Origin: an uncultured Mailhella sp. | Lineage (GTDB): Bacteria; Desulfobacterota; Desulfovibrionia; Desulfovibrionales; Desulfovibrionaceae | DNA length: 64,000 nucleotides | NCBI RefSeq assembly: GCF_944324615.1 | Contig: NZ_CALUWY010000003.1 | Coordinates: 20,559 to 84,558, forward strand | Direction of reading: 5' to 3' | Part shown: one piece after another, positions 1 to 64,000 of the stretch | Numbering within the stretch: the stretch's first letter is position 1 | Layout: the number at the start of each line of letters is the position of its first letter | Translations under genes and position numbers: made by a program | The notes under the pieces: model-generated | The model's input: the letters and a program-made list of their open reading frames with translations, nothing else | Told to the model about the DNA's origin: nothing | Database searches by the model: none

Positions 1-2655
1 TGTCCAGCTCACGCGCAGAGCACCGCTCTGGGACGTGCTGTAGAGGGGAATACTGCGGCTTTTCATTTCTTCCCGCACCTTGCGGCTGGGAAAACCGAAA
101 CGATGGAAGGCCGCCGATGAGGCAAGCGCCGCATCGGGGTTCACGGCATCATAAAACGCCGTCTGGAAGCTGGATGCCGCACCGTGATGAGGAAGCACCA
201 GCACGCCTGCACGCAGGTCCTGCCCCGTCTCCACCAGCCGGCGAAGTGCCGGCGTGGTCATATCTCCGCACAGAAGGGCCAGCCCTTCCCCGTTTCTTGT
301 CAGGCGGAGGGCAAGGGAAGCCTCGTTGTCCGTGGCCCTGCCGTTCCGGTGCAGGGTGGGCAGAACCTCCATATCCGGCCAGATCACTTCAAGGCACACG
401 TCGTCATGCAGCCTCAGCACATCGCCCCGGGTCAGTACCTTTTCGGGAATGCCCCTGCTCTGGGCGATCCTTCGCAGGGCCTCTCCTTCCGCCGTTGCGG
501 ATGACGCGGAATACGGCGACCAGTAAAGGCAGCCCACCTTGAAATGCTCCAGAATCCAGCGCAGCCCCCGCGCATGATCCATATCCGTATGGCTGACGAC
601 TACGGCATCAAGGTACGGCATGCGTCCTGCCGTGAGTACCGGAGCAAGAATGCTGCGCCCCACGTCAAAGAACGGAGAAGGGCTTCCGCCGCCGTCCACC
701 AGCACTCTGCCGCCCGGATAGGACAGAAGCACGGCCTGCCCCTGCCCCACATCAAGGAGCGTCAGCGTGACGCGCTGCTCATACCAGGCAAGCACGTTGT
801 CCACCCATACGGGAAGCTGCCCTGCGGGCATGAGCAGCAGGCCTGCGACCAGAAGTCTCCTGACCGCGGATCCGGCCTTCTTCCTGCAGAGTGCGGCCTG
901 TGCGGCAATCGCCAGCCCCACAAGCACGGCTCCGTAACCGAGGCCGCTCAGAGATGACGGCCGGAGGAACTGGACCTGGGACAGTTGACCGGCATCCCCC
1001 AGAAAAAACAGCAGATCGAGCACCGCATCGGCAGGAAAGGCGGCGACGCTGAAAAGCAGAGAGGAAACAGGCTGCGCTCCGCAGACGACAAGCAGTATCA
1101 GCCCCAGTGCGGCACACGGCAGTGTGATGAAGGTGAGCAGCGGAAGCCAGAGGAGATTCTCCCACAGATTGAGGCTGACCACCCCGAACATGGAAACGAG
1201 TATGGGCATGACGGCAAGCTGTGCCGCAAAGGAGATCAGGAGCATGGTTCCCGCCCAGCGGATGCAGGCGTGCACGATGCGGCGCGGCAGGGAGAACGGT
1301 GCTTTTCCCCTGCCTTCCGGCCGTGAAGGAAAGCGTTTCAACAGCGCAAGATCAATCGGCATGACAAGCAGTATGCCTGCCACCGCCAGCACGGAAAGCT
1401 GTGCGGAAAGATCGAAGGCCACCAGCGGATAACAGAGAAAAAGCAGCAGCGCGGCGGCGAAAAGTGCATCCAGAGGAGCCGAAGGACGGCGCAGACAGAG
1501 AAAGAAGGCGGCCGCCAGCATCATGAACGCGGCACGGATGAGGGAAAACGGCGCACCTCCCAGAAAAAGATAGGCCAGAGCAAAGGGAATGCCCGCCGAC
1601 ACCACCAGCACGCGCCGCGGTCTGACAAGATAAAGGCCGTGCAGGACACGGGAGAGCAGAAAAATCACAGCCGCTCCGGCCATGGCCGCCAGGGAGAGAT
1701 GCTGACCGGACAGCGCCAGGGAATGCACCAGTCCGGCCCGGGTGAAGATATCCACGGTTTCCGGGTCAAGAAAGGAGCGGTCGCCGAAAAGCAGGGCCAC
1801 CAGCATGGCCTTCCCCTGCGAAAACAGCAAGGCGCCCTGCCGCGCCGTCTGATATTCCGGCGTTGCCGCATCTTCCGGAAGATTCCCGGCAAGGGCGCGC
1901 ACCAGGGCGGCACGCCACTCTTCCCGGATAAGGGCGGCCCGGCAGAGCCAGCCTTCCCCTTCCTGCCATTCCAGGAAAACGGGAACACCGCTTTTTCTGT
2001 CCAGGCGGGCCCGGTGCCGCACATCACGATCCGCCCAGTACACGGCGATGTCGCCCGTTCCCGGATTGAGGCTGCCGCTTACGGGATACAGGCGCAGGAG
2101 CGCCCGCAGCGTCTGCCCCTGCACCGGGCGCCCGGTATGGCTGAGGGTGGCGGCATCCAGCGTCATGGCCACCAGGTCGGGAAGAGGCGACGTTTCATCT
2201 TTCACCACTTCTCCGGGATAGTTCTTGCGTCCCGGCCGGGGCATGTCCACCCTGCGTTCCAGGGCCTGCCGCACGGCATTTTCCGTTTCCCCGGACATGG
2301 GCGGCAGGCTCTTCCACGGCCGCAGTCCTTCCATAAGCACACGCACCCTTCCGCCGGGAAGCCCCGTGACGGAAGCGACACGGCCTTCGACGCCCACGCT
2401 CTTTCCGGGCACGGCGGCCCATGACGGACAGGCCGGAGGCTCCGAACGGGCGGAAAAGGTAAGGCCGAAGCCCAGAAGAAAGGCCGCCCCGAGCAGAAGA
2501 TACCGCAACGGCCGTTCCCTGTGCGACACCACGACAAGAAGAAGAAAAAACGCGACGCCCAGCATTACGTCGCGCAGGGAGACAGACCCGGCCAGTGCGG
2601 CGAGAAGAAGCTTCTGACGGAAAAGAAGCGGCGGCAGTAAGGGTAAGGTTTTCAT
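1..2655 (-). CDS. comEC: DNA internalization competence protein ComEC/Rec2 (3' end outside window)
   Basis: Not in the ORF track because its stop lies left of base 1. Manual translation from ATG at 2655 gives MKTLPLLPP..., the competence-domain motif GLVHSLALSGQH, many TM segments, then the MBL domain LLDVGQGQA...VDGGG...SHTDMDH...LPHHG, ending ...LRVSWT in frame at base 1. Confidence 0.9.
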   Translation of the reverse strand, partial: MKTLPLLPPLLFRQKLLLAALAGSVSLRDVMLGVAFFLLLVVVSHRERPLRYLLLGAAFLLGFGLTFSARSEPPACPSWAAVPGKSVGVEGRVASVTGLPGGRVRVLMEGLRPWKSLPPMSGETENAVRQALERRVDMPRPGRKNYPGEVVKDETSPLPDLVAMTLDAATLSHTGRPVQGQTLRALLRLYPVSGSLNPGTGDIAVYWADRDVRHRARLDRKSGVPVFLEWQEGEGWLCRAALIREEWRAALVRALAGNLPEDAATPEYQTARQGALLFSQGKAMLVALLFGDRSFLDPETVDIFTRAGLVHSLALSGQHLSLAAMAGAAVIFLLSRVLHGLYLVRPRRVLVVSAGIPFALAYLFLGGAPFSLIRAAFMMLAAAFFLCLRRPSAPLDALFAAALLLFLCYPLVAFDLSAQLSVLAVAGILLVMPIDLALLKRFPSRPEGRGKAPFSLPRRIVHACIRWAGTMLLISFAAQLAVMPILVSMFGVVSLNLWENLLWLPLLTFITLPCAALGLILLVVCGAQPVSSLLFSVAAFPADAVLDLLFFLGDAGQLSQVQFLRPSSLSGLGYGAVLVGLAIAAQAALCRKKAGSAVRRLLVAGLLLMPAGQLPVWVDNVLAWYEQRVTLTLLDVGQGQAVLLSYPGGRVLVDGGGSPSPFFDVGRSILAPVLTAGRMPYLDAVVVSHTDMDHARGLRWILEHFKVGCLYWSPYSASSATAEGEALRRIAQSRGIPEKVLTRGDVLRLHDDVCLEVIWPDMEVLPTLHRNGRATDNEASLALRLTRNGEGLALLCGDMTTPALRRLVETGQDLRAGVLVLPHHGAASSFQTAFYDAVNPDAALASSAAFHRFGFPSRKVREEMKSRSIPLYSTSQSGALRVSWT

Positions 2656-2706
2656 AGACCTGAACGCGCCTTCCGGCACGGGAGCGCCGTACCGGAAGGC
2701 CGTGCG

Positions 2707-4011
2707 TCAATCCGGATCCTTCACACGGCGGATATGGGCGCCCACGGCGGAAAGCTTTTCCGCAAGGTGCTCATAGCCTCTGTCCACATGATAGATGCGC
2801 TGCACCCGGGTTTCTCCCTGGGCGGCAAGGGCGGCCAGCACCAGCGCCGCGCCCGCGCGCAGGTCGGAAGCCATGACGGGAGCGCCGGTCAGCCTGCGCC
2901 CGCCGCGCACCATGGCCGAAGAACCGCGCACATGGATGTCGGCCCCCATGCGCACCAGTTCCTGCACATGCATGAAACGATTCTCGAAGATGTTCTCTTC
3001 CACAAGCCCGGAACCCTGCGCACAGCACATGAGCACCATGAACTGGGCCTGCATGTCCGTGGGAAAGCCGGGATGGGGGCGCGTGCTGATGTCCACCCCA
3101 CGAAGTCCGTCCGCTCCCACACGGGCCAGCACGCCTTCCGGCGTCTCTTCAATGACCATGCCCGCCGCACGCAGCTTTTCCACCACGGCGTCCATATCCG
3201 CAAGGGGGCAGTTCTTCAGAAGAAGTTCCCCGCCCGTGACGCCTGCCGCAATGAGGAAGGTTCCGGCCTCTATGCGGTCGGGCATGATGGCGTAGGTGCA
3301 GCCGTGCAGCTTTTCCACACCCTGCACGCGGATCACGTTGGTGCCCTGCCCTTCGATATGCGCGCCGCAGCGGTTCAGGAAGCGGGCCAGATCCACGATT
3401 TCCGGCTCTCTCGCCACGTTCTCAAGCACGGTTTCCCCTTCCGCAAGGCAGGCCGCCATGAGCACGTTCTCCGTGCCGCCCACGGTGGGGAAATCAAAGC
3501 GGATATGCGCGCCCTTCAGCCCTTCGGGGCAGCGGCCGTGTATGTAGCCGCCCTCCAGGTCGAACACCGCGCCCATCTTCTCCAGCGCGGAAAGATGCTG
3601 ATCCACGGGACGCGCGCCTATGGCGCAGCCGCCGGGCAGGGAAACCTTGGCCTCGCCCTTGCGGGCCAGAAGCGGCCCCAGGCAGAGCACGGAAGCACGC
3701 ATGGTCTTGACGAGGTCATACGGAGCCTCCATGCCCAGATCGCCGTTCTTCACCACGACCACGCCGTTTTTCAGCTTCACAACGCCGTCTTCCAGGGTGG
3801 CGATGCCGTTTTCCAGCTCCGCGCTCCGCCCCAGCATGTTGAGCAGCCGTATGGTGGTATGGATATCCCGAAGGTCGGGCACATTGGTATAGGTCACCTC
3901 GTCATCCACGGCAATGGACGCCATGATGATGGGCAGAGCGGCATTCTTGGAGCCGCTGACCTCGATGACGCCCTTGAGCGGAACCCCGCCCTGTATGATA
4001 AAACTGTCCAA
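2707..4011 (-). CDS. murA: UDP-N-acetylglucosamine 1-carboxyvinyltransferase
   Basis: [31 protein letters not shown] (active Cys), [18 protein letters not shown] motifs. Confidence 0.98.
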
Positions 4012-4087
4012 AATCTCATCCTCCGAAAAGATTGCAAAAAAAACGCTTGACTATTCCTCTGCAATCGAATAATTACTCTTTCTGCAC

Positions 4088-4164
4088 GGCGAATATAGCT
4101 CAGTTGGCAGAGCACCTGGTTGTGGCCCAGGGGGTCGCAGGTTCAAACCCTGTTATTCGCCCCA
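4088..4164 (+). tRNA. tRNA-His (GTG)
   Basis: Cloverleaf: acceptor GCGAATA/TATTCGC, G-1 opposite C73, encoded CCA, anticodon arm CCTGG-TTGTGGC-CCAGG, T-arm GGTTCAAACC. Confidence 0.96.
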
Positions 4165-4170
4165 TATTTT

Positions 4171-4196
4171 GCCCCGATTTCATCGGGGCTTTTTTT
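4171..4196 (+). terminator. Rho-independent terminator after tRNA-His
   Basis: GCCCCGAT-ttc-ATCGGGGC stem followed by a T run. Confidence 0.8.
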
Positions 4197-4552
4197 ATGC
4201 CCTGTGTTCTGCAGAGTCTGATATCCATATTCCTTCCGTCCTCAGTTTCCGTGCCGGAAAACCCGTATGCCGGGTTCCCGGCTGCCTTCAGAAGAAAAAG
4301 CCGGTCTGAGAGCCTGTAGCGCGTTTCCTGCCGGATACGCGCGCCAAGCCCTGCCACACGTTCCGCGGCAGCCTGCTTTTCCATGACACAGTGCCGGCAT
4401 CCGTCAGCGCGCAGGAAGGAAAACATCCTTCCCCAAAAGCGCACGCCTACGGCTTCACCCGCAACATGACTCTTTGTCCGGTGAACATGCCGGAAAAAAG
4501 GCGGGATGCACCCGCCCGGCCTCATCGTGCATGCGGCATGCGCCGCATGTAC

Positions 4553-5344
4553 TCACAGTTCCAGCGCCAGCCCCACGGGGCAGTGGTCGGAACCGTATAC
4601 GTCGTTTTCTATCCACGCATCGCGGATGTGATTCCGCAGTTCGGCGGAAACGAAAAAGTAGTCCAGCCGCCACCCGATATTGCGCTCACGCGCCCGCGTC
4701 TTGTACGACCACCAGCTGTAGGCCCCTTCCACATCGCCGTGCACATGGCGGAAGGTATCCACATAGCCCGCTTCCACGAAACGGTCCATCCAGGCGCGTT
4801 CCTCGGGCAGAAAACCGGTATTGAACACGTTTTCCTTGGGGCGGGCCAGGTCGATTTCCCGGTGGGAAATATTGAAGTCGCCGCATACCACCACGGGCTT
4901 GTCTTCACGCAGCTCTTCCGCATAGTCCAGAAAGGCATTGAAAAAGCCCATCTTGTACGGCACGCGCTTGAAAACGCCCTTCTCCACCTCTTCTCCGCCG
5001 TTGGGGAAGTAGATGTTGAAAAAGTGCAGTTCAGGAAATTCCAGATGCAGCACGCGGCCTTCACCGTGATAATCGGGATCCGGCAGTTCATGCTCCACGC
5101 GCATGGGCTCCCTGTGGCTGAACACGGCCACGCCGGAATAGCCCTTCTTCACCGTGGAAGACGACCACCACGACTGCCAGCCTTCCGGTTCGCGCTGGGA
5201 TGCGGGAATCTGCTCCGGGGAGGCCTTGGTTTCCTGAAGGGCCACCACATCGGCCGTCGTCCTGGAAAACCACTCCCAGTCGGGCTTTTTGCTGACCGCG
5301 CGAAAGCCGTTGACGTTCCACGATACAAAACGCATGAGTGACAT
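4553..5344 (-). CDS. xth: Exodeoxyribonuclease III / AP endonuclease
   Basis: SWNVNG, LQETK, GYSGVA, YFPNG, GDFN, WRLDYF, SDHCP motifs. Confidence 0.96.
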   Translation of the reverse strand: MSLMRFVSWNVNGFRAVSKKPDWEWFSRTTADVVALQETKASPEQIPASQREPEGWQSWWSSSTVKKGYSGVAVFSHREPMRVEHELPDPDYHGEGRVLHLEFPELHFFNIYFPNGGEEVEKGVFKRVPYKMGFFNAFLDYAEELREDKPVVVCGDFNISHREIDLARPKENVFNTGFLPEERAWMDRFVEAGYVDTFRHVHGDVEGAYSWWSYKTRARERNIGWRLDYFFVSAELRNHIRDAWIENDVYGSDHCPVGLALEL

Positions 5345-5623
5345 AATTCCTTCCTTTTTCCGTTCGGCTGAACTTACGCGACAATGCCCGCAAGCTCAAG
5401 AAAAAAGCTCCCCTGCCCCGGGGAAACCAAGACACGAAAAAAGGCAGGTCGCAAAACCTGCCTTTTTCGCGCGCATCACGCGCCCGGAAATATCTCGCCA
5501 AGTCCCCGCGGAAGCGATAAACGCCCTTCAAGCGCTTCTGTCCTCCCAGGGAGGCCGCCGCGCCCTTCCGCAAAAACGATCGCTCAGAGCTTCCGTACGG
5601 CCCGCAGGCCGTGAACGGAATGC

Positions 5624-5902
5624 CTAGTCGTTGTTGAGGTATTCCTTGAGTTCCTTACCGGCACGGAAGAAGGGAAGACGCTTGGGGCTGACTTCCACAC
5701 GGTCGCCCGTGCGGGGATTGCGCCCTGCATAGGAACCGTATTCTTTAACCTTGAAACTGCCGAAGCCGCGAATTTCCACACGGTCGCCGGCCAGAAGAGC
5801 CTCCTTCATGCAGTCGACAAAAGTATTGACCACAAGGGTAGCTTCATCCAGCGACACGTTGGACTGTTCGGCGAGATTCTTGATCAGTTCGCTTTTATTC
5901 AT
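5624..5902 (-). CDS. ihfB: Integration host factor beta / HU family DNA-binding protein
   Basis: MNKSELI...VEIRGFGSF...GRNPRTG...PFFRAGKEL signature; IHF-beta versus HU assignment is tentative. Confidence 0.85.
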   Translation of the reverse strand: MNKSELIKNLAEQSNVSLDEATLVVNTFVDCMKEALLAGDRVEIRGFGSFKVKEYGSYAGRNPRTGDRVEVSPKRLPFFRAGKELKEYLNND

Positions 5903-6045
5903 GACATCTCCGTCATACGGTATTGACCTGCCGAGGCGTGCCGGCAGGGAGAAGGATTATGATTCAGGGGATGCCCCCGGGGAACTCCATCACGGCAAGC
6001 CAATTCTCTATAACCCTAAATCCGTTGCCTTGCAAGGAAAAACGC

Positions 6046-7159
6046 CTATTGGCGGCTGTGCTCGTGCTGGTAAAGAAGGTAATCACGCAGGAAGGTGTCG
6101 ATGCGGCCGTTCAGCACGGCGTCCACATCACCGCATTCACAGCCCGTGCGATGATCCTTGACCAGCCGGTAAGGCTGGAGCGTATAGGTGCGTATCTGAC
6201 TGCCGAAGGCGATGGCGTCCTTGCCTGCGTAATCGGCCTGACGCGCGGCGTCGCGCTTGCTCTGCTCGTAGGCGTACAGGCGCGCTTTAAGCACGCGCAT
6301 GGCGCTTTCGCGGTTGCTCTGCTGCGAACGTTCGTTCTGGCACTGGGCCACGATGCCCGTGGGAAGATGCGTGATGCGCACGGCCGATTCGGTCTTGTTC
6401 ACATGCTGACCGCCCGCGCCCGAGGCACGGTACACGTCGATGCGCAGATCGCTTTCCTTGATTTCGATGTTGGAAATCTCCCCGGCGTCGGGAATGAGGT
6501 CCACGGAGGCAAAGGACGTGTGTCTTCTGCCGGAAGCGTCGTAGGGAGAAATGCGGATGAGCCGGTGAATGCCCTTCTCGCCCTTGAGCAGGCCGTAGGC
6601 GTTCTCGCCCTGCATCCGTATGGTGACGGCCTTGATGCCCGCTTCTTCCCCGGGCAGAAAGTCCACGATTTCGGCCTTGATGTGATGCCCTTCAGCCCAG
6701 CGCAGGTACATGCGTTCCAGCATTTCCGCCCAGTCCTGGGCCTCGGTGCCGCCCGCTCCGGGATGAATGTCCAGAAGAGCGTCCATGTGATCGGCCTCGC
6801 CGCTGAGCAGCACGGTCATTTCCGTTTCCGTCAAAAGCTTTTCCAGAATATCGGCCTGTTCGCTCAGAGTTTCCAGGGCCTCTTCCTCGCCCTCGGAAAC
6901 AAAGCCGAGCCACTCCTCCATTTCCTCATAGCTTGCCTGAAGCTCGCGGAAACGGGCGACTTCCGCTTCCAGACGGCTCTTTTCCCTGAGCACGGGGGTC
7001 ATTTTTTCCTGATCGGACCATGCGTCGGGGCTGGAAATGATCGTTTCTATTTCCTGAAGGCGCGCCTCCCGCGTGGGCAGGTCAAAGACGCCCCCAGAGG
7101 GAATTGAACTGTTCGGCAAGGGCATGACAGCGGGAACGCAGTTCGGCCAACTGAAGCAT
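6046..7159 (-). CDS. prfB: Peptide chain release factor 2 (programmed +1 frameshift)
   Basis: ATG at 7159 gives MLQLAELRSRCHALAEQFNSLWGRL then CTT TGA C (7087-7081). The +1 frame continues DLPTREARL... with SPY (SPF-type) and GGQ motifs. The ORF-track start at 7125 is not the real start. Confidence 0.96.
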
Positions 7160-7205
7160 AACGGTATCCTTTTGTATGGTATGGTTTTAATCGATGCAGA
7201 TCATG

Positions 7206-8897
7206 TCAACGCCCGCATCGCGCCTCTTTTCCTCTTCCGCCGCGCAGAGCGGGCAGAACAAGCACGAAAAGAAACGCCAGAGCAAGAGCGGGCAGCCACG
7301 GATGAAGATAGAAATAAGGCGTATGGCCCTGCAAGGCAAGCGCCGTGCCCGTAAGGCTCCCGGCAAGAAACAGCGCGTAGCCGTCCTGTGCCGAACCCAT
7401 GGCGTGTACTCCGCCCAGAGGATCGAGAACGGCGGTGATGCCGCTGTTGGTGGCCCTCAGCACATAACGCCCCTGCTCCACGGCGCGCATGAGGGAAAGC
7501 TGAAGGTGCTGCATGGGCGCGGAGGTGTAGTCGTACCAGGCGTCGTTGCTGATGTTCAGGAGAAGTTCCGCACCTGAGGCCACACGCTTGCGGGAAAGTT
7601 CCGGGAAAATCGCCTCATAGCAGATGAGCATGCCCACATCCGCACGACCGCGCTCCTTCAGATCCAGCGAAAAGAGCTTCTCGCCCGTCCCTGCCGTGAA
7701 GCCCCCGAGTCCCTGCAGCAGAGACTCGAATATCTTCCAGTCGAGAACAGGCGGCAGGTATTCGCCGAAGGGCACGAGATGTTCCTTGTCGTAATGCCCG
7801 GCATCTCCTCCGGGCAGGAGCAGAAAGGCCCGGTTGAAAAGCTCCGTGCCGCCTGCCGAGCGCTCCACCCCCGGAGCGCCGAACATGAGGGGAAGACCGA
7901 GTTCCCGCACAAAGGCGCGCAGTTCCCCGGCAAGAGGCGAAGAGGGATAGGCGAAGGGCATGGCCGTTTCCGGCCAGATGATGAGATCGGGCAGCGCGGG
8001 GGCAAGGGTTCCGTCCGGCTTTTTTCCCAGAGAAAGCCCCATGGAGGCGGCAAGTTCCTCCCGCCCCGGGCCCCGGCCGCTTCCGGCAAGGCCCTGTATG
8101 TCGGCGCGCACGCCCTCCACGCTGAGGCGTATGTAATGTTCCAGCGTCTGCCGCTGATACTCGGGCGACCACTTCACATCCTGCCGCACGCTGCCCTGCA
8201 CCATGGTGCAGACAACGGGCCGGCCTTCCGCGGCCAGCTTCTCCGGCAGGGAGGAAAGCCTCCATGCCCCGAAGGCTACGATGAGCGCGGCCAGGCACGC
8301 CCCTCCCGCAAGAAAAGCCGCCGCGCGCCTTTGCTGCTTTCCGGCAAGCAGAAGAAAGCCCTCGCAAAAAAGAAAGGCCAGAACTGCCAGCATACCGGAA
8401 TAGCCGTATTCTCCCACCAGACTCAGGGGCTGGACAAGCAGCGGCCAGGCCGCAAGGCCCGAGGAGAGCGTCAGCCAGGAAAAACCGGTGCAGAACCAGC
8501 CGCGCGTCCATTCCAGAAGGAACCATACAAGCCCCAGCGCCGGAATCCTCCGCCACGGCGAAAGACCGGAAAGGCGCGAGGCGCAGAGGCAGAACAGCCC
8601 GCCCCACAGGGCGACATAGGTGCCGAGAAGCAGGGAACAGGGCGCGGCCAGAAGCCATGGAAAAGCACCGTACATGTGTGCGGCCACGGCTATCCAGTAC
8701 AGCGCCGCCGCGGCACCGGGAATGCCGACACACCAGCCCAGGCGGAAGGGAATGCCGCTTTCCGCGGCCAGAAAAAGGCATGCAGGGTAAACAAGCACGG
8801 CTCCGGGGACATGAAAAACGGGATTGGGCGTCCCGAGAAAAAGCCCCAGAGAACCGGCGACCACAAGAACAGCACAGAACAATCGGGAAAACGTCAT
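7206..8897 (-). CDS. lnt: Apolipoprotein N-acyltransferase
   Basis: N-terminal TMs, QG(S/N) motif, IWPETA, YDKEHLVPFGEY, LICYEAIF, NDAWY, RATNSGIT. Confidence 0.95.
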   Translation of the reverse strand: MTFSRLFCAVLVVAGSLGLFLGTPNPVFHVPGAVLVYPACLFLAAESGIPFRLGWCVGIPGAAAALYWIAVAAHMYGAFPWLLAAPCSLLLGTYVALWGGLFCLCASRLSGLSPWRRIPALGLVWFLLEWTRGWFCTGFSWLTLSSGLAAWPLLVQPLSLVGEYGYSGMLAVLAFLFCEGFLLLAGKQQRRAAAFLAGGACLAALIVAFGAWRLSSLPEKLAAEGRPVVCTMVQGSVRQDVKWSPEYQRQTLEHYIRLSVEGVRADIQGLAGSGRGPGREELAASMGLSLGKKPDGTLAPALPDLIIWPETAMPFAYPSSPLAGELRAFVRELGLPLMFGAPGVERSAGGTELFNRAFLLLPGGDAGHYDKEHLVPFGEYLPPVLDWKIFESLLQGLGGFTAGTGEKLFSLDLKERGRADVGMLICYEAIFPELSRKRVASGAELLLNISNDAWYDYTSAPMQHLQLSLMRAVEQGRYVLRATNSGITAVLDPLGGVHAMGSAQDGYALFLAGSLTGTALALQGHTPYFYLHPWLPALALAFLFVLVLPALRGGRGKEARCGR

Positions 8898-10414
8898 ACC
8901 TGCCCTCTGTCCAGCACACGGCAGCTGATGGCCTCGGCAAGGTGTGCAAGCGCAATGTCCGCCGCACCGTCAAGATCGGCAATGGTTCTCGCCACCCGCA
9001 GTATGCGGGTGCAGGCCCGCGCGGAAAGGGCCAGCGCGTCCACGGCACGGCCGAGGAATTCGTGTTCCGCGCTCCCGAGGCGGCAATATTCTTCCAGCAT
9101 GCGGCCCGACAGGTCGGCGTTGGTACGGCAGTTCGTGCCTTTGTACCGGGCCGTCTGCACTTCCCGGGCACGGATGACCCTTTCCCTGACTTCGGCCGAG
9201 CCGGGACCGGAGTGCCCGGAACGGATGTCCTCATAGGAAACGGCGGGCACCTCCACATGCAGATCGATGCGGTCCAGAAGCGGCCCGGAAAGCTTTGCCC
9301 GGTAACGGGCCACGGCCTGGGCCGTGCAGGTGCACTCGTGGCGCGGGTCGGTACGGTAGCCGCAGGGGCAGGGATTCATGGCTGCAAGCAGCATGAAATC
9401 GGCGGGATAGGATACGGCGTAGGCGGCACGGGAAATGAACACCCTGCCCTGTTCCAGAGGCTGCCGCAGCACTTCCAGAGCCTGCCGCTGAAATTCGGGA
9501 AGTTCATCCAGAAAAAGCACGCCCCTGTGGGCAAGGCTCACCTCGCCGGGATGCGGAGGCACGCCTCCGCCTATGATGGACACGCTGGAATCGCTGTGAT
9601 GAGGCGTGCGGAAAGGCCGGGCGGTCACAAGACCACGCCCGTCCAGCATGCGGGCCACACTGTAGATCTTGGTCACTTCCAGCGCCTCTTCCCGCGAAAG
9701 AGGCGGAAGTATGCCGCTCATGCGCCGGGCAAGCATGGTCTTTCCACTGCCCGGAGGACCTATGAACAGAAGGTTGTGCGCTCCTGCGGCGGCCACCTCC
9801 ATGGCGCGCTTGGCCCTTTCCTGCCCCTTCACCTCGGCAAGGTCGAAAAAGCACTCCTCCCCGTCCGCCATGGGCGCGGGTTCCACAGGGGAAAGAGAGA
9901 GCCTGCCGGCAAGAAAGTCGGCGGCCTCTCCCAGCGTACGCGGCGCAAATACGTCGATACCTTCGGCAATGGCTGCCTCGGCTCCGTTGTCCGGGGCGAC
10001 GATGAAGCCGCGGGCCTTTTCCTCCCGCGCCAGCAGCGCCACGGGAAGCACGCCCGGCACGGGCTTGAGTCGCCCGTCGAGAGACAGCTCGGCGGAGAAG
10101 AACCAGCCTTTCACGGACTCTGCGGGAAGTATGCCCGCCGCAGCCAGAAGACCTATGGCCAGAGGCAGATCATAGGCGGAACCTTCCTTGCGCCTGTCGG
10201 CAGGCGCAAGGTTCACCGTGATGCGGCCGGGCGGCAGACGGAAGCCGGAATTCTGCAGCGCCTTCATCACCCGCTCGCGCGATTCACGCACCGCGCCTTC
10301 GGCAAGGCCCACCATCACGAACGACGGCATGCCCTGACGGCTGAAGTCCACCTCCAGATCGACGCGAAAGGCGTCCACGCCCTGAATCGCGCCGCAGGCA
10401 AGCTGTACCACCAT
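8894..10414 (-). CDS. comM: YifB/ComM family Mg-chelatase-like AAA+ ATPase
   Basis: RITVNLAPAD, KEGSAYDLP, GPPGSGKT, FRTPHHS, PGEVSLAHRGVLFLDE, AMNPCPCG, SGPLLDRID. Confidence 0.93.
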   Translation of the reverse strand: MVVQLACGAIQGVDAFRVDLEVDFSRQGMPSFVMVGLAEGAVRESRERVMKALQNSGFRLPPGRITVNLAPADRRKEGSAYDLPLAIGLLAAAGILPAESVKGWFFSAELSLDGRLKPVPGVLPVALLAREEKARGFIVAPDNGAEAAIAEGIDVFAPRTLGEAADFLAGRLSLSPVEPAPMADGEECFFDLAEVKGQERAKRAMEVAAAGAHNLLFIGPPGSGKTMLARRMSGILPPLSREEALEVTKIYSVARMLDGRGLVTARPFRTPHHSDSSVSIIGGGVPPHPGEVSLAHRGVLFLDELPEFQRQALEVLRQPLEQGRVFISRAAYAVSYPADFMLLAAMNPCPCGYRTDPRHECTCTAQAVARYRAKLSGPLLDRIDLHVEVPAVSYEDIRSGHSGPGSAEVRERVIRAREVQTARYKGTNCRTNADLSGRMLEEYCRLGSAEHEFLGRAVDALALSARACTRILRVARTIADLDGAADIALAHLAEAISCRVLDRGQV

Positions 10415-10421
10415 GGCGACC

Positions 10422-12767
10422 TCAGAAGTTCAGACCGGGCAGCTCAAGGATGAGACGGTAGGAATTATCCCTGGCCTTGCTCTGAATGGAACCAAGAATA
10501 TGGAAGCACTGGTGATAATAGCCGATGATGAAGCGGCGTTCATAGTTTCTGCCGGTTTCGATATTGTCTTCCGTGCGGTAATACAGGGCAATCTTGCTCC
10601 ACGGGCGGAAGGTGAAGGTATTGACCAGAAGGCGCTGCGGCGAGGTGAAACGCATGTCGCCGAGATTGTCGCGCTTCATTTCATCAAGATAGTTGTAGTA
10701 CTTGTCGCGGGTGCTGTAGGAGACGCTCCACGAACCCCAGCGGGCATTGGACAGCGTGGCGCCGGTATCGCTGCGGGTCACGCCTTCGCCGTACATGGAG
10801 ACATAGAGTCTGTTCCACAGGCTCAGCCAGTTCACGGGACGAAGTTCAAGGTAGGAATAGGCATCCATCCACGGTCTGCGGCCGTAGATATTGCGGTACC
10901 GGGTACGATCGGCCTCGTCAATGTCATAGCCGGTGGCCACTTCCCAGCGGATGGGATCGAAATAGCTTTCCTTGGTCGAATAACTGCCCTTGGCACCGGA
11001 TACCGTCTCACGACGGGCGGTAAGAATGTTGGTGAAGGAAAGCTTCAGACGCTGGGAAGGCTTGATGCGATCCGTCTCCTCGAATATGGGGTTGTCGGAC
11101 TGATCCCTGTCCGGCGTCCAGTCATAGGTCAGGCGGGGCTGCAGTCTGTGGCGCAGGCCGGTCCAGCTGGTCTTGCCCACGTTTTCCGCCGTGGCCTCCA
11201 GGCTGTTTTCCGGCATGTCCCATACCCGGGAAACCTGCGTGAAGAGTTCCGCACTCACATCAGGAATGAAACGATCCTTGGAACCGCCGCCGCGGGCCCA
11301 CTGGCTGTTGCTCACAAGGTCCGTATGGTTGCTGTTGTAATACGTCTGACGGATGCCGCCCGACACGATCATGGAGGCCCCGGGCAGATTGACGGGCAGG
11401 CTGAGTTCGGGATGAATTTCCGTGCGCAGGCCGCGTATGCCCTTGGCACGATATTCATAGGTGCTCGAAACCTCGCCCTGCAGTTCCAGCGGCAGATCTT
11501 CCAGCATGCGACCCTTGAACAGATAAAGGTTCAGGGGAATACGCTGCACCAGCGTATCTTCACTGTGGGGGGTATTGCCGTGCCCGAGGGCGGGATTCTG
11601 CTCATAGCGGAAGCCTGCGGACACCATGAAGCGGTCCCAGTCGCGGTACACGAAGCCTTCGCTCACGCGGTTCTTGTCCACTTCCTGAATGTCGCGGCCG
11701 AACATGTCGTAGAGCGCGTCGCGGCTGCGGTTGAAGCCCGTGCGCATGTCGCGGAACTGCCGCAGGAAGTTCTGATCGGAGACATAGTCGAGGTTGTAGC
11801 GGTAACGCCAGCCGGAATCTCCGAGGAAGCCGTCGCCCATGCCGCGCAGCCAGTAACGTTCCTCATTGGTATTGATCTTGCCGTCGGTATCGTTGATGCG
11901 GTCGCCCGTTTCCGAACGGAAGGTGTGCTTGTCGTAAAGAACGTCAAGTCCCAGCCATGTCTTGTCCTGATCTCTGGTATGGGAACGGTATTCAATGCCG
12001 GGCATGAAGCCCGCCCTGCTCATGTAGGTGGAATAGAAGGTCAGGTCGCGGCTTTCATCAATGACCTGAAAATACGGTACGGAAACAAAGGCGCCGTTCA
12101 GGCTGCTGTAGCCGAAGTCGGGCATGAGCAGCCCCGACTGACGGGTCGTCTTGGCAGGAAGCACCAGGAAGGGAGCTTCCATGACGGGCATGTCGAGAAT
12201 GTTCAGCGTGGTATGCGAAAGCTTGGCATAGCCGTCGATCTCGATTTCCGCAAGGCTCGTATCCAGAGACCAGGCGGGAACATCGCCGTCGCAGGCCGTG
12301 ACTCTCGCATTCTTGAAGCGGTAACGGTCGCCGAAAAGCTTGTCCACCTTTTCGCCCGTCACATACATGTGCGGCCCGGCAATGAAGATGGAACCGTCCT
12401 TGAGCCAGCCCGTACGGGACGTGAGGTCGAATTCCGCCTCCGTGGCGTTCAGCATGTCCCGGCCCATGCGGGCCTCGACATGGCCCTGCACGAAAATCCA
12501 GTTGGTGGTCGTGTAGTATCTGGCGAAATCGGCCTTCATGTAGTCTTCCCCGCGCTGGAGAAGCACACTGCCCGTGGCTTCCACGATTACGCCGTCCTCA
12601 AGACTGACGAGCTTGTCGGCATTGAGCGTCCAGGGAAGCTCGCCGCGCGTGTTCATGGACTTCTGACCTTCCGCCGCCGCTGCAGGGGCGGAAAGACAGC
12701 ACAACACGGCAATCACGGCCAGAAACAGGCGAAACCGGGGAGAGGAGAAAGAAAAAGGAAAAAACAC
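10422..12767 (-). CDS. lptD: LPS assembly outer-membrane protein LptD (OstA)
   Basis: Signal-peptide-like VFFPFSFSSPRFRLFLAVIAVLCCLSAPAAAA, OstA-like N-domain, TACDG, PAKTTRQSGLLMP, beta-barrel ending in F. The start is uncertain (GTG 12767 chosen); the ORF-track extension to 14087 is the antisense shadow of alr. Confidence 0.85.
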   Translation of the reverse strand: MFFPFSFSSPRFRLFLAVIAVLCCLSAPAAAAEGQKSMNTRGELPWTLNADKLVSLEDGVIVEATGSVLLQRGEDYMKADFARYYTTTNWIFVQGHVEARMGRDMLNATEAEFDLTSRTGWLKDGSIFIAGPHMYVTGEKVDKLFGDRYRFKNARVTACDGDVPAWSLDTSLAEIEIDGYAKLSHTTLNILDMPVMEAPFLVLPAKTTRQSGLLMPDFGYSSLNGAFVSVPYFQVIDESRDLTFYSTYMSRAGFMPGIEYRSHTRDQDKTWLGLDVLYDKHTFRSETGDRINDTDGKINTNEERYWLRGMGDGFLGDSGWRYRYNLDYVSDQNFLRQFRDMRTGFNRSRDALYDMFGRDIQEVDKNRVSEGFVYRDWDRFMVSAGFRYEQNPALGHGNTPHSEDTLVQRIPLNLYLFKGRMLEDLPLELQGEVSSTYEYRAKGIRGLRTEIHPELSLPVNLPGASMIVSGGIRQTYYNSNHTDLVSNSQWARGGGSKDRFIPDVSAELFTQVSRVWDMPENSLEATAENVGKTSWTGLRHRLQPRLTYDWTPDRDQSDNPIFEETDRIKPSQRLKLSFTNILTARRETVSGAKGSYSTKESYFDPIRWEVATGYDIDEADRTRYRNIYGRRPWMDAYSYLELRPVNWLSLWNRLYVSMYGEGVTRSDTGATLSNARWGSWSVSYSTRDKYYNYLDEMKRDNLGDMRFTSPQRLLVNTFTFRPWSKIALYYRTEDNIETGRNYERRFIIGYYHQCFHILGSIQSKARDNSYRLILELPGLNF

Positions 12768-12959
12768 GGCATTTTCCGGGTTGCAAGACAGAGGAAGAGG
12801 CGGTAGAGGCAAAAGGGCACAACAAAAGACGCCCGCCGGACACCACTGCCGGAAGTTCCGGCCGGCACCTGAAGTTCCATAACATACAAATCGTGCGAAA
12901 AAAAGCCCCCGGACAGGGCTTAACGCCGAACGCATCCAATAAGGAACGGGAGCTTTATC

Positions 12960-14072
12960 ATGATAGAACCTTCCTGCCGCGTGCACGTCAACTGGGAACA
13001 TTTCCGTCATAATATCGGTATATTGATGCAGAAAGAGCATGAGCTCATGCCCGTCATCAAGGCCGATGCCTACGGGCACGGCGTGGCGAAGGCCGCCATG
13101 GAACTGGAGAGGCTGGGCATACGGTGGGCCGCCGCAGGCACCCTCAGGGAAGCCGCCCTCGTGCGCGAAAGCGGCTTCACCGGGCATATCGTGGCGCTTC
13201 TCTCGCGCGTACCCGGCAGGGACGACGTGGCGCTTGCGCTGGAAAAGAATCTTGTCCCGCTCATTCACAACAAGGAAGGCCTGCACAGTGTGCAGGAGGC
13301 CCTCGACGGGAGCAGCAACACGCTGGACATCGCCGTCAAGGTCGATACCGGCATGGCCCGTCTCGGCTTTCCCCTGAGCGACATGGAAAAGGTCGCCGCC
13401 TTCCTTGCAGAACACACGAACATCAGGCCCCTTGTGCAGGTTTCCCACTTCTCCGTGGCCGATGAGCCGGATGAGGACGCCTACACCGCCATGCAGTGCG
13501 ACATCTTCTACCGCGCGGCGGACATCATGCACCGGTATTTTCCCGACATGCGCTGCTCTCTCGGCAATACTGCGGGGCTGGCCGTTCAGGTGACGAAGAA
13601 GGACGACATCTGCCGGCCGGGACTTGCCCTGTACGGCTACGATCCGATGTTCGGCACGTCCAGAGAAGGCGCCTGCAAGGGGCTGCTGCCCGTGATGGAG
13701 GTTTCCGCCCCCATCATCAGCGTGCATCCGCTCCACAAGGGGGAAAGCCTGGGCTACGGCCGTGCCTACAAGGCTGCATCGGAACGCCTTGTGGGCTGGG
13801 TGGCCATAGGCTACGCCGACGGCTACCGCCGCAACCCCGCTCCCGGTACCTGCATGTGCGTCAACGGCACGCGCGTGCCCGTCATCGGCCGTGTGGCCAT
13901 GCAGATGACCTGCGTGGATCTCACCGATCTGCCCGTTCCGCCCGTTCCCGGCGACATCGCCTATGTGCTGGGCGGCCCGGGAAACGCCGTGACCGCGCAG
14001 GACATCGCCACCTGGTGGGACACCATTCCCTATGAAGTGACCTGTCTGCTCGGGAAGAACAAGACGGAGTAA
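12960..14072 (+). CDS. alr: Alanine racemase
   Basis: VIKADAYGHG (PLP Lys), KVDTGMARLG, RPGLALYG, LGYG, IGYADGY. Confidence 0.96.
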   Translation: MIEPSCRVHVNWEHFRHNIGILMQKEHELMPVIKADAYGHGVAKAAMELERLGIRWAAAGTLREAALVRESGFTGHIVALLSRVPGRDDVALALEKNLVPLIHNKEGLHSVQEALDGSSNTLDIAVKVDTGMARLGFPLSDMEKVAAFLAEHTNIRPLVQVSHFSVADEPDEDAYTAMQCDIFYRAADIMHRYFPDMRCSLGNTAGLAVQVTKKDDICRPGLALYGYDPMFGTSREGACKGLLPVMEVSAPIISVHPLHKGESLGYGRAYKAASERLVGWVAIGYADGYRRNPAPGTCMCVNGTRVPVIGRVAMQMTCVDLTDLPVPPVPGDIAYVLGGPGNAVTAQDIATWWDTIPYEVTCLLGKNKTE

Positions 14073-14090
14073 TCCCTCTTTCCTCAAGAT

Positions 14091-14133
14091 AAAAAAAGCC
14101 CCTCCTGCCGCACAACGCGGAAGGAGGGGCTTC
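14091..14133. terminator. Probable bidirectional terminator between convergent alr and pyrD
   Basis: A-run, then AAGCCCCTCCT...AGGAGGGGCTT inverted repeat between convergent stops. Confidence 0.65.
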
Positions 14134-14152
14134 TGTTCAGAAAAAGAAAACG

Positions 14153-15073
14153 CTACGCCTCAAGCGAGCCCCGGAAGGAGGCCAGATCGTCGATGCCCAT
14201 TTCCTCGCACAGGGCGGGCAGCTCGCGGATGATGCGGAAAATGGTTCCGGGATCGCTGAAGTTCGCCGTGCCCACGGCCACGGCATGGGCGCCCACCAGC
14301 AGAAATTCCAGCACGTCGCGTGCGGAGCGTACCCCGCCCACACCGATGATGGGCACCTGAACCACCCTGGCGATCTGCCACACGCAGCGCAGAGCCATGG
14401 GCTTCACCGCAGGACCGGAAAGCCCGCCGATGACGTTGCCGAGCATGGGGCGGCGGGTGGCGATGTCCACGGCCATGCCCTGAATGGTGCCGATGCAGGA
14501 AATGATGTCGGCCCCGGCGGCCTCCACGGCCCTCGCCACTTCCACAATGTCCATGATCTGCGGAGAGAGCTTGGCAATGACGGGCTTGTTGCCTGCGGCG
14601 CGCTTCACCGCGTTCACGGCGCGCGCAGCCGTGACGGGATTCTGGCAGAAGCGCTGTCCGCCGCGATGATCGTTGCGGCAGGAAAGGTTCACTTCCAGCG
14701 CGGCCACGCCCTTTTCCGCCGCCAGCACGGAGGCAAGGGCGGAAAACTCATCCACATTGGAGGCGTTCAGGTTGGGAATGATGGGCACTTCCTGCCAGGG
14801 AAGCTCAGGAAGCACGGCACTGACGAAATGGGCCGCGCCGTCGTTCTGCGTGCCTATGGCGCTCAGCATGCCCGACGGGGTTTCCGCCACGCGGGGCATG
14901 GGCGCTCCTGCGCAGGGGCGGAGCGTGAGTCCGTTGGTGATGATGCCGCCAAGCTGGGTGATGTCGCCGTAGGGACGGTACTCAAGACCGCTTCCGAAGG
15001 TGCCGGAAGCGCTGAGCACGGGATTTTTCAATTCAAGACGGCCGTCGGCAAGAGATACGCGAAAATCCATCAT
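14153..15073 (-). CDS. pyrD: Dihydroorotate dehydrogenase family 1B-like catalytic subunit (atypical active site)
   Basis: ASGTFG, NLSC, AKLSP, GGLSGPAVKP, IIGVGG, VGTA fold motifs. Several substrate-binding residues deviate (see findings). Confidence 0.8.
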   Translation of the reverse strand: MMDFRVSLADGRLELKNPVLSASGTFGSGLEYRPYGDITQLGGIITNGLTLRPCAGAPMPRVAETPSGMLSAIGTQNDGAAHFVSAVLPELPWQEVPIIPNLNASNVDEFSALASVLAAEKGVAALEVNLSCRNDHRGGQRFCQNPVTAARAVNAVKRAAGNKPVIAKLSPQIMDIVEVARAVEAAGADIISCIGTIQGMAVDIATRRPMLGNVIGGLSGPAVKPMALRCVWQIARVVQVPIIGVGGVRSARDVLEFLLVGAHAVAVGTANFSDPGTIFRIIRELPALCEEMGIDDLASFRGSLEA

Positions 15074-15921
15074 ACGCTCCTTTCTCCCGGCAGGACGGCA
15101 TGAAGGTCAATATCGGAAGCCCAGAACACCGGGCCGCTGGTACAGGTCTGAACAGGAAGTCCGGCGCGGACGGGGTCGGGCCAGTGCTTCGAGGTGATGG
15201 TGGTGCATCCGAGGCAGGCCCCGGTGCCGCAGGCCATGCGCTCTTCCAGGGAAAGCTGCGTGGGCAGGTCCAGCTCCATGGCTCTCTCCCACACCCGCTT
15301 CAAAAAGGGCATGGGACCGCAGGCCAGACACATGCCCCCGTGTTCCTTGTATTCCACCATCTTTTCCCGCACCACCCTGTGGAACTGCTCCAGTTCCCCG
15401 GGCGTACGGTCACGCATGTTTTCCATTTCCATGCGGGCGGCCATGGCATCGGTGGGATAGTTGTTGCTGGGCAGTCCGTGCCCGAAGAGCATGAACAGGC
15501 TCGCCGGGGCGGGATGCACGTCGGCATAACCGGCAAAGGGGGCTATGCCCACGCCCCGGGCCAGAAGCAGCGTCGGCGTGTCGGGCCGCATCTCGAAGCT
15601 GGTGCCGAGAGGCCCCCATACCACCACCTTGTCGCCGCTTTTCAGCCGGGAAAGGCGATCCGTCCCCGGGCCGAGAACACGGAAAAACAGCACGAGGCTC
15701 TGCGAAGTCACCCGGCAGATGGAAAGCGGACGCGCCCAGGTGGAGCCTTCGCCGTCCTGCATGGGGCGCAGCATGATGAACTGACCGGGATGCCAGCTTT
15801 TCCAGGACGGGCGCTCCAGTGTGAGCGCGTAGAAACGGTAGACTCCCGCAGGGCCGGCCACGGGCTGGCCGAAGGGGACATTGTCCGTTACCGTCAGTTC
15901 CGAGCGAACAGGGGAAATCAT
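15070..15921 (-). CDS. pyrK: Dihydroorotate dehydrogenase electron transfer subunit
   Basis: PGQF, RPLSI (FAD), GPLG, CGP, EERMACGTGACLGC...C..GPVF [2Fe-2S] motif; overlaps the pyrD start. Confidence 0.88.
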   Translation of the reverse strand: MISPVRSELTVTDNVPFGQPVAGPAGVYRFYALTLERPSWKSWHPGQFIMLRPMQDGEGSTWARPLSICRVTSQSLVLFFRVLGPGTDRLSRLKSGDKVVVWGPLGTSFEMRPDTPTLLLARGVGIAPFAGYADVHPAPASLFMLFGHGLPSNNYPTDAMAARMEMENMRDRTPGELEQFHRVVREKMVEYKEHGGMCLACGPMPFLKRVWERAMELDLPTQLSLEERMACGTGACLGCTTITSKHWPDPVRAGLPVQTCTSGPVFWASDIDLHAVLPGERSV

Positions 15922-16009
15922 GAGAGCCTCCGCAAGTGTTTTCCTTTTATATGTATCCGATCCCCCTTCCGGTCAAGGGCGTTGTGCCGGACATCGTCTT
16001 TTATCCTGC

Positions 16010-16582
16010 CTACAACACGCCGTGTTCATGCAGAATTTTCACGCCGATGCCTATGAGCACCAGCCCGCCGAGAATGGCGGCTCTGTTGCCGGAAAGACTG
16101 GTGGAACCGAGCATGCGGCCGAGCTTCACCCCTGCCGCGGTGACCGCGGCACAGACAATGCCGATGACGGCGGCGGGCCACCACACGGAAACATTGATCA
16201 TGGCAAAGGAAAGCCCCACGGCCAGAGCATCAATGCTGGTGGCCACGGCCAGCATGATGAGCTGCAGCCCCCGGGAGGGATCTCCCCCGGCCCCGGCTTC
16301 CTCTTCCTCGCCGGACCAGGCTTCGCGCAGCATGTTCACCCCCACAAGAGAAAGCAGACCGAAGGCTATCCAGTGATCCCAGGCCTCGATGTAGCTGTGC
16401 ACCGACACCCCCAGAAACCAGCCGATGACGGGCATGAGAAACTGAAACAGGCCGAAATGGAAGGACAGGCGGAAATAGTGCCTCCAGGTGATGACGGGAA
16501 GCGTTGCGGCAGCGGAAACGGACACCGCAAAAGCATCCATGGCGAGTGCCAGGGCAATGGCAAGGATGGCGAAAAAAGACAT
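16010..16582 (-). CDS. mntP: Manganese efflux pump MntP family
   Basis: ALAMDAFAVS, FGLFQFLMP, ATSIDALAVG, GGLVLIGIG. Confidence 0.93.
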   Translation of the reverse strand: MSFFAILAIALALAMDAFAVSVSAAATLPVITWRHYFRLSFHFGLFQFLMPVIGWFLGVSVHSYIEAWDHWIAFGLLSLVGVNMLREAWSGEEEEAGAGGDPSRGLQLIMLAVATSIDALAVGLSFAMINVSVWWPAAVIGIVCAAVTAAGVKLGRMLGSTSLSGNRAAILGGLVLIGIGVKILHEHGVL

Positions 16583-16706
16583 ATCTGCTCCTCAGACGGG
16601 GTTTCGCGCATTATACCGGTCCGCTCCCCCGACACAAGAGCTTGTGCAGAAAAGCGGACTGGGATACGATGGCCTGTACCCTAAAGAATCAAAGGATTTT
16701 CCGAAC

Positions 16707-18386
16707 ATGTCTGAACCTTACCTGACCATAACCCCGCTGGGAGGACACGGCGAAATCGGCATGAACTGCCAGAAGTGGCAAACCGACCAGGGGGTTGTGC
16801 TGGTGGATTGCGGCCTCATGTTTCCCGATGACGCGCTGCTCGGCGTGGATGTCGTCATCCCCAGGCTGGATTCCGTCTTTGCCGAAGGTGAAAAAGTGCT
16901 CGGCATCGTGCTCACCCACGGCCACGAAGATCACATAGGAGCCCTGCCGTGGCTCCTGCTCCAGTATAAAAGTCTGCGCGGCATACGCATTTACGGTTCC
17001 CCCTTCACCCTTGCCCTTGTGGAACACAAGCTTGAGGAACAGGCCCTGCTGGACAGGGTGGAACTTGTGCCCATGCCCGCCTACGGTACGGTGACGCTGG
17101 GCAGCCTCATCTTCCACTTCCTTCCCGTGCACCATTCCATTCCCCAGTGCTACGCTCTGGCCGTGGAAACTCCCGTCGGCAAGGTGCTCCATACCGGCGA
17201 CATCAAGCTCGATCAGGCCCCGCTGGACAACGAAGCCTGCGACCCCCTTTCCGATTTCGCCCGCTTTGCCGAAGAAGGAGAACAAAAGGGCATACGTCTT
17301 CTTCTGGCCGATTCCACCAATGTGGAGAACCCGGGCCGCTCCCTGCCCGAAAGGCAGGTGCGCGACGATCTGGACGCCATTTTCTCCGAAGTGAAGGGCC
17401 GCATCATCATCGCCCTCTTCTCCAGCCATATCCGCCGCATACGCACGGTGCTGGAACTTGCGAAAAAATACCACCGCTCCGTGCTCGTGAGCGGACGCAG
17501 CCTTTCCACCAATATCGACAAGGCCGTGGAACTGGGCCTGCTGGAACGGCCGGAAAACGTCTACAACGAAGCCGCGGGCTTCCCGGAACTTGATCCCGGG
17601 CAGAGCGTGGTGCTTGCCACGGGCACGCAGGGAGAACCCCTCTCCGCCCTGGCGCGCATCGCCCGGGGGGAACACCGCCAGCTCTCCCTTCATGAGGGCG
17701 ACACCATCATCATGTCCTCGCGCGTCATTCCCGGCAACGCCCGGGCCGTGTCGCGGGTGCTCAATCAGATCTACCGTCTGGGGGCCGAAGTCTACCACAA
17801 CCCCGAAAGAACCGTGCATGCCACAGGTCACGCCTGCCGGGGTGAGCTCAAGGACATCATCGAAACCACAAAGCCCGACTATTTCATCCCCGTGCACGGG
17901 GAATACCGGCATCTGGCCCTGCACGCCCGCCTTGCCGAAGAATGCGGCGTGTCCCACGACCACATCAAGATCATTGAAGACGGGCAGCCCGTCACCTTCA
18001 CGGAGGATTCCATACGCATGGAAGAACCCGTTTCCGTGGAATCCGTCATGGTGGACGGCAAGGGCGTGGGCGACGTGGGCCGCATGGTACTCAAGGAACG
18101 CCGCATTCTGGGCGGCGAAGGCCTGGTGGCCGTGGTGCTCGTGATCGCCGCAGAAACGGGCGAAGTGCTGCACGGGCCGGAAATGATCTCCCGGGGCTTT
18201 GTGTTCGAGCAGCAGTACAGCCATCTTCTGGAAGACGCCAAGTGCCTTGTGCTCGACCAGCTCGAATCCACCAACCCCAACGACATTTCCCGTCTTTCCG
18301 ACAAAATACGCTCAAGCCTGCGCCGCTTTTTCCGCGACGTGCTCGGCAGAGACCCCATCGTGGTGCCCATCGTCTCGCAGGTATAA
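16707..18386 (+). CDS. rnj: Ribonuclease J
   Basis: PLGGHGEIGMN, VDCG, THGHEDHIG, HTGDIK, DSTN, FSSHIRR, TGTQGEP, HATGH, PVHGE; start moved to ATG 16707 after AAAGGA. Confidence 0.95.
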   Translation: MSEPYLTITPLGGHGEIGMNCQKWQTDQGVVLVDCGLMFPDDALLGVDVVIPRLDSVFAEGEKVLGIVLTHGHEDHIGALPWLLLQYKSLRGIRIYGSPFTLALVEHKLEEQALLDRVELVPMPAYGTVTLGSLIFHFLPVHHSIPQCYALAVETPVGKVLHTGDIKLDQAPLDNEACDPLSDFARFAEEGEQKGIRLLLADSTNVENPGRSLPERQVRDDLDAIFSEVKGRIIIALFSSHIRRIRTVLELAKKYHRSVLVSGRSLSTNIDKAVELGLLERPENVYNEAAGFPELDPGQSVVLATGTQGEPLSALARIARGEHRQLSLHEGDTIIMSSRVIPGNARAVSRVLNQIYRLGAEVYHNPERTVHATGHACRGELKDIIETTKPDYFIPVHGEYRHLALHARLAEECGVSHDHIKIIEDGQPVTFTEDSIRMEEPVSVESVMVDGKGVGDVGRMVLKERRILGGEGLVAVVLVIAAETGEVLHGPEMISRGFVFEQQYSHLLEDAKCLVLDQLESTNPNDISRLSDKIRSSLRRFFRDVLGRDPIVVPIVSQV

Positions 18387-18873
18387 CCAAAGCTTTTTCT
18401 TCTTCTTTCATGGCCCGGAGCATCCCTGTTCCGGGCCATGTTCTTCTCTACCATGTGAGCCCATGTCAGGTAAAAAGAGTACATGCTCCCCTCGGAGCGG
18501 ACTCGCCCACACCGGCCCCTCCTCCTGCCGAAAGGCGGATCCTGCATACGCAGCCAGTTTTCCACCAGGTTTCCGGCTTATTCCAGCATAGCATGACCAT
18601 GCCGCTCTCTTACGTCTTCCCCTTTGCAGCAGCATTCGCTTCTCCTGCCGTCCCGCCGAAGCCTGCAAGCTGCTCCCGTCCGTTCGCCTGACGTCGATAC
18701 ATAAAAAGACATAACGAACTGTGGAAAAGCGGAAAACCTCCCTGCGCCCGAGGTCGGCAGCAGCGTTCTCCTTTCTTGTTTTCAGAAAGCTTCTCCGCGA
18801 GACTCCCATCCCGCAGCCATGCGTTCGCCCTTCGGCATGACGCCCCCTACGTGCATGTCATGAGGTCGGGCTC

Positions 18874-18921
18874 TTGACTTTAATTCGATATCAAACTAAA
18901 AATTAATTCGATATCAAACTA
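18874..18921 (+). promoter_or_regulatory. Sigma70-like promoter overlapped by a perfect 19-bp tandem operator
   Basis: TTGACT at 18874; TTAATTCGATATCAAACTA at 18880-18898 and again at 18903-18921, about 30 bp upstream of the sulfatase ATG. Confidence 0.7.
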
Positions 18922-18951
18922 TGTTCAACAAAACATCTTCAGGAGGTTCCC

Positions 18952-20292
18952 ATGCGCCGAAGTCCCGCTACGCTTGCCTTGGAAAAAAGAAGTGCCGAAC
19001 TCACTCCTCATCTTGTCCGGCTCAGCCCAAGCGTCTGGCTCAGTATTGCGGAAGATGTCTCCAACATAGGCATGATCATCGGCAAGGACGGCATCATCGT
19101 CATCGACACCGGCATGATTCCCGACAGAGCCGCCCGAGTATTGGAGCAGTTCCGTGAAATCGTTCCTTCCGACACGCATCCTGTGAAAGCCGTCATCTAC
19201 ACTCACGGCCACGGAGACCACACCGGCGGTTCTCCGGTATTCTGCAACGAAGGTACCCGGCCCCAGATCTGGGCACGAAGCAACTTCGGAGCGGAAACCA
19301 CCCCTTTTGAATACGCCGGACTCATGCCGCTGTTCAAGGAACGCGGAGCCCGGCAGGGTGGATTCCGCCTTCCGCCGGAAAAACGCATCTGCAACGGCAT
19401 CGCTCCCGTACGTTATCCCAAGGCCGGAGGAGCCGTATTCAGCGGCAAAACGGGCGCAGTCCCGCCCGACCACTTTTTCAGCGGTGACAACATACACATC
19501 CATATGGCCGGGGTGGAATTGTATCTGTTCGCCACCCCCGGCGAAACCGACGATGCCCTCTCCGTCTGGTTCCCGGAAGAAAAGGTACTGTTCTGCGGCG
19601 ATGCGTTCTATCGCTCCTTTCCCAACGTTTATCCCGTCCGGGGAACGGGCATGCGGGATATCTCCACATGGTGCGTCAGTCTGAAGCTCATGGCAGCATT
19701 GAAACCAGAAGCACTGGCTCCCGGGCATACCGATCCTTTTCTGGGCGGAGAAATCGTGCATGAAGTTCTCACCCGGTACCGTGAAGCGCTGGAATACATC
19801 TATAGAAAAACCGTCGACGGCATGAATGCAGGCAAAACGCCGGACGAACTCGCTGCAGAGATAAGGCTTCCCGCAGAGCTGGCAGAGCATGACTACCTGA
19901 AGGAATACTACGGCAATGTCGCATGGACGGTGCGCAACATCTTCAACCAGTATGTGGGCTGGTTCGACGGCAATCCGCTGCATCTTTACCGGGACTTCAC
20001 ACCTCGCGAAGAAGCGTTGCGCATGATCGCACTTGCGGGCGGACAGGATACCCTTCTGAAAGAGGCAAAGAACGCTCTTGCCCGGAACGACCCGGCCTGG
20101 GCCGCACGCCTTGCCGACCATCTGCTCGCCCTCTGGCCGGAAGAAAGAAGCTTTCTGATCCTCAAGGCCGACGCACTCGATATGCTCGGTGAAAACATAC
20201 TCACCGCCACGGGGCGCAATTATACCCTTTCCGTGGCGCAGGAACTGCGAAAGAAGGCGGAAGCGCACGAAAAGGACCTGCAGACGCCGTAA
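18952..20292 (+). CDS. Alkyl/aryl-sulfatase family metallo-beta-lactamase-fold hydrolase
   Basis: IDTG, THGHGDHTGG, GETDD, GDAFY..FPNVYPVRG, PGH, EYYG..W..R.IFNQYVGWFDGNP dimerisation region; no signal peptide, no SCP2 tail. Confidence 0.85.
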   Translation: MRRSPATLALEKRSAELTPHLVRLSPSVWLSIAEDVSNIGMIIGKDGIIVIDTGMIPDRAARVLEQFREIVPSDTHPVKAVIYTHGHGDHTGGSPVFCNEGTRPQIWARSNFGAETTPFEYAGLMPLFKERGARQGGFRLPPEKRICNGIAPVRYPKAGGAVFSGKTGAVPPDHFFSGDNIHIHMAGVELYLFATPGETDDALSVWFPEEKVLFCGDAFYRSFPNVYPVRGTGMRDISTWCVSLKLMAALKPEALAPGHTDPFLGGEIVHEVLTRYREALEYIYRKTVDGMNAGKTPDELAAEIRLPAELAEHDYLKEYYGNVAWTVRNIFNQYVGWFDGNPLHLYRDFTPREEALRMIALAGGQDTLLKEAKNALARNDPAWAARLADHLLALWPEERSFLILKADALDMLGENILTATGRNYTLSVAQELRKKAEAHEKDLQTP

Positions 20293-20367
20293 GACCAGAC
20301 CGCCTGCACATAAACGGCGAGCGGAGATTGACAGCACGTTCTATCTCCGCTCTTCTCCTGCCATGCG

Positions 20368-21348
20368 TCAGGGCTGAGCAACTTTCTCCACAAGATGCAT
20401 GCCTATGCCGTTGCGGCCTTTCCGCTTGGCCTGGTACAGGGCCTCGTCCGCACGCTTGATGAAGCTGTCCAGCGATTCCGGCGCGGAGAACTGCGTCACG
20501 CCGAAGCTGCATGTCAGCCCGATGCCGTGAGGAAAATTCCGGCAGTCGTGCACGGCGTCACGGATGCGTTCGGCAAAGGCCATGGCCCCTTCCCAGTCTA
20601 CCATGGGGAGCAGAATCACGAACTCCTCTCCCCCGATGCGGGCAACGACGTCTTCCTCCCGGCAACAGTTCCGGAAACCTGCAGCAAGAACTTTCAGAAC
20701 GGCATCCCCTGCGTCGTGCCCGAAGGTGTCGTTGATCTTCTTGAAAAAATCCACGTCGATCATGACCACGGAAACCGGCTGTTCATGCCGGACGCTCAGC
20801 TTCATCCATTCCAGCGTGCGCTTCTCAAAGGCCCGCCGGTTGAGCAGACCGGTCAGAGGATCGGTATAGCTCATCCTGCGCAGTTCCGCCTGCACCCTCT
20901 CAAGTTCCGCGATCTTCTCCGCAAGCGCCCTTTCCATGATCTTGATGTCGGAAACATCCACCAGGTTGCCTACCAGCCCCTTCTCTCCCGTGGAAGGCAC
21001 GGAAAAGCCCTTGCTCCAGTACAATGCATGCCGTGGACCGGCATACGCAGGGCTTACGGTCTCGTAATGAACAACGCTTCCGTTGCGGATGGCGGCCACA
21101 TCCTCGCGCTGGCATCTTTCCCGGGACTCAGGGGAAAGAAACTCAAGATCCAGCACCGTTTTCCCCAGCAGATCTCTGCGGTCGACATGAAAAAAGTCTT
21201 CATAGGCCTTGTTGAAGAAGCAGAAGCGGGCATCGGCGGATTTGGCGAAAACAGGTGTCGGCAGTTCGTCCAGCACGGCTTCAAGAAAACAGATTCTGCG
21301 GGATAGCTGTTCTATGATTTTTGTGTCGTCGTCATTCATCGTGTTCAC
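20368..21348 (-). CDS. PAS-domain diguanylate cyclase
   Basis: PAS (LPTPVFAK...FFNKAY), DPLTGLLNRR, DVDFFKKINDTFGH..GD, RxxD I-site (REED), GGEEF. Confidence 0.92.
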   Translation of the reverse strand: MNTMNDDDTKIIEQLSRRICFLEAVLDELPTPVFAKSADARFCFFNKAYEDFFHVDRRDLLGKTVLDLEFLSPESRERCQREDVAAIRNGSVVHYETVSPAYAGPRHALYWSKGFSVPSTGEKGLVGNLVDVSDIKIMERALAEKIAELERVQAELRRMSYTDPLTGLLNRRAFEKRTLEWMKLSVRHEQPVSVVMIDVDFFKKINDTFGHDAGDAVLKVLAAGFRNCCREEDVVARIGGEEFVILLPMVDWEGAMAFAERIRDAVHDCRNFPHGIGLTCSFGVTQFSAPESLDSFIKRADEALYQAKRKGRNGIGMHLVEKVAQP

Positions 21349-21621
21349 CCTGAAAACAGCCGTTGCAGCATTTCTGTCGACAAAAAACGGCCTGTTTCCA
21401 TGAAACAGTCACTTTTTCTCTTTGTATATCCGTATTTATCTTTTAGCAACCATCCTCCCGCATATTGCACGAAAAAAAATGACATACCGAAGCATCGAAA
21501 AATACCCATCATGGATATATTCTTTTATTTTTCCATAAAAAAAACATTAATGATGCATTTATTGGTTGAAACAGTTTCCGATTTTTATTCTATATAAAAA
21601 TATTTCTTTTTTTATTTTTTA

Positions 21622-22357
21622 GGCTCTTGACTAGCTGAGAGGATGTTCTCTGAGCATTTTTAACACCAAAAGATAGATGTTTTCCTGTCTATGGTTAAAC
21701 CGAAACTCGCATTCCTTCAAGTGGAAATAAAAAGTATGCTTCGGGAGCCCACGAAATCGAATCAGTCGAGTTTTAGCAAAACCCCAGAAACTTTCTATCC
21801 CATTTATATGCGAGTGTTTAGTGGCAAATTCGTTATGGGAATGCTGGACACGAAAGTGCTTCTGATTCCCCAAATCCACCAGTCCGTCATACCCACGCCA
21901 TCCGTCTGAGTGAATGACACTTTCCAGGTCTACACGTCCTCGGATAATCCCCTGGAGAGTGGCCTTGGAGCAATCAGGAACGATTTCTGTATAGACTTTA
22001 TCGTTACGTTTGAACAGGCCGAAAACAATGGTTTTTCCACGTGCTCCACGACCTCGAACTCCTCGAACACGTCGTGCTCCGAAGTAGCTTTCATCGACTT
22101 CAATCTCACCTTTTACAGGAGATTCCGCTTCACAGTATCGGGCGATTCTTTCCCTGAAAGCCGACACATAGCGGTTAACGGTATTACGGTTGACACCAGA
22201 CAATTCTGCAATCTGAGAAGCCGTCAAATCGACAGAAAAAAGCTTCACAAGTTGCCGAATTTTTGCCTCAGAAATTCTTGAACGATACGCATACTTGTTT
22301 TTCATTGCCATGACTAACCAGATAACCTTTTTAGGTCCTTTCAGCTAGTCAAGAGCC
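21622..22357 (-). mobile_element. IS1595-family insertion sequence (736 bp)
   Basis: Terminal inverted repeats GGCTCTTGACTAGCTGAGAGGA (21622) and TCCTTTCAGCTAGTCAAGAGCC (ends 22357), 21 of 22 matching; single transposase; AT-rich; no flanking direct repeat. Confidence 0.92.
21631..22311 (-). CDS. IS1595-family DDE transposase
   Basis: N-terminal HTH, EVDESYFG, RGRGA.GKT.VFG, IHSDGW..Y, HINGIESFW, YLKECEFRFNHR-type C-terminus. Confidence 0.93.
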   Translation of the reverse strand: MAMKNKYAYRSRISEAKIRQLVKLFSVDLTASQIAELSGVNRNTVNRYVSAFRERIARYCEAESPVKGEIEVDESYFGARRVRGVRGRGARGKTIVFGLFKRNDKVYTEIVPDCSKATLQGIIRGRVDLESVIHSDGWRGYDGLVDLGNQKHFRVQHSHNEFATKHSHINGIESFWGFAKTRLIRFRGLPKHTFYFHLKECEFRFNHRQENIYLLVLKMLREHPLS

Positions 22358-25300
22358 ATACCGTCCATATCAGTGCTGCAGAAGTTACTTACGGGGGAAC
22401 CGATACTTGGGGTAATCCGCTCATTGTGAATGAGAATAAGGATGGCTTCACTCTTGCCTATAGCTCCTACAATGGAGGCGGATCGCAATCGTTTGCTCCT
22501 GGATATGGAGATGGAGCCCCGTCTCGTCCGGCACCTGAAACGGACTGGGGACTGACGGTCAACGGTGGTGCAGATGAGGACTGGGAAATTCAGGAAAATG
22601 GTACTACCAGTGAGGCAGTCGTCATCGAGCTGGATGGCTATGCTTACGGTATAACCGTCAATTTCGGAGCTTTCTTCTCCGGTGGAAGTAATACCGGCAC
22701 AGGGTGGGATACGAAGTCTGAAAAGGCTCTTATCGCCTTCTATAAGGATGGACAGCTGGTTTACTCCACAGTGGAGGAAGGAACTCAGTCCGGTGAGTTT
22801 GTTTACAATACCGGAGATGTCGTTCTTGAGGGATTTGACAGAGTAGTCATTTCTGCTGTGGATAATGGCGAAAACAGCGACTTCACCATTCAGGGCATCG
22901 ACTTCATCACCAAGCGCGACAACCCCATCATCGTCAGCGAAGGTACGGTGACGGCTGAGTCCGGTGCGGACGGCTTTGCCGACGTCTATGCGGACAGTCA
23001 TGTGCGCTTCGACCTCGCCGGCATGGTGAACGAAGGAACGCTCAGTGACGACGGCAACTCCGGTGACATCACGGTTCTGATGGGCGGGCAGGAACAGAAG
23101 GTGACGCTGACGCTCAGCGAAGGTCCTTCCGGCGAATCCATCCTGACCGGTACGATGGAGGAAGGCGAGCAGCTCTTCACCGCCACGCTGGATGAGAACG
23201 GCAGCTGGACCATGGAACAGTACGAACAGTTCCGCGTGCCCGGTGAAGAGGGGCAGTCTTCCAACCAGTTCGAGCTGGCCTTCAAGACCGAAGACGCCGA
23301 CGGCGACGTCGTCAGTACTACGGTAGACGTACCTCTGGAAGTGGTGGACCAGACGCCTGGCCTTGATAGTCCCATCGACAACGGCAACGACAGCATCACC
23401 ATCGCCGGCGGTGACGGCGTTGCCGGCACCGTGGCCGCAGGCGATACCGGCGGCGTGGTCGAAGGCCAGCAGGTGGCGGCCAACTACAATGTCTGCTTCA
23501 TTCTGGATATGTCCACCAGCATGACGAACAACAGGATTGGAGGCGATGGTCCTGACAGTAGGCTGAACAGACTTGAAGCGGCTGAACAGAGCATTCAGAA
23601 CTTCATTACGAGCATTGAAGGAAACACGGACTTTACCGACGGCAGCGTGACTGTCGCAGTCATTCCCTTTGCTGAAGACGCAGCCAATCCTATCGAAATA
23701 ACGATTACCAAGGTGGCAGGTGCAACAACATATTCCTATGAAGGCAGAAGCTATGCCTCTTTCGAGGCTTTCAGCAGAAGCTTCGTGAATGACATAAACA
23801 GGGCAGATGTTGATAGTACCTCCGTTACAGACTATGGCCCTGCCTTTTCCAAGGCGGCCGCCTGGTTTGATAAGCTTGGCGATAGTGTTGAAAACGCTAC
23901 GGGCAATATCACGTATTTCCTGACGGACGGTCGTCCGGCGGGAGCGGGTACCGATGATGCTTACAAGGACGATTATCAGAGAGCGTGGAATGCCTATCAG
24001 GAACTGCTGTCCGCTCAGGGTGATGGCCACATCAATATCCATGCCATCGGCTTCGGTAACGATTTGTCGGACGCGGACATGGAAAACCTTGCCATGTTCG
24101 ACAACACCGCCCAGACTGTGGGTGACGCTCATGCTGCCAACGGCTGGTTTGAATCCTCGGACGGTGTGTATGCCCCCGGTGGCATAACATATGAACATCC
24201 TGAATCCATTGACCGCAGTGCAACCTATTATGTGGAGATTCAGGGTAGCCTGCAGGAAGTCACCTACTCTTCTTGGCATAGGGAATGGGGCTATCGTTCG
24301 GGATGGTCTTGGAGGTCGGTTGATGAGGGAAGTCTCCTCGAACAGGTCATTGTTTCCGTCAATGGTGGTACCAGTCAGCAGGTGACTGATACCAGCAGCC
24401 TGAGCGCCGCCTTTGAAAGCGGTTTCAAGCCGGGCGCGCTGGTTGCCGTTGGTAGCGACGAGATCACGGCGGCGGATTCCGCCTCGTCCGTCATCGTGTA
24501 CGGCGACGTGCAGAACACCGACCGTCTGCTGTATGATCTGAACCAGAATACCACTATTCAGGCCGCCCTGGTGGCTGCCGGTATCGGCTACGGCTCCGGT
24601 GCGGAAGTGTTCCAGTGGTTGGAGAACCAGGACAACGCCTCCCTGCTTGCAGGCACGAAGTACCAAGGCTGGACGCATACCGACACCGTGGATTACATGC
24701 TGGAGCATGCCGAGGAGCTGGGCTACGAGACCCGCGTGGATGGCACCGGCGACTTCTACCTTGTGAATGCGCACGGCGATGTGTGGAACATGGACGGCTC
24801 GGAAGCCGGGGGCGTTGAGCTGGCAGGCCTCACCGGCCGCGAAGACGGCAACGACACCATCACCGGCAGCGGTGCGGATGACGTCATCTTCGGTCAGGAA
24901 GGCAACGACACCATCCATGGCGGTGCGGGCGACGATGCCATCTACGGCGGCAGCGGCAACGACACCATCCATGGCGATGCGGGCAACGACTACATCGACG
25001 GCGGTGCGGGAGCCGACACCATCTACGGCGGCGAAGGCAACGACATCATCGTGTACGACGCAAACGACGTGCTGGTGAATGGTGGTGAAGGCATCGACTT
25101 CATGGTGTCCACGGACAGTGACCTTACGCTGGATGCGCTGCTTGCGGGCGGCGAGGGCAAGCCCAATGTGGACGGCATAGAAGTGCTCATCACGGGCAGT
25201 GATGCCCTCAGCCTGACCAGTATGGAAAAGCTGGCTGCCGATTACGGCATCAGCATCAGTGTTGATGCAAGCGGCAATGAGACCCTTACGCTGGATATGA

Positions 25301-25464
25301 CGAAGTGGACGGAGCAGCATGACGGCACCTACGACTTCAAAGGCGAGGCGGATCTTACCCTGCAGCTGGATGCCGGCACCGGCGCAGCCCTTCAGAATGT
25401 GACGAGCGTTGACGATGCCGCCGCACAGCAGCAGGTGTTCCTGCTCCAGAACAGCAACGGTTAA
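22358..25464 (+). CDS. T1SS-secreted vWA/RTX adhesin, 5'-truncated (possible pseudogene)
   Basis: Frame is open from the IS boundary, upstream of the GTG at 22426, and has no clear RBS. Acidic Gly/Thr-rich beta domains, vWA with MIDAS (DMSTS, TDYG, LTDG), RTX nonapeptides, C-terminal T1SS-like signal. Confidence 0.85.
24844..25050 (+). repeat. RTX/hemolysin-type Ca-binding nonapeptide repeats
   Basis: GNDTITGSG ADDVIFGQE GNDTIHGGA GDDAIYGGS GNDTIHGDA GNDYIDGGA GADTIYGGE GND. Confidence 0.92.
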
Positions 25465-25471
25465 CCATGAT

Positions 25472-25504
25472 CCGGGGCGGCCTTCGGGCCGCCCCGGCCT
25501 TTTT
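25472..25504 (+). terminator. Rho-independent terminator after adhesin
   Basis: CCGGGGCGGCC-TTCG-GGCCGCCCCGG followed by CCTTTTT. Confidence 0.8.
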
Positions 25505-25680
25505 CCGGCGGTCCTGCCTTTGCGGTGCGGACCGCTTTTTCATGGGGAGGCCGGCGCAGGTGAGCCGATGCAGCATTGCCGGTACGGAATGTTCTGAGGT
25601 ATATTCGGGCAGAGACTCCGTTCCGGAGCCTGCGCCTTTTTCCCGCGGGATGAAAACGCGGGCCGCCAGGGGAAGGGAAT

Positions 25681-26787
25681 ATGCGGATTTTGTTTGTCAA
25701 CCACGCTTTTCCAGGCACGTTCGGCGCGCTGGCGGCTGCATTTGCCGCGGGCGGGCATGAGGTGCTTTTCGCCTCCGGCTTCCGGCGGCGGGATTTTACC
25801 CTGGCAGGAGTGCGTCATGTCGTACTGGCCTCTTCCCGGGAGGCGCGTGCAGGGGGAAGTTCCCGGTATGCCCCCGGTCTGGAAGGCGCGATTTCCGTGG
25901 GAAGCCATGCGCTTCATGCCTTCAGGCGGCTCGGGGAAAGCGGCATGGCGCCGGATATGATCGTTCTTTCCGCCAGCGACGGCTACGGCCTTTTCTGTGA
26001 AGAGGCCTTTCCTCATGCTTTTCGTGTGGGCTGGGCGGAAGGGGCGAAGGCTTTTCTGACGGAAAAAGCGCGGGGGGAACCCACCTTTACCCGCCATCTT
26101 CTGCAATGCCGCCATGCCCTGAGCAGTCACCTTGTTCTGTGCCCCGGCACGGGCGAAAGGAGTCTTTTTTCCTCCCGCCTTGCCCATGGAAGGGATGTGC
26201 CCTGTCCGGTGAATACCGGGTGGTTTTCCCCGGGAGAAAAGAGGCGGCCGGAACTTGTGCTGTTCCACGCGGGCAGGGACGGCGCGGCGGAAGATCTGAC
26301 CATGGTCGCGGGCCTTCTCACGGCGCGCGGCACATGCCGTGCCGCGGTACTTTGCGACGGCCCCTCGGTACGGGAACAGTGGATGCAGGCGTGCGCCGCC
26401 CTGCCGGAAAAAAGTCGGCCGTATGTGCCGGGCCAGCTTTCTCTTGAGGAATACCGGAGCCTTCTGCGCGGTGCCTCTCTGGTGATGTTTCCCCGCCCCG
26501 ACCTGCCCAGTTCCGTACTGCTGGAAGCCATGAGCTGCGGGGTTGTTCCCGTACTGCCCGAAGGCGCGGGGCCTTCCTTCCTGCATCACGGGAAAAACGC
26601 CTTTTTCTTCCGTACGGGAGAAGAGAGCGGACGCTTCCTTTCCGCTCTTCTGGACGGGGAGCTTGCTTCCGTGCAGGATGCGGCGCGGCGGGATGTGCTG
26701 GCCCGCTTCGAACAGAAGAACGTGACGGCGCTGCACATGAAGCTTCTGCTCGACGAGTATGCCCGGTGGAAGAACAAAGGTTGCTGA
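25681..26787 (+). CDS. Glycosyltransferase family 4 (GT-B)
   Basis: MRILFVNHAFPGTF..LA..FA.GGHEV N-terminus and LLEAMSCG motif. Confidence 0.8.
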   Translation: MRILFVNHAFPGTFGALAAAFAAGGHEVLFASGFRRRDFTLAGVRHVVLASSREARAGGSSRYAPGLEGAISVGSHALHAFRRLGESGMAPDMIVLSASDGYGLFCEEAFPHAFRVGWAEGAKAFLTEKARGEPTFTRHLLQCRHALSSHLVLCPGTGERSLFSSRLAHGRDVPCPVNTGWFSPGEKRRPELVLFHAGRDGAAEDLTMVAGLLTARGTCRAAVLCDGPSVREQWMQACAALPEKSRPYVPGQLSLEEYRSLLRGASLVMFPRPDLPSSVLLEAMSCGVVPVLPEGAGPSFLHHGKNAFFFRTGEESGRFLSALLDGELASVQDAARRDVLARFEQKNVTALHMKLLLDEYARWKNKGC

Positions 26788-26933
26788 GTCCGGCGGCCGT
26801 TCCTGGGGAAGCTCAGGCGGAAGGACTGCGGACTTTTTGTCTTCCATGGGCTGCCGTCCATTGACACCCTTTGCCCGCCCTTATTAAAAACAGCTTCGGG
26901 CATGCCCGTGAGGGCAGCCTGAAGAGGTGCATC

Positions 26934-29351
26934 ATGAGTGAATCCCCCACGTCTGTTTCCACCGCTGCGGCGATGGCTCCGCTTTCTCCTTCGGAAGTGG
27001 ATTTCATGCCCGCTCTTTTACGCAGCCTTTCCGTTCTCATACGTCTGAAGGGCAGGCATGTTTCCCCGCAGTTTTTGCTGGCGGGGCTTTCCGGTTCCGA
27101 AAAAATAAGCGCCGGGGCCTGCCTGCGCGCCGCAGAAAGGGCGGGGCTGAAGGGGAGGGTGATGTGCCGTCCGAAGCTCGACGATATTTCTCCGCTCACG
27201 TTTCCCTGCATTCTGCTTTTAAAGGGCGACTCCTCCTGTGTGCTCACGAAGCTGGACAAGGAAAACGCCACCGTCATCCTGCCGGAACTGGGGGATGAGG
27301 AGCAGACCATGTCCCGTGCTGTTCTGGAGGAACAGTATTCCGGCTACGCCGTGTTCGGCGCGCTGGAAAGCCGGGCCGACGCCCGCACGGAGCCCGTGCG
27401 CCGCAAGGAAAGCAAACGCTGGTTCTGGGATGTGCTGCGCTTTTACATGCCCATTTACCGGCATGTGGCCCTTGCCAGCGTGGTGGTGAACACCATTGCC
27501 GTGGTCAGTTCCCTCTTTGTGATGAACGTGTACGACAGGGTTATTCCCAACAGCGCCTATGAAACGCTCTGGGTGCTCGCCGCAGGCGTGACGCTTGCCT
27601 ATGTGTTCGATTTTCTTCTGCGCACCATGCGCAGCCATTTTGTGGATCTCGCGGGTCGCAACGCCGATGTGGTGCTTTCCAGCAAGCTCATCGACAAGGT
27701 GCTCTCCATGCGCATGGACGCCAAGCCCGAATCCACGGGTGCGCTGGTGAACAACCTGCGGGAGTTTGAGTCGCTGCGCGAGTTCTTCAGCTCCACCACC
27801 TTCCTTGCATGCATCGACATTCCCTTCCTTGTGCTGTTTTTCGTGCTGCTTGCCTTCATCGGCGGGCCGCTTGTGGCGCTTCCCCTTGTGGCCATGCCCG
27901 TGCTGCTCGGCGTGGGCGTCTATCTGCAGATGGCCGCGCGCAGAAGTGCGGAAAAAAGCTACCGCCACAACATGCAGAAAAACGCCCTGCTGGTGGAAAT
28001 GGTGAACGGCCTGGAAACCGTGAAGGGCTGCATGGCCGAAAGCCGCATGCAGCGCCTGTGGGAAGCTGTGGCCGGTATTTCCGCCCAGTCCTCCAATGAG
28101 GCGCGTAAATACAGTTCCCGGGCCGTGAGCTTCGCCACCTTCACCACGCAGATGGTCACGGTGGGCATGGTCATCTGGGGCGTGTACCGCATAGGCGCGG
28201 GCGAAATGAGCATGGGCGGGCTCATAGGCTGCAACATCCTTGTGGGCCGCATCATGGCTCCGCTGCTTCAGCTCGCCTCGCTCCTGACCAGACTCCAGAA
28301 TTCCCGCGTGTCGCTCAAGGCGCTGGACATGCTCATGGAACTTCCTTCGGAAAATCAGGATCAGTCCGCCTGCATGGATTTCGGCTCCCTTTCCGGTGAG
28401 TTCGTCATGGACAACGTGACCTTCACCTACCCCGGGGCGCAGACGCCCGCTCTCAACGGCGTAAGCCTGCGTATACGTCCGGGCGAAAAGGTGGGTATCA
28501 TCGGCAGAATGGGGTCGGGAAAAAGCTCCCTGGGCAAGCTGCTCATCGGGCTGTATCAGCCGGGCGAAGGCTCGGTTTCCTTTGGCGGGGTGGACATACG
28601 TCAGCTCGCTACGGCCGATCTGCGCAGCCGTGTGGGCTTTCTGCCGCAGGAGGTCATTCTTTTTTACGGCACGGTGCGCGACAATATCGCCCTGGGCGAC
28701 CCCACCATCAACGACCATCTCATTCTGCGGGCTTCCGCCATTTCCGGGGTGGCCGACATGGTGAAACGTCATCCTTCTGGGTATGGCGCGCAGGTGGGCG
28801 AACAGGGCCGCAACCTTTCCGGCGGGCAGAGGCAGGCCGTGGGCCTTGCGCGCGCTCTGGTGCGCGACCCCGACGTGCTCATTCTTGACGAACCCACCAG
28901 CAATATGGACGTGGATTCCGAACGCCTCGTCCAGCAGCGCCTTGCCCCCATACTGGGCGATAAAACGCTTATCCTCATCACGCACAGGCTCAGCATGCTG
29001 CGTATCGTGGACAGGCTCATCGTCATGGAAGCGGGCAAGGTGCTCATGGACGGCCCGCGTGATGCCGTGCTTGCGAAGCTTCAGGAAGGGCGATCCGCAC
29101 GCCGTGCCCGGTCTGGAGAGACGAAGGACCCGCGGGAAGGCGGACCTTCCGCGGCTGCAGAGGTTCGGAAGGAAAAAGCGGCTCAGCCGGAAAAGGCCGA
29201 CAGCGTCGCGCAGGGCAGGCTGTCGCGGAATATTTCCCTGAAGCCCGGGCCTGTAAAGGTCGCTGCTGTGCGACAGGGCGCGGCGGAAACATGTCCTTCC
29301 CTGGACAAGACAGGACAGAGCACGCCCGGAAACGGGAAAAACGCAGGATAG
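26934..29351 (+). CDS. Type I secretion ABC transporter (LapB/LssB-like, C39-like N-domain)
   Basis: C39-like domain (FPCILLL), VYDRVIP, Walker A GRMGSGKS, LSGGQRQ, LILDEPT, THR; start at ATG 26934 after GAGG. Confidence 0.93.
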   Translation: MSESPTSVSTAAAMAPLSPSEVDFMPALLRSLSVLIRLKGRHVSPQFLLAGLSGSEKISAGACLRAAERAGLKGRVMCRPKLDDISPLTFPCILLLKGDSSCVLTKLDKENATVILPELGDEEQTMSRAVLEEQYSGYAVFGALESRADARTEPVRRKESKRWFWDVLRFYMPIYRHVALASVVVNTIAVVSSLFVMNVYDRVIPNSAYETLWVLAAGVTLAYVFDFLLRTMRSHFVDLAGRNADVVLSSKLIDKVLSMRMDAKPESTGALVNNLREFESLREFFSSTTFLACIDIPFLVLFFVLLAFIGGPLVALPLVAMPVLLGVGVYLQMAARRSAEKSYRHNMQKNALLVEMVNGLETVKGCMAESRMQRLWEAVAGISAQSSNEARKYSSRAVSFATFTTQMVTVGMVIWGVYRIGAGEMSMGGLIGCNILVGRIMAPLLQLASLLTRLQNSRVSLKALDMLMELPSENQDQSACMDFGSLSGEFVMDNVTFTYPGAQTPALNGVSLRIRPGEKVGIIGRMGSGKSSLGKLLIGLYQPGEGSVSFGGVDIRQLATADLRSRVGFLPQEVILFYGTVRDNIALGDPTINDHLILRASAISGVADMVKRHPSGYGAQVGEQGRNLSGGQRQAVGLARALVRDPDVLILDEPTSNMDVDSERLVQQRLAPILGDKTLILITHRLSMLRIVDRLIVMEAGKVLMDGPRDAVLAKLQEGRSARRARSGETKDPREGGPSAAAEVRKEKAAQPEKADSVAQGRLSRNISLKPGPVKVAAVRQGAAETCPSLDKTGQSTPGNGKNAG

Positions 29352-29411
29352 CGGCCGGGCGCGGAGATGATCGACGCCGTATGAGACCATGCCGTAAAGG
29401 AAAATTTTTCC

Positions 29412-30908
29412 ATGGATGAAGAAATAAAGAACACGCCTGCCAGAGGCTCGGACGTTCCCCCGGAATCCGGGGCTGTTCCCGGCCAGGCTCCCGCACAGCC
29501 GCGGCCCGCACGGAGCCTTTTTGAGCCGGCTTCCCTTTCAAGCAGGCTGCTTCCCGAAGATCTGCCCTATGCGGCCGAGGTGGAAGCCGCCCTGGCCCGT
29601 CGTCCCACCAGAAAGGCCCGGTGGCTTTCTGTCGGGGTATTTCTGTTTTTCGCCTCGTTCATTGTCTGGGCGGGGTTTGCCACGCTCGATGAAGTCACCC
29701 GCGCGGAAGGGCAGGTGGTGCCCTCTTCCCGTACGCAGATCATTCAGAACCTTGAGGGCGGTATTTTGAGCGGGGTGGACGTGCATGAAGGTCAGATTGT
29801 GGAAAAAGGCGACGTGCTCGCCCGCCTGAACAATGAAATGGCGGAAAGCAACCTGCGCGACATGCTCTACAAGGCCATGGAAAACCTCATCGCCATACGG
29901 CGCCTGCGCGCTTCCGTATCCGGTACTCCCCTGGAATGGCCGGAAGATCTGCGCTCATGGCTGGAACGGGGTACGGGCTATCCCCTTACCGAAGATCAGC
30001 TGGAACAGGGGCGCAGGCTCACCAGAGTGCAGCAGGAAACCTATGCCGTGTACGAACGCCAGCGGGAATCCGAGCTCAATGTGCTTATGGCGCAGGCCGA
30101 GCAGCGCCGCCAGGAAGTGAAGGAGCAGCTTTCCCGCAAGGAACAGCTGACCAGGAGTCTTTCGCTGATACGTCAGCAGCTCAACATTGCCGAGCCTCTG
30201 CTGCAGCGGCGCAGCTATTCGCGCGTGCAGTACCTGGAACTTCAGGAACGCGCGGTGCAGGCTCAGGGGGAAATCGACACGCTCACCGTGTCCATTCCCC
30301 GCACGGAGGCGGCGGCCAGCGAGGCGGAACACCGCATGAATCTGCGCAAGGCGGAACTTGACGCCGTCATCATGGAGGAAATCAACAAGCGCAGTCTGGA
30401 ACTCGCTTCCCTGCGCGAAGGGCTTTCCGCCGGGAGCGACCGCGTGACCAGAACGGAACTTCGTTCTCCGGTGCGCGGCTCCGTGAAGCAGATTTATATC
30501 AACACCGTGGGCGGCGTGGTCAAACCCGGCGAACCCATCATGGAAATCGTGCCTCTGGACGATACGCTTCTGGTGGAAGCCAGAGTGCGCCCGGCGGACG
30601 TGGCCTTCCTGCACCCGGGGCAGAAGGCCATGGTCAAGGTCTCGGCCTATGATTATTCCATTTACGGCGGTCTGGACGGCGTGCTGGAACAGATAAGCGC
30701 CGACACCATAGAGGACAAGAAAGGCGAGTTCTACTATCTGGTGAAGGTGCGCACCCCGAAAACCGCCATCGTGTACCACGGGGAGGAACTGCCCATCATG
30801 CCCGGCATGATGACCACCGTGGATATCATGACGGGCAAGAAAACCGTGCTGGATTACCTGCTCAAGCCCATTCTCAAGGCCAAGCAGAACGCTCTGAGGG
30901 AAAAGTAA
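29412..30908 (+). CDS. HlyD family T1SS membrane fusion protein (LapC-like)
   Basis: Single TM, EVTRAEGQVVP, IQNLEGGI, SPVRGSVK, GGVVKPGE, PGM, KTVLDYLLKP. Confidence 0.94.
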   Translation: MDEEIKNTPARGSDVPPESGAVPGQAPAQPRPARSLFEPASLSSRLLPEDLPYAAEVEAALARRPTRKARWLSVGVFLFFASFIVWAGFATLDEVTRAEGQVVPSSRTQIIQNLEGGILSGVDVHEGQIVEKGDVLARLNNEMAESNLRDMLYKAMENLIAIRRLRASVSGTPLEWPEDLRSWLERGTGYPLTEDQLEQGRRLTRVQQETYAVYERQRESELNVLMAQAEQRRQEVKEQLSRKEQLTRSLSLIRQQLNIAEPLLQRRSYSRVQYLELQERAVQAQGEIDTLTVSIPRTEAAASEAEHRMNLRKAELDAVIMEEINKRSLELASLREGLSAGSDRVTRTELRSPVRGSVKQIYINTVGGVVKPGEPIMEIVPLDDTLLVEARVRPADVAFLHPGQKAMVKVSAYDYSIYGGLDGVLEQISADTIEDKKGEFYYLVKVRTPKTAIVYHGEELPIMPGMMTTVDIMTGKKTVLDYLLKPILKAKQNALREK

Positions 30909-31390
30909 CGGAAAGGAGGCTTCCGTTTCATCCCGTTCCCGGCCCGCAGAAGAATCCGGGGCGCATTGTGACATGGAATGCCGCCCCTTCTGGAAAGAAA
31001 AATAATCCGGTATGTTCTGAAGCAAAGCATGACAGGCAAGTTTCAGACAAAGAAAGAGAGCGTTTCGGGCAGGAAACTTGACCCGTTCTGAAAAGAAAGA
31101 TACGCTGTAAAAGCAGAGCGGCCATCAGAAAAAAAGTCGGCCGGGGCATGGTGTCGGCCTGATATTCAGGCGGAAAAAATTAACTACTGTATGGCGTGTA
31201 AAGGAATAAAAGATGTGCATTTTTCTGTGCATAAAAATTTTTTGTAAATATTTTCTGATATACAATACTTGTAAGGAATACAGGCTTCTGTATTGATAAT
31301 GGACTTCATGTAAAATAAGAGAAAACACGTTCAGAATAAGGAAGGGAAAAGACGGAAATGCTATTCCGCGCATGAAAGTGGAAAAAAATC

Positions 31391-31421
31391 TTGACGGTGA
31401 TATGAGAAAAATATATATAAT
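31391..31421 (+). promoter_or_regulatory. Candidate sigma70 promoter for tolC-lapG-receptor unit
   Basis: TTGACG at 31391 and TATAAT at 31416 (TATATA at 17-bp spacing) in an AT-rich intergenic region. Confidence 0.5.
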
Positions 31422-31617
31422 AGTATACAAATTTTATAAGTGTTTCTGAGGAGATGGAAAAATCGCAGCTTTGTCTGCGCCGCAGGGCGCAGTGTTTTTC
31501 CCGGTTTTGCGTCTGGTATGAGTTCATATTTCGTGCATGTTTCCTGCCGATGTGTCTCCCCCCCGGGGGGGGAAATTCTGGGGAGAAAGCATTGCGAACA
31601 AACCGATCGGAGGATGT

Positions 31618-32982
31618 ATGAAACCTTTGTTCACCGTTTTTGTTTCCGGCTGTCTCGGCGTCATGCTCTGCGTCCCTGCGCTGGCGGCAGGAGATGCACC
31701 CACTTCCCTGAAGCAGTCCATTGAGTCCATGCTGAACACCAACAATTCCCTGAAGGCCATTCAGGAAAACCGCAGCGCGGTCGGCCATGAGGTCGACAGG
31801 GCGAAGGCCGGTTACGGTCCCAGAGTTGATCTTACGGCGAGGGGCGGCTTCGGCAAGCTTACCGACAGCACGACCCGTTCCTACGGCTATAATGATGTGG
31901 CGCCCTATTCCTCCGCTTCGCTTCTGGTGACCCAGCCTCTGTGGGACGGCTGGCTGACCCGCGGCCGCGTGCGCGAGGCCGAGGCCACCTACCGTTCGCT
32001 GGATCATCGTGTGCTGGACAACGCCAATACGCTGGCGCTTGACGCCATCATCGCCCATGTGGACGTGCTGCGCCGTCAGCAGATCTATAAACTCGCCCAG
32101 GACAACGTGGCGAGCCATGAGGACATTCTTGCCAAGGCCCGCGCCCGCGAAGCGCAGGGCGTGGACACCATGGCCGACGTTTCCCAGGCGCAGAGCCGTC
32201 TTTCCCGCGCCCGTTCCACCCTTACCGAAGCCCGCGCCTCCCTGCGCATAGGTGAAGACACCTATACCCGCCTCACCGGCCGTTCCGCCATGAATCTCGG
32301 CCCGGTGAACATGCCTGCCAAGATGTTCAAGAATGCCGATGAAGTGCTCAAGGCCGCCCAGAAGGGTAACCCCAAGGTTGCCGCGTATCTGGAAGACGTG
32401 AAGGCCGCCAGAGCCGTCAGGGAACAGGTGCAGTCCGCCTACAGCCCTTCCCTCAGCCTTGAAGCCGGGCCTTCCTACTCCGACCGCGACGGCAAGAGCG
32501 AACTGTGGACCGCGGAATTCGGCGTAGCCGCCGTGGTGCGCTGGAATCTGTTCAACAGCGGCGCCGACGTGGCGGAAAGCAAGGCCGCCGCGGCCCGCAT
32601 CCGTCAGAGCCGCCAGGTGCTTTACGACTACATGGACGATCTGAAGCTCAACGTGGAAGAAAGCTGGACGCAGCTTCTTTCCGCCCAGAAGCAGCTTGAG
32701 CATTACCGCGAAGCCATCGAGTACAACAAGACCACGCGCAGCGCCTACGAAGAGCAGTTCGTGCTCGGCGAACGCAGCCTGCTCGACGTGCTGGATGCGG
32801 AAAACGAACTGTTCAACTCCTCCACGCAGGCCGCCACGGCTCTGGGCAACACCCTCATCGCCGCCTACCGTATGAAGGCCCTTGCCGGTGATCTTCTGCC
32901 CAGCCTGGGCATCAAGACCGACATGCTCAAGGTGACTCCTCACGACAGCGAGCCTCTCGATCAGATCACCATGCCGGAATAA
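31618..32982 (+). CDS. TolC family T1SS outer membrane protein (LapE/AggA-like)
   Basis: Signal peptide, AKAGYGPRVDL, QPLWDG, WNLFNSG, QFVLGERSLLDVLDAENELF; start at ATG 31618 after GGAGG. Confidence 0.93.
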   Translation: MKPLFTVFVSGCLGVMLCVPALAAGDAPTSLKQSIESMLNTNNSLKAIQENRSAVGHEVDRAKAGYGPRVDLTARGGFGKLTDSTTRSYGYNDVAPYSSASLLVTQPLWDGWLTRGRVREAEATYRSLDHRVLDNANTLALDAIIAHVDVLRRQQIYKLAQDNVASHEDILAKARAREAQGVDTMADVSQAQSRLSRARSTLTEARASLRIGEDTYTRLTGRSAMNLGPVNMPAKMFKNADEVLKAAQKGNPKVAAYLEDVKAARAVREQVQSAYSPSLSLEAGPSYSDRDGKSELWTAEFGVAAVVRWNLFNSGADVAESKAAAARIRQSRQVLYDYMDDLKLNVEESWTQLLSAQKQLEHYREAIEYNKTTRSAYEEQFVLGERSLLDVLDAENELFNSSTQAATALGNTLIAAYRMKALAGDLLPSLGIKTDMLKVTPHDSEPLDQITMPE

Positions 32983-32993
32983 GAGCGTACAAG

Positions 32994-33018
32994 AGCCGGA
33001 GGATCTCCTCCGGCTTTT
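32994..33018 (+). terminator. Hairpin terminator after TolC gene
   Basis: AGCCGGAGG-atct-CCTCCGGCT followed by TTT. Confidence 0.6.
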
Positions 33019-33104
33019 CTGACCCGGCTCTGGAAAGTATCCTTTACAGGGCCGGGTTCGGACATTAATCTTCCGGCAGAAGAAAAGGGGGATGTGGAGT
33101 ACCC

Positions 33105-33761
33105 ATGGGGATTCTGGCGCACATGGCACATGTCGGGCGTATGCTTGCGCTTTTGCTGTGCGTGACCTGTACACTGGCGTATGTTCCGTTCCTCGCCTCC
33201 TCCGCACAGGCCAGGCCGCGCCTGTTCGGAACGGTGGAATTTCAAATGGAGCTGAAAAAGCAGAAGAACTGGCTTTCCGCTATAGAAAGAAACCGGAAGA
33301 AACCGATTTTTTTCGACGAGAACCGTTTCAACTCCTCCACGCTCTGGAAGGATCTGAGACAAAAGGCGGAAGGCAGACCCTTCCGGGAAAAGCTTGATAT
33401 CGTCAACAGGTTCTGGAACAGGTGGCCCTACCGTACCGACCAGGAAGTGTACAGAAAGCAGGACTACTGGGCCGCTCCCTATGAATTTCTGAGCAAGTCC
33501 GGCGACTGCGAGGATTACTGCATCGTCAAGTACTATACGCTCAAGGAACTCGGCGTGCCGGTGGACGACATGCGCATCGTGGTGGTGCGGGAAACCATCC
33601 GCAACATAGGCCATGCCATACTTGCCGTGTACCAGGGCGATGATATTTATATTCTGGACAATCTTTCCGATTCCGTGCGGCCGGCGCAGAGAGTGCGCAA
33701 CTACGCGCCGCAGTTTTCGGTGAACGAGAAATACCGCTGGGTTCATGTAAAGCCGCGCTAG
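33105..33761 (+). CDS. LapG-like transglutaminase-like cysteine protease (BTLCP)
   Basis: Signal/anchor, VN.FWN, DYWAAP.EF, GDCEDY (Cys), GHAILAV (His), ILDN (Asp), P.FSVN. Confidence 0.9.
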   Translation: MGILAHMAHVGRMLALLLCVTCTLAYVPFLASSAQARPRLFGTVEFQMELKKQKNWLSAIERNRKKPIFFDENRFNSSTLWKDLRQKAEGRPFREKLDIVNRFWNRWPYRTDQEVYRKQDYWAAPYEFLSKSGDCEDYCIVKYYTLKELGVPVDDMRIVVVRETIRNIGHAILAVYQGDDIYILDNLSDSVRPAQRVRNYAPQFSVNEKYRWVHVKPR

Positions 33762-33827
33762 CGCAGGTACCGACGCGGACCCGGCGAAGAGAGAAGACGT
33801 TTTCCGCAGAGAGGATGGAGGAGACCT

Positions 33828-35891
33828 ATGAACAGCCCGAAACAGGCCGGATATTCCGGTTTTTCCAAAAAATCGGCTATTCTGGCCGCGCTTTGTCTTG
33901 TGCTTGTTTCAGGGGGGGTAGCCCTGTTCTTCTGTTTTTCCCAGCTGGAAAACAGGCGGCTTGAGCTGCTGGAACGCTATGAGCAGAACGTGTCCTCCTG
34001 GCTGGATGATGCCGTCCGGGCCATCGATATATGGAATACGGACATGCAGAAGCTCAGGCTGCGCGTGAGCGCTTCAGAAACGTACCGGCTTTTCTCCTCC
34101 GACCTCTTTGGGCTGGATAAAGCCGTGGCGGGCAGCATCAACAACGCCGATCACGGCATCAGCTTTTCCGGCAGCGCGGCCGTGCTTTCCGAGGAAGTGC
34201 CCGCCATCCGCAGAATACTGCTTGAATTCATGAATTATAACGGCCTGCTGGATGCGCGCCTCGTCAACCGCGAAGGTCAGACCATTCTTTCCGCGCTGAG
34301 CACGCCTTCTCCGCTTTCCGCCGCTCAGGCCCGGGCCGCCGTGCAGGCCATGGAAACGGGAAAAACCGCGTTTCTGCCCGTGAGGGCCTGTCCCAACGGT
34401 CTGGCGCTGGATGTGTTTGAACCTGTGTCCGACCTGGAAAATCCCGAAAAGCGCGTGGCCGTGTTCATGTCCACCACGCCGGTGCTTGCCAAGGTGTCGC
34501 AGTTCACCGCGCGCCCCAAGCAGAACGACCTTTCGGTTTCCTACATCATGCAGCGCAACGGCGATGCCTGGGAATTGCTGCATGTGCCCGCGCCCGTGGC
34601 GCTGGCCGCGGATTCGGCGCGTCAGTTCACCGAGTCCGGCGGTTCGCTTCCCTTTGCCCTGCGCAGGAGCGTGTCGCAGGACAGTATGGTGTATTCCATG
34701 TCCGTGTTCATTCCCGGGCTGGACTGGAGCATCATTCATGAAACGCCCGTAGCCGCCGTGGACAGGCTGCTTTTCCGGGCCGAACTTCCCGTCTATGTGG
34801 GCGGCGTGCTCGGCTGGCTGAGCTTCATACTGCTCTGCGGACTGCTGTGGTGGATGGGACTCGGCCGTCAGCAGCGGGCCGTGACGGCCGAACTGCAGCG
34901 CCTCAATCAGCTCGTTTCCCGCCAGAAGGAACTTCTGGACAGCGTGAACACTTCTCTGGACATCGGCCTGTTCATGGCCGACGTGAAGGGGCAGATCCAT
35001 ATCTGCAACCCCGCATTTGCCTCCATTATCGGCAGACAGGTGCAGGACGTGGAAGAGCAGATGCTCTTTTCCTGCTTCCCCGTGGATACGGCTTCGGAAC
35101 TTCTCGACCGCATCCGCCAGGTGGCCATCAACAACCGGGATCAGGGCTGTGAAGTGTATTTGGAGCATGACGGAGAAAAGCGCCTGTACCGTGTGACGCT
35201 CTTCCCCTTCCTTGATTCCAGCGAAAGCCGCATGCGCGAAAGCATGCGCGGCGCCGTGGTCAGTATGAAGGACATCACGGAATTCCGGCGGCGCAGCGAC
35301 CGCATGCGTCAGCAGCAGAGGAGCCTTATCGAGGCCTTCACCCGCGCCGAGGAAAGCGTCGATCCCTACCTTGCCGGGCATTCGCACCGCATGGCCAGGC
35401 TGGGCGAGCTGGTGGCGAAGAGCATGGGCCTTTCCGAAGACGGCAGAAATACCGTGGTCATGGGCGCCATGCTTTCCCAGGTGGGCAAGCTCTTCATTCC
35501 CCGAGAACTTCTGACCAAGAAGGGCAGGCTTACGCCTGAGGAACTGGAGGAAGTGCGCAAGGTTCCGGAACATGCCTGCAACCTTCTGGAAAATATCGAC
35601 TTTGATCTGCCCATCGCCAGGGCGCTTCATGAAATGTACGAGAACATGGACGGTTCGGGTTATCCGCGCCATCTTGCCGGAGAGGACATCCTGCCCGAAG
35701 CCCGCGTGCTTTCCGTGCTCAACGCCTTCTGCGCCATGGTGAGTTCCCGTTCCTACCGTGAGGGCATGAGCTGGGAAAAGGCCATTGCCGCTCTGGAAGG
35801 CAGCCCCAGCTTCGACCAGAACGTGGTGGCGCACCTGAAGAAGGTGCTGGAAACGCCGGAAGGGCTGTATGCGGCCCACTCTGGAAACTGA
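33828..35891 (+). CDS. Membrane PAS/degenerate HD-GYP protein (LapD functional analogue)
   Basis: Two TMs around a large periplasmic domain, coiled coil, PAS, then an HD-GYP fold with LSQVGK (HD lost), MYE (HHE lost) and DGSGYP retained. Confidence 0.85.
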   Translation: MNSPKQAGYSGFSKKSAILAALCLVLVSGGVALFFCFSQLENRRLELLERYEQNVSSWLDDAVRAIDIWNTDMQKLRLRVSASETYRLFSSDLFGLDKAVAGSINNADHGISFSGSAAVLSEEVPAIRRILLEFMNYNGLLDARLVNREGQTILSALSTPSPLSAAQARAAVQAMETGKTAFLPVRACPNGLALDVFEPVSDLENPEKRVAVFMSTTPVLAKVSQFTARPKQNDLSVSYIMQRNGDAWELLHVPAPVALAADSARQFTESGGSLPFALRRSVSQDSMVYSMSVFIPGLDWSIIHETPVAAVDRLLFRAELPVYVGGVLGWLSFILLCGLLWWMGLGRQQRAVTAELQRLNQLVSRQKELLDSVNTSLDIGLFMADVKGQIHICNPAFASIIGRQVQDVEEQMLFSCFPVDTASELLDRIRQVAINNRDQGCEVYLEHDGEKRLYRVTLFPFLDSSESRMRESMRGAVVSMKDITEFRRRSDRMRQQQRSLIEAFTRAEESVDPYLAGHSHRMARLGELVAKSMGLSEDGRNTVVMGAMLSQVGKLFIPRELLTKKGRLTPEELEEVRKVPEHACNLLENIDFDLPIARALHEMYENMDGSGYPRHLAGEDILPEARVLSVLNAFCAMVSSRSYREGMSWEKAIAALEGSPSFDQNVVAHLKKVLETPEGLYAAHSGN

Positions 35892-35984
35892 GAAAGGAAC
35901 GCCCCCCTGCCGTCCGCCGGACGGCAGGGGCACGGGATGAGAAAGGCCTTCAGGCAGTTGAGGGAGCGGAAGCGACCGAAACAG

Positions 35985-36720
35985 AAAAACACCCGCTCAG
36001 CGGGTGGAGGCCAAAACGGTTATACCTGAAAAAACACCTTTTCGACAAGACGGAGTTGTCCAGGCTCCCGTCCCCATCGAAAAGGTGTTTTTTTTATGGC
36101 GAAAGAACAACATCTGGCGCATACGAAACGGCCGTGCAGGTACCATATGGTCTTCACCCCGAAGTACAGGAGAAACGTGATTTACGGGCAATACCGTGAG
36201 GAGACAGGAAAAATCATACGACAGCTTTTGTCGTTGCAAGGGAAGGGAAATGATGGAGGGATATAGGATGATGGACCATGTGCATATGCCTGTCATGATA
36301 CCGCCAAAGCATGCGCTGTCGTCGGTTACGGGGTATATCAAGGGTAAAAGTTCCCTGATGATTGTTGATGAATGTTCCCGGCGGAAATACCGGTATGGCA
36401 ACCGGAGATTCCGGAGCGTGGGATATGACGTCGGCACAGCAGGTTTGAACGAAGCAAGAATCAGGAAATAGATACGGGAGCAGGATGGAGAAGATATCAT
36501 GCCAGATAAGAGAACGGTCAGGGAATATACGGATCCGTTCCGTACGAAGCAGGGAAAGCTCCTTGAGGAGCAGGCTGCGGGTCAAAGGACATGGGGCTTG
36601 AACTGTTGAAAAAGAGAGGGCGCCGACCAGAGAAGTTCAAGCCGGAGCCCTTAATGCGTGGGTAAGCAACAAGCCCTTGCAGGGCTGAACAAGCCGCCTG
36701 TTTTACGGGTGGTCCTGACT
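35985..36720 (+). mobile_element. IS200-family element remnant 1
   Basis: Left hairpin CACCCGCTCAGCGGGTG, leader inverted repeat AAAAAACACCTTTTCGA/TCGAAAAGGTGTTTTTT, right end ...TTTTACGGGTGGTCCTGACT; boundaries approximate. Confidence 0.75.
36096..36575 (+). pseudogene. tnpA: IS200/IS605 TnpA (Y1 HUH transposase) pseudogene
   Basis: MAKEQHLAHTKRPCRYHMVFTPKYRR, frameshift near 36240, DHVHM, GYIKGKSSLMI, TAG at 36469-36471 where the catalytic Tyr is expected (IRK*IREQ). Confidence 0.9.
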
Positions 36721-37240
36721 AAAAGCCCCCCCCGCCGGGCTGGGGGTTCCCGAAAACGTATAGTTATGCATAAGTGATAACCACTCCTTTTGATTTGCTG
36801 AGAAAGAGGTGCGGTCCGGCAACTGTGCCCATAAGCACATCAAAAAGGTCACCATGGGAGACACAGAGAAGTTGGCGCATACGAAAGATACGTGTATCGG
36901 CGTTTGTGGGACAGGTGAAAGGAAAGAGCAGCCTGATGATATAGGAACAGTTCGGTGAGCTGAAGTTCACCTGTCGTCATCGGGAGTTCTGGCGCCGTGG
37001 TGACCATGTCGACACGGCAGGCAGGAATAAGGCAAAGATGGCCGGATACATCAGGCATCAACCGGCCGGGGACAAACGCGGAGACCGGTTGAGCATCCCA
37101 TACGCCGGAAGCCCGTTGACGGGCCGCCGGCAACAGAAATGCAGATGTCAGATCGTAGATGCGCCTGTTAGGGCGCGGCTGGTAAGAAAGCCTTACAGGT
37201 GCATAAGAGGAAGCACCGGCTATGCCGGTGGGGTCCCATT
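36721..37240 (+). mobile_element. IS200-family element remnant 2 (internally deleted tnpA)
   Basis: Left hairpin CCCCCCCGCCGGGCTGGGGG, IS200-type leader (CTTTTGATTTG...GCGGTCCGGCAACTG...CATCAAAAAGG), ATG 36854 MGDTEKLAHT joined to VSAFVGQVKGKSSLMI*EQFGELKF...REFW...LSIPYAGSPLTGR, right hairpin CACCGGCTATGCCGGTG. Confidence 0.8.
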
Positions 37241-37324
37241 TGTCTTTGATGAGCGGCTGGACGCCGTGCCGCATGCGGCGGAAAGGTCCTTTTCCGGCTT
37301 CATGCGGCTTTCGGGCGGGGCGTG

Positions 37325-38281
37325 TCAGTCTGCGGTGATGATGCGGTTGCGCCCCGTGCTTTTGCCTTCGTACATGCGTTTGTCGGCCAGTATGAACATG
37401 GCGCTCCACACGTCGAAATCGTCCTTCACGCTTTGCAGCGTTTCACTCATGCAGGCGCAGCCTATGGTGAAGGAAAAGGGTATGGTGCGCCCGTCGTCCA
37501 TGACGACGTTTTTCCGCATGGAGGCGTCGAGCTTTCTCAGCCGCTCGCAGAAAGCCTCATAGCTGTCCGCCATGGCGGTGATGACGAATTCGTCGCCCCC
37601 GTAGCGGGTGAGGAAGCTGTGATGCTGCGTGTCGAAGTACTTCAGCCAGAACAGGCAGCAGCTCCGCAACACCTCGTCGCCGATGGCATGACCGTATTTG
37701 TCGTTGATGTGCTTGAAGTTGTCCATATCGAGCAGGGCGATGCACAGTTCCTTGCCCACGTTTTTCGCTTCCTGCACATAGAGATGAAAGTTGTTGTTCA
37801 GGTAATGGCGGCTGTAGCATTGCGTCAGCGGGTCGCGCAGAAGGCGGGCGTTCTCTTCCTGCAGACGCCATATTTCACCAAGAACGCGCTCTTCATGGTT
37901 CAGGCTGGGCATACCCGTGATTTCAGCAATCATTTCCAGCGAATAGTCCTTGCCGTTCAGGCGGACGCACTTGGCGAAAACGATAAAGGGGCGCCCGTCG
38001 AGGGATTCGATCTTCGCGCCGGGAGTACGGGAACGCGAAACCTCGCGGGAAAGGCAGTAATCACAGCAGGATGAACGCTTCCATGTACGGAAGCAGGCCT
38101 CTTTAAAAGAGATACTGTCGCCTTCAATATGGCAGGTACGACAGTCCTCCGGTGACACAAGACGCACCAGCGTGAAGGTCTGCCGGAGAACATCCATTTC
38201 TTCCAGAAGCTTACGGACAGTATATTGATATTTTAAAGAATGCTCCTGCATCGCATGCCTTCCTTGCGGTATTTGAAACAT
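37325..38281 (-). CDS. Diguanylate cyclase (GGDEF) with Cys-rich N-terminal region
   Basis: DPLTQCYSR, DMDNFKHINDKYGH.IGD, RYGGDEF; no RxxD I-site; start may be 38251. Confidence 0.9.
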   Translation of the reverse strand: MFQIPQGRHAMQEHSLKYQYTVRKLLEEMDVLRQTFTLVRLVSPEDCRTCHIEGDSISFKEACFRTWKRSSCCDYCLSREVSRSRTPGAKIESLDGRPFIVFAKCVRLNGKDYSLEMIAEITGMPSLNHEERVLGEIWRLQEENARLLRDPLTQCYSRHYLNNNFHLYVQEAKNVGKELCIALLDMDNFKHINDKYGHAIGDEVLRSCCLFWLKYFDTQHHSFLTRYGGDEFVITAMADSYEAFCERLRKLDASMRKNVVMDDGRTIPFSFTIGCACMSETLQSVKDDFDVWSAMFILADKRMYEGKSTGRNRIITAD

Positions 38282-38742
38282 TCTGAGGCGGTCTATTTAA
38301 TATCACCACGAAAATATAAAAGTCAAGTTACAGGTAAATATGATTCATGTCTGATGAAAGAAGAGTATTTTGTGAATATGTGTTGAAATTATATTTCAAA
38401 ATTATGTGTCTGCGCAAGTGTGATGTATACAAGCCCTTCCGGGGGAAGATGCCGGCATCATGTATCATTGTCTTTTGACGGGGAACGAGGAAAAGAACAG
38501 GGATTTTTTTATCATCAGAAGGTGTTTTCTTTTTGTTAAAGGGGAGGCGGGCGTCTTTTTCCCGGAGAATCGATGTTTTTCCCGCAGGGAGGCCGGGGAA
38601 ACAGATGTGCGGGGAAAGGGGATTTTTTCACAGCCGGAAAGCGGCGGTTCTTCGCACATGACAAATCGCCGCGCAAAGGATATAAAGGTGAAAGACCATT
38701 TCGGCCGGAGGCGGACGTTCCGGCCGGGGGAGGAGAGAGAGC

Positions 38743-39837
38743 ATGTTTCCGTTTCCCCAGCAGGAACAGCAGACCGGCACACTTCTGATCGTTGATGACA
38801 ACGACATCAACCGCGCACTTCTGGAGCATATTTTTTCTTCCTTCTATCCTGCGGAGCAGGCGGAAAACGGCAGGGTGGGGCTGGATGCCATACTGGCCGC
38901 GCCCGAGAAGTACTGTGCCGTGCTTCTGGATGTGGTGATGCCGGAAATGGACGGCATCGAGGTGCTCAGGCGCATGCAGGCGGAAGGACTCACCGGGAAG
39001 ATTCCCGCTTTTCTCATTACCGGGGAGGCAAGCGACGCCGTCACGCGGGAGGCCTACGAGCTGGGCGTGATGGACGTGATCAGCAAGCCCGTGGTGCCCT
39101 ATGTGGTGCAGCGGCGGGTGAATTCCGTGGTAGAACTTTTCCGGGCGAGAAAGATTCTGGGCAACAAGGTGGAAGAGCAGCAGTCGGAACTGCTGCTTCA
39201 GGCGCAGAAGATCATCCGGCTCAATGAGGGGATGATAGAATCGCTGTCCACGGCCATCGAATTCCGCAACGGGGAATCGGGCGAGCATGTCCGCCGCATA
39301 CACGACATCACGCGTTTTCTGCTCCTTCATACCGACCTCGGCAACGGCCTGAACTCCGCAGACATAGAGCACATTGCCCTTGCCTCCATCATGCACGACG
39401 TGGGCAAGATCGCCATTCCCGATTCCATACTGAACAAACCCGGCAGGCTCACGCCGGAGGAATTTGAAGTCATCAAGACCCATACCACCCAGGGCGCGGA
39501 ACTGTTGAAGAAGATTCCGCAACTGCGCGAACATGAGTCCTACAGGTACGCCTACGACATCGCCCGCCACCACCATGAGCGCTGGGACGGCCGGGGCTAT
39601 CCCGACGGGCTCAAGGGTGACGAGATTTCCATCTGGGCGCAGATCGTCTCTTTGGCGGACGTGTACGACGCCCTGGTGAGCAAGCGTTGTTACAAGGGCG
39701 CCTTCAGCCGTGCCGAAGCTCTGAAGATGATTCGTGAACACCAGTGCGGGGTGTTCAATCCGCTGCTGCTGGACCGTTTCTTCGCCGTGGAAGAGAAACT
39801 GGCCCAGCTGTATATCCACAGCCCGAAGGAGGACTGA
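38743..39837 (+). CDS. Response regulator with HD-GYP c-di-GMP phosphodiesterase domain (RpfG-like)
   Basis: REC (IVDD, LLDVVMP, ISKP) and intact EH..R, MHDVGK, KTH, HHERWDGRGYP, ADVYDAL. Confidence 0.93.
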   Translation: MFPFPQQEQQTGTLLIVDDNDINRALLEHIFSSFYPAEQAENGRVGLDAILAAPEKYCAVLLDVVMPEMDGIEVLRRMQAEGLTGKIPAFLITGEASDAVTREAYELGVMDVISKPVVPYVVQRRVNSVVELFRARKILGNKVEEQQSELLLQAQKIIRLNEGMIESLSTAIEFRNGESGEHVRRIHDITRFLLLHTDLGNGLNSADIEHIALASIMHDVGKIAIPDSILNKPGRLTPEEFEVIKTHTTQGAELLKKIPQLREHESYRYAYDIARHHHERWDGRGYPDGLKGDEISIWAQIVSLADVYDALVSKRCYKGAFSRAEALKMIREHQCGVFNPLLLDRFFAVEEKLAQLYIHSPKED

Positions 39838-39840
39838 GAC

Positions 39841-40200
39841 ATGGACGCACAGGTGAAGGAAACGCTTGCGGCCGGAGGCATTGATGTGGACGGCATGCTG
39901 GAGCGCTGCATGGGGAGCGAGGCCATCATGGGAAAGCTTCTGAAGAAGTTCCCGGCGGACACGACCTATGTCGCACTGGAAAGGGCCTTCGAGGCCCAGG
40001 ATGCACAGGCCGCGCTGGAAGCTTCGCATACGCTCAAGGGCGTGTGCGGCAATCTTTCCCTTTCGGCGCTGTATGAGCTTATGAACCTGCAGGTGCAGGC
40101 CCTGCGCGAGGGCGACATGCAGGGCGCGGGCGACATGATGCCCGATATCTCCCTGGCGTACGCCGCGGCCGTGCAGGCCATAGAAAAAAGTTTCAGCTGA
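39841..40200 (+). CDS. Hpt phosphotransfer protein
   Basis: 119 aa helical protein with ASHTLKGVCGNL. Confidence 0.9.
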   Translation: MDAQVKETLAAGGIDVDGMLERCMGSEAIMGKLLKKFPADTTYVALERAFEAQDAQAALEASHTLKGVCGNLSLSALYELMNLQVQALREGDMQGAGDMMPDISLAYAAAVQAIEKSFS

Positions 40201-40349
40201 GAAGGGCCGTACGCAGAACGGACCTTTCAGGGCGTGCAGTCCGGCCTCGGACAGGAAGGGGAACCTTCTCTTTGCCTGAGGTTGTTCCGCAGGCGCGCTT
40301 TTTTCCCTTTGCGTACCTTGTGGCGGGCCTTCAACCCAGAGGAAAAGAT

Positions 40350-42863
40350 ATGCGCTTCAGGTCGTTCCCGGTGGGGATATATTTCAACATGCTGCTTTTT
40401 CTCGCGGTGGTTCTGCTGAGCGGCGGCGGCATGTACATGTTCCGCGACATTCTGCTGCGCAATGCCAGAAGTACGGGCATGACGCTGGCCGGCAACTATG
40501 CGGCCGAGGAGCAGAGCCGCCTTACCGCCTTCAGCACGCTGCTGGCCTTCGGAGCGGCCTCTGTGGACAAGCGGCTTCAGGAAGGGGACATCCCCTTCAT
40601 GGCGGAAGGTCTGGCCATGTTCTTCGACCGGGTGCAGACCGTGGTCGGGGAAGACAGAGTCACACCTTACATCATCGTCAACGGCATGACCATCGACCGG
40701 GAAGGCCGGATCAAGGACCTTCCCGAGTCTCTGGCCCGGGAGCGCGAATGGTACAGACTGGCCATGGCGCACCCCGAAGAAACCGTATTCACCAATCTTT
40801 ATGTGGATGTGGTGACGGGGGAACCCGTCATCACCGTGGCCCGCCGGTGCAGAACCTCCGACGCGGTGATTTTCTTCGATATCTTTTCCCAGAACTTCAG
40901 CTTCAAGGCCCTGCCTGAAATCATGACGCACAGGGATTCCTTTTTCCTCTGCGACGGCAACGGAGCCATACTCTACAGCCATACGGCGCTTTCCGCGGAT
41001 GATGATGTTGTACAGGACTATGTGACGAACCTTTTCCACAAGGTGAAGGCCGGTGATTTTGATGATTACCGGGCGCACATCATTGATCTGGACGGGGAAA
41101 AGCGCGCGGTGTACTATGCGAGACTCTTCAACGGCTGGTACACCATCTTCACCATGCCTTATGCGGAAATTCTGCAGAAAGCGGATGTTCTTTTCTACTT
41201 TCTGGCCGCCTTTTCGGGGATATTCTTCCTTTTTCTCGCCGTGTATTCCTGGCGCTTCGTGCGGACGAACGCGCTGGTGGAGAGCACCAACGAAACCGTG
41301 CGCGTGCTCGGCAATTCCTATTACGCCCTGTACCGCGTGGACTTCGGCAGCAACAGCTATGAAATGATCAAGGGCTCCGACTATGTTCGGCGCAGACTGC
41401 CGGAGGCGGGGGATTACGACGGCCTTCTGCAGGTGATCACGGAAGTCATAGAGCCGGAGGCCCGGGAGGAATTCATGCGCAATTTTTCCGCCGGGAGCAT
41501 CCGTTCCCTTGTGGCGCGCCGGGTGCGGGATTTCGGCGGCGACTTCCGGCGGCTCTTCGGCGAGGAATACCGCTGGGTCAGCGTGCATGTGCTGTTCGAC
41601 GAATCCCTTTCTCCCGAAGAGGCGGTCATCTGTTTCCGCGAAGTGGAGCAGGAAAAGCAGCGTCAGCTTCAGGAACGCAGACTCCTTCAGGAATCGCTGG
41701 AGAACTCCCAGCAGAGCGAAAAGGCGAAGCAGGCCTTCTTCAGCAATATGTCCCACGACATGCGCACGCCCATCAACGCCATCATCGGCATGTCCGACCT
41801 CGCAAGAAAGTTTCTGGATGACAGGGACAAGGTCAGAAGCTGCCTCGACAGAATCAATTTTTCCAGTCTTCAGCTCAAGAACCTCATCGACGACGTGCTC
41901 AACATGTCGCGCATGGAGCAGGGCAAGTTTGCCCTGAACAACCGTGAACTGGATCTGGAAAAGTGCGTCCGCGACTGCCTCGACGCCTACGCCGTGCAGG
42001 CGGAGATGGAGCACAAGACGCTGCGCGTGCAGCTTGATGTGAAGAATACCCATGTGGTGGGCGATTCCGTGCGCATCGTGCAGCTTCTGAACAATCTTGT
42101 CTCCAACGCCTTCAAGTTCACCTCTGCCGATGATGTGATTACCGTTTCCGTAACGCAGGTGGAAAAGCGGGAATCCGAGGATTTCGCCAAGTATGTGTTC
42201 GTGGTGTCCGATACCGGCACCGGCATATCGAAGGAGTTTCTCCCGCATCTGTTCGAGCCCTACACGAGGGAAACCCGTTTTTCCGCCAGGAACGTGGCCG
42301 GAACGGGACTCGGCATGTCCATCACCAAGAGTCTGGTGGAACACATGAACGGAGAAATCCGTGTGGAAAGCACCCTCGGAACTGGCAGTACCTTCACCGT
42401 GGTTCTGCCCTTTGCCGCGGCCCGAAAGACGGGTGAGTCCGCTGCGGCGGAACAGGGACCCGACATGGAAGTGCTGAAGGGAAGGCATATCCTGCTTGCC
42501 GAAGACAACATGGTGAACATGGAACTTGCCGTGGAAATGCTTTCCATGAACGGCATGGAGGTTTCCCAGGCATGGAACGGCCGCGAGGCCGTGGAGCTTT
42601 TCGCCGCTTCCGAACCCTTTTTTTTCCATGCCGTGCTCATGGATATGCAGATGCCGGAAATGGACGGCTGCGAGGCCGCAAGGCGCATCCGCGCCATGAA
42701 CCGGCCTGATGCCGGGAGAGTGCCCATCATTGCGGTGACGGCCAACGCCTTTGCCGAGGACATCGTTTCCACCAAGGCCGCAGGCATGGATGTGCATGTC
42801 TCAAAACCAATTGATTTTAAATATCTTTTTCAGGTATTGGAAAAATTCTTGAAGAAGGATTGA
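40350..42863 (+). CDS. Hybrid sensor histidine kinase/response regulator (Cache-like sensor)
   Basis: Two TMs, EREWY Cache-like segment, H-box SNMSHDMRTP, NLVSNAFKFT, DTGTGI, GTGLG, REC MDMQMP; start at ATG 40350. Confidence 0.92.
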   Translation: MRFRSFPVGIYFNMLLFLAVVLLSGGGMYMFRDILLRNARSTGMTLAGNYAAEEQSRLTAFSTLLAFGAASVDKRLQEGDIPFMAEGLAMFFDRVQTVVGEDRVTPYIIVNGMTIDREGRIKDLPESLAREREWYRLAMAHPEETVFTNLYVDVVTGEPVITVARRCRTSDAVIFFDIFSQNFSFKALPEIMTHRDSFFLCDGNGAILYSHTALSADDDVVQDYVTNLFHKVKAGDFDDYRAHIIDLDGEKRAVYYARLFNGWYTIFTMPYAEILQKADVLFYFLAAFSGIFFLFLAVYSWRFVRTNALVESTNETVRVLGNSYYALYRVDFGSNSYEMIKGSDYVRRRLPEAGDYDGLLQVITEVIEPEAREEFMRNFSAGSIRSLVARRVRDFGGDFRRLFGEEYRWVSVHVLFDESLSPEEAVICFREVEQEKQRQLQERRLLQESLENSQQSEKAKQAFFSNMSHDMRTPINAIIGMSDLARKFLDDRDKVRSCLDRINFSSLQLKNLIDDVLNMSRMEQGKFALNNRELDLEKCVRDCLDAYAVQAEMEHKTLRVQLDVKNTHVVGDSVRIVQLLNNLVSNAFKFTSADDVITVSVTQVEKRESEDFAKYVFVVSDTGTGISKEFLPHLFEPYTRETRFSARNVAGTGLGMSITKSLVEHMNGEIRVESTLGTGSTFTVVLPFAAARKTGESAAAEQGPDMEVLKGRHILLAEDNMVNMELAVEMLSMNGMEVSQAWNGREAVELFAASEPFFFHAVLMDMQMPEMDGCEAARRIRAMNRPDAGRVPIIAVTANAFAEDIVSTKAAGMDVHVSKPIDFKYLFQVLEKFLKKD

Positions 42864-42914
42864 TTCTCTCCCCTGTCCGTGCTCTGCCAAAGGGGGCTTT
42901 TCTCAGGATAGCCC

Positions 42915-45476
42915 ATGAAGAAACAAAGCAGCCGTCTTTTTCTGTTCAGCCTGTTCAGTGCCGTTTTCTGTACCGGTCTTTTCGTCTGGAGCACCGTTTC
43001 CATGATGCGCCAGGGGCAGGAGTCCGGCCAGGTCGTCGGTGAAATCTACATGAACACGGTGAACTTTCAGATGCAGCTTCACTTCCGTTCCGTCATCGAC
43101 CTGAAGCTGGAACAGGTGGAGAGCATCATCACCGATATTCCGCCGGAAAGCGTGGAGGAATACGGGCCTGATCTGACAATGAAGCTGGACGCGGGGGCCA
43201 GTGTGCGGCGCTTCACCTATCTTGCCCTGTACGATACGAAGGGCCGTGCCGACGTGGTTTCCGGCGAAGAGGTGAACATACGCGACAAGGAGGCCTTTCT
43301 GCGCGCGCTGAACGCGGGCGAGAAGAACATCACTTCCGGTGTGACCGCTTCGGGAAAGGAGCTGCTCATCATAGGGCTTTCCGTGGGCTATCCCCATACT
43401 GAAGGCTACCCCATGCGTGAGGGCGGACGCTGCACGGCCCTTGTCGCCGGGCTGCCGCTCAACTACATCAGCGAGGCCCTGTCCCTGAATACGGACAAGT
43501 CCATGGTCTTTTCCCAGATCATCCGCAAGGACGGCACCTTTGTGCTCAAGGATTCCGGTGCGGGGGACAACTACTACGGCCGCCTTCTGAACGAGGCTCT
43601 TGAACAGGGCAGAAACGGAGAAATGCTCTTCTCCCTGCGGGACGATATCGCCAACGGCAGGGAACACATGATGTTCGTGACCGTGGAAGGGGAAAGGCTG
43701 CACATGCACGGCTCTCCTCTGGCCAACAGTGAATGGTATCTTCTGACGGTGATGCCCCACGGTTCTCTGGATGAGCTTATTTCCGGCATGTGGACGCGCC
43801 GCCTGTACATGTCCGTGGGCATGGGACTGCTGCTGCCTCTGCCCATTCTTGCCATGTTCTTTTTCTATTCCCGCGACTCGCGGAGGCAGATTGCGGCGCT
43901 GGAAAAGGCCAAGAGCGACGCCGACAGGGCAAGCCATGCCAAGAGCGAATTTCTTTCCAACATGAGCCACGACATACGCACGCCCATGAACGCCATTGTG
44001 GGCATGACGGCCATTGCCGCCGCAAGCCCTGAAAACACGCCGCTGGTGCAGGACTGCCTGCGCAAGATCACACTTGCCAGCAGGCATCTTCTCGGGCTCA
44101 TCAACGACGTGCTCGACATGTCGAAAATAGAGCACGGCAAGCTGTCGCTCAACATCAGCGTGGTTTCCCTGCGCGAGATCATCGAAGAGGTGGTCGGCGT
44201 GGCCCAGCCTCTGGTCAAGGCCAAGAATCAGCAGTTCGACATCTGCATCCACGATATTCTTTCGGAGAACGTGTATTCCGACGGCGTGCGCCTCGGGCAG
44301 GTGCTGCTCAACCTGCTTTCCAACGCCCTGAAGTTCACGCCCCGGGAAGGCACCGTGCAGGTGAATCTTTCTCAGGAACCTTCTCCGCTGGGTGAGAATT
44401 ATGTGCGTACCCACCTTCGCGTGAAGGATACGGGCATGGGCATGAGCGAGGAGTTCCAGCGGAAGATTTACGACACCTTCTCCCGCGAGGACAACGAGCG
44501 CATCCACCGCATAGAAGGTTCCGGGCTCGGCATGTCCATCATGAAATACATCGTGGACCAGATGAAGGGCACCATAGAACTGCACAGCGCCCTGGGCAGG
44601 GGCACGGAATTTCACATCACGCTGGACATGAAGAAGGCCGAGTCCCAGACGGGGCCCATGGTGCTCCCCGGCTGGAATGCCCTGGTGGTGGACGACGACG
44701 AAAATCTCTGCCGCAGCGCCGCGTATTTCCTCAAGGACATGGGCGTGCACGCGGAGTGGACGACGGACGGTGAGAGCGCCGTGAAGATGGTGGAAAAGCA
44801 CCATGAACAGGGGCTGGACTATCACCTTGTGCTGCTTGACTGGAAGATGCCGGGCATGAGCGGCATGGAAACCGCAAAGCAGCTGCGCGAACATCTGGGA
44901 GACGATGTGCCGGTGCTGCTCATTTCCGCCTACGACTGGAGCGACATCGAAGAGGAGGCCCGTACGGCGGGCATATCGGGCTTCATTGCCAAGCCTCTTT
45001 TCAAGTCTACGCTTTTCCACGGCCTGCGGCCCTTTGCGGAACGCGGGGGCGCGCTGGAACAGAAGAAGGAGGAGGACGAGGACTTCGGCAGGGGCAGAAG
45101 GCTTCTTCTGGCCGAGGACAACGAACTCAACTGGGAAATTGCGAGTGCTCTTCTGGAGCAGCACGGCTTCATTCTGGACTGGGCGGAAAACGGGCAGATC
45201 TGCGTGGAGAAGTTCAAGGCTTCCGAACCGGGCTGGTACGACCTTGTGCTCATGGATGTGCGCATGCCGGTGATGGACGGCTACCAGGCCGCCCGTGCCC
45301 TGCGCGCGCTGGATCGGCCGGACCGCAACATTCCCATCATCGCCATGACGGCCGACGCCTTTTCCGAAGACATACGCTGCTGCCTGCAGAGCGGCATGAA
45401 CGCCCATGTGGCCAAGCCCCTCGACATGAAGGTGCTGCTGCGTCTTATTCAGAAGTATCTCAGAAAGGAGGCCTGA
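42915..45476 (+). CDS. Hybrid sensor histidine kinase with two receiver domains
   Basis: Two TMs, SNMSHDIRTP, NLLSNALKFT, GSGLG, REC1 LDWKMP, REC2 MDVRMP. Confidence 0.93.
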   Translation: MKKQSSRLFLFSLFSAVFCTGLFVWSTVSMMRQGQESGQVVGEIYMNTVNFQMQLHFRSVIDLKLEQVESIITDIPPESVEEYGPDLTMKLDAGASVRRFTYLALYDTKGRADVVSGEEVNIRDKEAFLRALNAGEKNITSGVTASGKELLIIGLSVGYPHTEGYPMREGGRCTALVAGLPLNYISEALSLNTDKSMVFSQIIRKDGTFVLKDSGAGDNYYGRLLNEALEQGRNGEMLFSLRDDIANGREHMMFVTVEGERLHMHGSPLANSEWYLLTVMPHGSLDELISGMWTRRLYMSVGMGLLLPLPILAMFFFYSRDSRRQIAALEKAKSDADRASHAKSEFLSNMSHDIRTPMNAIVGMTAIAAASPENTPLVQDCLRKITLASRHLLGLINDVLDMSKIEHGKLSLNISVVSLREIIEEVVGVAQPLVKAKNQQFDICIHDILSENVYSDGVRLGQVLLNLLSNALKFTPREGTVQVNLSQEPSPLGENYVRTHLRVKDTGMGMSEEFQRKIYDTFSREDNERIHRIEGSGLGMSIMKYIVDQMKGTIELHSALGRGTEFHITLDMKKAESQTGPMVLPGWNALVVDDDENLCRSAAYFLKDMGVHAEWTTDGESAVKMVEKHHEQGLDYHLVLLDWKMPGMSGMETAKQLREHLGDDVPVLLISAYDWSDIEEEARTAGISGFIAKPLFKSTLFHGLRPFAERGGALEQKKEEDEDFGRGRRLLLAEDNELNWEIASALLEQHGFILDWAENGQICVEKFKASEPGWYDLVLMDVRMPVMDGYQAARALRALDRPDRNIPIIAMTADAFSEDIRCCLQSGMNAHVAKPLDMKVLLRLIQKYLRKEA

Positions 45477-45582
45477 GCGTTTCTCAGGCAGTGTTCTGAG
45501 CTGTGATGTATATACAAAAAGCGGCCCTTACGGGTCGCTTTTTCTGTCTCTTCGGCAGTGATGCGGAGAAGGCTCCGCTTTT

Positions 45583-46839
45583 TTACCGGTATTCGCGGAT
45601 GAGGGCGGCGATGCGTTCTATGCCGGTCTTCACCACGTCGCGGCTGGGCCCGTAGGAGAAGCGCACCCAGCTCTTGTAGGGTTCTTCGGCCGGACGGGTG
45701 CGGTAGGGGCGCACGTCGAAGAAGCGGCCGGGCACCGTCATGACCTTGCGGGAAAGGCAGGCGTGGAAGAAGGCGTCCGCATCGTTGAGCGGGGCGGGAA
45801 GGTCGCGGATGCTGGCCCACACATAGAAGGTGCCGCGCGGTTCGGCCGCGGGGCGTATGCCGAGTTCCGCGAGACCGTCCAGCATGATCTTGCGCTTCAG
45901 GGCAAATTCCGCACGCAGGGCGGTGGTTTCCTGTTCCACACGGCTTTCTTCCAGCGCGGCGAGGGTGGCGCGCTGGGCGAGCATGGAGGGGCCGCCGTCC
46001 ACGGCGCTGGCCGCGAGGTTCAGCATTTCAATGATGTGCCTGGGACCCACGGCCCAGCCGGCGCGTCAGCCGGGGTAACGGTGACTCTTGGTGAGACCGT
46101 CGGAGAGCACCACCGGATCCGTGTCCGCGTCTTCCACGAATTCGGCCACGGGACCGCTCGCGGGAGAACCGTCTTCGTTGTAGATGAAGTGGGAATAGAA
46201 TTCATCGCTTCCCAGAAGGCAGTGTTCGCGCCGTGCGGTGGCCACATAGCTTTCCAGCGTGTCGCCGCTGATGAGTTCGCCCGTGGGGTTGCAGGGGGTG
46301 GAGAACACAAAGACGTTCGCCTTTTCCTGAACGATGAAGTTTTCCAGCGTTTCCCGGAATGGAGAAGGCATTTTCTTCCGAGGCGCGGAAGGGCGCAGCA
46401 CGCAGCGGTTGTGCAGGCTGTAGAGGTAGTCTTCGTAGGCGGTATAGTCGGGGTTCTTGTAGGCGATGCGCGCACCGTCGGCCAGAATGGTGTACAGGCG
46501 GGAGAGGGCGAGACGTCCGCCGCTGGCGAAGCTCACGTTGTCCGCCGTGTACTTGGAGCGGCCCCTGCGGCAGGTTCTGTTGACCATGTCGGCTAGGGCT
46601 TCGCGCACTTCGCCCGTGCCGCCCACAGGACCGTAGGCGTGGTCGGCCGGGGCGATGTCGATATGGTTTATGGGTTCCGGTGCGCCGGGCATGTCGCCCA
46701 CGTCGGGCTGATCCCGGCCGAGGTTGCACCAGTCGGGATGACCGTTCCAGAAACCGAGTTTCGAGGCTTCATGCACGACCCGGATAACGCCCATGCGGGG
46801 CACGTCGCGCGCCATGGGGAAAGAGGGGGGAGTATCCAT
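45583..46839 (-). pseudogene. PLP-dependent class I/II aminotransferase, interrupted by in-frame TGA
   Basis: STPCNPTG, SDEFY, DGLTKSHRYPG-TGA(46068-46066)-RAGWAVGP; the two ORF-track pieces are in the same frame. Confidence 0.85.
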
Positions 46840-46990
46840 GAATACGGCTCATTGGCATGGTTGGTGTTGTACTTCCCTTTCCGGGAAGAACAAATGCCCG
46901 GCAAGACTGTTTCCGGCTTTTTACCGTGCAGAACAAGACCCCGCGCAGAGCGGGGAAGACAGGGAAGCACCCGCGTTGCGTGAAAGCGCG

Positions 46991-47569
46991 CTAGTCCAGC
47001 TTTTCCAGCGGCGTGTAGGTACCGTCGGGGTTGGGACGGAACACATAGTGTTCTTTCAGGAAAATGATGTCCTTGCGGTGCACGGACTGAAGTTCGGCCA
47101 GAATGGCGGCGCGGGCCACCACGTTCGCGCCGGCGGCGCGGGCCAGAGATTCGATGGCTTCAATGGATTCACCGGTGGCGATGACGTCGTCGATGAGGGC
47201 CACTCTCTTGCCCCTGATCTTTTCCGCTTCGCATCCGTCCAGCCAGAGGGTCTGTTCCTTCTGCGTGGTCACGGAGAACACGGAATGGGAAATGGCGTTC
47301 TGCATGTAGGGCTTGCGGCTCTTGCGCGCCACCACGAAGTCCTTCATGCCCATGAGACGGCTCATTTCATAGGTGAGGCAGATGCCCTTGGCCTCGGCGG
47401 TCATGAGCACGTCCACCTCGGGCAGGCGCTTGACGAGTTCGGGCGCCACGACCTGGATGAGTTCGGTATCGGAAAGCACGACGAAGCTGGCAAGGGCGAG
47501 GTTGTCCCCGATCTTCACAAAGGGAAGCTTGCGCTTGAGTCCCATAATTTCAAAGTCAAAGTATTCCAC
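46991..47569 (-). CDS. Type I phosphoribosyltransferase (adenine/xanthine PRT-like)
   Basis: TAEAKGI, ARKS.K, ALIDDVIATGES PRPP-binding loop. Confidence 0.85.
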   Translation of the reverse strand: MEYFDFEIMGLKRKLPFVKIGDNLALASFVVLSDTELIQVVAPELVKRLPEVDVLMTAEAKGICLTYEMSRLMGMKDFVVARKSRKPYMQNAISHSVFSVTTQKEQTLWLDGCEAEKIRGKRVALIDDVIATGESIEAIESLARAAGANVVARAAILAELQSVHRKDIIFLKEHYVFRPNPDGTYTPLEKLD

Positions 47570-47644
47570 ATGGCCTCCTGGCGTTTTTCGTGGGAAAGTT
47601 TCGGCCCCGCCTGCGCGGGAGGCGCGGGCGGGGCGTGACGGATA

Positions 47645-49162
47645 TTACTGCAGGTAAACGGGGGCTCCGGGGCCGAGAGGCAGGTCGAGCTGCATCCAGA
47701 TGATGAGGAAGAGGCCCCAGAAGAAGAGTATGCCGAGGGCGTAGGGCAGCATCAGGGAAATGATGGTGCCGAGACCGGCGTTTTTCGCGTATTTCTGCGC
47801 CACGCCGATGACGAAGGCCATGAAGGGTTCGAGAGGCGATATGGCGTTGGTGGTGGAGTCGGCCACGCGGTAGGCGGCCTGGATGAAGTAGGGGGAAAGC
47901 TGCATCTGCATGAGCATGGGCACGAAAATGGGGGCGAGCAGGGCCCATTTCGCCATGGCGCTGCCGATGAAGAAGTTGATGCAGGCAGTGAGCAGGAGGA
48001 AGGAAACCACCAGCGGTATGCCGGAGAATCCGGTATTATTGAGGAAGTTGGCTCCCTGAATGGAAAGGTACATGTCGAGGTTGGTGTAGGCGAAGCTCGA
48101 CACGAACTGACCGGCGGCGAAGCAGAGCACGATGAAGGGGGCGAATTCCCGCATGGAACGGCTCATGTAGCGCACCACGTCCTTGTCGCTGCGGATGGTG
48201 CGGGTGCTGACGCCGTAGGGGATGGACACGGCCAGGAAGAAGCCCAGAAGAATGGGCACGAGAGAATCGAGGAAGGGGGAGGGAACGATGCCCCAGGTCT
48301 TGGGGTTGCGCAGGATGCCGTGTTCGGGCACCACGGTGAGCAGGATGAGGAAGATGTAGATCACGCCGCCGATGAGGGCCGCGCGCAGACCGCGGCGTTC
48401 TTCGGGCGTAAGGGACATGTCTTCGGTTTCCATGGCGCCTTCGTGCATGGCCACGCCTTCAAGACGGGGTTCCACGAATTTTTCCGTGAGGAACACGATG
48501 ACGGCCGTGACCACGAAGGTGGAAACCGCCATGAAGTACCAGTTCACGGCAGGATGCACGGTGAAGTTCGGGTCGATGATCTGGGCGGCCTGCTGGGTGA
48601 TGGCGGCAAGGCCCACGTCGGTGCCCACCACGAGAATGTTGGCGTTGAGCCCGGCGGCGCAGCCTGCAAAGCCCGTGGCCATGCCCGCGAGGGGATTGCG
48701 GCCGAGGCCCTTGAAGATCATGGCGCCGAGGGGAGGCACCACCACGAAGGCCGCGCTGGAGGCCATGTTGCCCATGACGCCGCAAAAGGCGATGATGGCC
48801 GTCACCATGCTGCGGGGCGCGCTGAGAATACTGCCGCGCAGAACGGCGGAAAGAAGACCGATTTCTTCCGCTACGCCGAGGCCCAGCATCATGACGAGCA
48901 CAAGGCCCAGAGGCTTGAACTTCACGAAGTTGTCCACGCAGCTTTTAAGGAACCAGGTCAGGCCGTCGGCCGAGGCGAGGCTCTTCACCACCAGGGATTT
49001 GCCCTTGGGGTCGATCATGGGAGTTCCCTGCAGAAGGAAGGAAAGCACCATGACCACCAGCGTGAGGATCAGAAAGATGGTGACGGGGTGGGGCAGCCTG
49101 TTGCCGGCCCGTTCTATGAAACCGAGTATGCCGGAAAGGTTTTCAATCTGTTCTTTTGCCAT
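47645..49162 (-). CDS. abgT: AbgT family transporter
   Basis: IERAGNRLPHP, FKPLGLVL, GRNPLAG, GSAMAKW, AYRVADSTTNAISP; start probably ATG 49162. Confidence 0.9.
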   Translation of the reverse strand: MAKEQIENLSGILGFIERAGNRLPHPVTIFLILTLVVMVLSFLLQGTPMIDPKGKSLVVKSLASADGLTWFLKSCVDNFVKFKPLGLVLVMMLGLGVAEEIGLLSAVLRGSILSAPRSMVTAIIAFCGVMGNMASSAAFVVVPPLGAMIFKGLGRNPLAGMATGFAGCAAGLNANILVVGTDVGLAAITQQAAQIIDPNFTVHPAVNWYFMAVSTFVVTAVIVFLTEKFVEPRLEGVAMHEGAMETEDMSLTPEERRGLRAALIGGVIYIFLILLTVVPEHGILRNPKTWGIVPSPFLDSLVPILLGFFLAVSIPYGVSTRTIRSDKDVVRYMSRSMREFAPFIVLCFAAGQFVSSFAYTNLDMYLSIQGANFLNNTGFSGIPLVVSFLLLTACINFFIGSAMAKWALLAPIFVPMLMQMQLSPYFIQAAYRVADSTTNAISPLEPFMAFVIGVAQKYAKNAGLGTIISLMLPYALGILFFWGLFLIIWMQLDLPLGPGAPVYLQ

Positions 49163-49263
49163 AGCCTGAAGCTCCTTGGCATGTTGAGGATGGGGACAGG
49201 TGTACAAAGGCATCACGCCGCAAGCATGCTCGCGCCGTGATGCCTGGAATCTGGGGGAAGGGA

Positions 49264-50451
49264 TCAGTCAAGATCGTCGGTGGCGTTGAAGGCGTCGCGC
49301 GAGCTCTGGCGGAGTTCCGGGTTCATGATCACGTCATACCCCGTCATGCTCATGGCCTTTGCCGCCATGAGCATGCCGTTGTAGCCGCTTTCGGAATGGC
49401 TGGCTTCCGCAAAGGCCGGGCTGTGGCCCACGAGATCGGCGCTTCCTATGGAAATATAGGGATGGATGGAAGGCGCCTTGAAGCTGACGTTACCCATGTC
49501 GGTGGAATAGCTGCTCTGCACTTCCTCGATGTAGTTTTCACCGAGCAGTTCGAGGTTTCCGGCAAAGGCGTGCAGCAGGGGCATGTTGTGCCGCATGGTG
49601 TAGTAGGGATGGGCGGAATGACGCCAGGAGAAGGTGCAGCCGAGAGCCTGGGCGCAGCAGCGTGCGCAGTTGACCACGCGGTCGATGGTGGCGTTCAGGG
49701 TTTCGGGCTTGCGGGCGCGCACGCCGTAGCGCAGGCGGGCGAATTCGGGAATGGTGTTGATGGCGGTGCCGGTATCGGTGAGCAGGCCGTGGATGCGCAC
49801 GTCGTGCGTCATGTGCTGGCGCAGGCTGTTGATGCCCATCACGGCCAGGGCCGCGGCGTCCATGGCGTTGATGCCCTTTTCCGGCGCGCCGGCGGCGTGG
49901 GCGGGCTTGCCGTGGAAGTCCATTTCAAGGTTGGCGCGGGAAATGAGCTGCTGCTTGAGAATGGTGCGGCCTTCGGCATGGGCGGCGATCACGGCGTCCA
50001 TGTTGTCGAAAAGCCCCGCGTCGGCCATGGGTACCTTGCCGCCGGCATCCCTTACATTGCCTTCTTCCGCCGGGGTGCCGAACACATGCACGGCGCCTGC
50101 GGGAAGGTGGCGGGCAAGGGCTATGGCCGCGCCGCAGGAAGCCGTGCCGAACAGGTTGTGCCCGCAGGCATGACCGAGACCGGGGAGCGCGTCGAATTCC
50201 GCAAGAAAGGCCACCTGGGGGCCGTCTTCGGAGCCGTACACGGCGTGGAAGGCCGTGGGCATGTCGAGCAGGTTGCGTTCGACGCGGAAGCCGTTTTCTT
50301 CCAGAAAATCGGCGAGGCGGGCGGAGGATTTGAACTCCTGATAACCGAGTTCGGGTTCGGCGAAGATGGCGGAGGCGATATCCTTCATCTGTACGGAAAG
50401 ATTCTTGATCTCATCGAGCAAAAGGCGCTTCTCGGGCGTGAGTTCGGGCAT
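49264..50451 (-). CDS. M20 family amidohydrolase (AbgB/HipO-like)
   Basis: PELGYQE, AEFDALPG.GHACGHN, GTPAEEG, GKPAHAA..P, STDMGNVS; start probably ATG 50451. Confidence 0.9.
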   Translation of the reverse strand: MPELTPEKRLLLDEIKNLSVQMKDIASAIFAEPELGYQEFKSSARLADFLEENGFRVERNLLDMPTAFHAVYGSEDGPQVAFLAEFDALPGLGHACGHNLFGTASCGAAIALARHLPAGAVHVFGTPAEEGNVRDAGGKVPMADAGLFDNMDAVIAAHAEGRTILKQQLISRANLEMDFHGKPAHAAGAPEKGINAMDAAALAVMGINSLRQHMTHDVRIHGLLTDTGTAINTIPEFARLRYGVRARKPETLNATIDRVVNCARCCAQALGCTFSWRHSAHPYYTMRHNMPLLHAFAGNLELLGENYIEEVQSSYSTDMGNVSFKAPSIHPYISIGSADLVGHSPAFAEASHSESGYNGMLMAAKAMSMTGYDVIMNPELRQSSRDAFNATDDLD

Positions 50452-50711
50452 GGGGCTTCCTTTGGCGGCATGGATACAGGGAAGTGTTCCAAGCACCTTA
50501 CTCATTAATGAGGGGGGAGGCAAGGAAAAGAGCGCGCTTCCGTGAAATAGGTGCGGAGAAAGAGGGCGCACGGCTCAGGCGCGCCCCTGTTGTTCATCCG
50601 GGATGAATTTTTTCCATCCATGCTTTCAGGCGCCACAGCCTGCGGCCGGGCTTTCCCTCCCCGGCGCGTGCATGGCGCGGGCGTTCCGTCCCGGCCGGAA
50701 CGCCCGGAGCG

Positions 50712-52223
50712 TCATTTCTTTGCGTGGTCTTCCTTATGCTTTTCCCCGGCGTTCTTCAGCGCCTTTTTCAGCGTGTCCCGGCAGGTGCGCAGCACGGCGA
50801 GACGGGCGGCCTTCTTGTCTTCCGCCGCAATGATGTGCCAGGGGGCGTAGCCCGTACTGGTGCGCAGGAACATTTCGTCGGCCGCGCGCACATAGTCGGG
50901 CCAGCGTTCGCGGTTGCGCCAGTCGTCGGGCGTGATCTTGTACTGCTTCCACGGCGTTTCCTCGCGTTCCTTGAAGCGGCGCAGCTGCTCTTCGGGGGAG
51001 AAGTGCAGCCAGAACTTCACGAGCACGTTTCCGCCCGCGACGAGCTGTTCCTCAAAGAGGTTGATTTCCGCATAGGCGCGGCTCCAGTCCTCCGGCGCCG
51101 TCAGGCCTTCCACACGTTCCACCAGCACGCGGCCGTACCAGGAGCGGTCGTATACCGTGACGAAGCCTGCACGGGGAATATGCCGCCAGAAGCGCCACAG
51201 GTAGTGGTGGGCCAGTTCTTCATCGGTGGGAACGCCTATGGGGATGGCCCGGCTGATGCGGGCGTCGATGCCGGCCATGAGGCGGCGTATGCAGCCGCCC
51301 TTGCCCGCCGCGTCCCAGCCTTCAAAAATGATGGTGCTGGAAATGCCCTTCTTCCAGGCCTGATAGGTGAGCTCGCGCAGTTCGTCCTGAAGGTCCTTCA
51401 GATCCTTCTTGTAGGTCTCGGGGTCGGCCTTCACGCTCAGATCGATGGCGTCGAGGGTGGAAATGACGCTTTCCTGCGTGATGGGGGCTTCCTTCGGCCG
51501 GGCTTTTTTCGCGTCCTGTTCGGCAAGGGCGCGGTCCACCGCGGCAATGATGGCCCGCGCCACGGCAAGGTCGCGGTAATTGGCGTCGGCCGCATCCACG
51601 ATGGTCCACGGAGCGCAGGCCCTGTCGGTGAGGGTGATGGCGCGGGAGGCGGCGGAGGCAAGGGCGTCGTAATTTTCCGAGGCCTTCTTGTCGTAGGGCG
51701 TGAAGTGCCGCACCTGCTTGTGTTCCAGCCTTTTCTTCAGCCTTTCGGCGTGCTCCTTCTTGTCCAGATGCAGCCATATCTTGGCTATGGCCATGCCGGA
51801 GGCGGCGAGGCTTTCTTCCAGCCCCCGATAGTGGTGCATGCGGGTGCAGAATTCCATTTCGCTCATGTCGCCCGTGCAGAACATGCGTATGGCGGCCCCG
51901 TACCATCCGCCGAAGAACACGCCCACGGTGCCCGCCGCCGGCAGCCGCAGCCAGTAGCGCCAGTCGCGCGGGCGTTCCCGCTCGTCGTCGGTCTCCATCC
52001 AGAACACATGGTTGTGCACGAACTTGTTGTCCATCCATTCCGAAAGCAGGTTGACGACGGCGCCGCGTCCGGATCCGTCCATACCCGCAATGGTGACGAG
52101 AAGCGGTATTTTCCGTTCGATGCAGCGGCGCTGGGCCTCGAAGAGCTTCATGCGCAGCGCGGGCGCTTCCTCCCTGAACTTCTTGTCGCTGCAGCGTCTG
52201 CCGAGAACGACGGTTTCAAACAT
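50712..52223 (-). CDS. pap: Polyphosphate:AMP phosphotransferase (two-domain PPK2)
   Basis: Tandem PPK2 domains: AGMDGSGRG and FEGWDAAGKGG, YDRSWYGRVLVERV, WKQYKITPDDW. Confidence 0.9.
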   Translation of the reverse strand: MFETVVLGRRCSDKKFREEAPALRMKLFEAQRRCIERKIPLLVTIAGMDGSGRGAVVNLLSEWMDNKFVHNHVFWMETDDERERPRDWRYWLRLPAAGTVGVFFGGWYGAAIRMFCTGDMSEMEFCTRMHHYRGLEESLAASGMAIAKIWLHLDKKEHAERLKKRLEHKQVRHFTPYDKKASENYDALASAASRAITLTDRACAPWTIVDAADANYRDLAVARAIIAAVDRALAEQDAKKARPKEAPITQESVISTLDAIDLSVKADPETYKKDLKDLQDELRELTYQAWKKGISSTIIFEGWDAAGKGGCIRRLMAGIDARISRAIPIGVPTDEELAHHYLWRFWRHIPRAGFVTVYDRSWYGRVLVERVEGLTAPEDWSRAYAEINLFEEQLVAGGNVLVKFWLHFSPEEQLRRFKEREETPWKQYKITPDDWRNRERWPDYVRAADEMFLRTSTGYAPWHIIAAEDKKAARLAVLRTCRDTLKKALKNAGEKHKEDHAKK

Positions 52224-52462
52224 GGAGACCTCACAGGTTATCGGTGACGGGCAATGTCCCTTTTTTCAGAATATCCGCCCTGTTGTGAAAGAGCAAGTAC
52301 GCCCGGGCATATCCCTCATGGGGGAACCTGCCCGGAGCCTGCGGAGCATATGTTCAGGCCGGATTTTCCCCTTTGCGCACAAGGAGCTTCCCGGCCGTGC
52401 GCGCCTTTACCCCCGGGCGGCATTATGGCATATTCGGCACAAGCATGACTCAAGGAGTAGAT

Positions 52463-55126
52463 ATGTCCGCAGTCCATGTTCCTGAACATTCCCGGCCTCT
52501 TCTGGAGGCCATTTCGTCGGGCCGTTCCTTTGAGAAGGACGGTTATGTCTTCGTTGCGGCGGATGACTGGCTCATGGCCATAGGCTACTGTCTGGAGGGG
52601 GAGGAAAGCCCGCAGCGCTTTGAAAAGGTGCTGGAGGAGGTCATCCGGGAGAAAAAGCCCTCGGACTGCTTCGCCATTGCGCCGGAGATGCCCGGAAGTC
52701 TGAAGGAATATGTGCAGGACAGGGACGTGTATTATGTCCTTGCGGCGGATGCTCCCGTGCCTGCCCGCCTGCGCGGGCCGGTGCGCCATGCGCGCGAATG
52801 CCTCACCGTGGATGAGACGCGCTTCTTCACGCCGGAACACCGGCGGCTGTGGGCGGAATTTCTGGGCAGAATCCCCCTGCCTCCGCGCATACGGCAGCTG
52901 TATTCGGGGACGGCCTCCGCGCTGGCCAGGGGGGCGGATCTCCGCCTTCTGAACGCATGGGATGCGGAAGGGCAGCTCGCGGCCTGTCTGCTGCTGGATT
53001 ATTCTCTGCCGGACTGCGTGAGCTATGTGCTGGGCGCCCATTCCAAGACGCATTATGTGCCGCATGCGCCGGATCTTCTTTTTGCCGAAATGCTGGAAAG
53101 AGCCCGTGCGGAGGGAAAGCGTTCCGTGCTTCTCGGCCTCGGCGTGAACGAGGGCATCACCCGCTTCAAGCGCAAATGGGGCGGCGTGCAGGATGTGCCC
53201 TATGAACTTGCGGTATGGCAGCCCGCCGCCGCCCGGGGCGAGAGCGTTCTTTCCGACATGGCGTCGATGCTGGCCATGAACATCGCCTCTTCCTCGGGAG
53301 GGGAGGTCTCGCGCTGGAAATTTTTCGATTCCCTGCCCAGGCAGCGCCCCTGCGCCATGCTCTGGCGGCTGGACAAGAACGGCCGGACCTCGTGGATAGG
53401 CGGCTCGGCCCATTTCTTCTGCTGTTCCTTCGAGTATTCCCTGCGTCGTCTTTTCGAGAACGTGGATACGGTGCTTCTGGAAGGCCCCATTGATTCCGAG
53501 AGCATGGACGAGGTGGCCCGCATAGGCCGCACGCCGGAGCCGGATGCGGACAGGGTGATCCGGCACCTTTCCGAAGAGGACATACGCCGCCTTGAGCGCA
53601 CGGTGTACGGGCCGGAAGGCTTCTGGGCGAGGCTCGGCGGCTGGTGCAGGCCCCGCACGCTGGACGTGCGCCGGGTGCTTGCCGAAAGCCGCCAGTGGTA
53701 TGCCTTCTTTTCCCTGTGGACGGCGTATCTTGAACGCCACGGCTGGACGAATTCCGTGGATCTTGAGGTGTGGAACACCGCGCTGGACATGGGCAAGTCG
53801 GTCATGGGCATGGAAAGCCTCGCCGAACAGATAGCCTCTCTGGAATCGGCCCCCATGCCGCGCATCGTGAAGTTCATGAAGGACTGCTCCTTCTGGCCGA
53901 AGCTCATGAAGAGCAACTGTTCCCGCTACCTTGCGGGCGATCTCATGGGCATGATGGGCACGAGTGCGGAGTTTCCCACCCGCACGGGCACCATCATCAG
54001 CGTGCGCGACCAGCGCTTCCGTGAAAGGATGCGCCCCTATATCGAAAGGGGCGGCACGGCCGTGTTCGTGGGTTCCGCACACATGATCAATCTGCGCAAC
54101 ATGCTGGCCGAGGACGGCTTTACCGTGACGCGCGTGCTGCCCACATGGAAGCACCGTTTTTCCGCCTGGATACGGCGCGACGATACCGTGGTTCTTCCGG
54201 GCAATCCCGATGCTCCCGTGTGGGAGAAGGCGCCGGAAAACGTGCGTTCCCATGCCCTGCAGAGCTCCGTTTCCCATGCAGGAAAGGTGCAGGCGGCCGC
54301 GCATGGACCTTCCTCCGGCCGGGCTCTGGCCGATCTCGGGGCGCGCGCTCTGGTGCCGGAGCAGATACCTTCCTATGTGCGGGCCGTTTCCGGGCGCAGG
54401 CTGCAGTCCTGCGAGGGCTTTGCGGCCTGGACCACGGCGGACAGCTGTACGCTGGTGGCCTTCCCCGCAGAGGATGAGCTTGCCTCCTGTCCTCTGGACA
54501 GCGAGGCGTATGCACTGCGCCTGGAAAAGGCCGTGTCTTCGGCGCTGGCCATGCCCGGCCTGCGGCGCATCACGGTGCTTGCGCCCCTCATTCCCGCGGC
54601 CGCGCCTGCTCAGGCCGTGGTGGAGCGCGACGCATGGTGGTGCGTGAAGCTTCCGCACACTCCGGCGCAGAAACTGCGCAACATGCTGCGCCGCGCCTGC
54701 CGTGAAGCCACACTGTCGGTGGAGGAATGGGGGCCGGAACACGATGCGCTGGTGGATCATTATCTCAAGGTGCGTACCCTTGCCCCGGGAACGCGGCATA
54801 TCTTCGGCCGTGTGGGCAGGTATGTGCAGTCTTCTCCCGAAGCGCTGCTTTTTGCCGCGCGCGATGCCTCGGGGAGGCTCCTTGCCATGGCCGTGGGCGA
54901 TTACAGCGCCTTGAGCACGGCGTTTTACATGTTCGCCTTCCGGCAGGACGACTGCCCGCCCGGCGTGAGCGACGCTCTTCTGCGCGCCCTTGCCGATGAG
55001 GCGGAGCGCAGGGGGCAGAGCACGCTGAATCTCGGCCTCGGCATAGACGGCGGCATCACCTTCTTTAAAAAGAAGTGGGGAGCGTTTCTCGCCATGCCGC
55101 ATCTGGAAACGAGCTGGACGGTATAG
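52463..55126 (+). CDS. FemAB/GNAT-like + TraB/GumN + FemAB/GNAT-like fusion protein
   Basis: ATG 52463 after AAGGAG. Two homologous flanking domains end GLG(V/I)(N/D).GI..FK.KWG. The central domain has TraB/GumN motifs GSAH, LLEG, GMES..EQ, VFVGSAH. Confidence 0.7.
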   Translation: MSAVHVPEHSRPLLEAISSGRSFEKDGYVFVAADDWLMAIGYCLEGEESPQRFEKVLEEVIREKKPSDCFAIAPEMPGSLKEYVQDRDVYYVLAADAPVPARLRGPVRHARECLTVDETRFFTPEHRRLWAEFLGRIPLPPRIRQLYSGTASALARGADLRLLNAWDAEGQLAACLLLDYSLPDCVSYVLGAHSKTHYVPHAPDLLFAEMLERARAEGKRSVLLGLGVNEGITRFKRKWGGVQDVPYELAVWQPAAARGESVLSDMASMLAMNIASSSGGEVSRWKFFDSLPRQRPCAMLWRLDKNGRTSWIGGSAHFFCCSFEYSLRRLFENVDTVLLEGPIDSESMDEVARIGRTPEPDADRVIRHLSEEDIRRLERTVYGPEGFWARLGGWCRPRTLDVRRVLAESRQWYAFFSLWTAYLERHGWTNSVDLEVWNTALDMGKSVMGMESLAEQIASLESAPMPRIVKFMKDCSFWPKLMKSNCSRYLAGDLMGMMGTSAEFPTRTGTIISVRDQRFRERMRPYIERGGTAVFVGSAHMINLRNMLAEDGFTVTRVLPTWKHRFSAWIRRDDTVVLPGNPDAPVWEKAPENVRSHALQSSVSHAGKVQAAAHGPSSGRALADLGARALVPEQIPSYVRAVSGRRLQSCEGFAAWTTADSCTLVAFPAEDELASCPLDSEAYALRLEKAVSSALAMPGLRRITVLAPLIPAAAPAQAVVERDAWWCVKLPHTPAQKLRNMLRRACREATLSVEEWGPEHDALVDHYLKVRTLAPGTRHIFGRVGRYVQSSPEALLFAARDASGRLLAMAVGDYSALSTAFYMFAFRQDDCPPGVSDALLRALADEAERRGQSTLNLGLGIDGGITFFKKKWGAFLAMPHLETSWTV

Positions 55127-55260
55127 GGCCGCGGCGGAAGGCGGCGCCTTCCCGCCTGATGAGCGGAGGCAGTTGTATGCAGAGGGCGTTCTGCGCCCCG
55201 AAGGCTCCGGTTTTCCGGCCCGGAGCGGATGGAAGGAACATAGCCGGCAGGGGGAAAGGT

Positions 55261-56316
55261 ATGCCGTCGAAGGTTGAAGAGCTGTTTTCCCGGTTCCGCG
55301 CTCCGGGACTGTGGCAGGACATACGCGAGTTTTTCCATCCGCGCGAGCTGGAATGCCTGCAGGTGGAAGTGACCTCATGCTGCATGGGCAGGTGCGTGTA
55401 CTGCCCGCACACCACGCGCGCCGACGTGTGGAAGAGCCGCCACATGTCGCCGGAAACCTTTGCCGCGCTGTGGCCCGTGCTGTGCAAGACCTCCCGCGTG
55501 CATCTGCAGGGCTGGGGAGAACCCTTCCTCAATCCGTACTTCATGGATTTCGTGTCGCTGGCGCGGCGGGCGGGGTGCGCCGTTTCCACCACCACCTGCG
55601 GCATGCGCATGGATGAGGAGCTTGCAGAGCGCATTGTGGAAAGCGGCATGGACATTGTGGCCTTTTCCCTTACGGGTACCGACGAGGCAGGCAATGCCGC
55701 CCGGGCCGGGGTTCCCTTTGCCCGGGTGGAGGAGGCCGTGCGCACCCTGCAGAAGGTGCGCAGAGCAAAGAACGCCGTGCATCTGGAAATTCATCTGGCC
55801 TACCTCATGCTTGCCTCGCAGGTGGAGGGCGTGCGCGGCCTGCCGGAACTCATGGATGCGTGGGGCGTGCATGCGGCCGTGGTGAGCACCATGGACTACA
55901 TCCCTTCGCCGGACATGGCGCATGAGGCCTTCGCCCCCCATGAGCGGGAGAAGATAGAGGCCGCGCGCGTGGTGCTGGAGGAAACCGGCGCGAAGGTGCG
56001 CGCCGCAGGGCATGATTTCTATGCCTCGCTCCCTGCGCCGGAACCGGCTCCCTGCTGCCGGGAAAGGGCGCATAAAACCATGTATGTGGATGCGGAGGGG
56101 CATATTTCCCCCTGCGTGTACCTGAATGTGCCGCTGGATGCCCCTGATGCGCGGCGCACCGTGTTCGGCAATGTCGGGGAGGAAAGTCCCGTCGCCATAT
56201 GGGAAAAGCCGGAGTATGCCGCGTTCCGCACAGAAGTGCAGACGAGCGATCCGCCTTCCGCCTGTCTTTCCTGCGCCAAGCGCTTCGAGGCCCCCTGCGC
56301 CCTGCAGAACGGCTGA
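55261..56316 (+). CDS. Radical SAM enzyme with SPASM/Twitch domain
   Basis: CMGRCVYC (CxxxCxxC), QGWGEP, C-terminal C...G.ISPC...FGN...W...CLSC; start at ATG 55261 after GGGGGAAAGG. Confidence 0.9.
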   Translation: MPSKVEELFSRFRAPGLWQDIREFFHPRELECLQVEVTSCCMGRCVYCPHTTRADVWKSRHMSPETFAALWPVLCKTSRVHLQGWGEPFLNPYFMDFVSLARRAGCAVSTTTCGMRMDEELAERIVESGMDIVAFSLTGTDEAGNAARAGVPFARVEEAVRTLQKVRRAKNAVHLEIHLAYLMLASQVEGVRGLPELMDAWGVHAAVVSTMDYIPSPDMAHEAFAPHEREKIEAARVVLEETGAKVRAAGHDFYASLPAPEPAPCCRERAHKTMYVDAEGHISPCVYLNVPLDAPDARRTVFGNVGEESPVAIWEKPEYAAFRTEVQTSDPPSACLSCAKRFEAPCALQNG

Positions 56317-56470
56317 GCCCTGCGGGGTGTTTTGCGGCGCGGGCGGAGAGGGGCTTTCCGGCGGGGCGTCGTCACTGCCGGAAGCCGGGAATGCGCGGAG
56401 CCGTGCGAGCCGGCAGGAGGGAAGCCCTCTGCCTTCTGGAAACATGCAACACTGGAAAAAGGGAGAAATC

Positions 56471-56956
56471 ATGTTTGTTCGTCATGCCACCATGGCCGAC
56501 CTTGCGGCCGTTGCCTCCGTGGAAAAGCGTTGTTTTCCCGCGGCGGAGGCCGCCACGGAAGAGGAGTTCCGGGAACGTCTCGCCGCCTATGCCGACCATT
56601 TCTGGCTGCTTTTTGATGAGGAGGGCAACCTTGTTTCCTTCATCGACGGCATGGCCACGGATGAGCCGGATCTTGCGGACGACATGTATGCCGACGCCTC
56701 CCTGCACAGGAAAGACGGCTGCTGGCAGATGATCTTCGGACTGAATACCGTGCCGGAACACAGGGGAAAGGGCTGTGCCGCCATGCTTGTCCGCCGCCTT
56801 GTGGAGGATTCCAGAGCGCGGGGAAAGAAGGGCGTGGTGCTCACCTGCAAGGAGGCGCTCATTCCGTATTACGCCTCCTTCGGTTTTAAGGATGAGGGCG
56901 TATCCTCCTCCACCCACGGCAATGTGGTGTGGCATCAGATGCGGCTTTCCTTCTGA
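56471..56956 (+). CDS. GNAT N-acetyltransferase (AANAT/polyamine acetyltransferase-like)
   Basis: E..CF...EAAT, FGLNT.PEHRGKGCA, LTCKEALIPYY..FGF; start at ATG 56471 after GGGAG. Confidence 0.88.
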   Translation: MFVRHATMADLAAVASVEKRCFPAAEAATEEEFRERLAAYADHFWLLFDEEGNLVSFIDGMATDEPDLADDMYADASLHRKDGCWQMIFGLNTVPEHRGKGCAAMLVRRLVEDSRARGKKGVVLTCKEALIPYYASFGFKDEGVSSSTHGNVVWHQMRLSF

Positions 56957-57351
56957 AATGTCCTGAAATTCAGGACAGGGAAGCGCGCATGCCGCTGAAG
57001 GCCGGGGACGCATGTTTCCGGCCTTTCGTTTTCCCCTTCCGCACCGGAAAGGCGGATTTTTGTGCGGAAAAAAGCTGTTAAAAGAAAAACGACATGATCC
57101 TGACGGATTATGATTTTTTTGCGCAAAAAAGAGCAATGTCGGTGGATGAGCCTCCTTGCATAAATTTTTCAGCTGGTCTACTTGCCTTTGTGAGCAGTAT
57201 AGCGGGGGTGTCTCAGTGACGGGTCGGGGCCCTGAACGGAGCACCGCCGCCCGTACCCGGGCGGCCTGTCCGCTTCTGCTCTTGAGATCGGGCGGCGTTT
57301 TCCCGTGCGATGGTTGCACGAAGAAGGCCCGCCATAGGAGAGGTTGTTTGT

Positions 57352-58800
57352 ATGGTTAGCTTTTTTCTGTGCCTGGCTCTTCTGATCATAGGCTACTTTA
57401 CCTACGGCAAGCTGGTAGAGAGCACCTTTGGTCCTGATGACCGGGAGACTCCCGCCGTGGTCATTAATGACGGCGTCGACTACGTGGTGCTTCCCCAGTG
57501 GAAGCTTTTTCTCATCCAGCTTCTGAACATCGCCGGTCTCGGCCCCATCTTCGGTGCGCTGCAGGGCGCTCTCTGGGGTCCGGTGGTCTTTCTGTGGATC
57601 ACCTTCGGCACTATTTTCGCCGGTGCCGTGCATGACTTCTTCTCCGGCATGACCAGCGAACGCAACAACGGCGCTTCGGTTTCCGAAATCACCGGCAAGT
57701 ACCTCGGCTCCACCATGAAGACCATCATGCGTGTGTTCTCCGTGGTGCTGCTCGTCATGGTGGGCACCGTGTTCGCCGTGGGCCCGGCCGGCCTCATCGT
57801 CAAGCTGTGCAGCGAAGCCGGCGCCACGGGCATCATGCTCAACGCCTCCTTCTGGCTGGTGATCGTGCTTGCCTACTACTTCATCGCCACCTTCATTTCC
57901 ATCGACAAGATCATCGGCAAGGTGTACCCCCTGTTCGGTATCTGCCTGATCATCATGGCCGTGGGCGTGGGCGCGGGCATCGTCATGAAGCCCGAATTCC
58001 AGATTCCCGAAATCTGGGAGAACTTCACCAACATGCACCCCAAGGGCACGCCCATCTGGGCCTTCATGTTCATCACCGTGGCCTGCGGCGCCATTTCCGG
58101 CTTCCATGCCACGCAGTCTCCGCTCATGGCCCGCTGCATGAAGAGCGAACATCAGGGCCGCTTCGTGTTCTACGGCGCCATGGTGTGTGAAGGCATCATC
58201 GCCCTCATCTGGGCCGCCGCCGGCTGCTCCATCTATGAAATCACCAACGGCCAGACCACCGGCCTGCTGGCCAGCCTGGCTTCCGGTCAGTCCGCCGCCA
58301 TTTACGACGTGTGCAGCAAGACCATGGGCGGCATAGGCATCGGCCTTGCCATGGTGGGCGTCATCGTCTGCCCCATCACCTCCGGCGACACGGCCTTCCG
58401 TTCCGCCCGTCTGGTGCTGGCCGACTGGTTCAACGTCAACCAGACCAGCTACAAGAACCGTCTCATCTTCTGCGTGCCGCTGCTCGGTGCGGGCGCTCTC
58501 ATCAGCCAGCTCGACTACTCCATCGTGTGGCGTTACTTCAGCTGGACCAACCAGACTCTGGCCATGATCGTGCTCTGGGCCGCCTCCATGTACCTGTTCC
58601 TCGACAAGAAGAACTACTGGATCACCGCTGTGCCCGCCACCTTCATGAGCGCCGTGTCCATCACCTACTTCTGCATGGCTCCCGAATGCCTCGGCCTCGT
58701 CGTGAAGCTGCCTGTCAGCGTGGCCTACATTCTGGGCATTGCCGCCGCCGTTCTGTTCCTCTCCCTCTTCCTCCGCGCGACGAAGAAGCAGCAGGCCTGA
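57352..58800 (+). CDS. cstA: Carbon starvation CstA family peptide/pyruvate transporter
   Basis: DGVDY, IQLLNIAGLGPIFGA, GAVHDF, TVACGAISGFHATQSP, PITSGDTAFRS, WRYFSW.NQ. Confidence 0.94.
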   Translation: MVSFFLCLALLIIGYFTYGKLVESTFGPDDRETPAVVINDGVDYVVLPQWKLFLIQLLNIAGLGPIFGALQGALWGPVVFLWITFGTIFAGAVHDFFSGMTSERNNGASVSEITGKYLGSTMKTIMRVFSVVLLVMVGTVFAVGPAGLIVKLCSEAGATGIMLNASFWLVIVLAYYFIATFISIDKIIGKVYPLFGICLIIMAVGVGAGIVMKPEFQIPEIWENFTNMHPKGTPIWAFMFITVACGAISGFHATQSPLMARCMKSEHQGRFVFYGAMVCEGIIALIWAAAGCSIYEITNGQTTGLLASLASGQSAAIYDVCSKTMGGIGIGLAMVGVIVCPITSGDTAFRSARLVLADWFNVNQTSYKNRLIFCVPLLGAGALISQLDYSIVWRYFSWTNQTLAMIVLWAASMYLFLDKKNYWITAVPATFMSAVSITYFCMAPECLGLVVKLPVSVAYILGIAAAVLFLSLFLRATKKQQA

Positions 58801-58894
58801 CGGCTGGGTCAGTCTGACCGGGGCCGCCGCGTGAGCGGCGGCCCTTTTTTTCTCCCTTCCAAGGCCGTGAAGGGACCCTTTCGGGGAGTTGACG

Positions 58895-59908
58895 ATGCTG
58901 TATTTCAAACCCGCCAGACTGGGCGGAACCGCCCTGAATGATCAGGAACTCAGGGAAGACCGGAAGTCCTGCCTGGTGTTCGGCCCCTGCGGCGTGGGAG
59001 CAAAGGCCCTGTATCTGAACAGCCTTTTTCTCGACCGCCGCTTCTATATCCCGGTATCCAACATCCGCAGAGCCTACAAGCGCGTTGCCATGAGCAGGGG
59101 CGCGTTTACCGGCAAGGGCATTTTCGGTTCCATTCCCTACCTGGTGGTGGAATACGACAAAGGGGAGAGCGTGCAGTGCACCTTCAAGTACGAGCGCCAT
59201 GTGGATATGATGATCGCCGAGATACAGCGCCGCTTCCCCCATATCAAGACCATGTCCGAGGCGGCGGCGAAACGGCTTGCCGAAGCAAAGGCCGCGGAAG
59301 AGGCCCGCTACAGGAAGGATCTTTCCCCGAAGGCTCAGGCCAGCCTGGAAGAACTTCGTCGCGCAAAGGCCTATCTGGAAGAGCGGCCCGACCTTGCCAC
59401 GCGCCTTGCCGCCGCAAGCAAGGCCAGACGCGTGGATCAGATGACGAATCCCCTGCAGAAGTGGGTGGCTCTGGCCATTTTCTGCCTTGCTCTGGTGGCC
59501 TCGGTGTACGGCGTGTACATCTGGTCCACAGGATCCGGGGATTACGGGCTTTATATCACCCTTGTCGGTCTTGCCGCGCTCTTTTTCTTTGCCGGAGCCA
59601 ACGTGCTGCCCACGGCCCGCAACAACCGCAGGGCCATCATTGCGGCGCTGGAAAAGGCGCGCGGCGATGTGGAGGAGTACATAAGCGCCTACCCGGATTT
59701 TCCGCTTCCCGCCCGCTACGCCCACCCCGCCACGCTTTCGCGCATGATCCGCTCCATACGCGAAGGCCGTTCGGAAACCGTGCCCGAGTCCTACGAGGAT
59801 ATGAAGGCCGTGCTGAAGTCCCTGAATTCCAGCGTGCGCGTCAGTCAGACGGAATACGATGAGGTGGTGGCCATAAAGCCCATGTTTCTGCTGGAAAATT
59901 ATAAGTAG
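58895..59908 (+). CDS. Conserved hypothetical membrane protein (two central TMs)
   Basis: Host-like codon usage, GGGGAG RBS, two TMs near residues 190-235; no catalytic motif recognised. Confidence 0.7.
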   Translation: MLYFKPARLGGTALNDQELREDRKSCLVFGPCGVGAKALYLNSLFLDRRFYIPVSNIRRAYKRVAMSRGAFTGKGIFGSIPYLVVEYDKGESVQCTFKYERHVDMMIAEIQRRFPHIKTMSEAAAKRLAEAKAAEEARYRKDLSPKAQASLEELRRAKAYLEERPDLATRLAAASKARRVDQMTNPLQKWVALAIFCLALVASVYGVYIWSTGSGDYGLYITLVGLAALFFFAGANVLPTARNNRRAIIAALEKARGDVEEYISAYPDFPLPARYAHPATLSRMIRSIREGRSETVPESYEDMKAVLKSLNSSVRVSQTEYDEVVAIKPMFLLENYK

Positions 59909-59922
59909 CGGAAGAGGTTCTC

Positions 59923-59969
59923 CACAGAAAAAGGCCGTGTTTCATGACGAAGCACGGCCTTTTTCTGTG
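59923..59969. terminator. Strong hairpin, likely bidirectional terminator
   Basis: 17-bp perfect stem CACAGAAAAAGGCCGTG / CACGGCCTTTTTCTGTG. Confidence 0.75.
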
Positions 59970-60608
59970 CATGGGGCGTTCCGTGATGCGGGAGCGGAAG
60001 AAATACAGGGACTGTCCATGGGGCGCGGCTTGTTATGCCCTCCTGCCACACGGCGACATGGCCCTGCATCGTGACGCACGGATGAGGTCATGGCCCCGCG
60101 GCAGATGGAGAGAGCCGTGCATGCGGGAAGATACGGGGCGGTCCGCGGCGGATGCAGCACGAGGATGCGGGCGCAGGGGAAAAGAGAAAAGGCGGCCTGC
60201 GGGAGAGCGGCAGGGGGCGGCAGAAGGGCGAAAAAAGGCCCATGCTCCGATGTGCCCGGAGAAAAGAGCCCCGGAAGGCTTTTTCCGGGCGGGGAGATGG
60301 TCGTGTCTCCCGCATCCTGGCAGGAAGGGCCCGTGCGCCGTCCGGCAGAAGGTGCGCACAGAAGGCAGAGTCAGGGTAGCCCTTTTCCGAGGCAGGAGGC
60401 GAAGACAGCATTCCCTCCGCGCGTCACCAGTTTTTCGCCCTTGCCGCGGCATATCCCGGGGCAGCCGCCGCAGCTGACCCATTCCGCCTCTTCAGCGGCG
60501 TGCGGATGCCGGCCGGTGTCTTCCGGGCAAAAAAAAGCCCCGCACGGGGCGGGGCGAGATGCGCGGAGGCGCCCGCCTCCTTCCGGAAAGCGGGCGCACG
60601 GTGATGGT

Positions 60609-61703
60609 TTACTGGATGGTTTCAGGATCGATGAAGATCCAGTTCTTGTTGGCGGTGACGGGCATGTTCAGCTCGTTCTGCTGCTGGGCGGACTTTTCGG
60701 CATGGTCGATGGTCCAGAGGGCCTTCTTGTCCTTCTTGGGATCGCCGGGCTTGCGGTTGATCCACAGCTTGAGGCCGCCGCGTTCCACGTTCACGCTTTC
60801 CAGCATGTAGGTGTCGGAACCGGTGGAGTCGCCGCCGGCCATGATGGGACGCTGCCACTGGTTGATGTAACCGATGGTGGAACCCTGCTTGCCTTCAAAC
60901 CAGGTCATGGGGTTGGTGAGGAAGGCGGTGGTCACGAGATCCTTGTTCTTTTCGGGGTCGTACTTGCCGTCGCGGATCTGCATGCGGGAGTTGGTGAGTT
61001 CGCCGGTCTTGGGATTCTTGAGCAGCACGGTCACGCCGATGACCTTTTCAGGATCCACGTTGTAGCCGTACTTGGGATCGCAGGCCACCATGCGGATGAT
61101 TTCTTCATGGGCGGCGGTCATGATGTACACGTCGATGCCGTTCTCGCGCAGCTTGGCATAGAGTTCCTGCATGCCGCGGAACATCTTGGGAATGGGCAGC
61201 TTCACGGTGACGACCTTGTCGCCGTCCCACACCTGGCGTTCGATGGGCTTCTTGAGGGCCAGCATTTCATCGAGGTTCTTCTTGAGTTCCTTCAGCGTGA
61301 AGCCGGCGAAGATCTGGGAGGCCCAGGGATAGCTGATGAGGTCGTGCATTTCGCACAGACGCCAGTAGTAGCTCGTCATGTTTTCCTTGCCGCCCTTGAA
61401 GTCCGGGCTGTCCTTGAAGGGAATGAGCTTCAGGGACGGATCCATGGTTTCGCGGGTCAGCAGGCCCTTCTGGTCCATATAGGCCAGCAGCGGATCCAGA
61501 AGGTCGTAGCGGTAGGTGGTCTGATCCATGTCAAAGGTGGCGAACTGGCCCTGATGGGCGTTGGCCTGGATCATGGCTTCGATCTGCGCGCGGGCTTCCT
61601 TGGGCCAGTGCTTGAGTTCGGTGGCCGCGTTCGCACTGCCGATCATCATGGCGCAGCAGAAGGCGGAGGCGAGCAGAGCATTGAGAAGTTTCTTGATCGT
61701 CAT
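60609..61703 (-). CDS. pchP: Secreted phosphorylcholine phosphatase (HAD superfamily)
   Basis: Sec signal ...SANA, then [44 protein letters not shown]; closely resembles Pseudomonas PchP as I recall it. Confidence 0.85.
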
Positions 61704-61741
61704 GGAGACCTCCAGAGCTTAGGGTGAGATTCCGGGACCTG

Positions 61742-62005
61742 TTACCTGATGTATTTGTTGATGGTGGCGATGGCTTCCGCACCGGCGCGGAAGAACACGC
61801 GTACTTCTCCGTTTTCATCCAGCTCGAAGCGTGATTCCTCAAGCAGTCCGTTGGATTCGGCCGTCATGAGGGCGGTGAGCACGTCCGCCTTGTTGAGGGC
61901 CTTGAAATGGCCGTATTCGGGCCTGAGCGCTTCAATCACGTCTTCGGGGCAGGCTTCCTTCCCGTTGGTGAAGAGTTTGAGTATGGCGAAGTTCAGCGGC
62001 ATCAT
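61742..62005 (-). CDS. Small conserved protein (winged-helix-like) paired with the EamA transporter
   Basis: 87 aa with an RBS and host-like codon usage; starts 3 bp after the transporter stop. Confidence 0.7.
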   Translation of the reverse strand: MMPLNFAILKLFTNGKEACPEDVIEALRPEYGHFKALNKADVLTALMTAESNGLLEESRFELDENGEVRVFFRAGAEAIATINKYIR

Positions 62006-62008
62006 GGC

Positions 62009-63094
62009 TCAACCCTCCTTCTTCTTCATGAAGAACGCCAGCGGATTAGTGGCGATGGTAAAGATGCCGACGACCATGAGGATGGCGGCGATCCAGGCGA
62101 TGAGGGGCATATCCCAGCCTTCGATGCCGAACACGAGGCCGATCCAGATCCAGCAGAAGAAGGGACCCCAGAAGGAGAACATGCCGTTGCAGGCCATGCC
62201 GAGGGCCGCGCCGCACATGGCGTTGCCCTTGTACCACAGCATGAAGCCCCAGTAACAGGCGAAGCCGCCGACCACGAAGAACTTGAGCGATTCCGTGTCC
62301 GCAAGGGCCTGACCGATGACCTGGAAGCCGTCGGCGCCGCCGATCATGCCGAGCACGGGAACCATGATGATGAGGTTGGAAAGACCGTTGGTCACTTCGC
62401 GGATGGCGATGCTCACTTCAGGATCGATCATGGAGGAGGCGTAACCGCCCACGCACCCTTCGATGCCCCAGCCGAGGGCCGCGCCGAAGCCGAAGAGCAG
62501 GCCGATCATCATGTTGGGGTGCGCTTCCGTGCCGCCCATGCTGGACATGCCGATGAGGGCGCTTGCGCCGAAGCAGATGGCGATGCCGAGCAGCATGCGC
62601 GCCGTGAGGGCCTGCTTGAACAGGATGCGCGCCAGAATGGCGCCTATGGCCGGGCACAGAGCGCTGATGGGCACCACGATGGAACCTGCCTGCTGCAGGC
62701 CGATGACGTAGGCCGTGGAGGCGAAGGGGCCGCCGATGAGGGCAGCGCAGGCGAGAATGGCTCCCGGCTTGGTCTTGAAACTGCGGTAGAAGTCGCCGAG
62801 CTTGCCCTTCCATGCGGCAATGAGCAGAGCCCACACGGCGCTGAAGGTGTCGGTAAGGGCCGCGCCGAGGGCGCTCAGCATGAAGGCCACGGCAAAGGGC
62901 GTGAAGCCGGAGTTGTCTCCGTACCATGTGGTCCATATGCCCACGGACATGGCCAGGGTCATGAAGGCGGTATAGTTGCCGTAGGTGACACCCGACATGA
63001 TGGCGGTAATGATGCCTCTGCGCCGGAAGCCTTCCGCAAGCCTCTTTTTTGCCGCTGCCGCGGACTGATTCGGTGCGCCGCTTGTCTGCGCCAT
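62009..63094 (-). CDS. DMT/EamA-family transporter, probable choline importer
   Basis: About 10 TMs with a duplicated half; GGAGG RBS; located between pchP and a BMC shell gene. Confidence 0.75.
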   Translation of the reverse strand: MAQTSGAPNQSAAAAKKRLAEGFRRRGIITAIMSGVTYGNYTAFMTLAMSVGIWTTWYGDNSGFTPFAVAFMLSALGAALTDTFSAVWALLIAAWKGKLGDFYRSFKTKPGAILACAALIGGPFASTAYVIGLQQAGSIVVPISALCPAIGAILARILFKQALTARMLLGIAICFGASALIGMSSMGGTEAHPNMMIGLLFGFGAALGWGIEGCVGGYASSMIDPEVSIAIREVTNGLSNLIIMVPVLGMIGGADGFQVIGQALADTESLKFFVVGGFACYWGFMLWYKGNAMCGAALGMACNGMFSFWGPFFCWIWIGLVFGIEGWDMPLIAWIAAILMVVGIFTIATNPLAFFMKKKEG

Positions 63095-63377
63095 GTGTCC
63101 TCCTCTGTTTGGAACGCTTTATACACAATCGCCTTCAGGCGGGACTCTACGTTCGCATAACATGCGGGTCGGCGTTTCGCCGGGCCGTGTCGAAAAACAC
63201 CGCGAAGTCCTCACCTTCTGGGGAAACCTTCCCCTCGGGGAGAATGCTCCGCCGGAAACAGGATTTTTTCCCCGCGGGGGAAAAGCTTTCCGCAGGGGGG
63301 AAGGATTCCGCCCTGCCCGCGGCACTCAGTCTGCGGGATTAATCCTGTAAAAAACGCACGTTGGCATAATCAGGGTT

Positions 63378-63408
63378 AGAATAACCTTTCCCCTAGGGGA
63401 AAGGTCAA
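63378..63408 (-). promoter_or_regulatory. MerR-type promoter (leftward) with perfect palindrome
   Basis: Minus strand TTGACC-19 bp-TATTCT; palindrome ACCTTTCCCCTAGGGGAAAGGT at 63384-63405. Confidence 0.8.
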
Positions 63409-63681
63409 CCCCGTTTTGTGCGCGAAAGGGCGATCTTTTGCGCCGGAAGAAAAAAGAAAAAAATTTTGCCTGATATTATAGGCTGTTTTCCTTCCTCCTT
63501 ACTGGGAAAAAACTTCATATTGGCGTAACATTTGCCGGAAAGGGCCGGAAAAAGTCCTCCATCTACCTTGAATGAATGCACAAACAGTTTTTCTGCAATT
63601 CTCCGCAACGGCGCGAGTTTGCTTGCCTTTGAAGGGTGGGGGCGTTTTTTCCTCTTTATGGCTCTTTTGGGGGAAATGTTC

Positions 63682-63712
63682 TTGACCTTCCCCTATAGGG
63701 AAAGGCTATGAT
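63682..63712 (+). promoter_or_regulatory. MerR-type promoter (rightward)
   Basis: TTGACC-19 bp-TATGAT with the dyad CCTTCCCCTA/TAGGGAAAGG spanning the -35/spacer. Confidence 0.8.
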
Positions 63713-63788
63713 AATCATACTATCCAAAACAGGTTTCCGCCGGCCTGTGCCGGTATGAACAGAAATTCCGAACCGGAATGGAGAGAGT

Positions 63789-64000
63789 ATGAGGTATCAC
63801 GCTGAAGAGGCCATGGGCCTCATTGAAACCCTTGGGATGGTGCCTGCCATCTACGGCGCGGATGCCATGCTGAAGGCCGCCGATGTCCAGCTTTTCTCCT
63901 ACGAAAACGTGGGGTCCACGCTGGTGACCATCATGGTCAAGGGCGACGTGGCCGCAGTGCGCGCCTCTGTGGAGGCGGGCAGGGCCGCGGCTTCCTCCAT
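63789..64000 (+). CDS. Bacterial microcompartment BMC-H shell protein (partial, runs off right edge)
   Basis: MRYHAEEAMGLIETLG...ADAMLKAADV...GSTLVTIMVKGDVAAVRASVEAG. Confidence 0.93.
   Translation, partial: MRYHAEEAMGLIETLGMVPAIYGADAMLKAADVQLFSYENVGSTLVTIMVKGDVAAVRASVEAGRAAASS

Follow-up and report, generated by a model that had tools for sequence, protein, structure and literature searches.

What product is made by a large fusion gene and the radical SAM (rSAM) gene that follows it in an uncultured Mailhella sp., and on which substrate do they act? The question was addressed in a 64,000-nucleotide stretch of DNA, referred to here as the window. The original prediction had described an undescribed modification pathway whose target is encoded elsewhere. 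Its core was sustained, in that the genes belong to a co-conserved unit without a linked substrate gene. Its two candidate targets were not: an aldehyde:ferredoxin oxidoreductase (AOR)/pterin system is rejected and a RiPP is disfavoured. We give an even chance to the reading that the gene for the 887-aa fusion and the rSAM gene together represent, in Mailhella, a conserved and self-contained module of four enzymes, which would carry out aminoacyl transfer, hydrolysis and radical tailoring on one product. The predicted parts of this module are a Fem-like transferase, a TIKI/TraB hydrolase, a second Fem-like transferase and a twitch rSAM enzyme.

Gene layout and expression signals

Three co-oriented ORFs lie on the + strand, namely the fusion gene (52463-55126, 887 aa), the rSAM gene (55261-56316, 351 aa) and a small GNAT gene (56471-56956, 161 aa). 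The intergenic gaps are 134 bp (fusion gene/rSAM) and 154 bp (rSAM/small GNAT), confirming the arrangement first reported with gaps of about 135 and 155 bp. Plausible ribosome-binding sites precede all three ORFs: AAGGAG lies 7 nt 5′ of the ATG of the fusion gene, GGGGGAAAGG 5′ of that of the rSAM gene and AGGGAG 5′ of that of the small GNAT gene. The four cassette parts are a single-copy set in the source genome, and base composition carries no island signature.

A conserved, non-coding leader (52405..52462, + strand) lies directly 5′ of the fusion gene; within the 239-bp intergenic region, bases 182-235 alone align with other Mailhella loci (76-91% identity). This leader is probably the promoter-proximal region, 5′ UTR and RBS of the fusion gene. 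No sigma-70-like consensus site was found in the leader region upstream of the fusion gene. Rfam returned no match for the leader or upstream DNA in the window or in 7 further loci, and the idea of a riboswitch was dropped. At the other end of the locus, a weakly supported terminator-like hairpin (57093..57112, + strand) lies 3′ of the small GNAT gene; it is the one such + strand hairpin in 52000-57400, below the shuffled-sequence mean of 5.5.

The small GNAT protein matches Pfam Acetyltransf_1, _7, _9 and _10, and scores 26.8 bits vs 86.4 on the RimI model. Its gene is possibly co-transcribed with the upstream genes. It is confined to the 13 nearest Mailhella loci (L001-L013, rSAM identity at least 79%) and is absent from all remaining loci, those of Mailhella at 70-78% included. 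That distribution supports the earlier suspicion that this final gene may be unrelated: the small GNAT gene is a lineage-specific neighbour outside the conserved module.

Conservation and architecture of the cassette

The order Fem-like::TraB, Fem-like, rSAM was found in 70 of the 80 best rSAM loci, in four lineages, the ordered loci coming from Mailhella, Bilophila wadsworthia, Desulfovibrio, Desulfobacterales and Syntrophobacteraceae. As so many rSAM loci retain both partners and order, the grouping is far beyond chance. A lack of co-conservation between the fusion and rSAM genes, the observation that was to count against the original prediction, was looked for among these loci and not seen; gene order argues that this pair is a genuine unit of function. 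Architecture varies among the 70 loci, with separate genes in 47, TraB and Fem-like parts fused in 21 and Fem-like and rSAM parts fused in 2. The former fusion occurs in Mailhella (the window included) and the latter in Syntrophobacteraceae, and the two are independent events.

In a sample of the phylum the cassette was present in 27/301 genomes, with an adjacent rSAM gene in 14-15 of the 27. Distant cassettes (about 30-40% identity) often have, at the same position, a member of a second rSAM subclade that is about 27% identical and retains the same four Cys and Lys. The cassette occurs without an rSAM gene in nine genomes, and the rSAM therefore looks like a dependent tailoring step. Paralogues of the rSAM at 32-41% stand in variable contexts and have no Fem/TraB partners.

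All-against-all clustering of ORFs from the 80 loci revealed no other gene travelling with the cassette, and the few recurrent neighbours belong to unrelated Pfam families (D-Ser-dehydratase-like, sulphur transport, GT2, YeiH-like, ABC, HD). The flippase family PF03706 was present in 9/9 genomes tested for co-occurrence and is thus uninformative. The distribution of the cassette is patchy and its genomic context variable. Across distantly related sulfate reducers it is a clearly bounded enzyme set with deep conservation, and its hosts comprise gut sulfide producers (Bilophila wadsworthia, Mailhella and gut Desulfovibrio), environmental sulfate reducers and syntrophs.

Enzymatic parts of the cassette

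Fem-like module 1 occupies fusion residues 1-255 (52463..53227, + strand) and its paralogue, module 2, residues 615-887 (54305..55126, + strand); the two cross-match at 24-32% identity, and in most other lineages module 2 has a gene to itself (~290 aa). Module 1 matches Pfam Acetyltransf_6 over residues 105-237 (32.9 bits vs a cut-off of 22, E 8e-8), and module 2 matches LPG_synthase_C weakly over residues 734-859 (19.3 bits, where the cut-off is 27.5; E 6e-4). Neither module has a match in NCBIfam, and a sequence and profile search of the PDB with the fusion protein matched no solved structure at E up to 1. In the AF2 model of the fusion protein, module 1 is confidently folded and is followed by a disordered linker (256-286). 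Foldseek searches with this model grouped both modules with aminoacyl-tRNA-dependent enzymes (4v34, 4v36, 1ne9, 4ii9, 7z6a, 9wqx, 9wqy; E about 1e-7 to 1e-8). The double-GNAT fold was matched with a probability of 1.00 to 4v34, 4v36, 1ne9, 4ii9 and 9wqx (target TM 0.50-0.57), and the best matches of module 1 were A-PGS/L-PGS, FemX and Sbb17/Sba18. In the model, both modules fold like tandem-GNAT transferases of the FemX/MprF class, with tRNA use predicted. What had been called two ligase-like domains are indeed a pair, and it is the ligase identity that gives way to this class.

Across distant cassettes, module 1 keeps P7 E8 H9, D88, H126, Y188, D204, L224-G-L-G227 and F235 K236 x K238 W239 G240 constant, and module 2 retains an equivalent set (P632 E633, D723, H760, Y787, D837, L857-G-L-G860, F868 K869 x K871 W872). 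Both contain an F-K-x-K-W-G motif, whose F235-K236 and F868-K869 are kept in all cassettes and which, as in Fem-type enzymes, lies towards the C-terminal end of the second GNAT. Catalytic residues include a Phe-Lys pair in DhpH-C (F328-K329) and Lys305 in FemX (PMC12945691); the cassette motif resembles this pair of Fem-type enzymes, the likeness to both DhpH-C and FemX being at the level of the motif. FemABX and their natural-product kin (FemX_Wv, DhpH-C, DhpK, PacB, VlmA, Orf11/Sbb17) share the double-GNAT architecture, and serial action of two paralogues would recall FemA/FemB or DhpH/DhpK. Unlike FemABX systems, the cassette has no peptidoglycan or antibiotic-cluster context, and our literature search found no Fem-type pathway for which a fusion or linkage with TIKI and rSAM enzymes is reported. 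The tandem-GNAT fold is likewise common to MprF-type A-PGS (4v34) and L-PGS (4v36), which were top Foldseek matches and to which the weak LPG_synthase_C (DUF2156) match of module 2 also points. However, the cassette lacks a membrane or flippase domain, has two paralogous modules rather than one, and brings a TIKI/TraB hydrolase and a radical SAM enzyme as partners where MprF systems have an alpha/beta hydrolase.

The tandem GNATs might instead use acyl-CoA, in which case the cassette would N- or O-acylate a metabolite or lipid and deacylate it, with radical tailoring. Acetyltransf_6 is by definition a family of GNAT N-acetyltransferase domains, and acyl-CoA-using tandem GNATs (VipF, the clavulanate tandem GNAT, NMT) were matched by fold, as was WecD. 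However, the best fold matches and the sole Pfam family match of module 2 are aminoacyl-tRNA-dependent enzymes, and F-K-x-K-W-G recalls the Fem-type catalytic pair; acyl-CoA use is therefore considered unlikely.

Fusion residues 290-575 (53330..54187, + strand) form a putative TraB/PrgY/GumN (TIKI-superfamily) hydrolase domain, matched by the full Pfam model PF01963 (TraB_PrgY_gumN, 1-263/263, 102.8 bits vs a cut-off of 26.8, E 4e-29). Conservation across 71 close and 16 distant sequences covers H317 (GGSAH), E340, E451, E455, R507, R515 and H540 (GSAH). This His/Glu set is compatible with the 2His/2Glu motif, which has been described in active TIKI enzymes (PMC6254334), equivalence being judged from the GxxH motifs. 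The full PF01963 domain, two GxxH motifs and conserved Glu are thus shared with the TIKI/TraB/PrgY/GumN superfamily (Tiki, RRSP, erythromycin esterase, ChaN). In contrast to that superfamily, the cassette domain is fused to transferases and would be cytoplasmic, no signal peptide or TM segment being evident in its sequence.

The rSAM gene (55261..56316, + strand) encodes a predicted 351-aa radical SAM enzyme whose auxiliary-cluster domain is of the four-Cys twitch type and which is matched by Pfam Radical_SAM (PF04055, 64.8 bits vs 29.5) and SPASM (40 bits vs 21.5). The CxxxCxxC and QGWGEP motifs reported earlier were located at C41-x3-C45-x2-C48 and Q83-G-W-G-E-P88. The C-terminal pattern is C266-x13-G280-x4-C285 ... 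C335-x2-C338, and most orthologues terminate directly after CxxCxKRF. Conserved in both rSAM subclades are C41/C45/C48, GWGE, C266, G280, C285, C335, C338 and K340. The sole conserved auxiliary Cys are thus C266, C285, C335 and C338, which give the twitch pattern C-x18-C ... C-x2-C in both subclades, whereas SPASM domains have seven (CX9-15GX4C ... CX2CX5CX3C ... C). From the label SPASM/Twitch given to this Cys pattern in the original prediction, only twitch can be kept. The auxiliary domain fits a four-Cys twitch with a single cluster, its cluster content being predicted. A match of NF033640 to residues 273-341 (37.8 bits vs a cut-off of 170) is at motif level only.

Foldseek neighbours of the rSAM enzyme were DesII, CteB, SuiB, BlsE, SkfB, PqqE, anSME and BtrN, and also ChlB. 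The small-molecule enzymes BtrN, DesII and BlsE were among the top fold matches, and the peptide-modifying CteB, SuiB, SkfB, PqqE and anSME were structurally as close. BtrN has the C-x18-C ... C-x2-C auxiliary pattern in common with the rSAM enzyme, their sequence relation being confined to the cluster-binding N-terminus. Compared with twitch enzymes, the family has invariants of its own (Q34, E36, GWGE, R148, H178, E268, W314, R323, K340). The proposed scoring against TIGR04317 was extended to NCBIfam and reached no characterised family: the nearest curated models, the putative metalloenzyme rSAM maturases TIGR04311 (116 bits vs a cut-off of 400) and TIGR04317 (115.9 bits vs 380), gave scores below one-third of their cut-offs. 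Judged by these scores, the rSAM enzyme lies outside every characterised family. The core of its AF2 model (mean pLDDT 91.3) begins near residue 30, too early in the chain to accommodate an RRE, and neither Pfam nor the model revealed an RRE/PqqD-like domain.

Candidate substrates and products

The cassette could alternatively be a RiPP-like system modifying a protein or peptide encoded elsewhere, in which the Fem modules extend an amine, the rSAM enzyme cross-links or oxidises and a TIKI protease cleaves. The structural proximity of the rSAM enzyme to CteB, SuiB, SkfB, PqqE, anSME and ChlB would suit such a role. So would the presence of the proteases Tiki and RRSP in the TIKI family (PMC6254334), and the occurrence of Tiki/TraB peptidases together with SPASM maturases in some graspetide loci (PMC8939145). 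However, the rSAM enzyme lacks an RRE/PqqD-like domain and a PqqD gene is absent. Among 1782 small ORFs scanned in and around the four-part loci, none was common beyond close relatives. The neighbour search turned up no conserved transporter, leader peptidase or any further gene, and it would be unusual for a RiPP system to be this conserved and yet have no precursor linked to it in a single lineage. The small-ORF scan and neighbour clustering thus bear out the earlier remark that no precursor or substrate gene is visible; the distant RiPP precursor suggested alongside it is disfavoured, and we doubt the RiPP-like reading as a whole.

Two ORFs of the window were also considered as precursors. 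The 64-aa Cys-containing ORF at 52254-52448 was rejected because it is not conserved as a protein, even in L001, the closest Mailhella locus retrieved (rSAM 92% identical), where conservation is limited to the 54 nt immediately 5′ of the start codon of the fusion gene. The 34-aa ORF at 55173-55277 has no conserved counterpart.

A horizontally spread conflict or defence module, making for example a modified nucleotide or an aminoacyl toxin, would accommodate the patchy distribution, the variable context and weak matches of the rSAM enzyme to pVip models. It is nevertheless very improbable: PADLOC matches are limited to the generic rSAM core (30-36 bits) with none to the fusion protein, defence-island neighbours are absent among those tested, and base composition shows no island signature. 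The tungsten link drawn in the original prediction from TIGR04317, by which the rSAM enzyme would be a maturase of a tungsten/molybdenum AOR or of its pterin cofactor, retains almost no credibility: TIGR04311 and TIGR04317 are its best NCBIfam matches, but at scores far below the cut-offs given above; Bilophila and Desulfobacterales orthologues reach 89 and 113 bits on TIGR04317; more distant rSAM paralogues of the phylum also fall below both cut-offs; AOR presence is independent of the cassette in the 9 genomes compared (PF01314, AFOR_C, is missing from G207, which has the cassette, and occurs in G041, G079, G146 and G293, which lack it); no AOR was among the recurrent neighbour genes tested; and the AOR gene of the source genome is on a different contig from the window.

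Under the favoured four-enzyme module, the two tandem-GNAT modules would use FemX/MprF-type chemistry to draw aminoacyl groups from charged tRNA, loading one or two residues onto the amine or hydroxyl group of a common cellular acceptor that is encoded elsewhere. A dedicated ribosomal peptide would be a less likely acceptor than a lipid head group, a lipid-linked precursor or a small molecule. The TIKI/TraB domain would hydrolyse an ester or amide of the aminoacylated product, resulting in trimming, release or reversal, and the twitch rSAM enzyme would perform oxygen-independent C-H tailoring. This last step would come downstream of the cassette chemistry, since the rSAM is almost never found without the cassette while the cassette can lack the rSAM. 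The function is so far undescribed: our searches matched the cassette to no described pathway, and the literature search found no paper in which TraB, GumN and radical SAM occur together and no mention of the cassette itself. Should the Fem-like modules prove to use charged tRNA, non-ribosomal tRNA-dependent chemistry would gain a new branch, one tied to radical chemistry and a TIKI hydrolase; this combination did not turn up in the searchable literature.

Pairing an aminoacylating enzyme with a hydrolase is established logic for aminoacyl lipids. A more specific proposal, which we hold to be speculative and rather unlikely, is that, in sulfidogens that are strict anaerobes, the cassette makes and remodels a membrane lipid or lipid-linked precursor of a new aminoacylated kind. 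Here, two tRNA-dependent transferases, anchored to the membrane through MinD-like tails, would build an aminoacyl or dipeptidyl head group, the TIKI esterase/amidase would remove or trim it and the twitch rSAM enzyme would modify it without need of oxygen. Outside Mailhella, the second Fem-like protein has a MinD-like basic-hydrophobic tail at its C-terminus; 44 such tails carry PhiPhi-x-[RK]-Phi-(Phi/R)-G, a motif that lines up in register with KGFLKRLFGG. The helical moment of the tail is marginally greater than that of shuffles, 10-24% of which reach the observed value, and amphipathicity on fixed windows is not significant; the tail is therefore retained as a motif-level lead only. The fusion protein of the window ends in ETSWTV, without a basic-hydrophobic tail. 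A surface-lipid system in Bilophila and Mailhella, if true, could affect resistance to host cationic peptides. The natural fusions and rSAM-less variants provide ready-made genetic contrasts and, as Bilophila is culturable, the question is directly testable.

Conservation of a four-enzyme module

Three co-oriented genes were found on the forward (+) strand of the window, each with a good ribosome-binding site. A fusion gene (52463-55126) encodes an 887 aa protein that joins a Fem-like module, a TraB domain and a second Fem-like module, together referred to here as the cassette. It is followed by a radical SAM (rSAM) gene (55261-56316, 351 aa) and a small GNAT gene (56471-56956, 161 aa). These ORFs sit precisely at the positions of the original prediction, with 134 and 154 bp between them. 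In the database the rSAM is annotated as 379 aa, starting 28 codons further upstream, but alignment of orthologues supports the 351 aa start. Homologues with 74-92% identity bear Mailhella names (family Desulfovibrionaceae), and the base composition of the region is even.

A scan with an rSAM alignment, using one genome per species, recovered 509 loci, of which the best 80 were fetched. The two Fem-like modules, TraB and the rSAM share the same order and strand in 70 of these 80, so the pairing of fusion gene and rSAM holds in other genomes. The remaining ten comprise approximately five loci truncated by contig ends, two with an inverted second Fem-like gene and three with the rSAM alone. Within the same best 80 of 509 loci, three separate genes are present in 47, a fusion of TraB to the second Fem-like module in 21 (the Mailhella clade, including the window) and a fusion of the second Fem-like module to the rSAM in two from Syntrophobacteraceae. 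The four enzymes form a conserved module in which two different fusions have arisen. Carriers of the cassette include Bilophila wadsworthia ATCC 49260 (L023), a laboratory strain, and Desulfovibrio isolate ZJ369. No other gene family was common to these 80 loci beyond close relatives. The small GNAT is confined to the 13 closest Mailhella loci, in keeping with the earlier suspicion that it might be unrelated.

One further locus (L082, contig C10 of genome G128, approximately 5534-7414) appears to hold a degraded cassette. A single 661 aa open frame runs from a Fem-like module through TraB residues 2-103 directly into rSAM residues 100-343. The remainder of TraB is missing, as is the second Fem-like gene. 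This could be either a deletion or a misassembly.

The upstream flank, on the opposite strand, encodes an AbgT transporter, an M20 peptidase and a two-domain polyphosphate kinase 2 (50712-52223, - strand; PF03976 in two stretches, E 1e-120). The last of these is divergent from the cassette and is conserved as a neighbour solely among close Mailhella relatives. CstA lies in the downstream flank, and proteins of 339 aa (58889-59908, + strand) and 363 aa (60609-61703, - strand) have no Pfam match. No Rfam element, riboswitches included, was found upstream of the cassette in the window and seven other loci. A fluoride riboswitch in a Desulfobacterales locus (L033, 20662-20726) is some 10 kb from the cassette and unrelated to it.

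Folds and conserved residues of the four enzymes

Pfam places Acetyltransf_6 at residues 105-237 of the fusion protein, a full-length TraB/PrgY/GumN domain at 299-557 and a sub-threshold LPG_synthase_C match at 734-859. An AlphaFold2 model built with 29 homologues (mean pLDDT 81.8) resolves three folds, at approximately 1-255, 290-575 and 615-887, with disordered linkers between them. When searched against the PDB with Foldseek, the flanking domains group with tandem-GNAT aminoacyl-tRNA-dependent transferases: the alanyl-/lysyl-phosphatidylglycerol synthase domains of MprF, FemX of Weissella, and the tRNA-dependent peptide synthases Sbb17 and Sba18. The two Fem-like modules are paralogues (24-32% identity in cross-hits), and the residues conserved in one are conserved in the other throughout the relatives, among them a terminal L-G-L-G ... 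F-K-x-K-W-G motif. Catalysis involves a Phe-Lys pair in DhpH-C and Lys305 in FemX (PMC12945691). Both transferases would decorate a common cellular acceptor with aminoacyl-tRNA as the donor. Acyl-CoA donors in place of tRNA are an unlikely alternative: VipF-like acyl-CoA tandem GNATs come close behind in the same Foldseek list, but the tRNA-dependent enzymes rank ahead of them.

In the TraB domain both GxxH histidines (H317, H540) are conserved, as are E340, E451 and E455. A 2His/2Glu motif is the mark of active TIKI-family hydrolases (PMC6254334), which these residues appear to fit on alignment, and the domain may hydrolyse the product of the transferases.

The rSAM carries CxxxCxxC and GWGEP motifs. 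Its C-terminal part has only four conserved cysteines (C266-x13-G-x4-C285 ... C335-x2-C338), and the majority of orthologues end a few residues beyond the last pair. This matches the single-cluster twitch pattern of BtrN and differs from a full SPASM domain, so that of the SPASM/Twitch assignment originally made only the twitch part is retained. The AlphaFold2 model is confident (pLDDT 91.3), and its radical-SAM core starts at about residue 30, too early for an RRE or PqqD-like peptide-recognition domain to precede it. Taken together, the module combines FemX/MprF, TIKI and twitch-rSAM folds with catalytic-type residues retained.

Distribution of the cassette and candidate products

Among 301 genomes sampled evenly from the phylum, close rSAM orthologues (at least 49% identity) were found in 5 and the Fem/TraB/Fem cassette in 27. 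Among the regions fetched from these 27, an rSAM directly adjoins the cassette in 14-15, no rSAM accompanies it in 9, and 3 are truncated by contig ends. Ten of the rSAM-adjoined cassettes are distant, with 29-40% identity to the domains of the window, and their rSAMs form a second subclade (approximately 27% identical to the window rSAM) retaining the same four cysteines and the following Lys. Moreover, metagenomic relatives from a profile search include stand-alone Fem/TraB/Fem trios without an rSAM. The window-type rSAM is almost never found without the cassette, whereas the cassette often lacks an rSAM. This asymmetry points to the product of the cassette as the substrate of the rSAM, which would tailor it. 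We regard aminoacyl-tRNA transfer, TIKI hydrolysis and rSAM tailoring, taken as a whole mechanism, as evenly balanced between right and wrong. Every part can be assigned to a known superfamily, while neither their combination nor its product has been described, and no description of the gene set was found in the literature searched.

The structural neighbours of the rSAM are mixed, including small-molecule enzymes (DesII, BlsE, BtrN, viperin, MoaA) and peptide or protein modifiers (CteB, SuiB, SkfB, PqqE, anSME). The latter would accord with a peptide or protein target unlinked to the cassette, such as the distant RiPP precursor first proposed. We consider this improbable, given that the rSAM lacks an RRE and a search for small ORFs within and around the cassette turned up none that is conserved; no substrate gene is linked to the module. 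A 64 aa ORF upstream of the cassette in the window was rejected as a precursor, since conservation fails already in L001, the closest Mailhella locus fetched. A role in defence is very doubtful, as PADLOC matches were to the generic viperin core only. Maturation of aldehyde:ferredoxin oxidoreductase or its tungsten cofactor, the other target initially put forward, can practically be dismissed. The highest-scoring NCBIfam models, TIGR04311 and TIGR04317, demand 400 and 380 bits respectively, and the rSAM reaches approximately 116 with each; orthologues and more distant paralogues likewise fall short. Across nine genomes, the oxidoreductase gene (PF01314) occurs independently of the cassette: G207 has the cassette and no PF01314, and four members of the same family have PF01314 and no cassette. 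A search for the MprF-type flippase family was uninformative, as all nine genomes examined encode it.

One rSAM-less cassette (L096, contig C10 of genome G044) is followed, at 4142-5471, by a 137 aa GNAT and a 323 aa protein that genuinely matches LPG_synthase_C (89 bits), a third Fem/MprF-like paralogue replacing the rSAM. LarA-type (Lar_N/LarA_C) genes, at 5769-7037 of L092 and on one JGI contig, lie no more than a few genes from two distant cassettes, which may be coincidence.

The C-terminal tail of the second Fem-like protein

In lineages other than the Mailhella clade, the second Fem-like protein extends 12-30 residues beyond the end of the fold (..ETSW). In 44 such tails a first hydrophobic pair opens the pattern PhiPhi-[S/G/A]-[R/K]-Phi-[R/Phi]-[G/S]-x-Phi (Phi, hydrophobic), with per-position hydrophobic occupancies of 100, 100, 2, 2, 91, 48, 5, 53 and 86%. 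Examples are GILSRLFGG, GLLARLLGA and GWLARLLGR. The register is that of the membrane-targeting sequence of E. coli MinD, KGFLKRLFGG (PMC5471200). The tail could be a peripheral membrane anchor, or else a docking helix; an anchor would make a lipid or lipid-linked acceptor more likely. We treat it as a lead only, because its helical hydrophobic moment exceeds that of shuffled tails only marginally, the amphipathic tails of distant cassettes are more acidic, and the window fusion protein has no tail, ending in ETSWTV.

The fusion protein does contain a basic amphipathic helix, PTWKHRFSAWIRR, at or just after the end of the TraB domain (residues 562-574, window 54148-54181). Where Fem::TraB is a separate protein, in other Desulfovibrionaceae, the equivalent segment forms its C-terminal tail (PTWRHRLRAAIRG, LLPRLKLGLRRWR); Desulfobacterales and Syntrophobacteraceae lack it.
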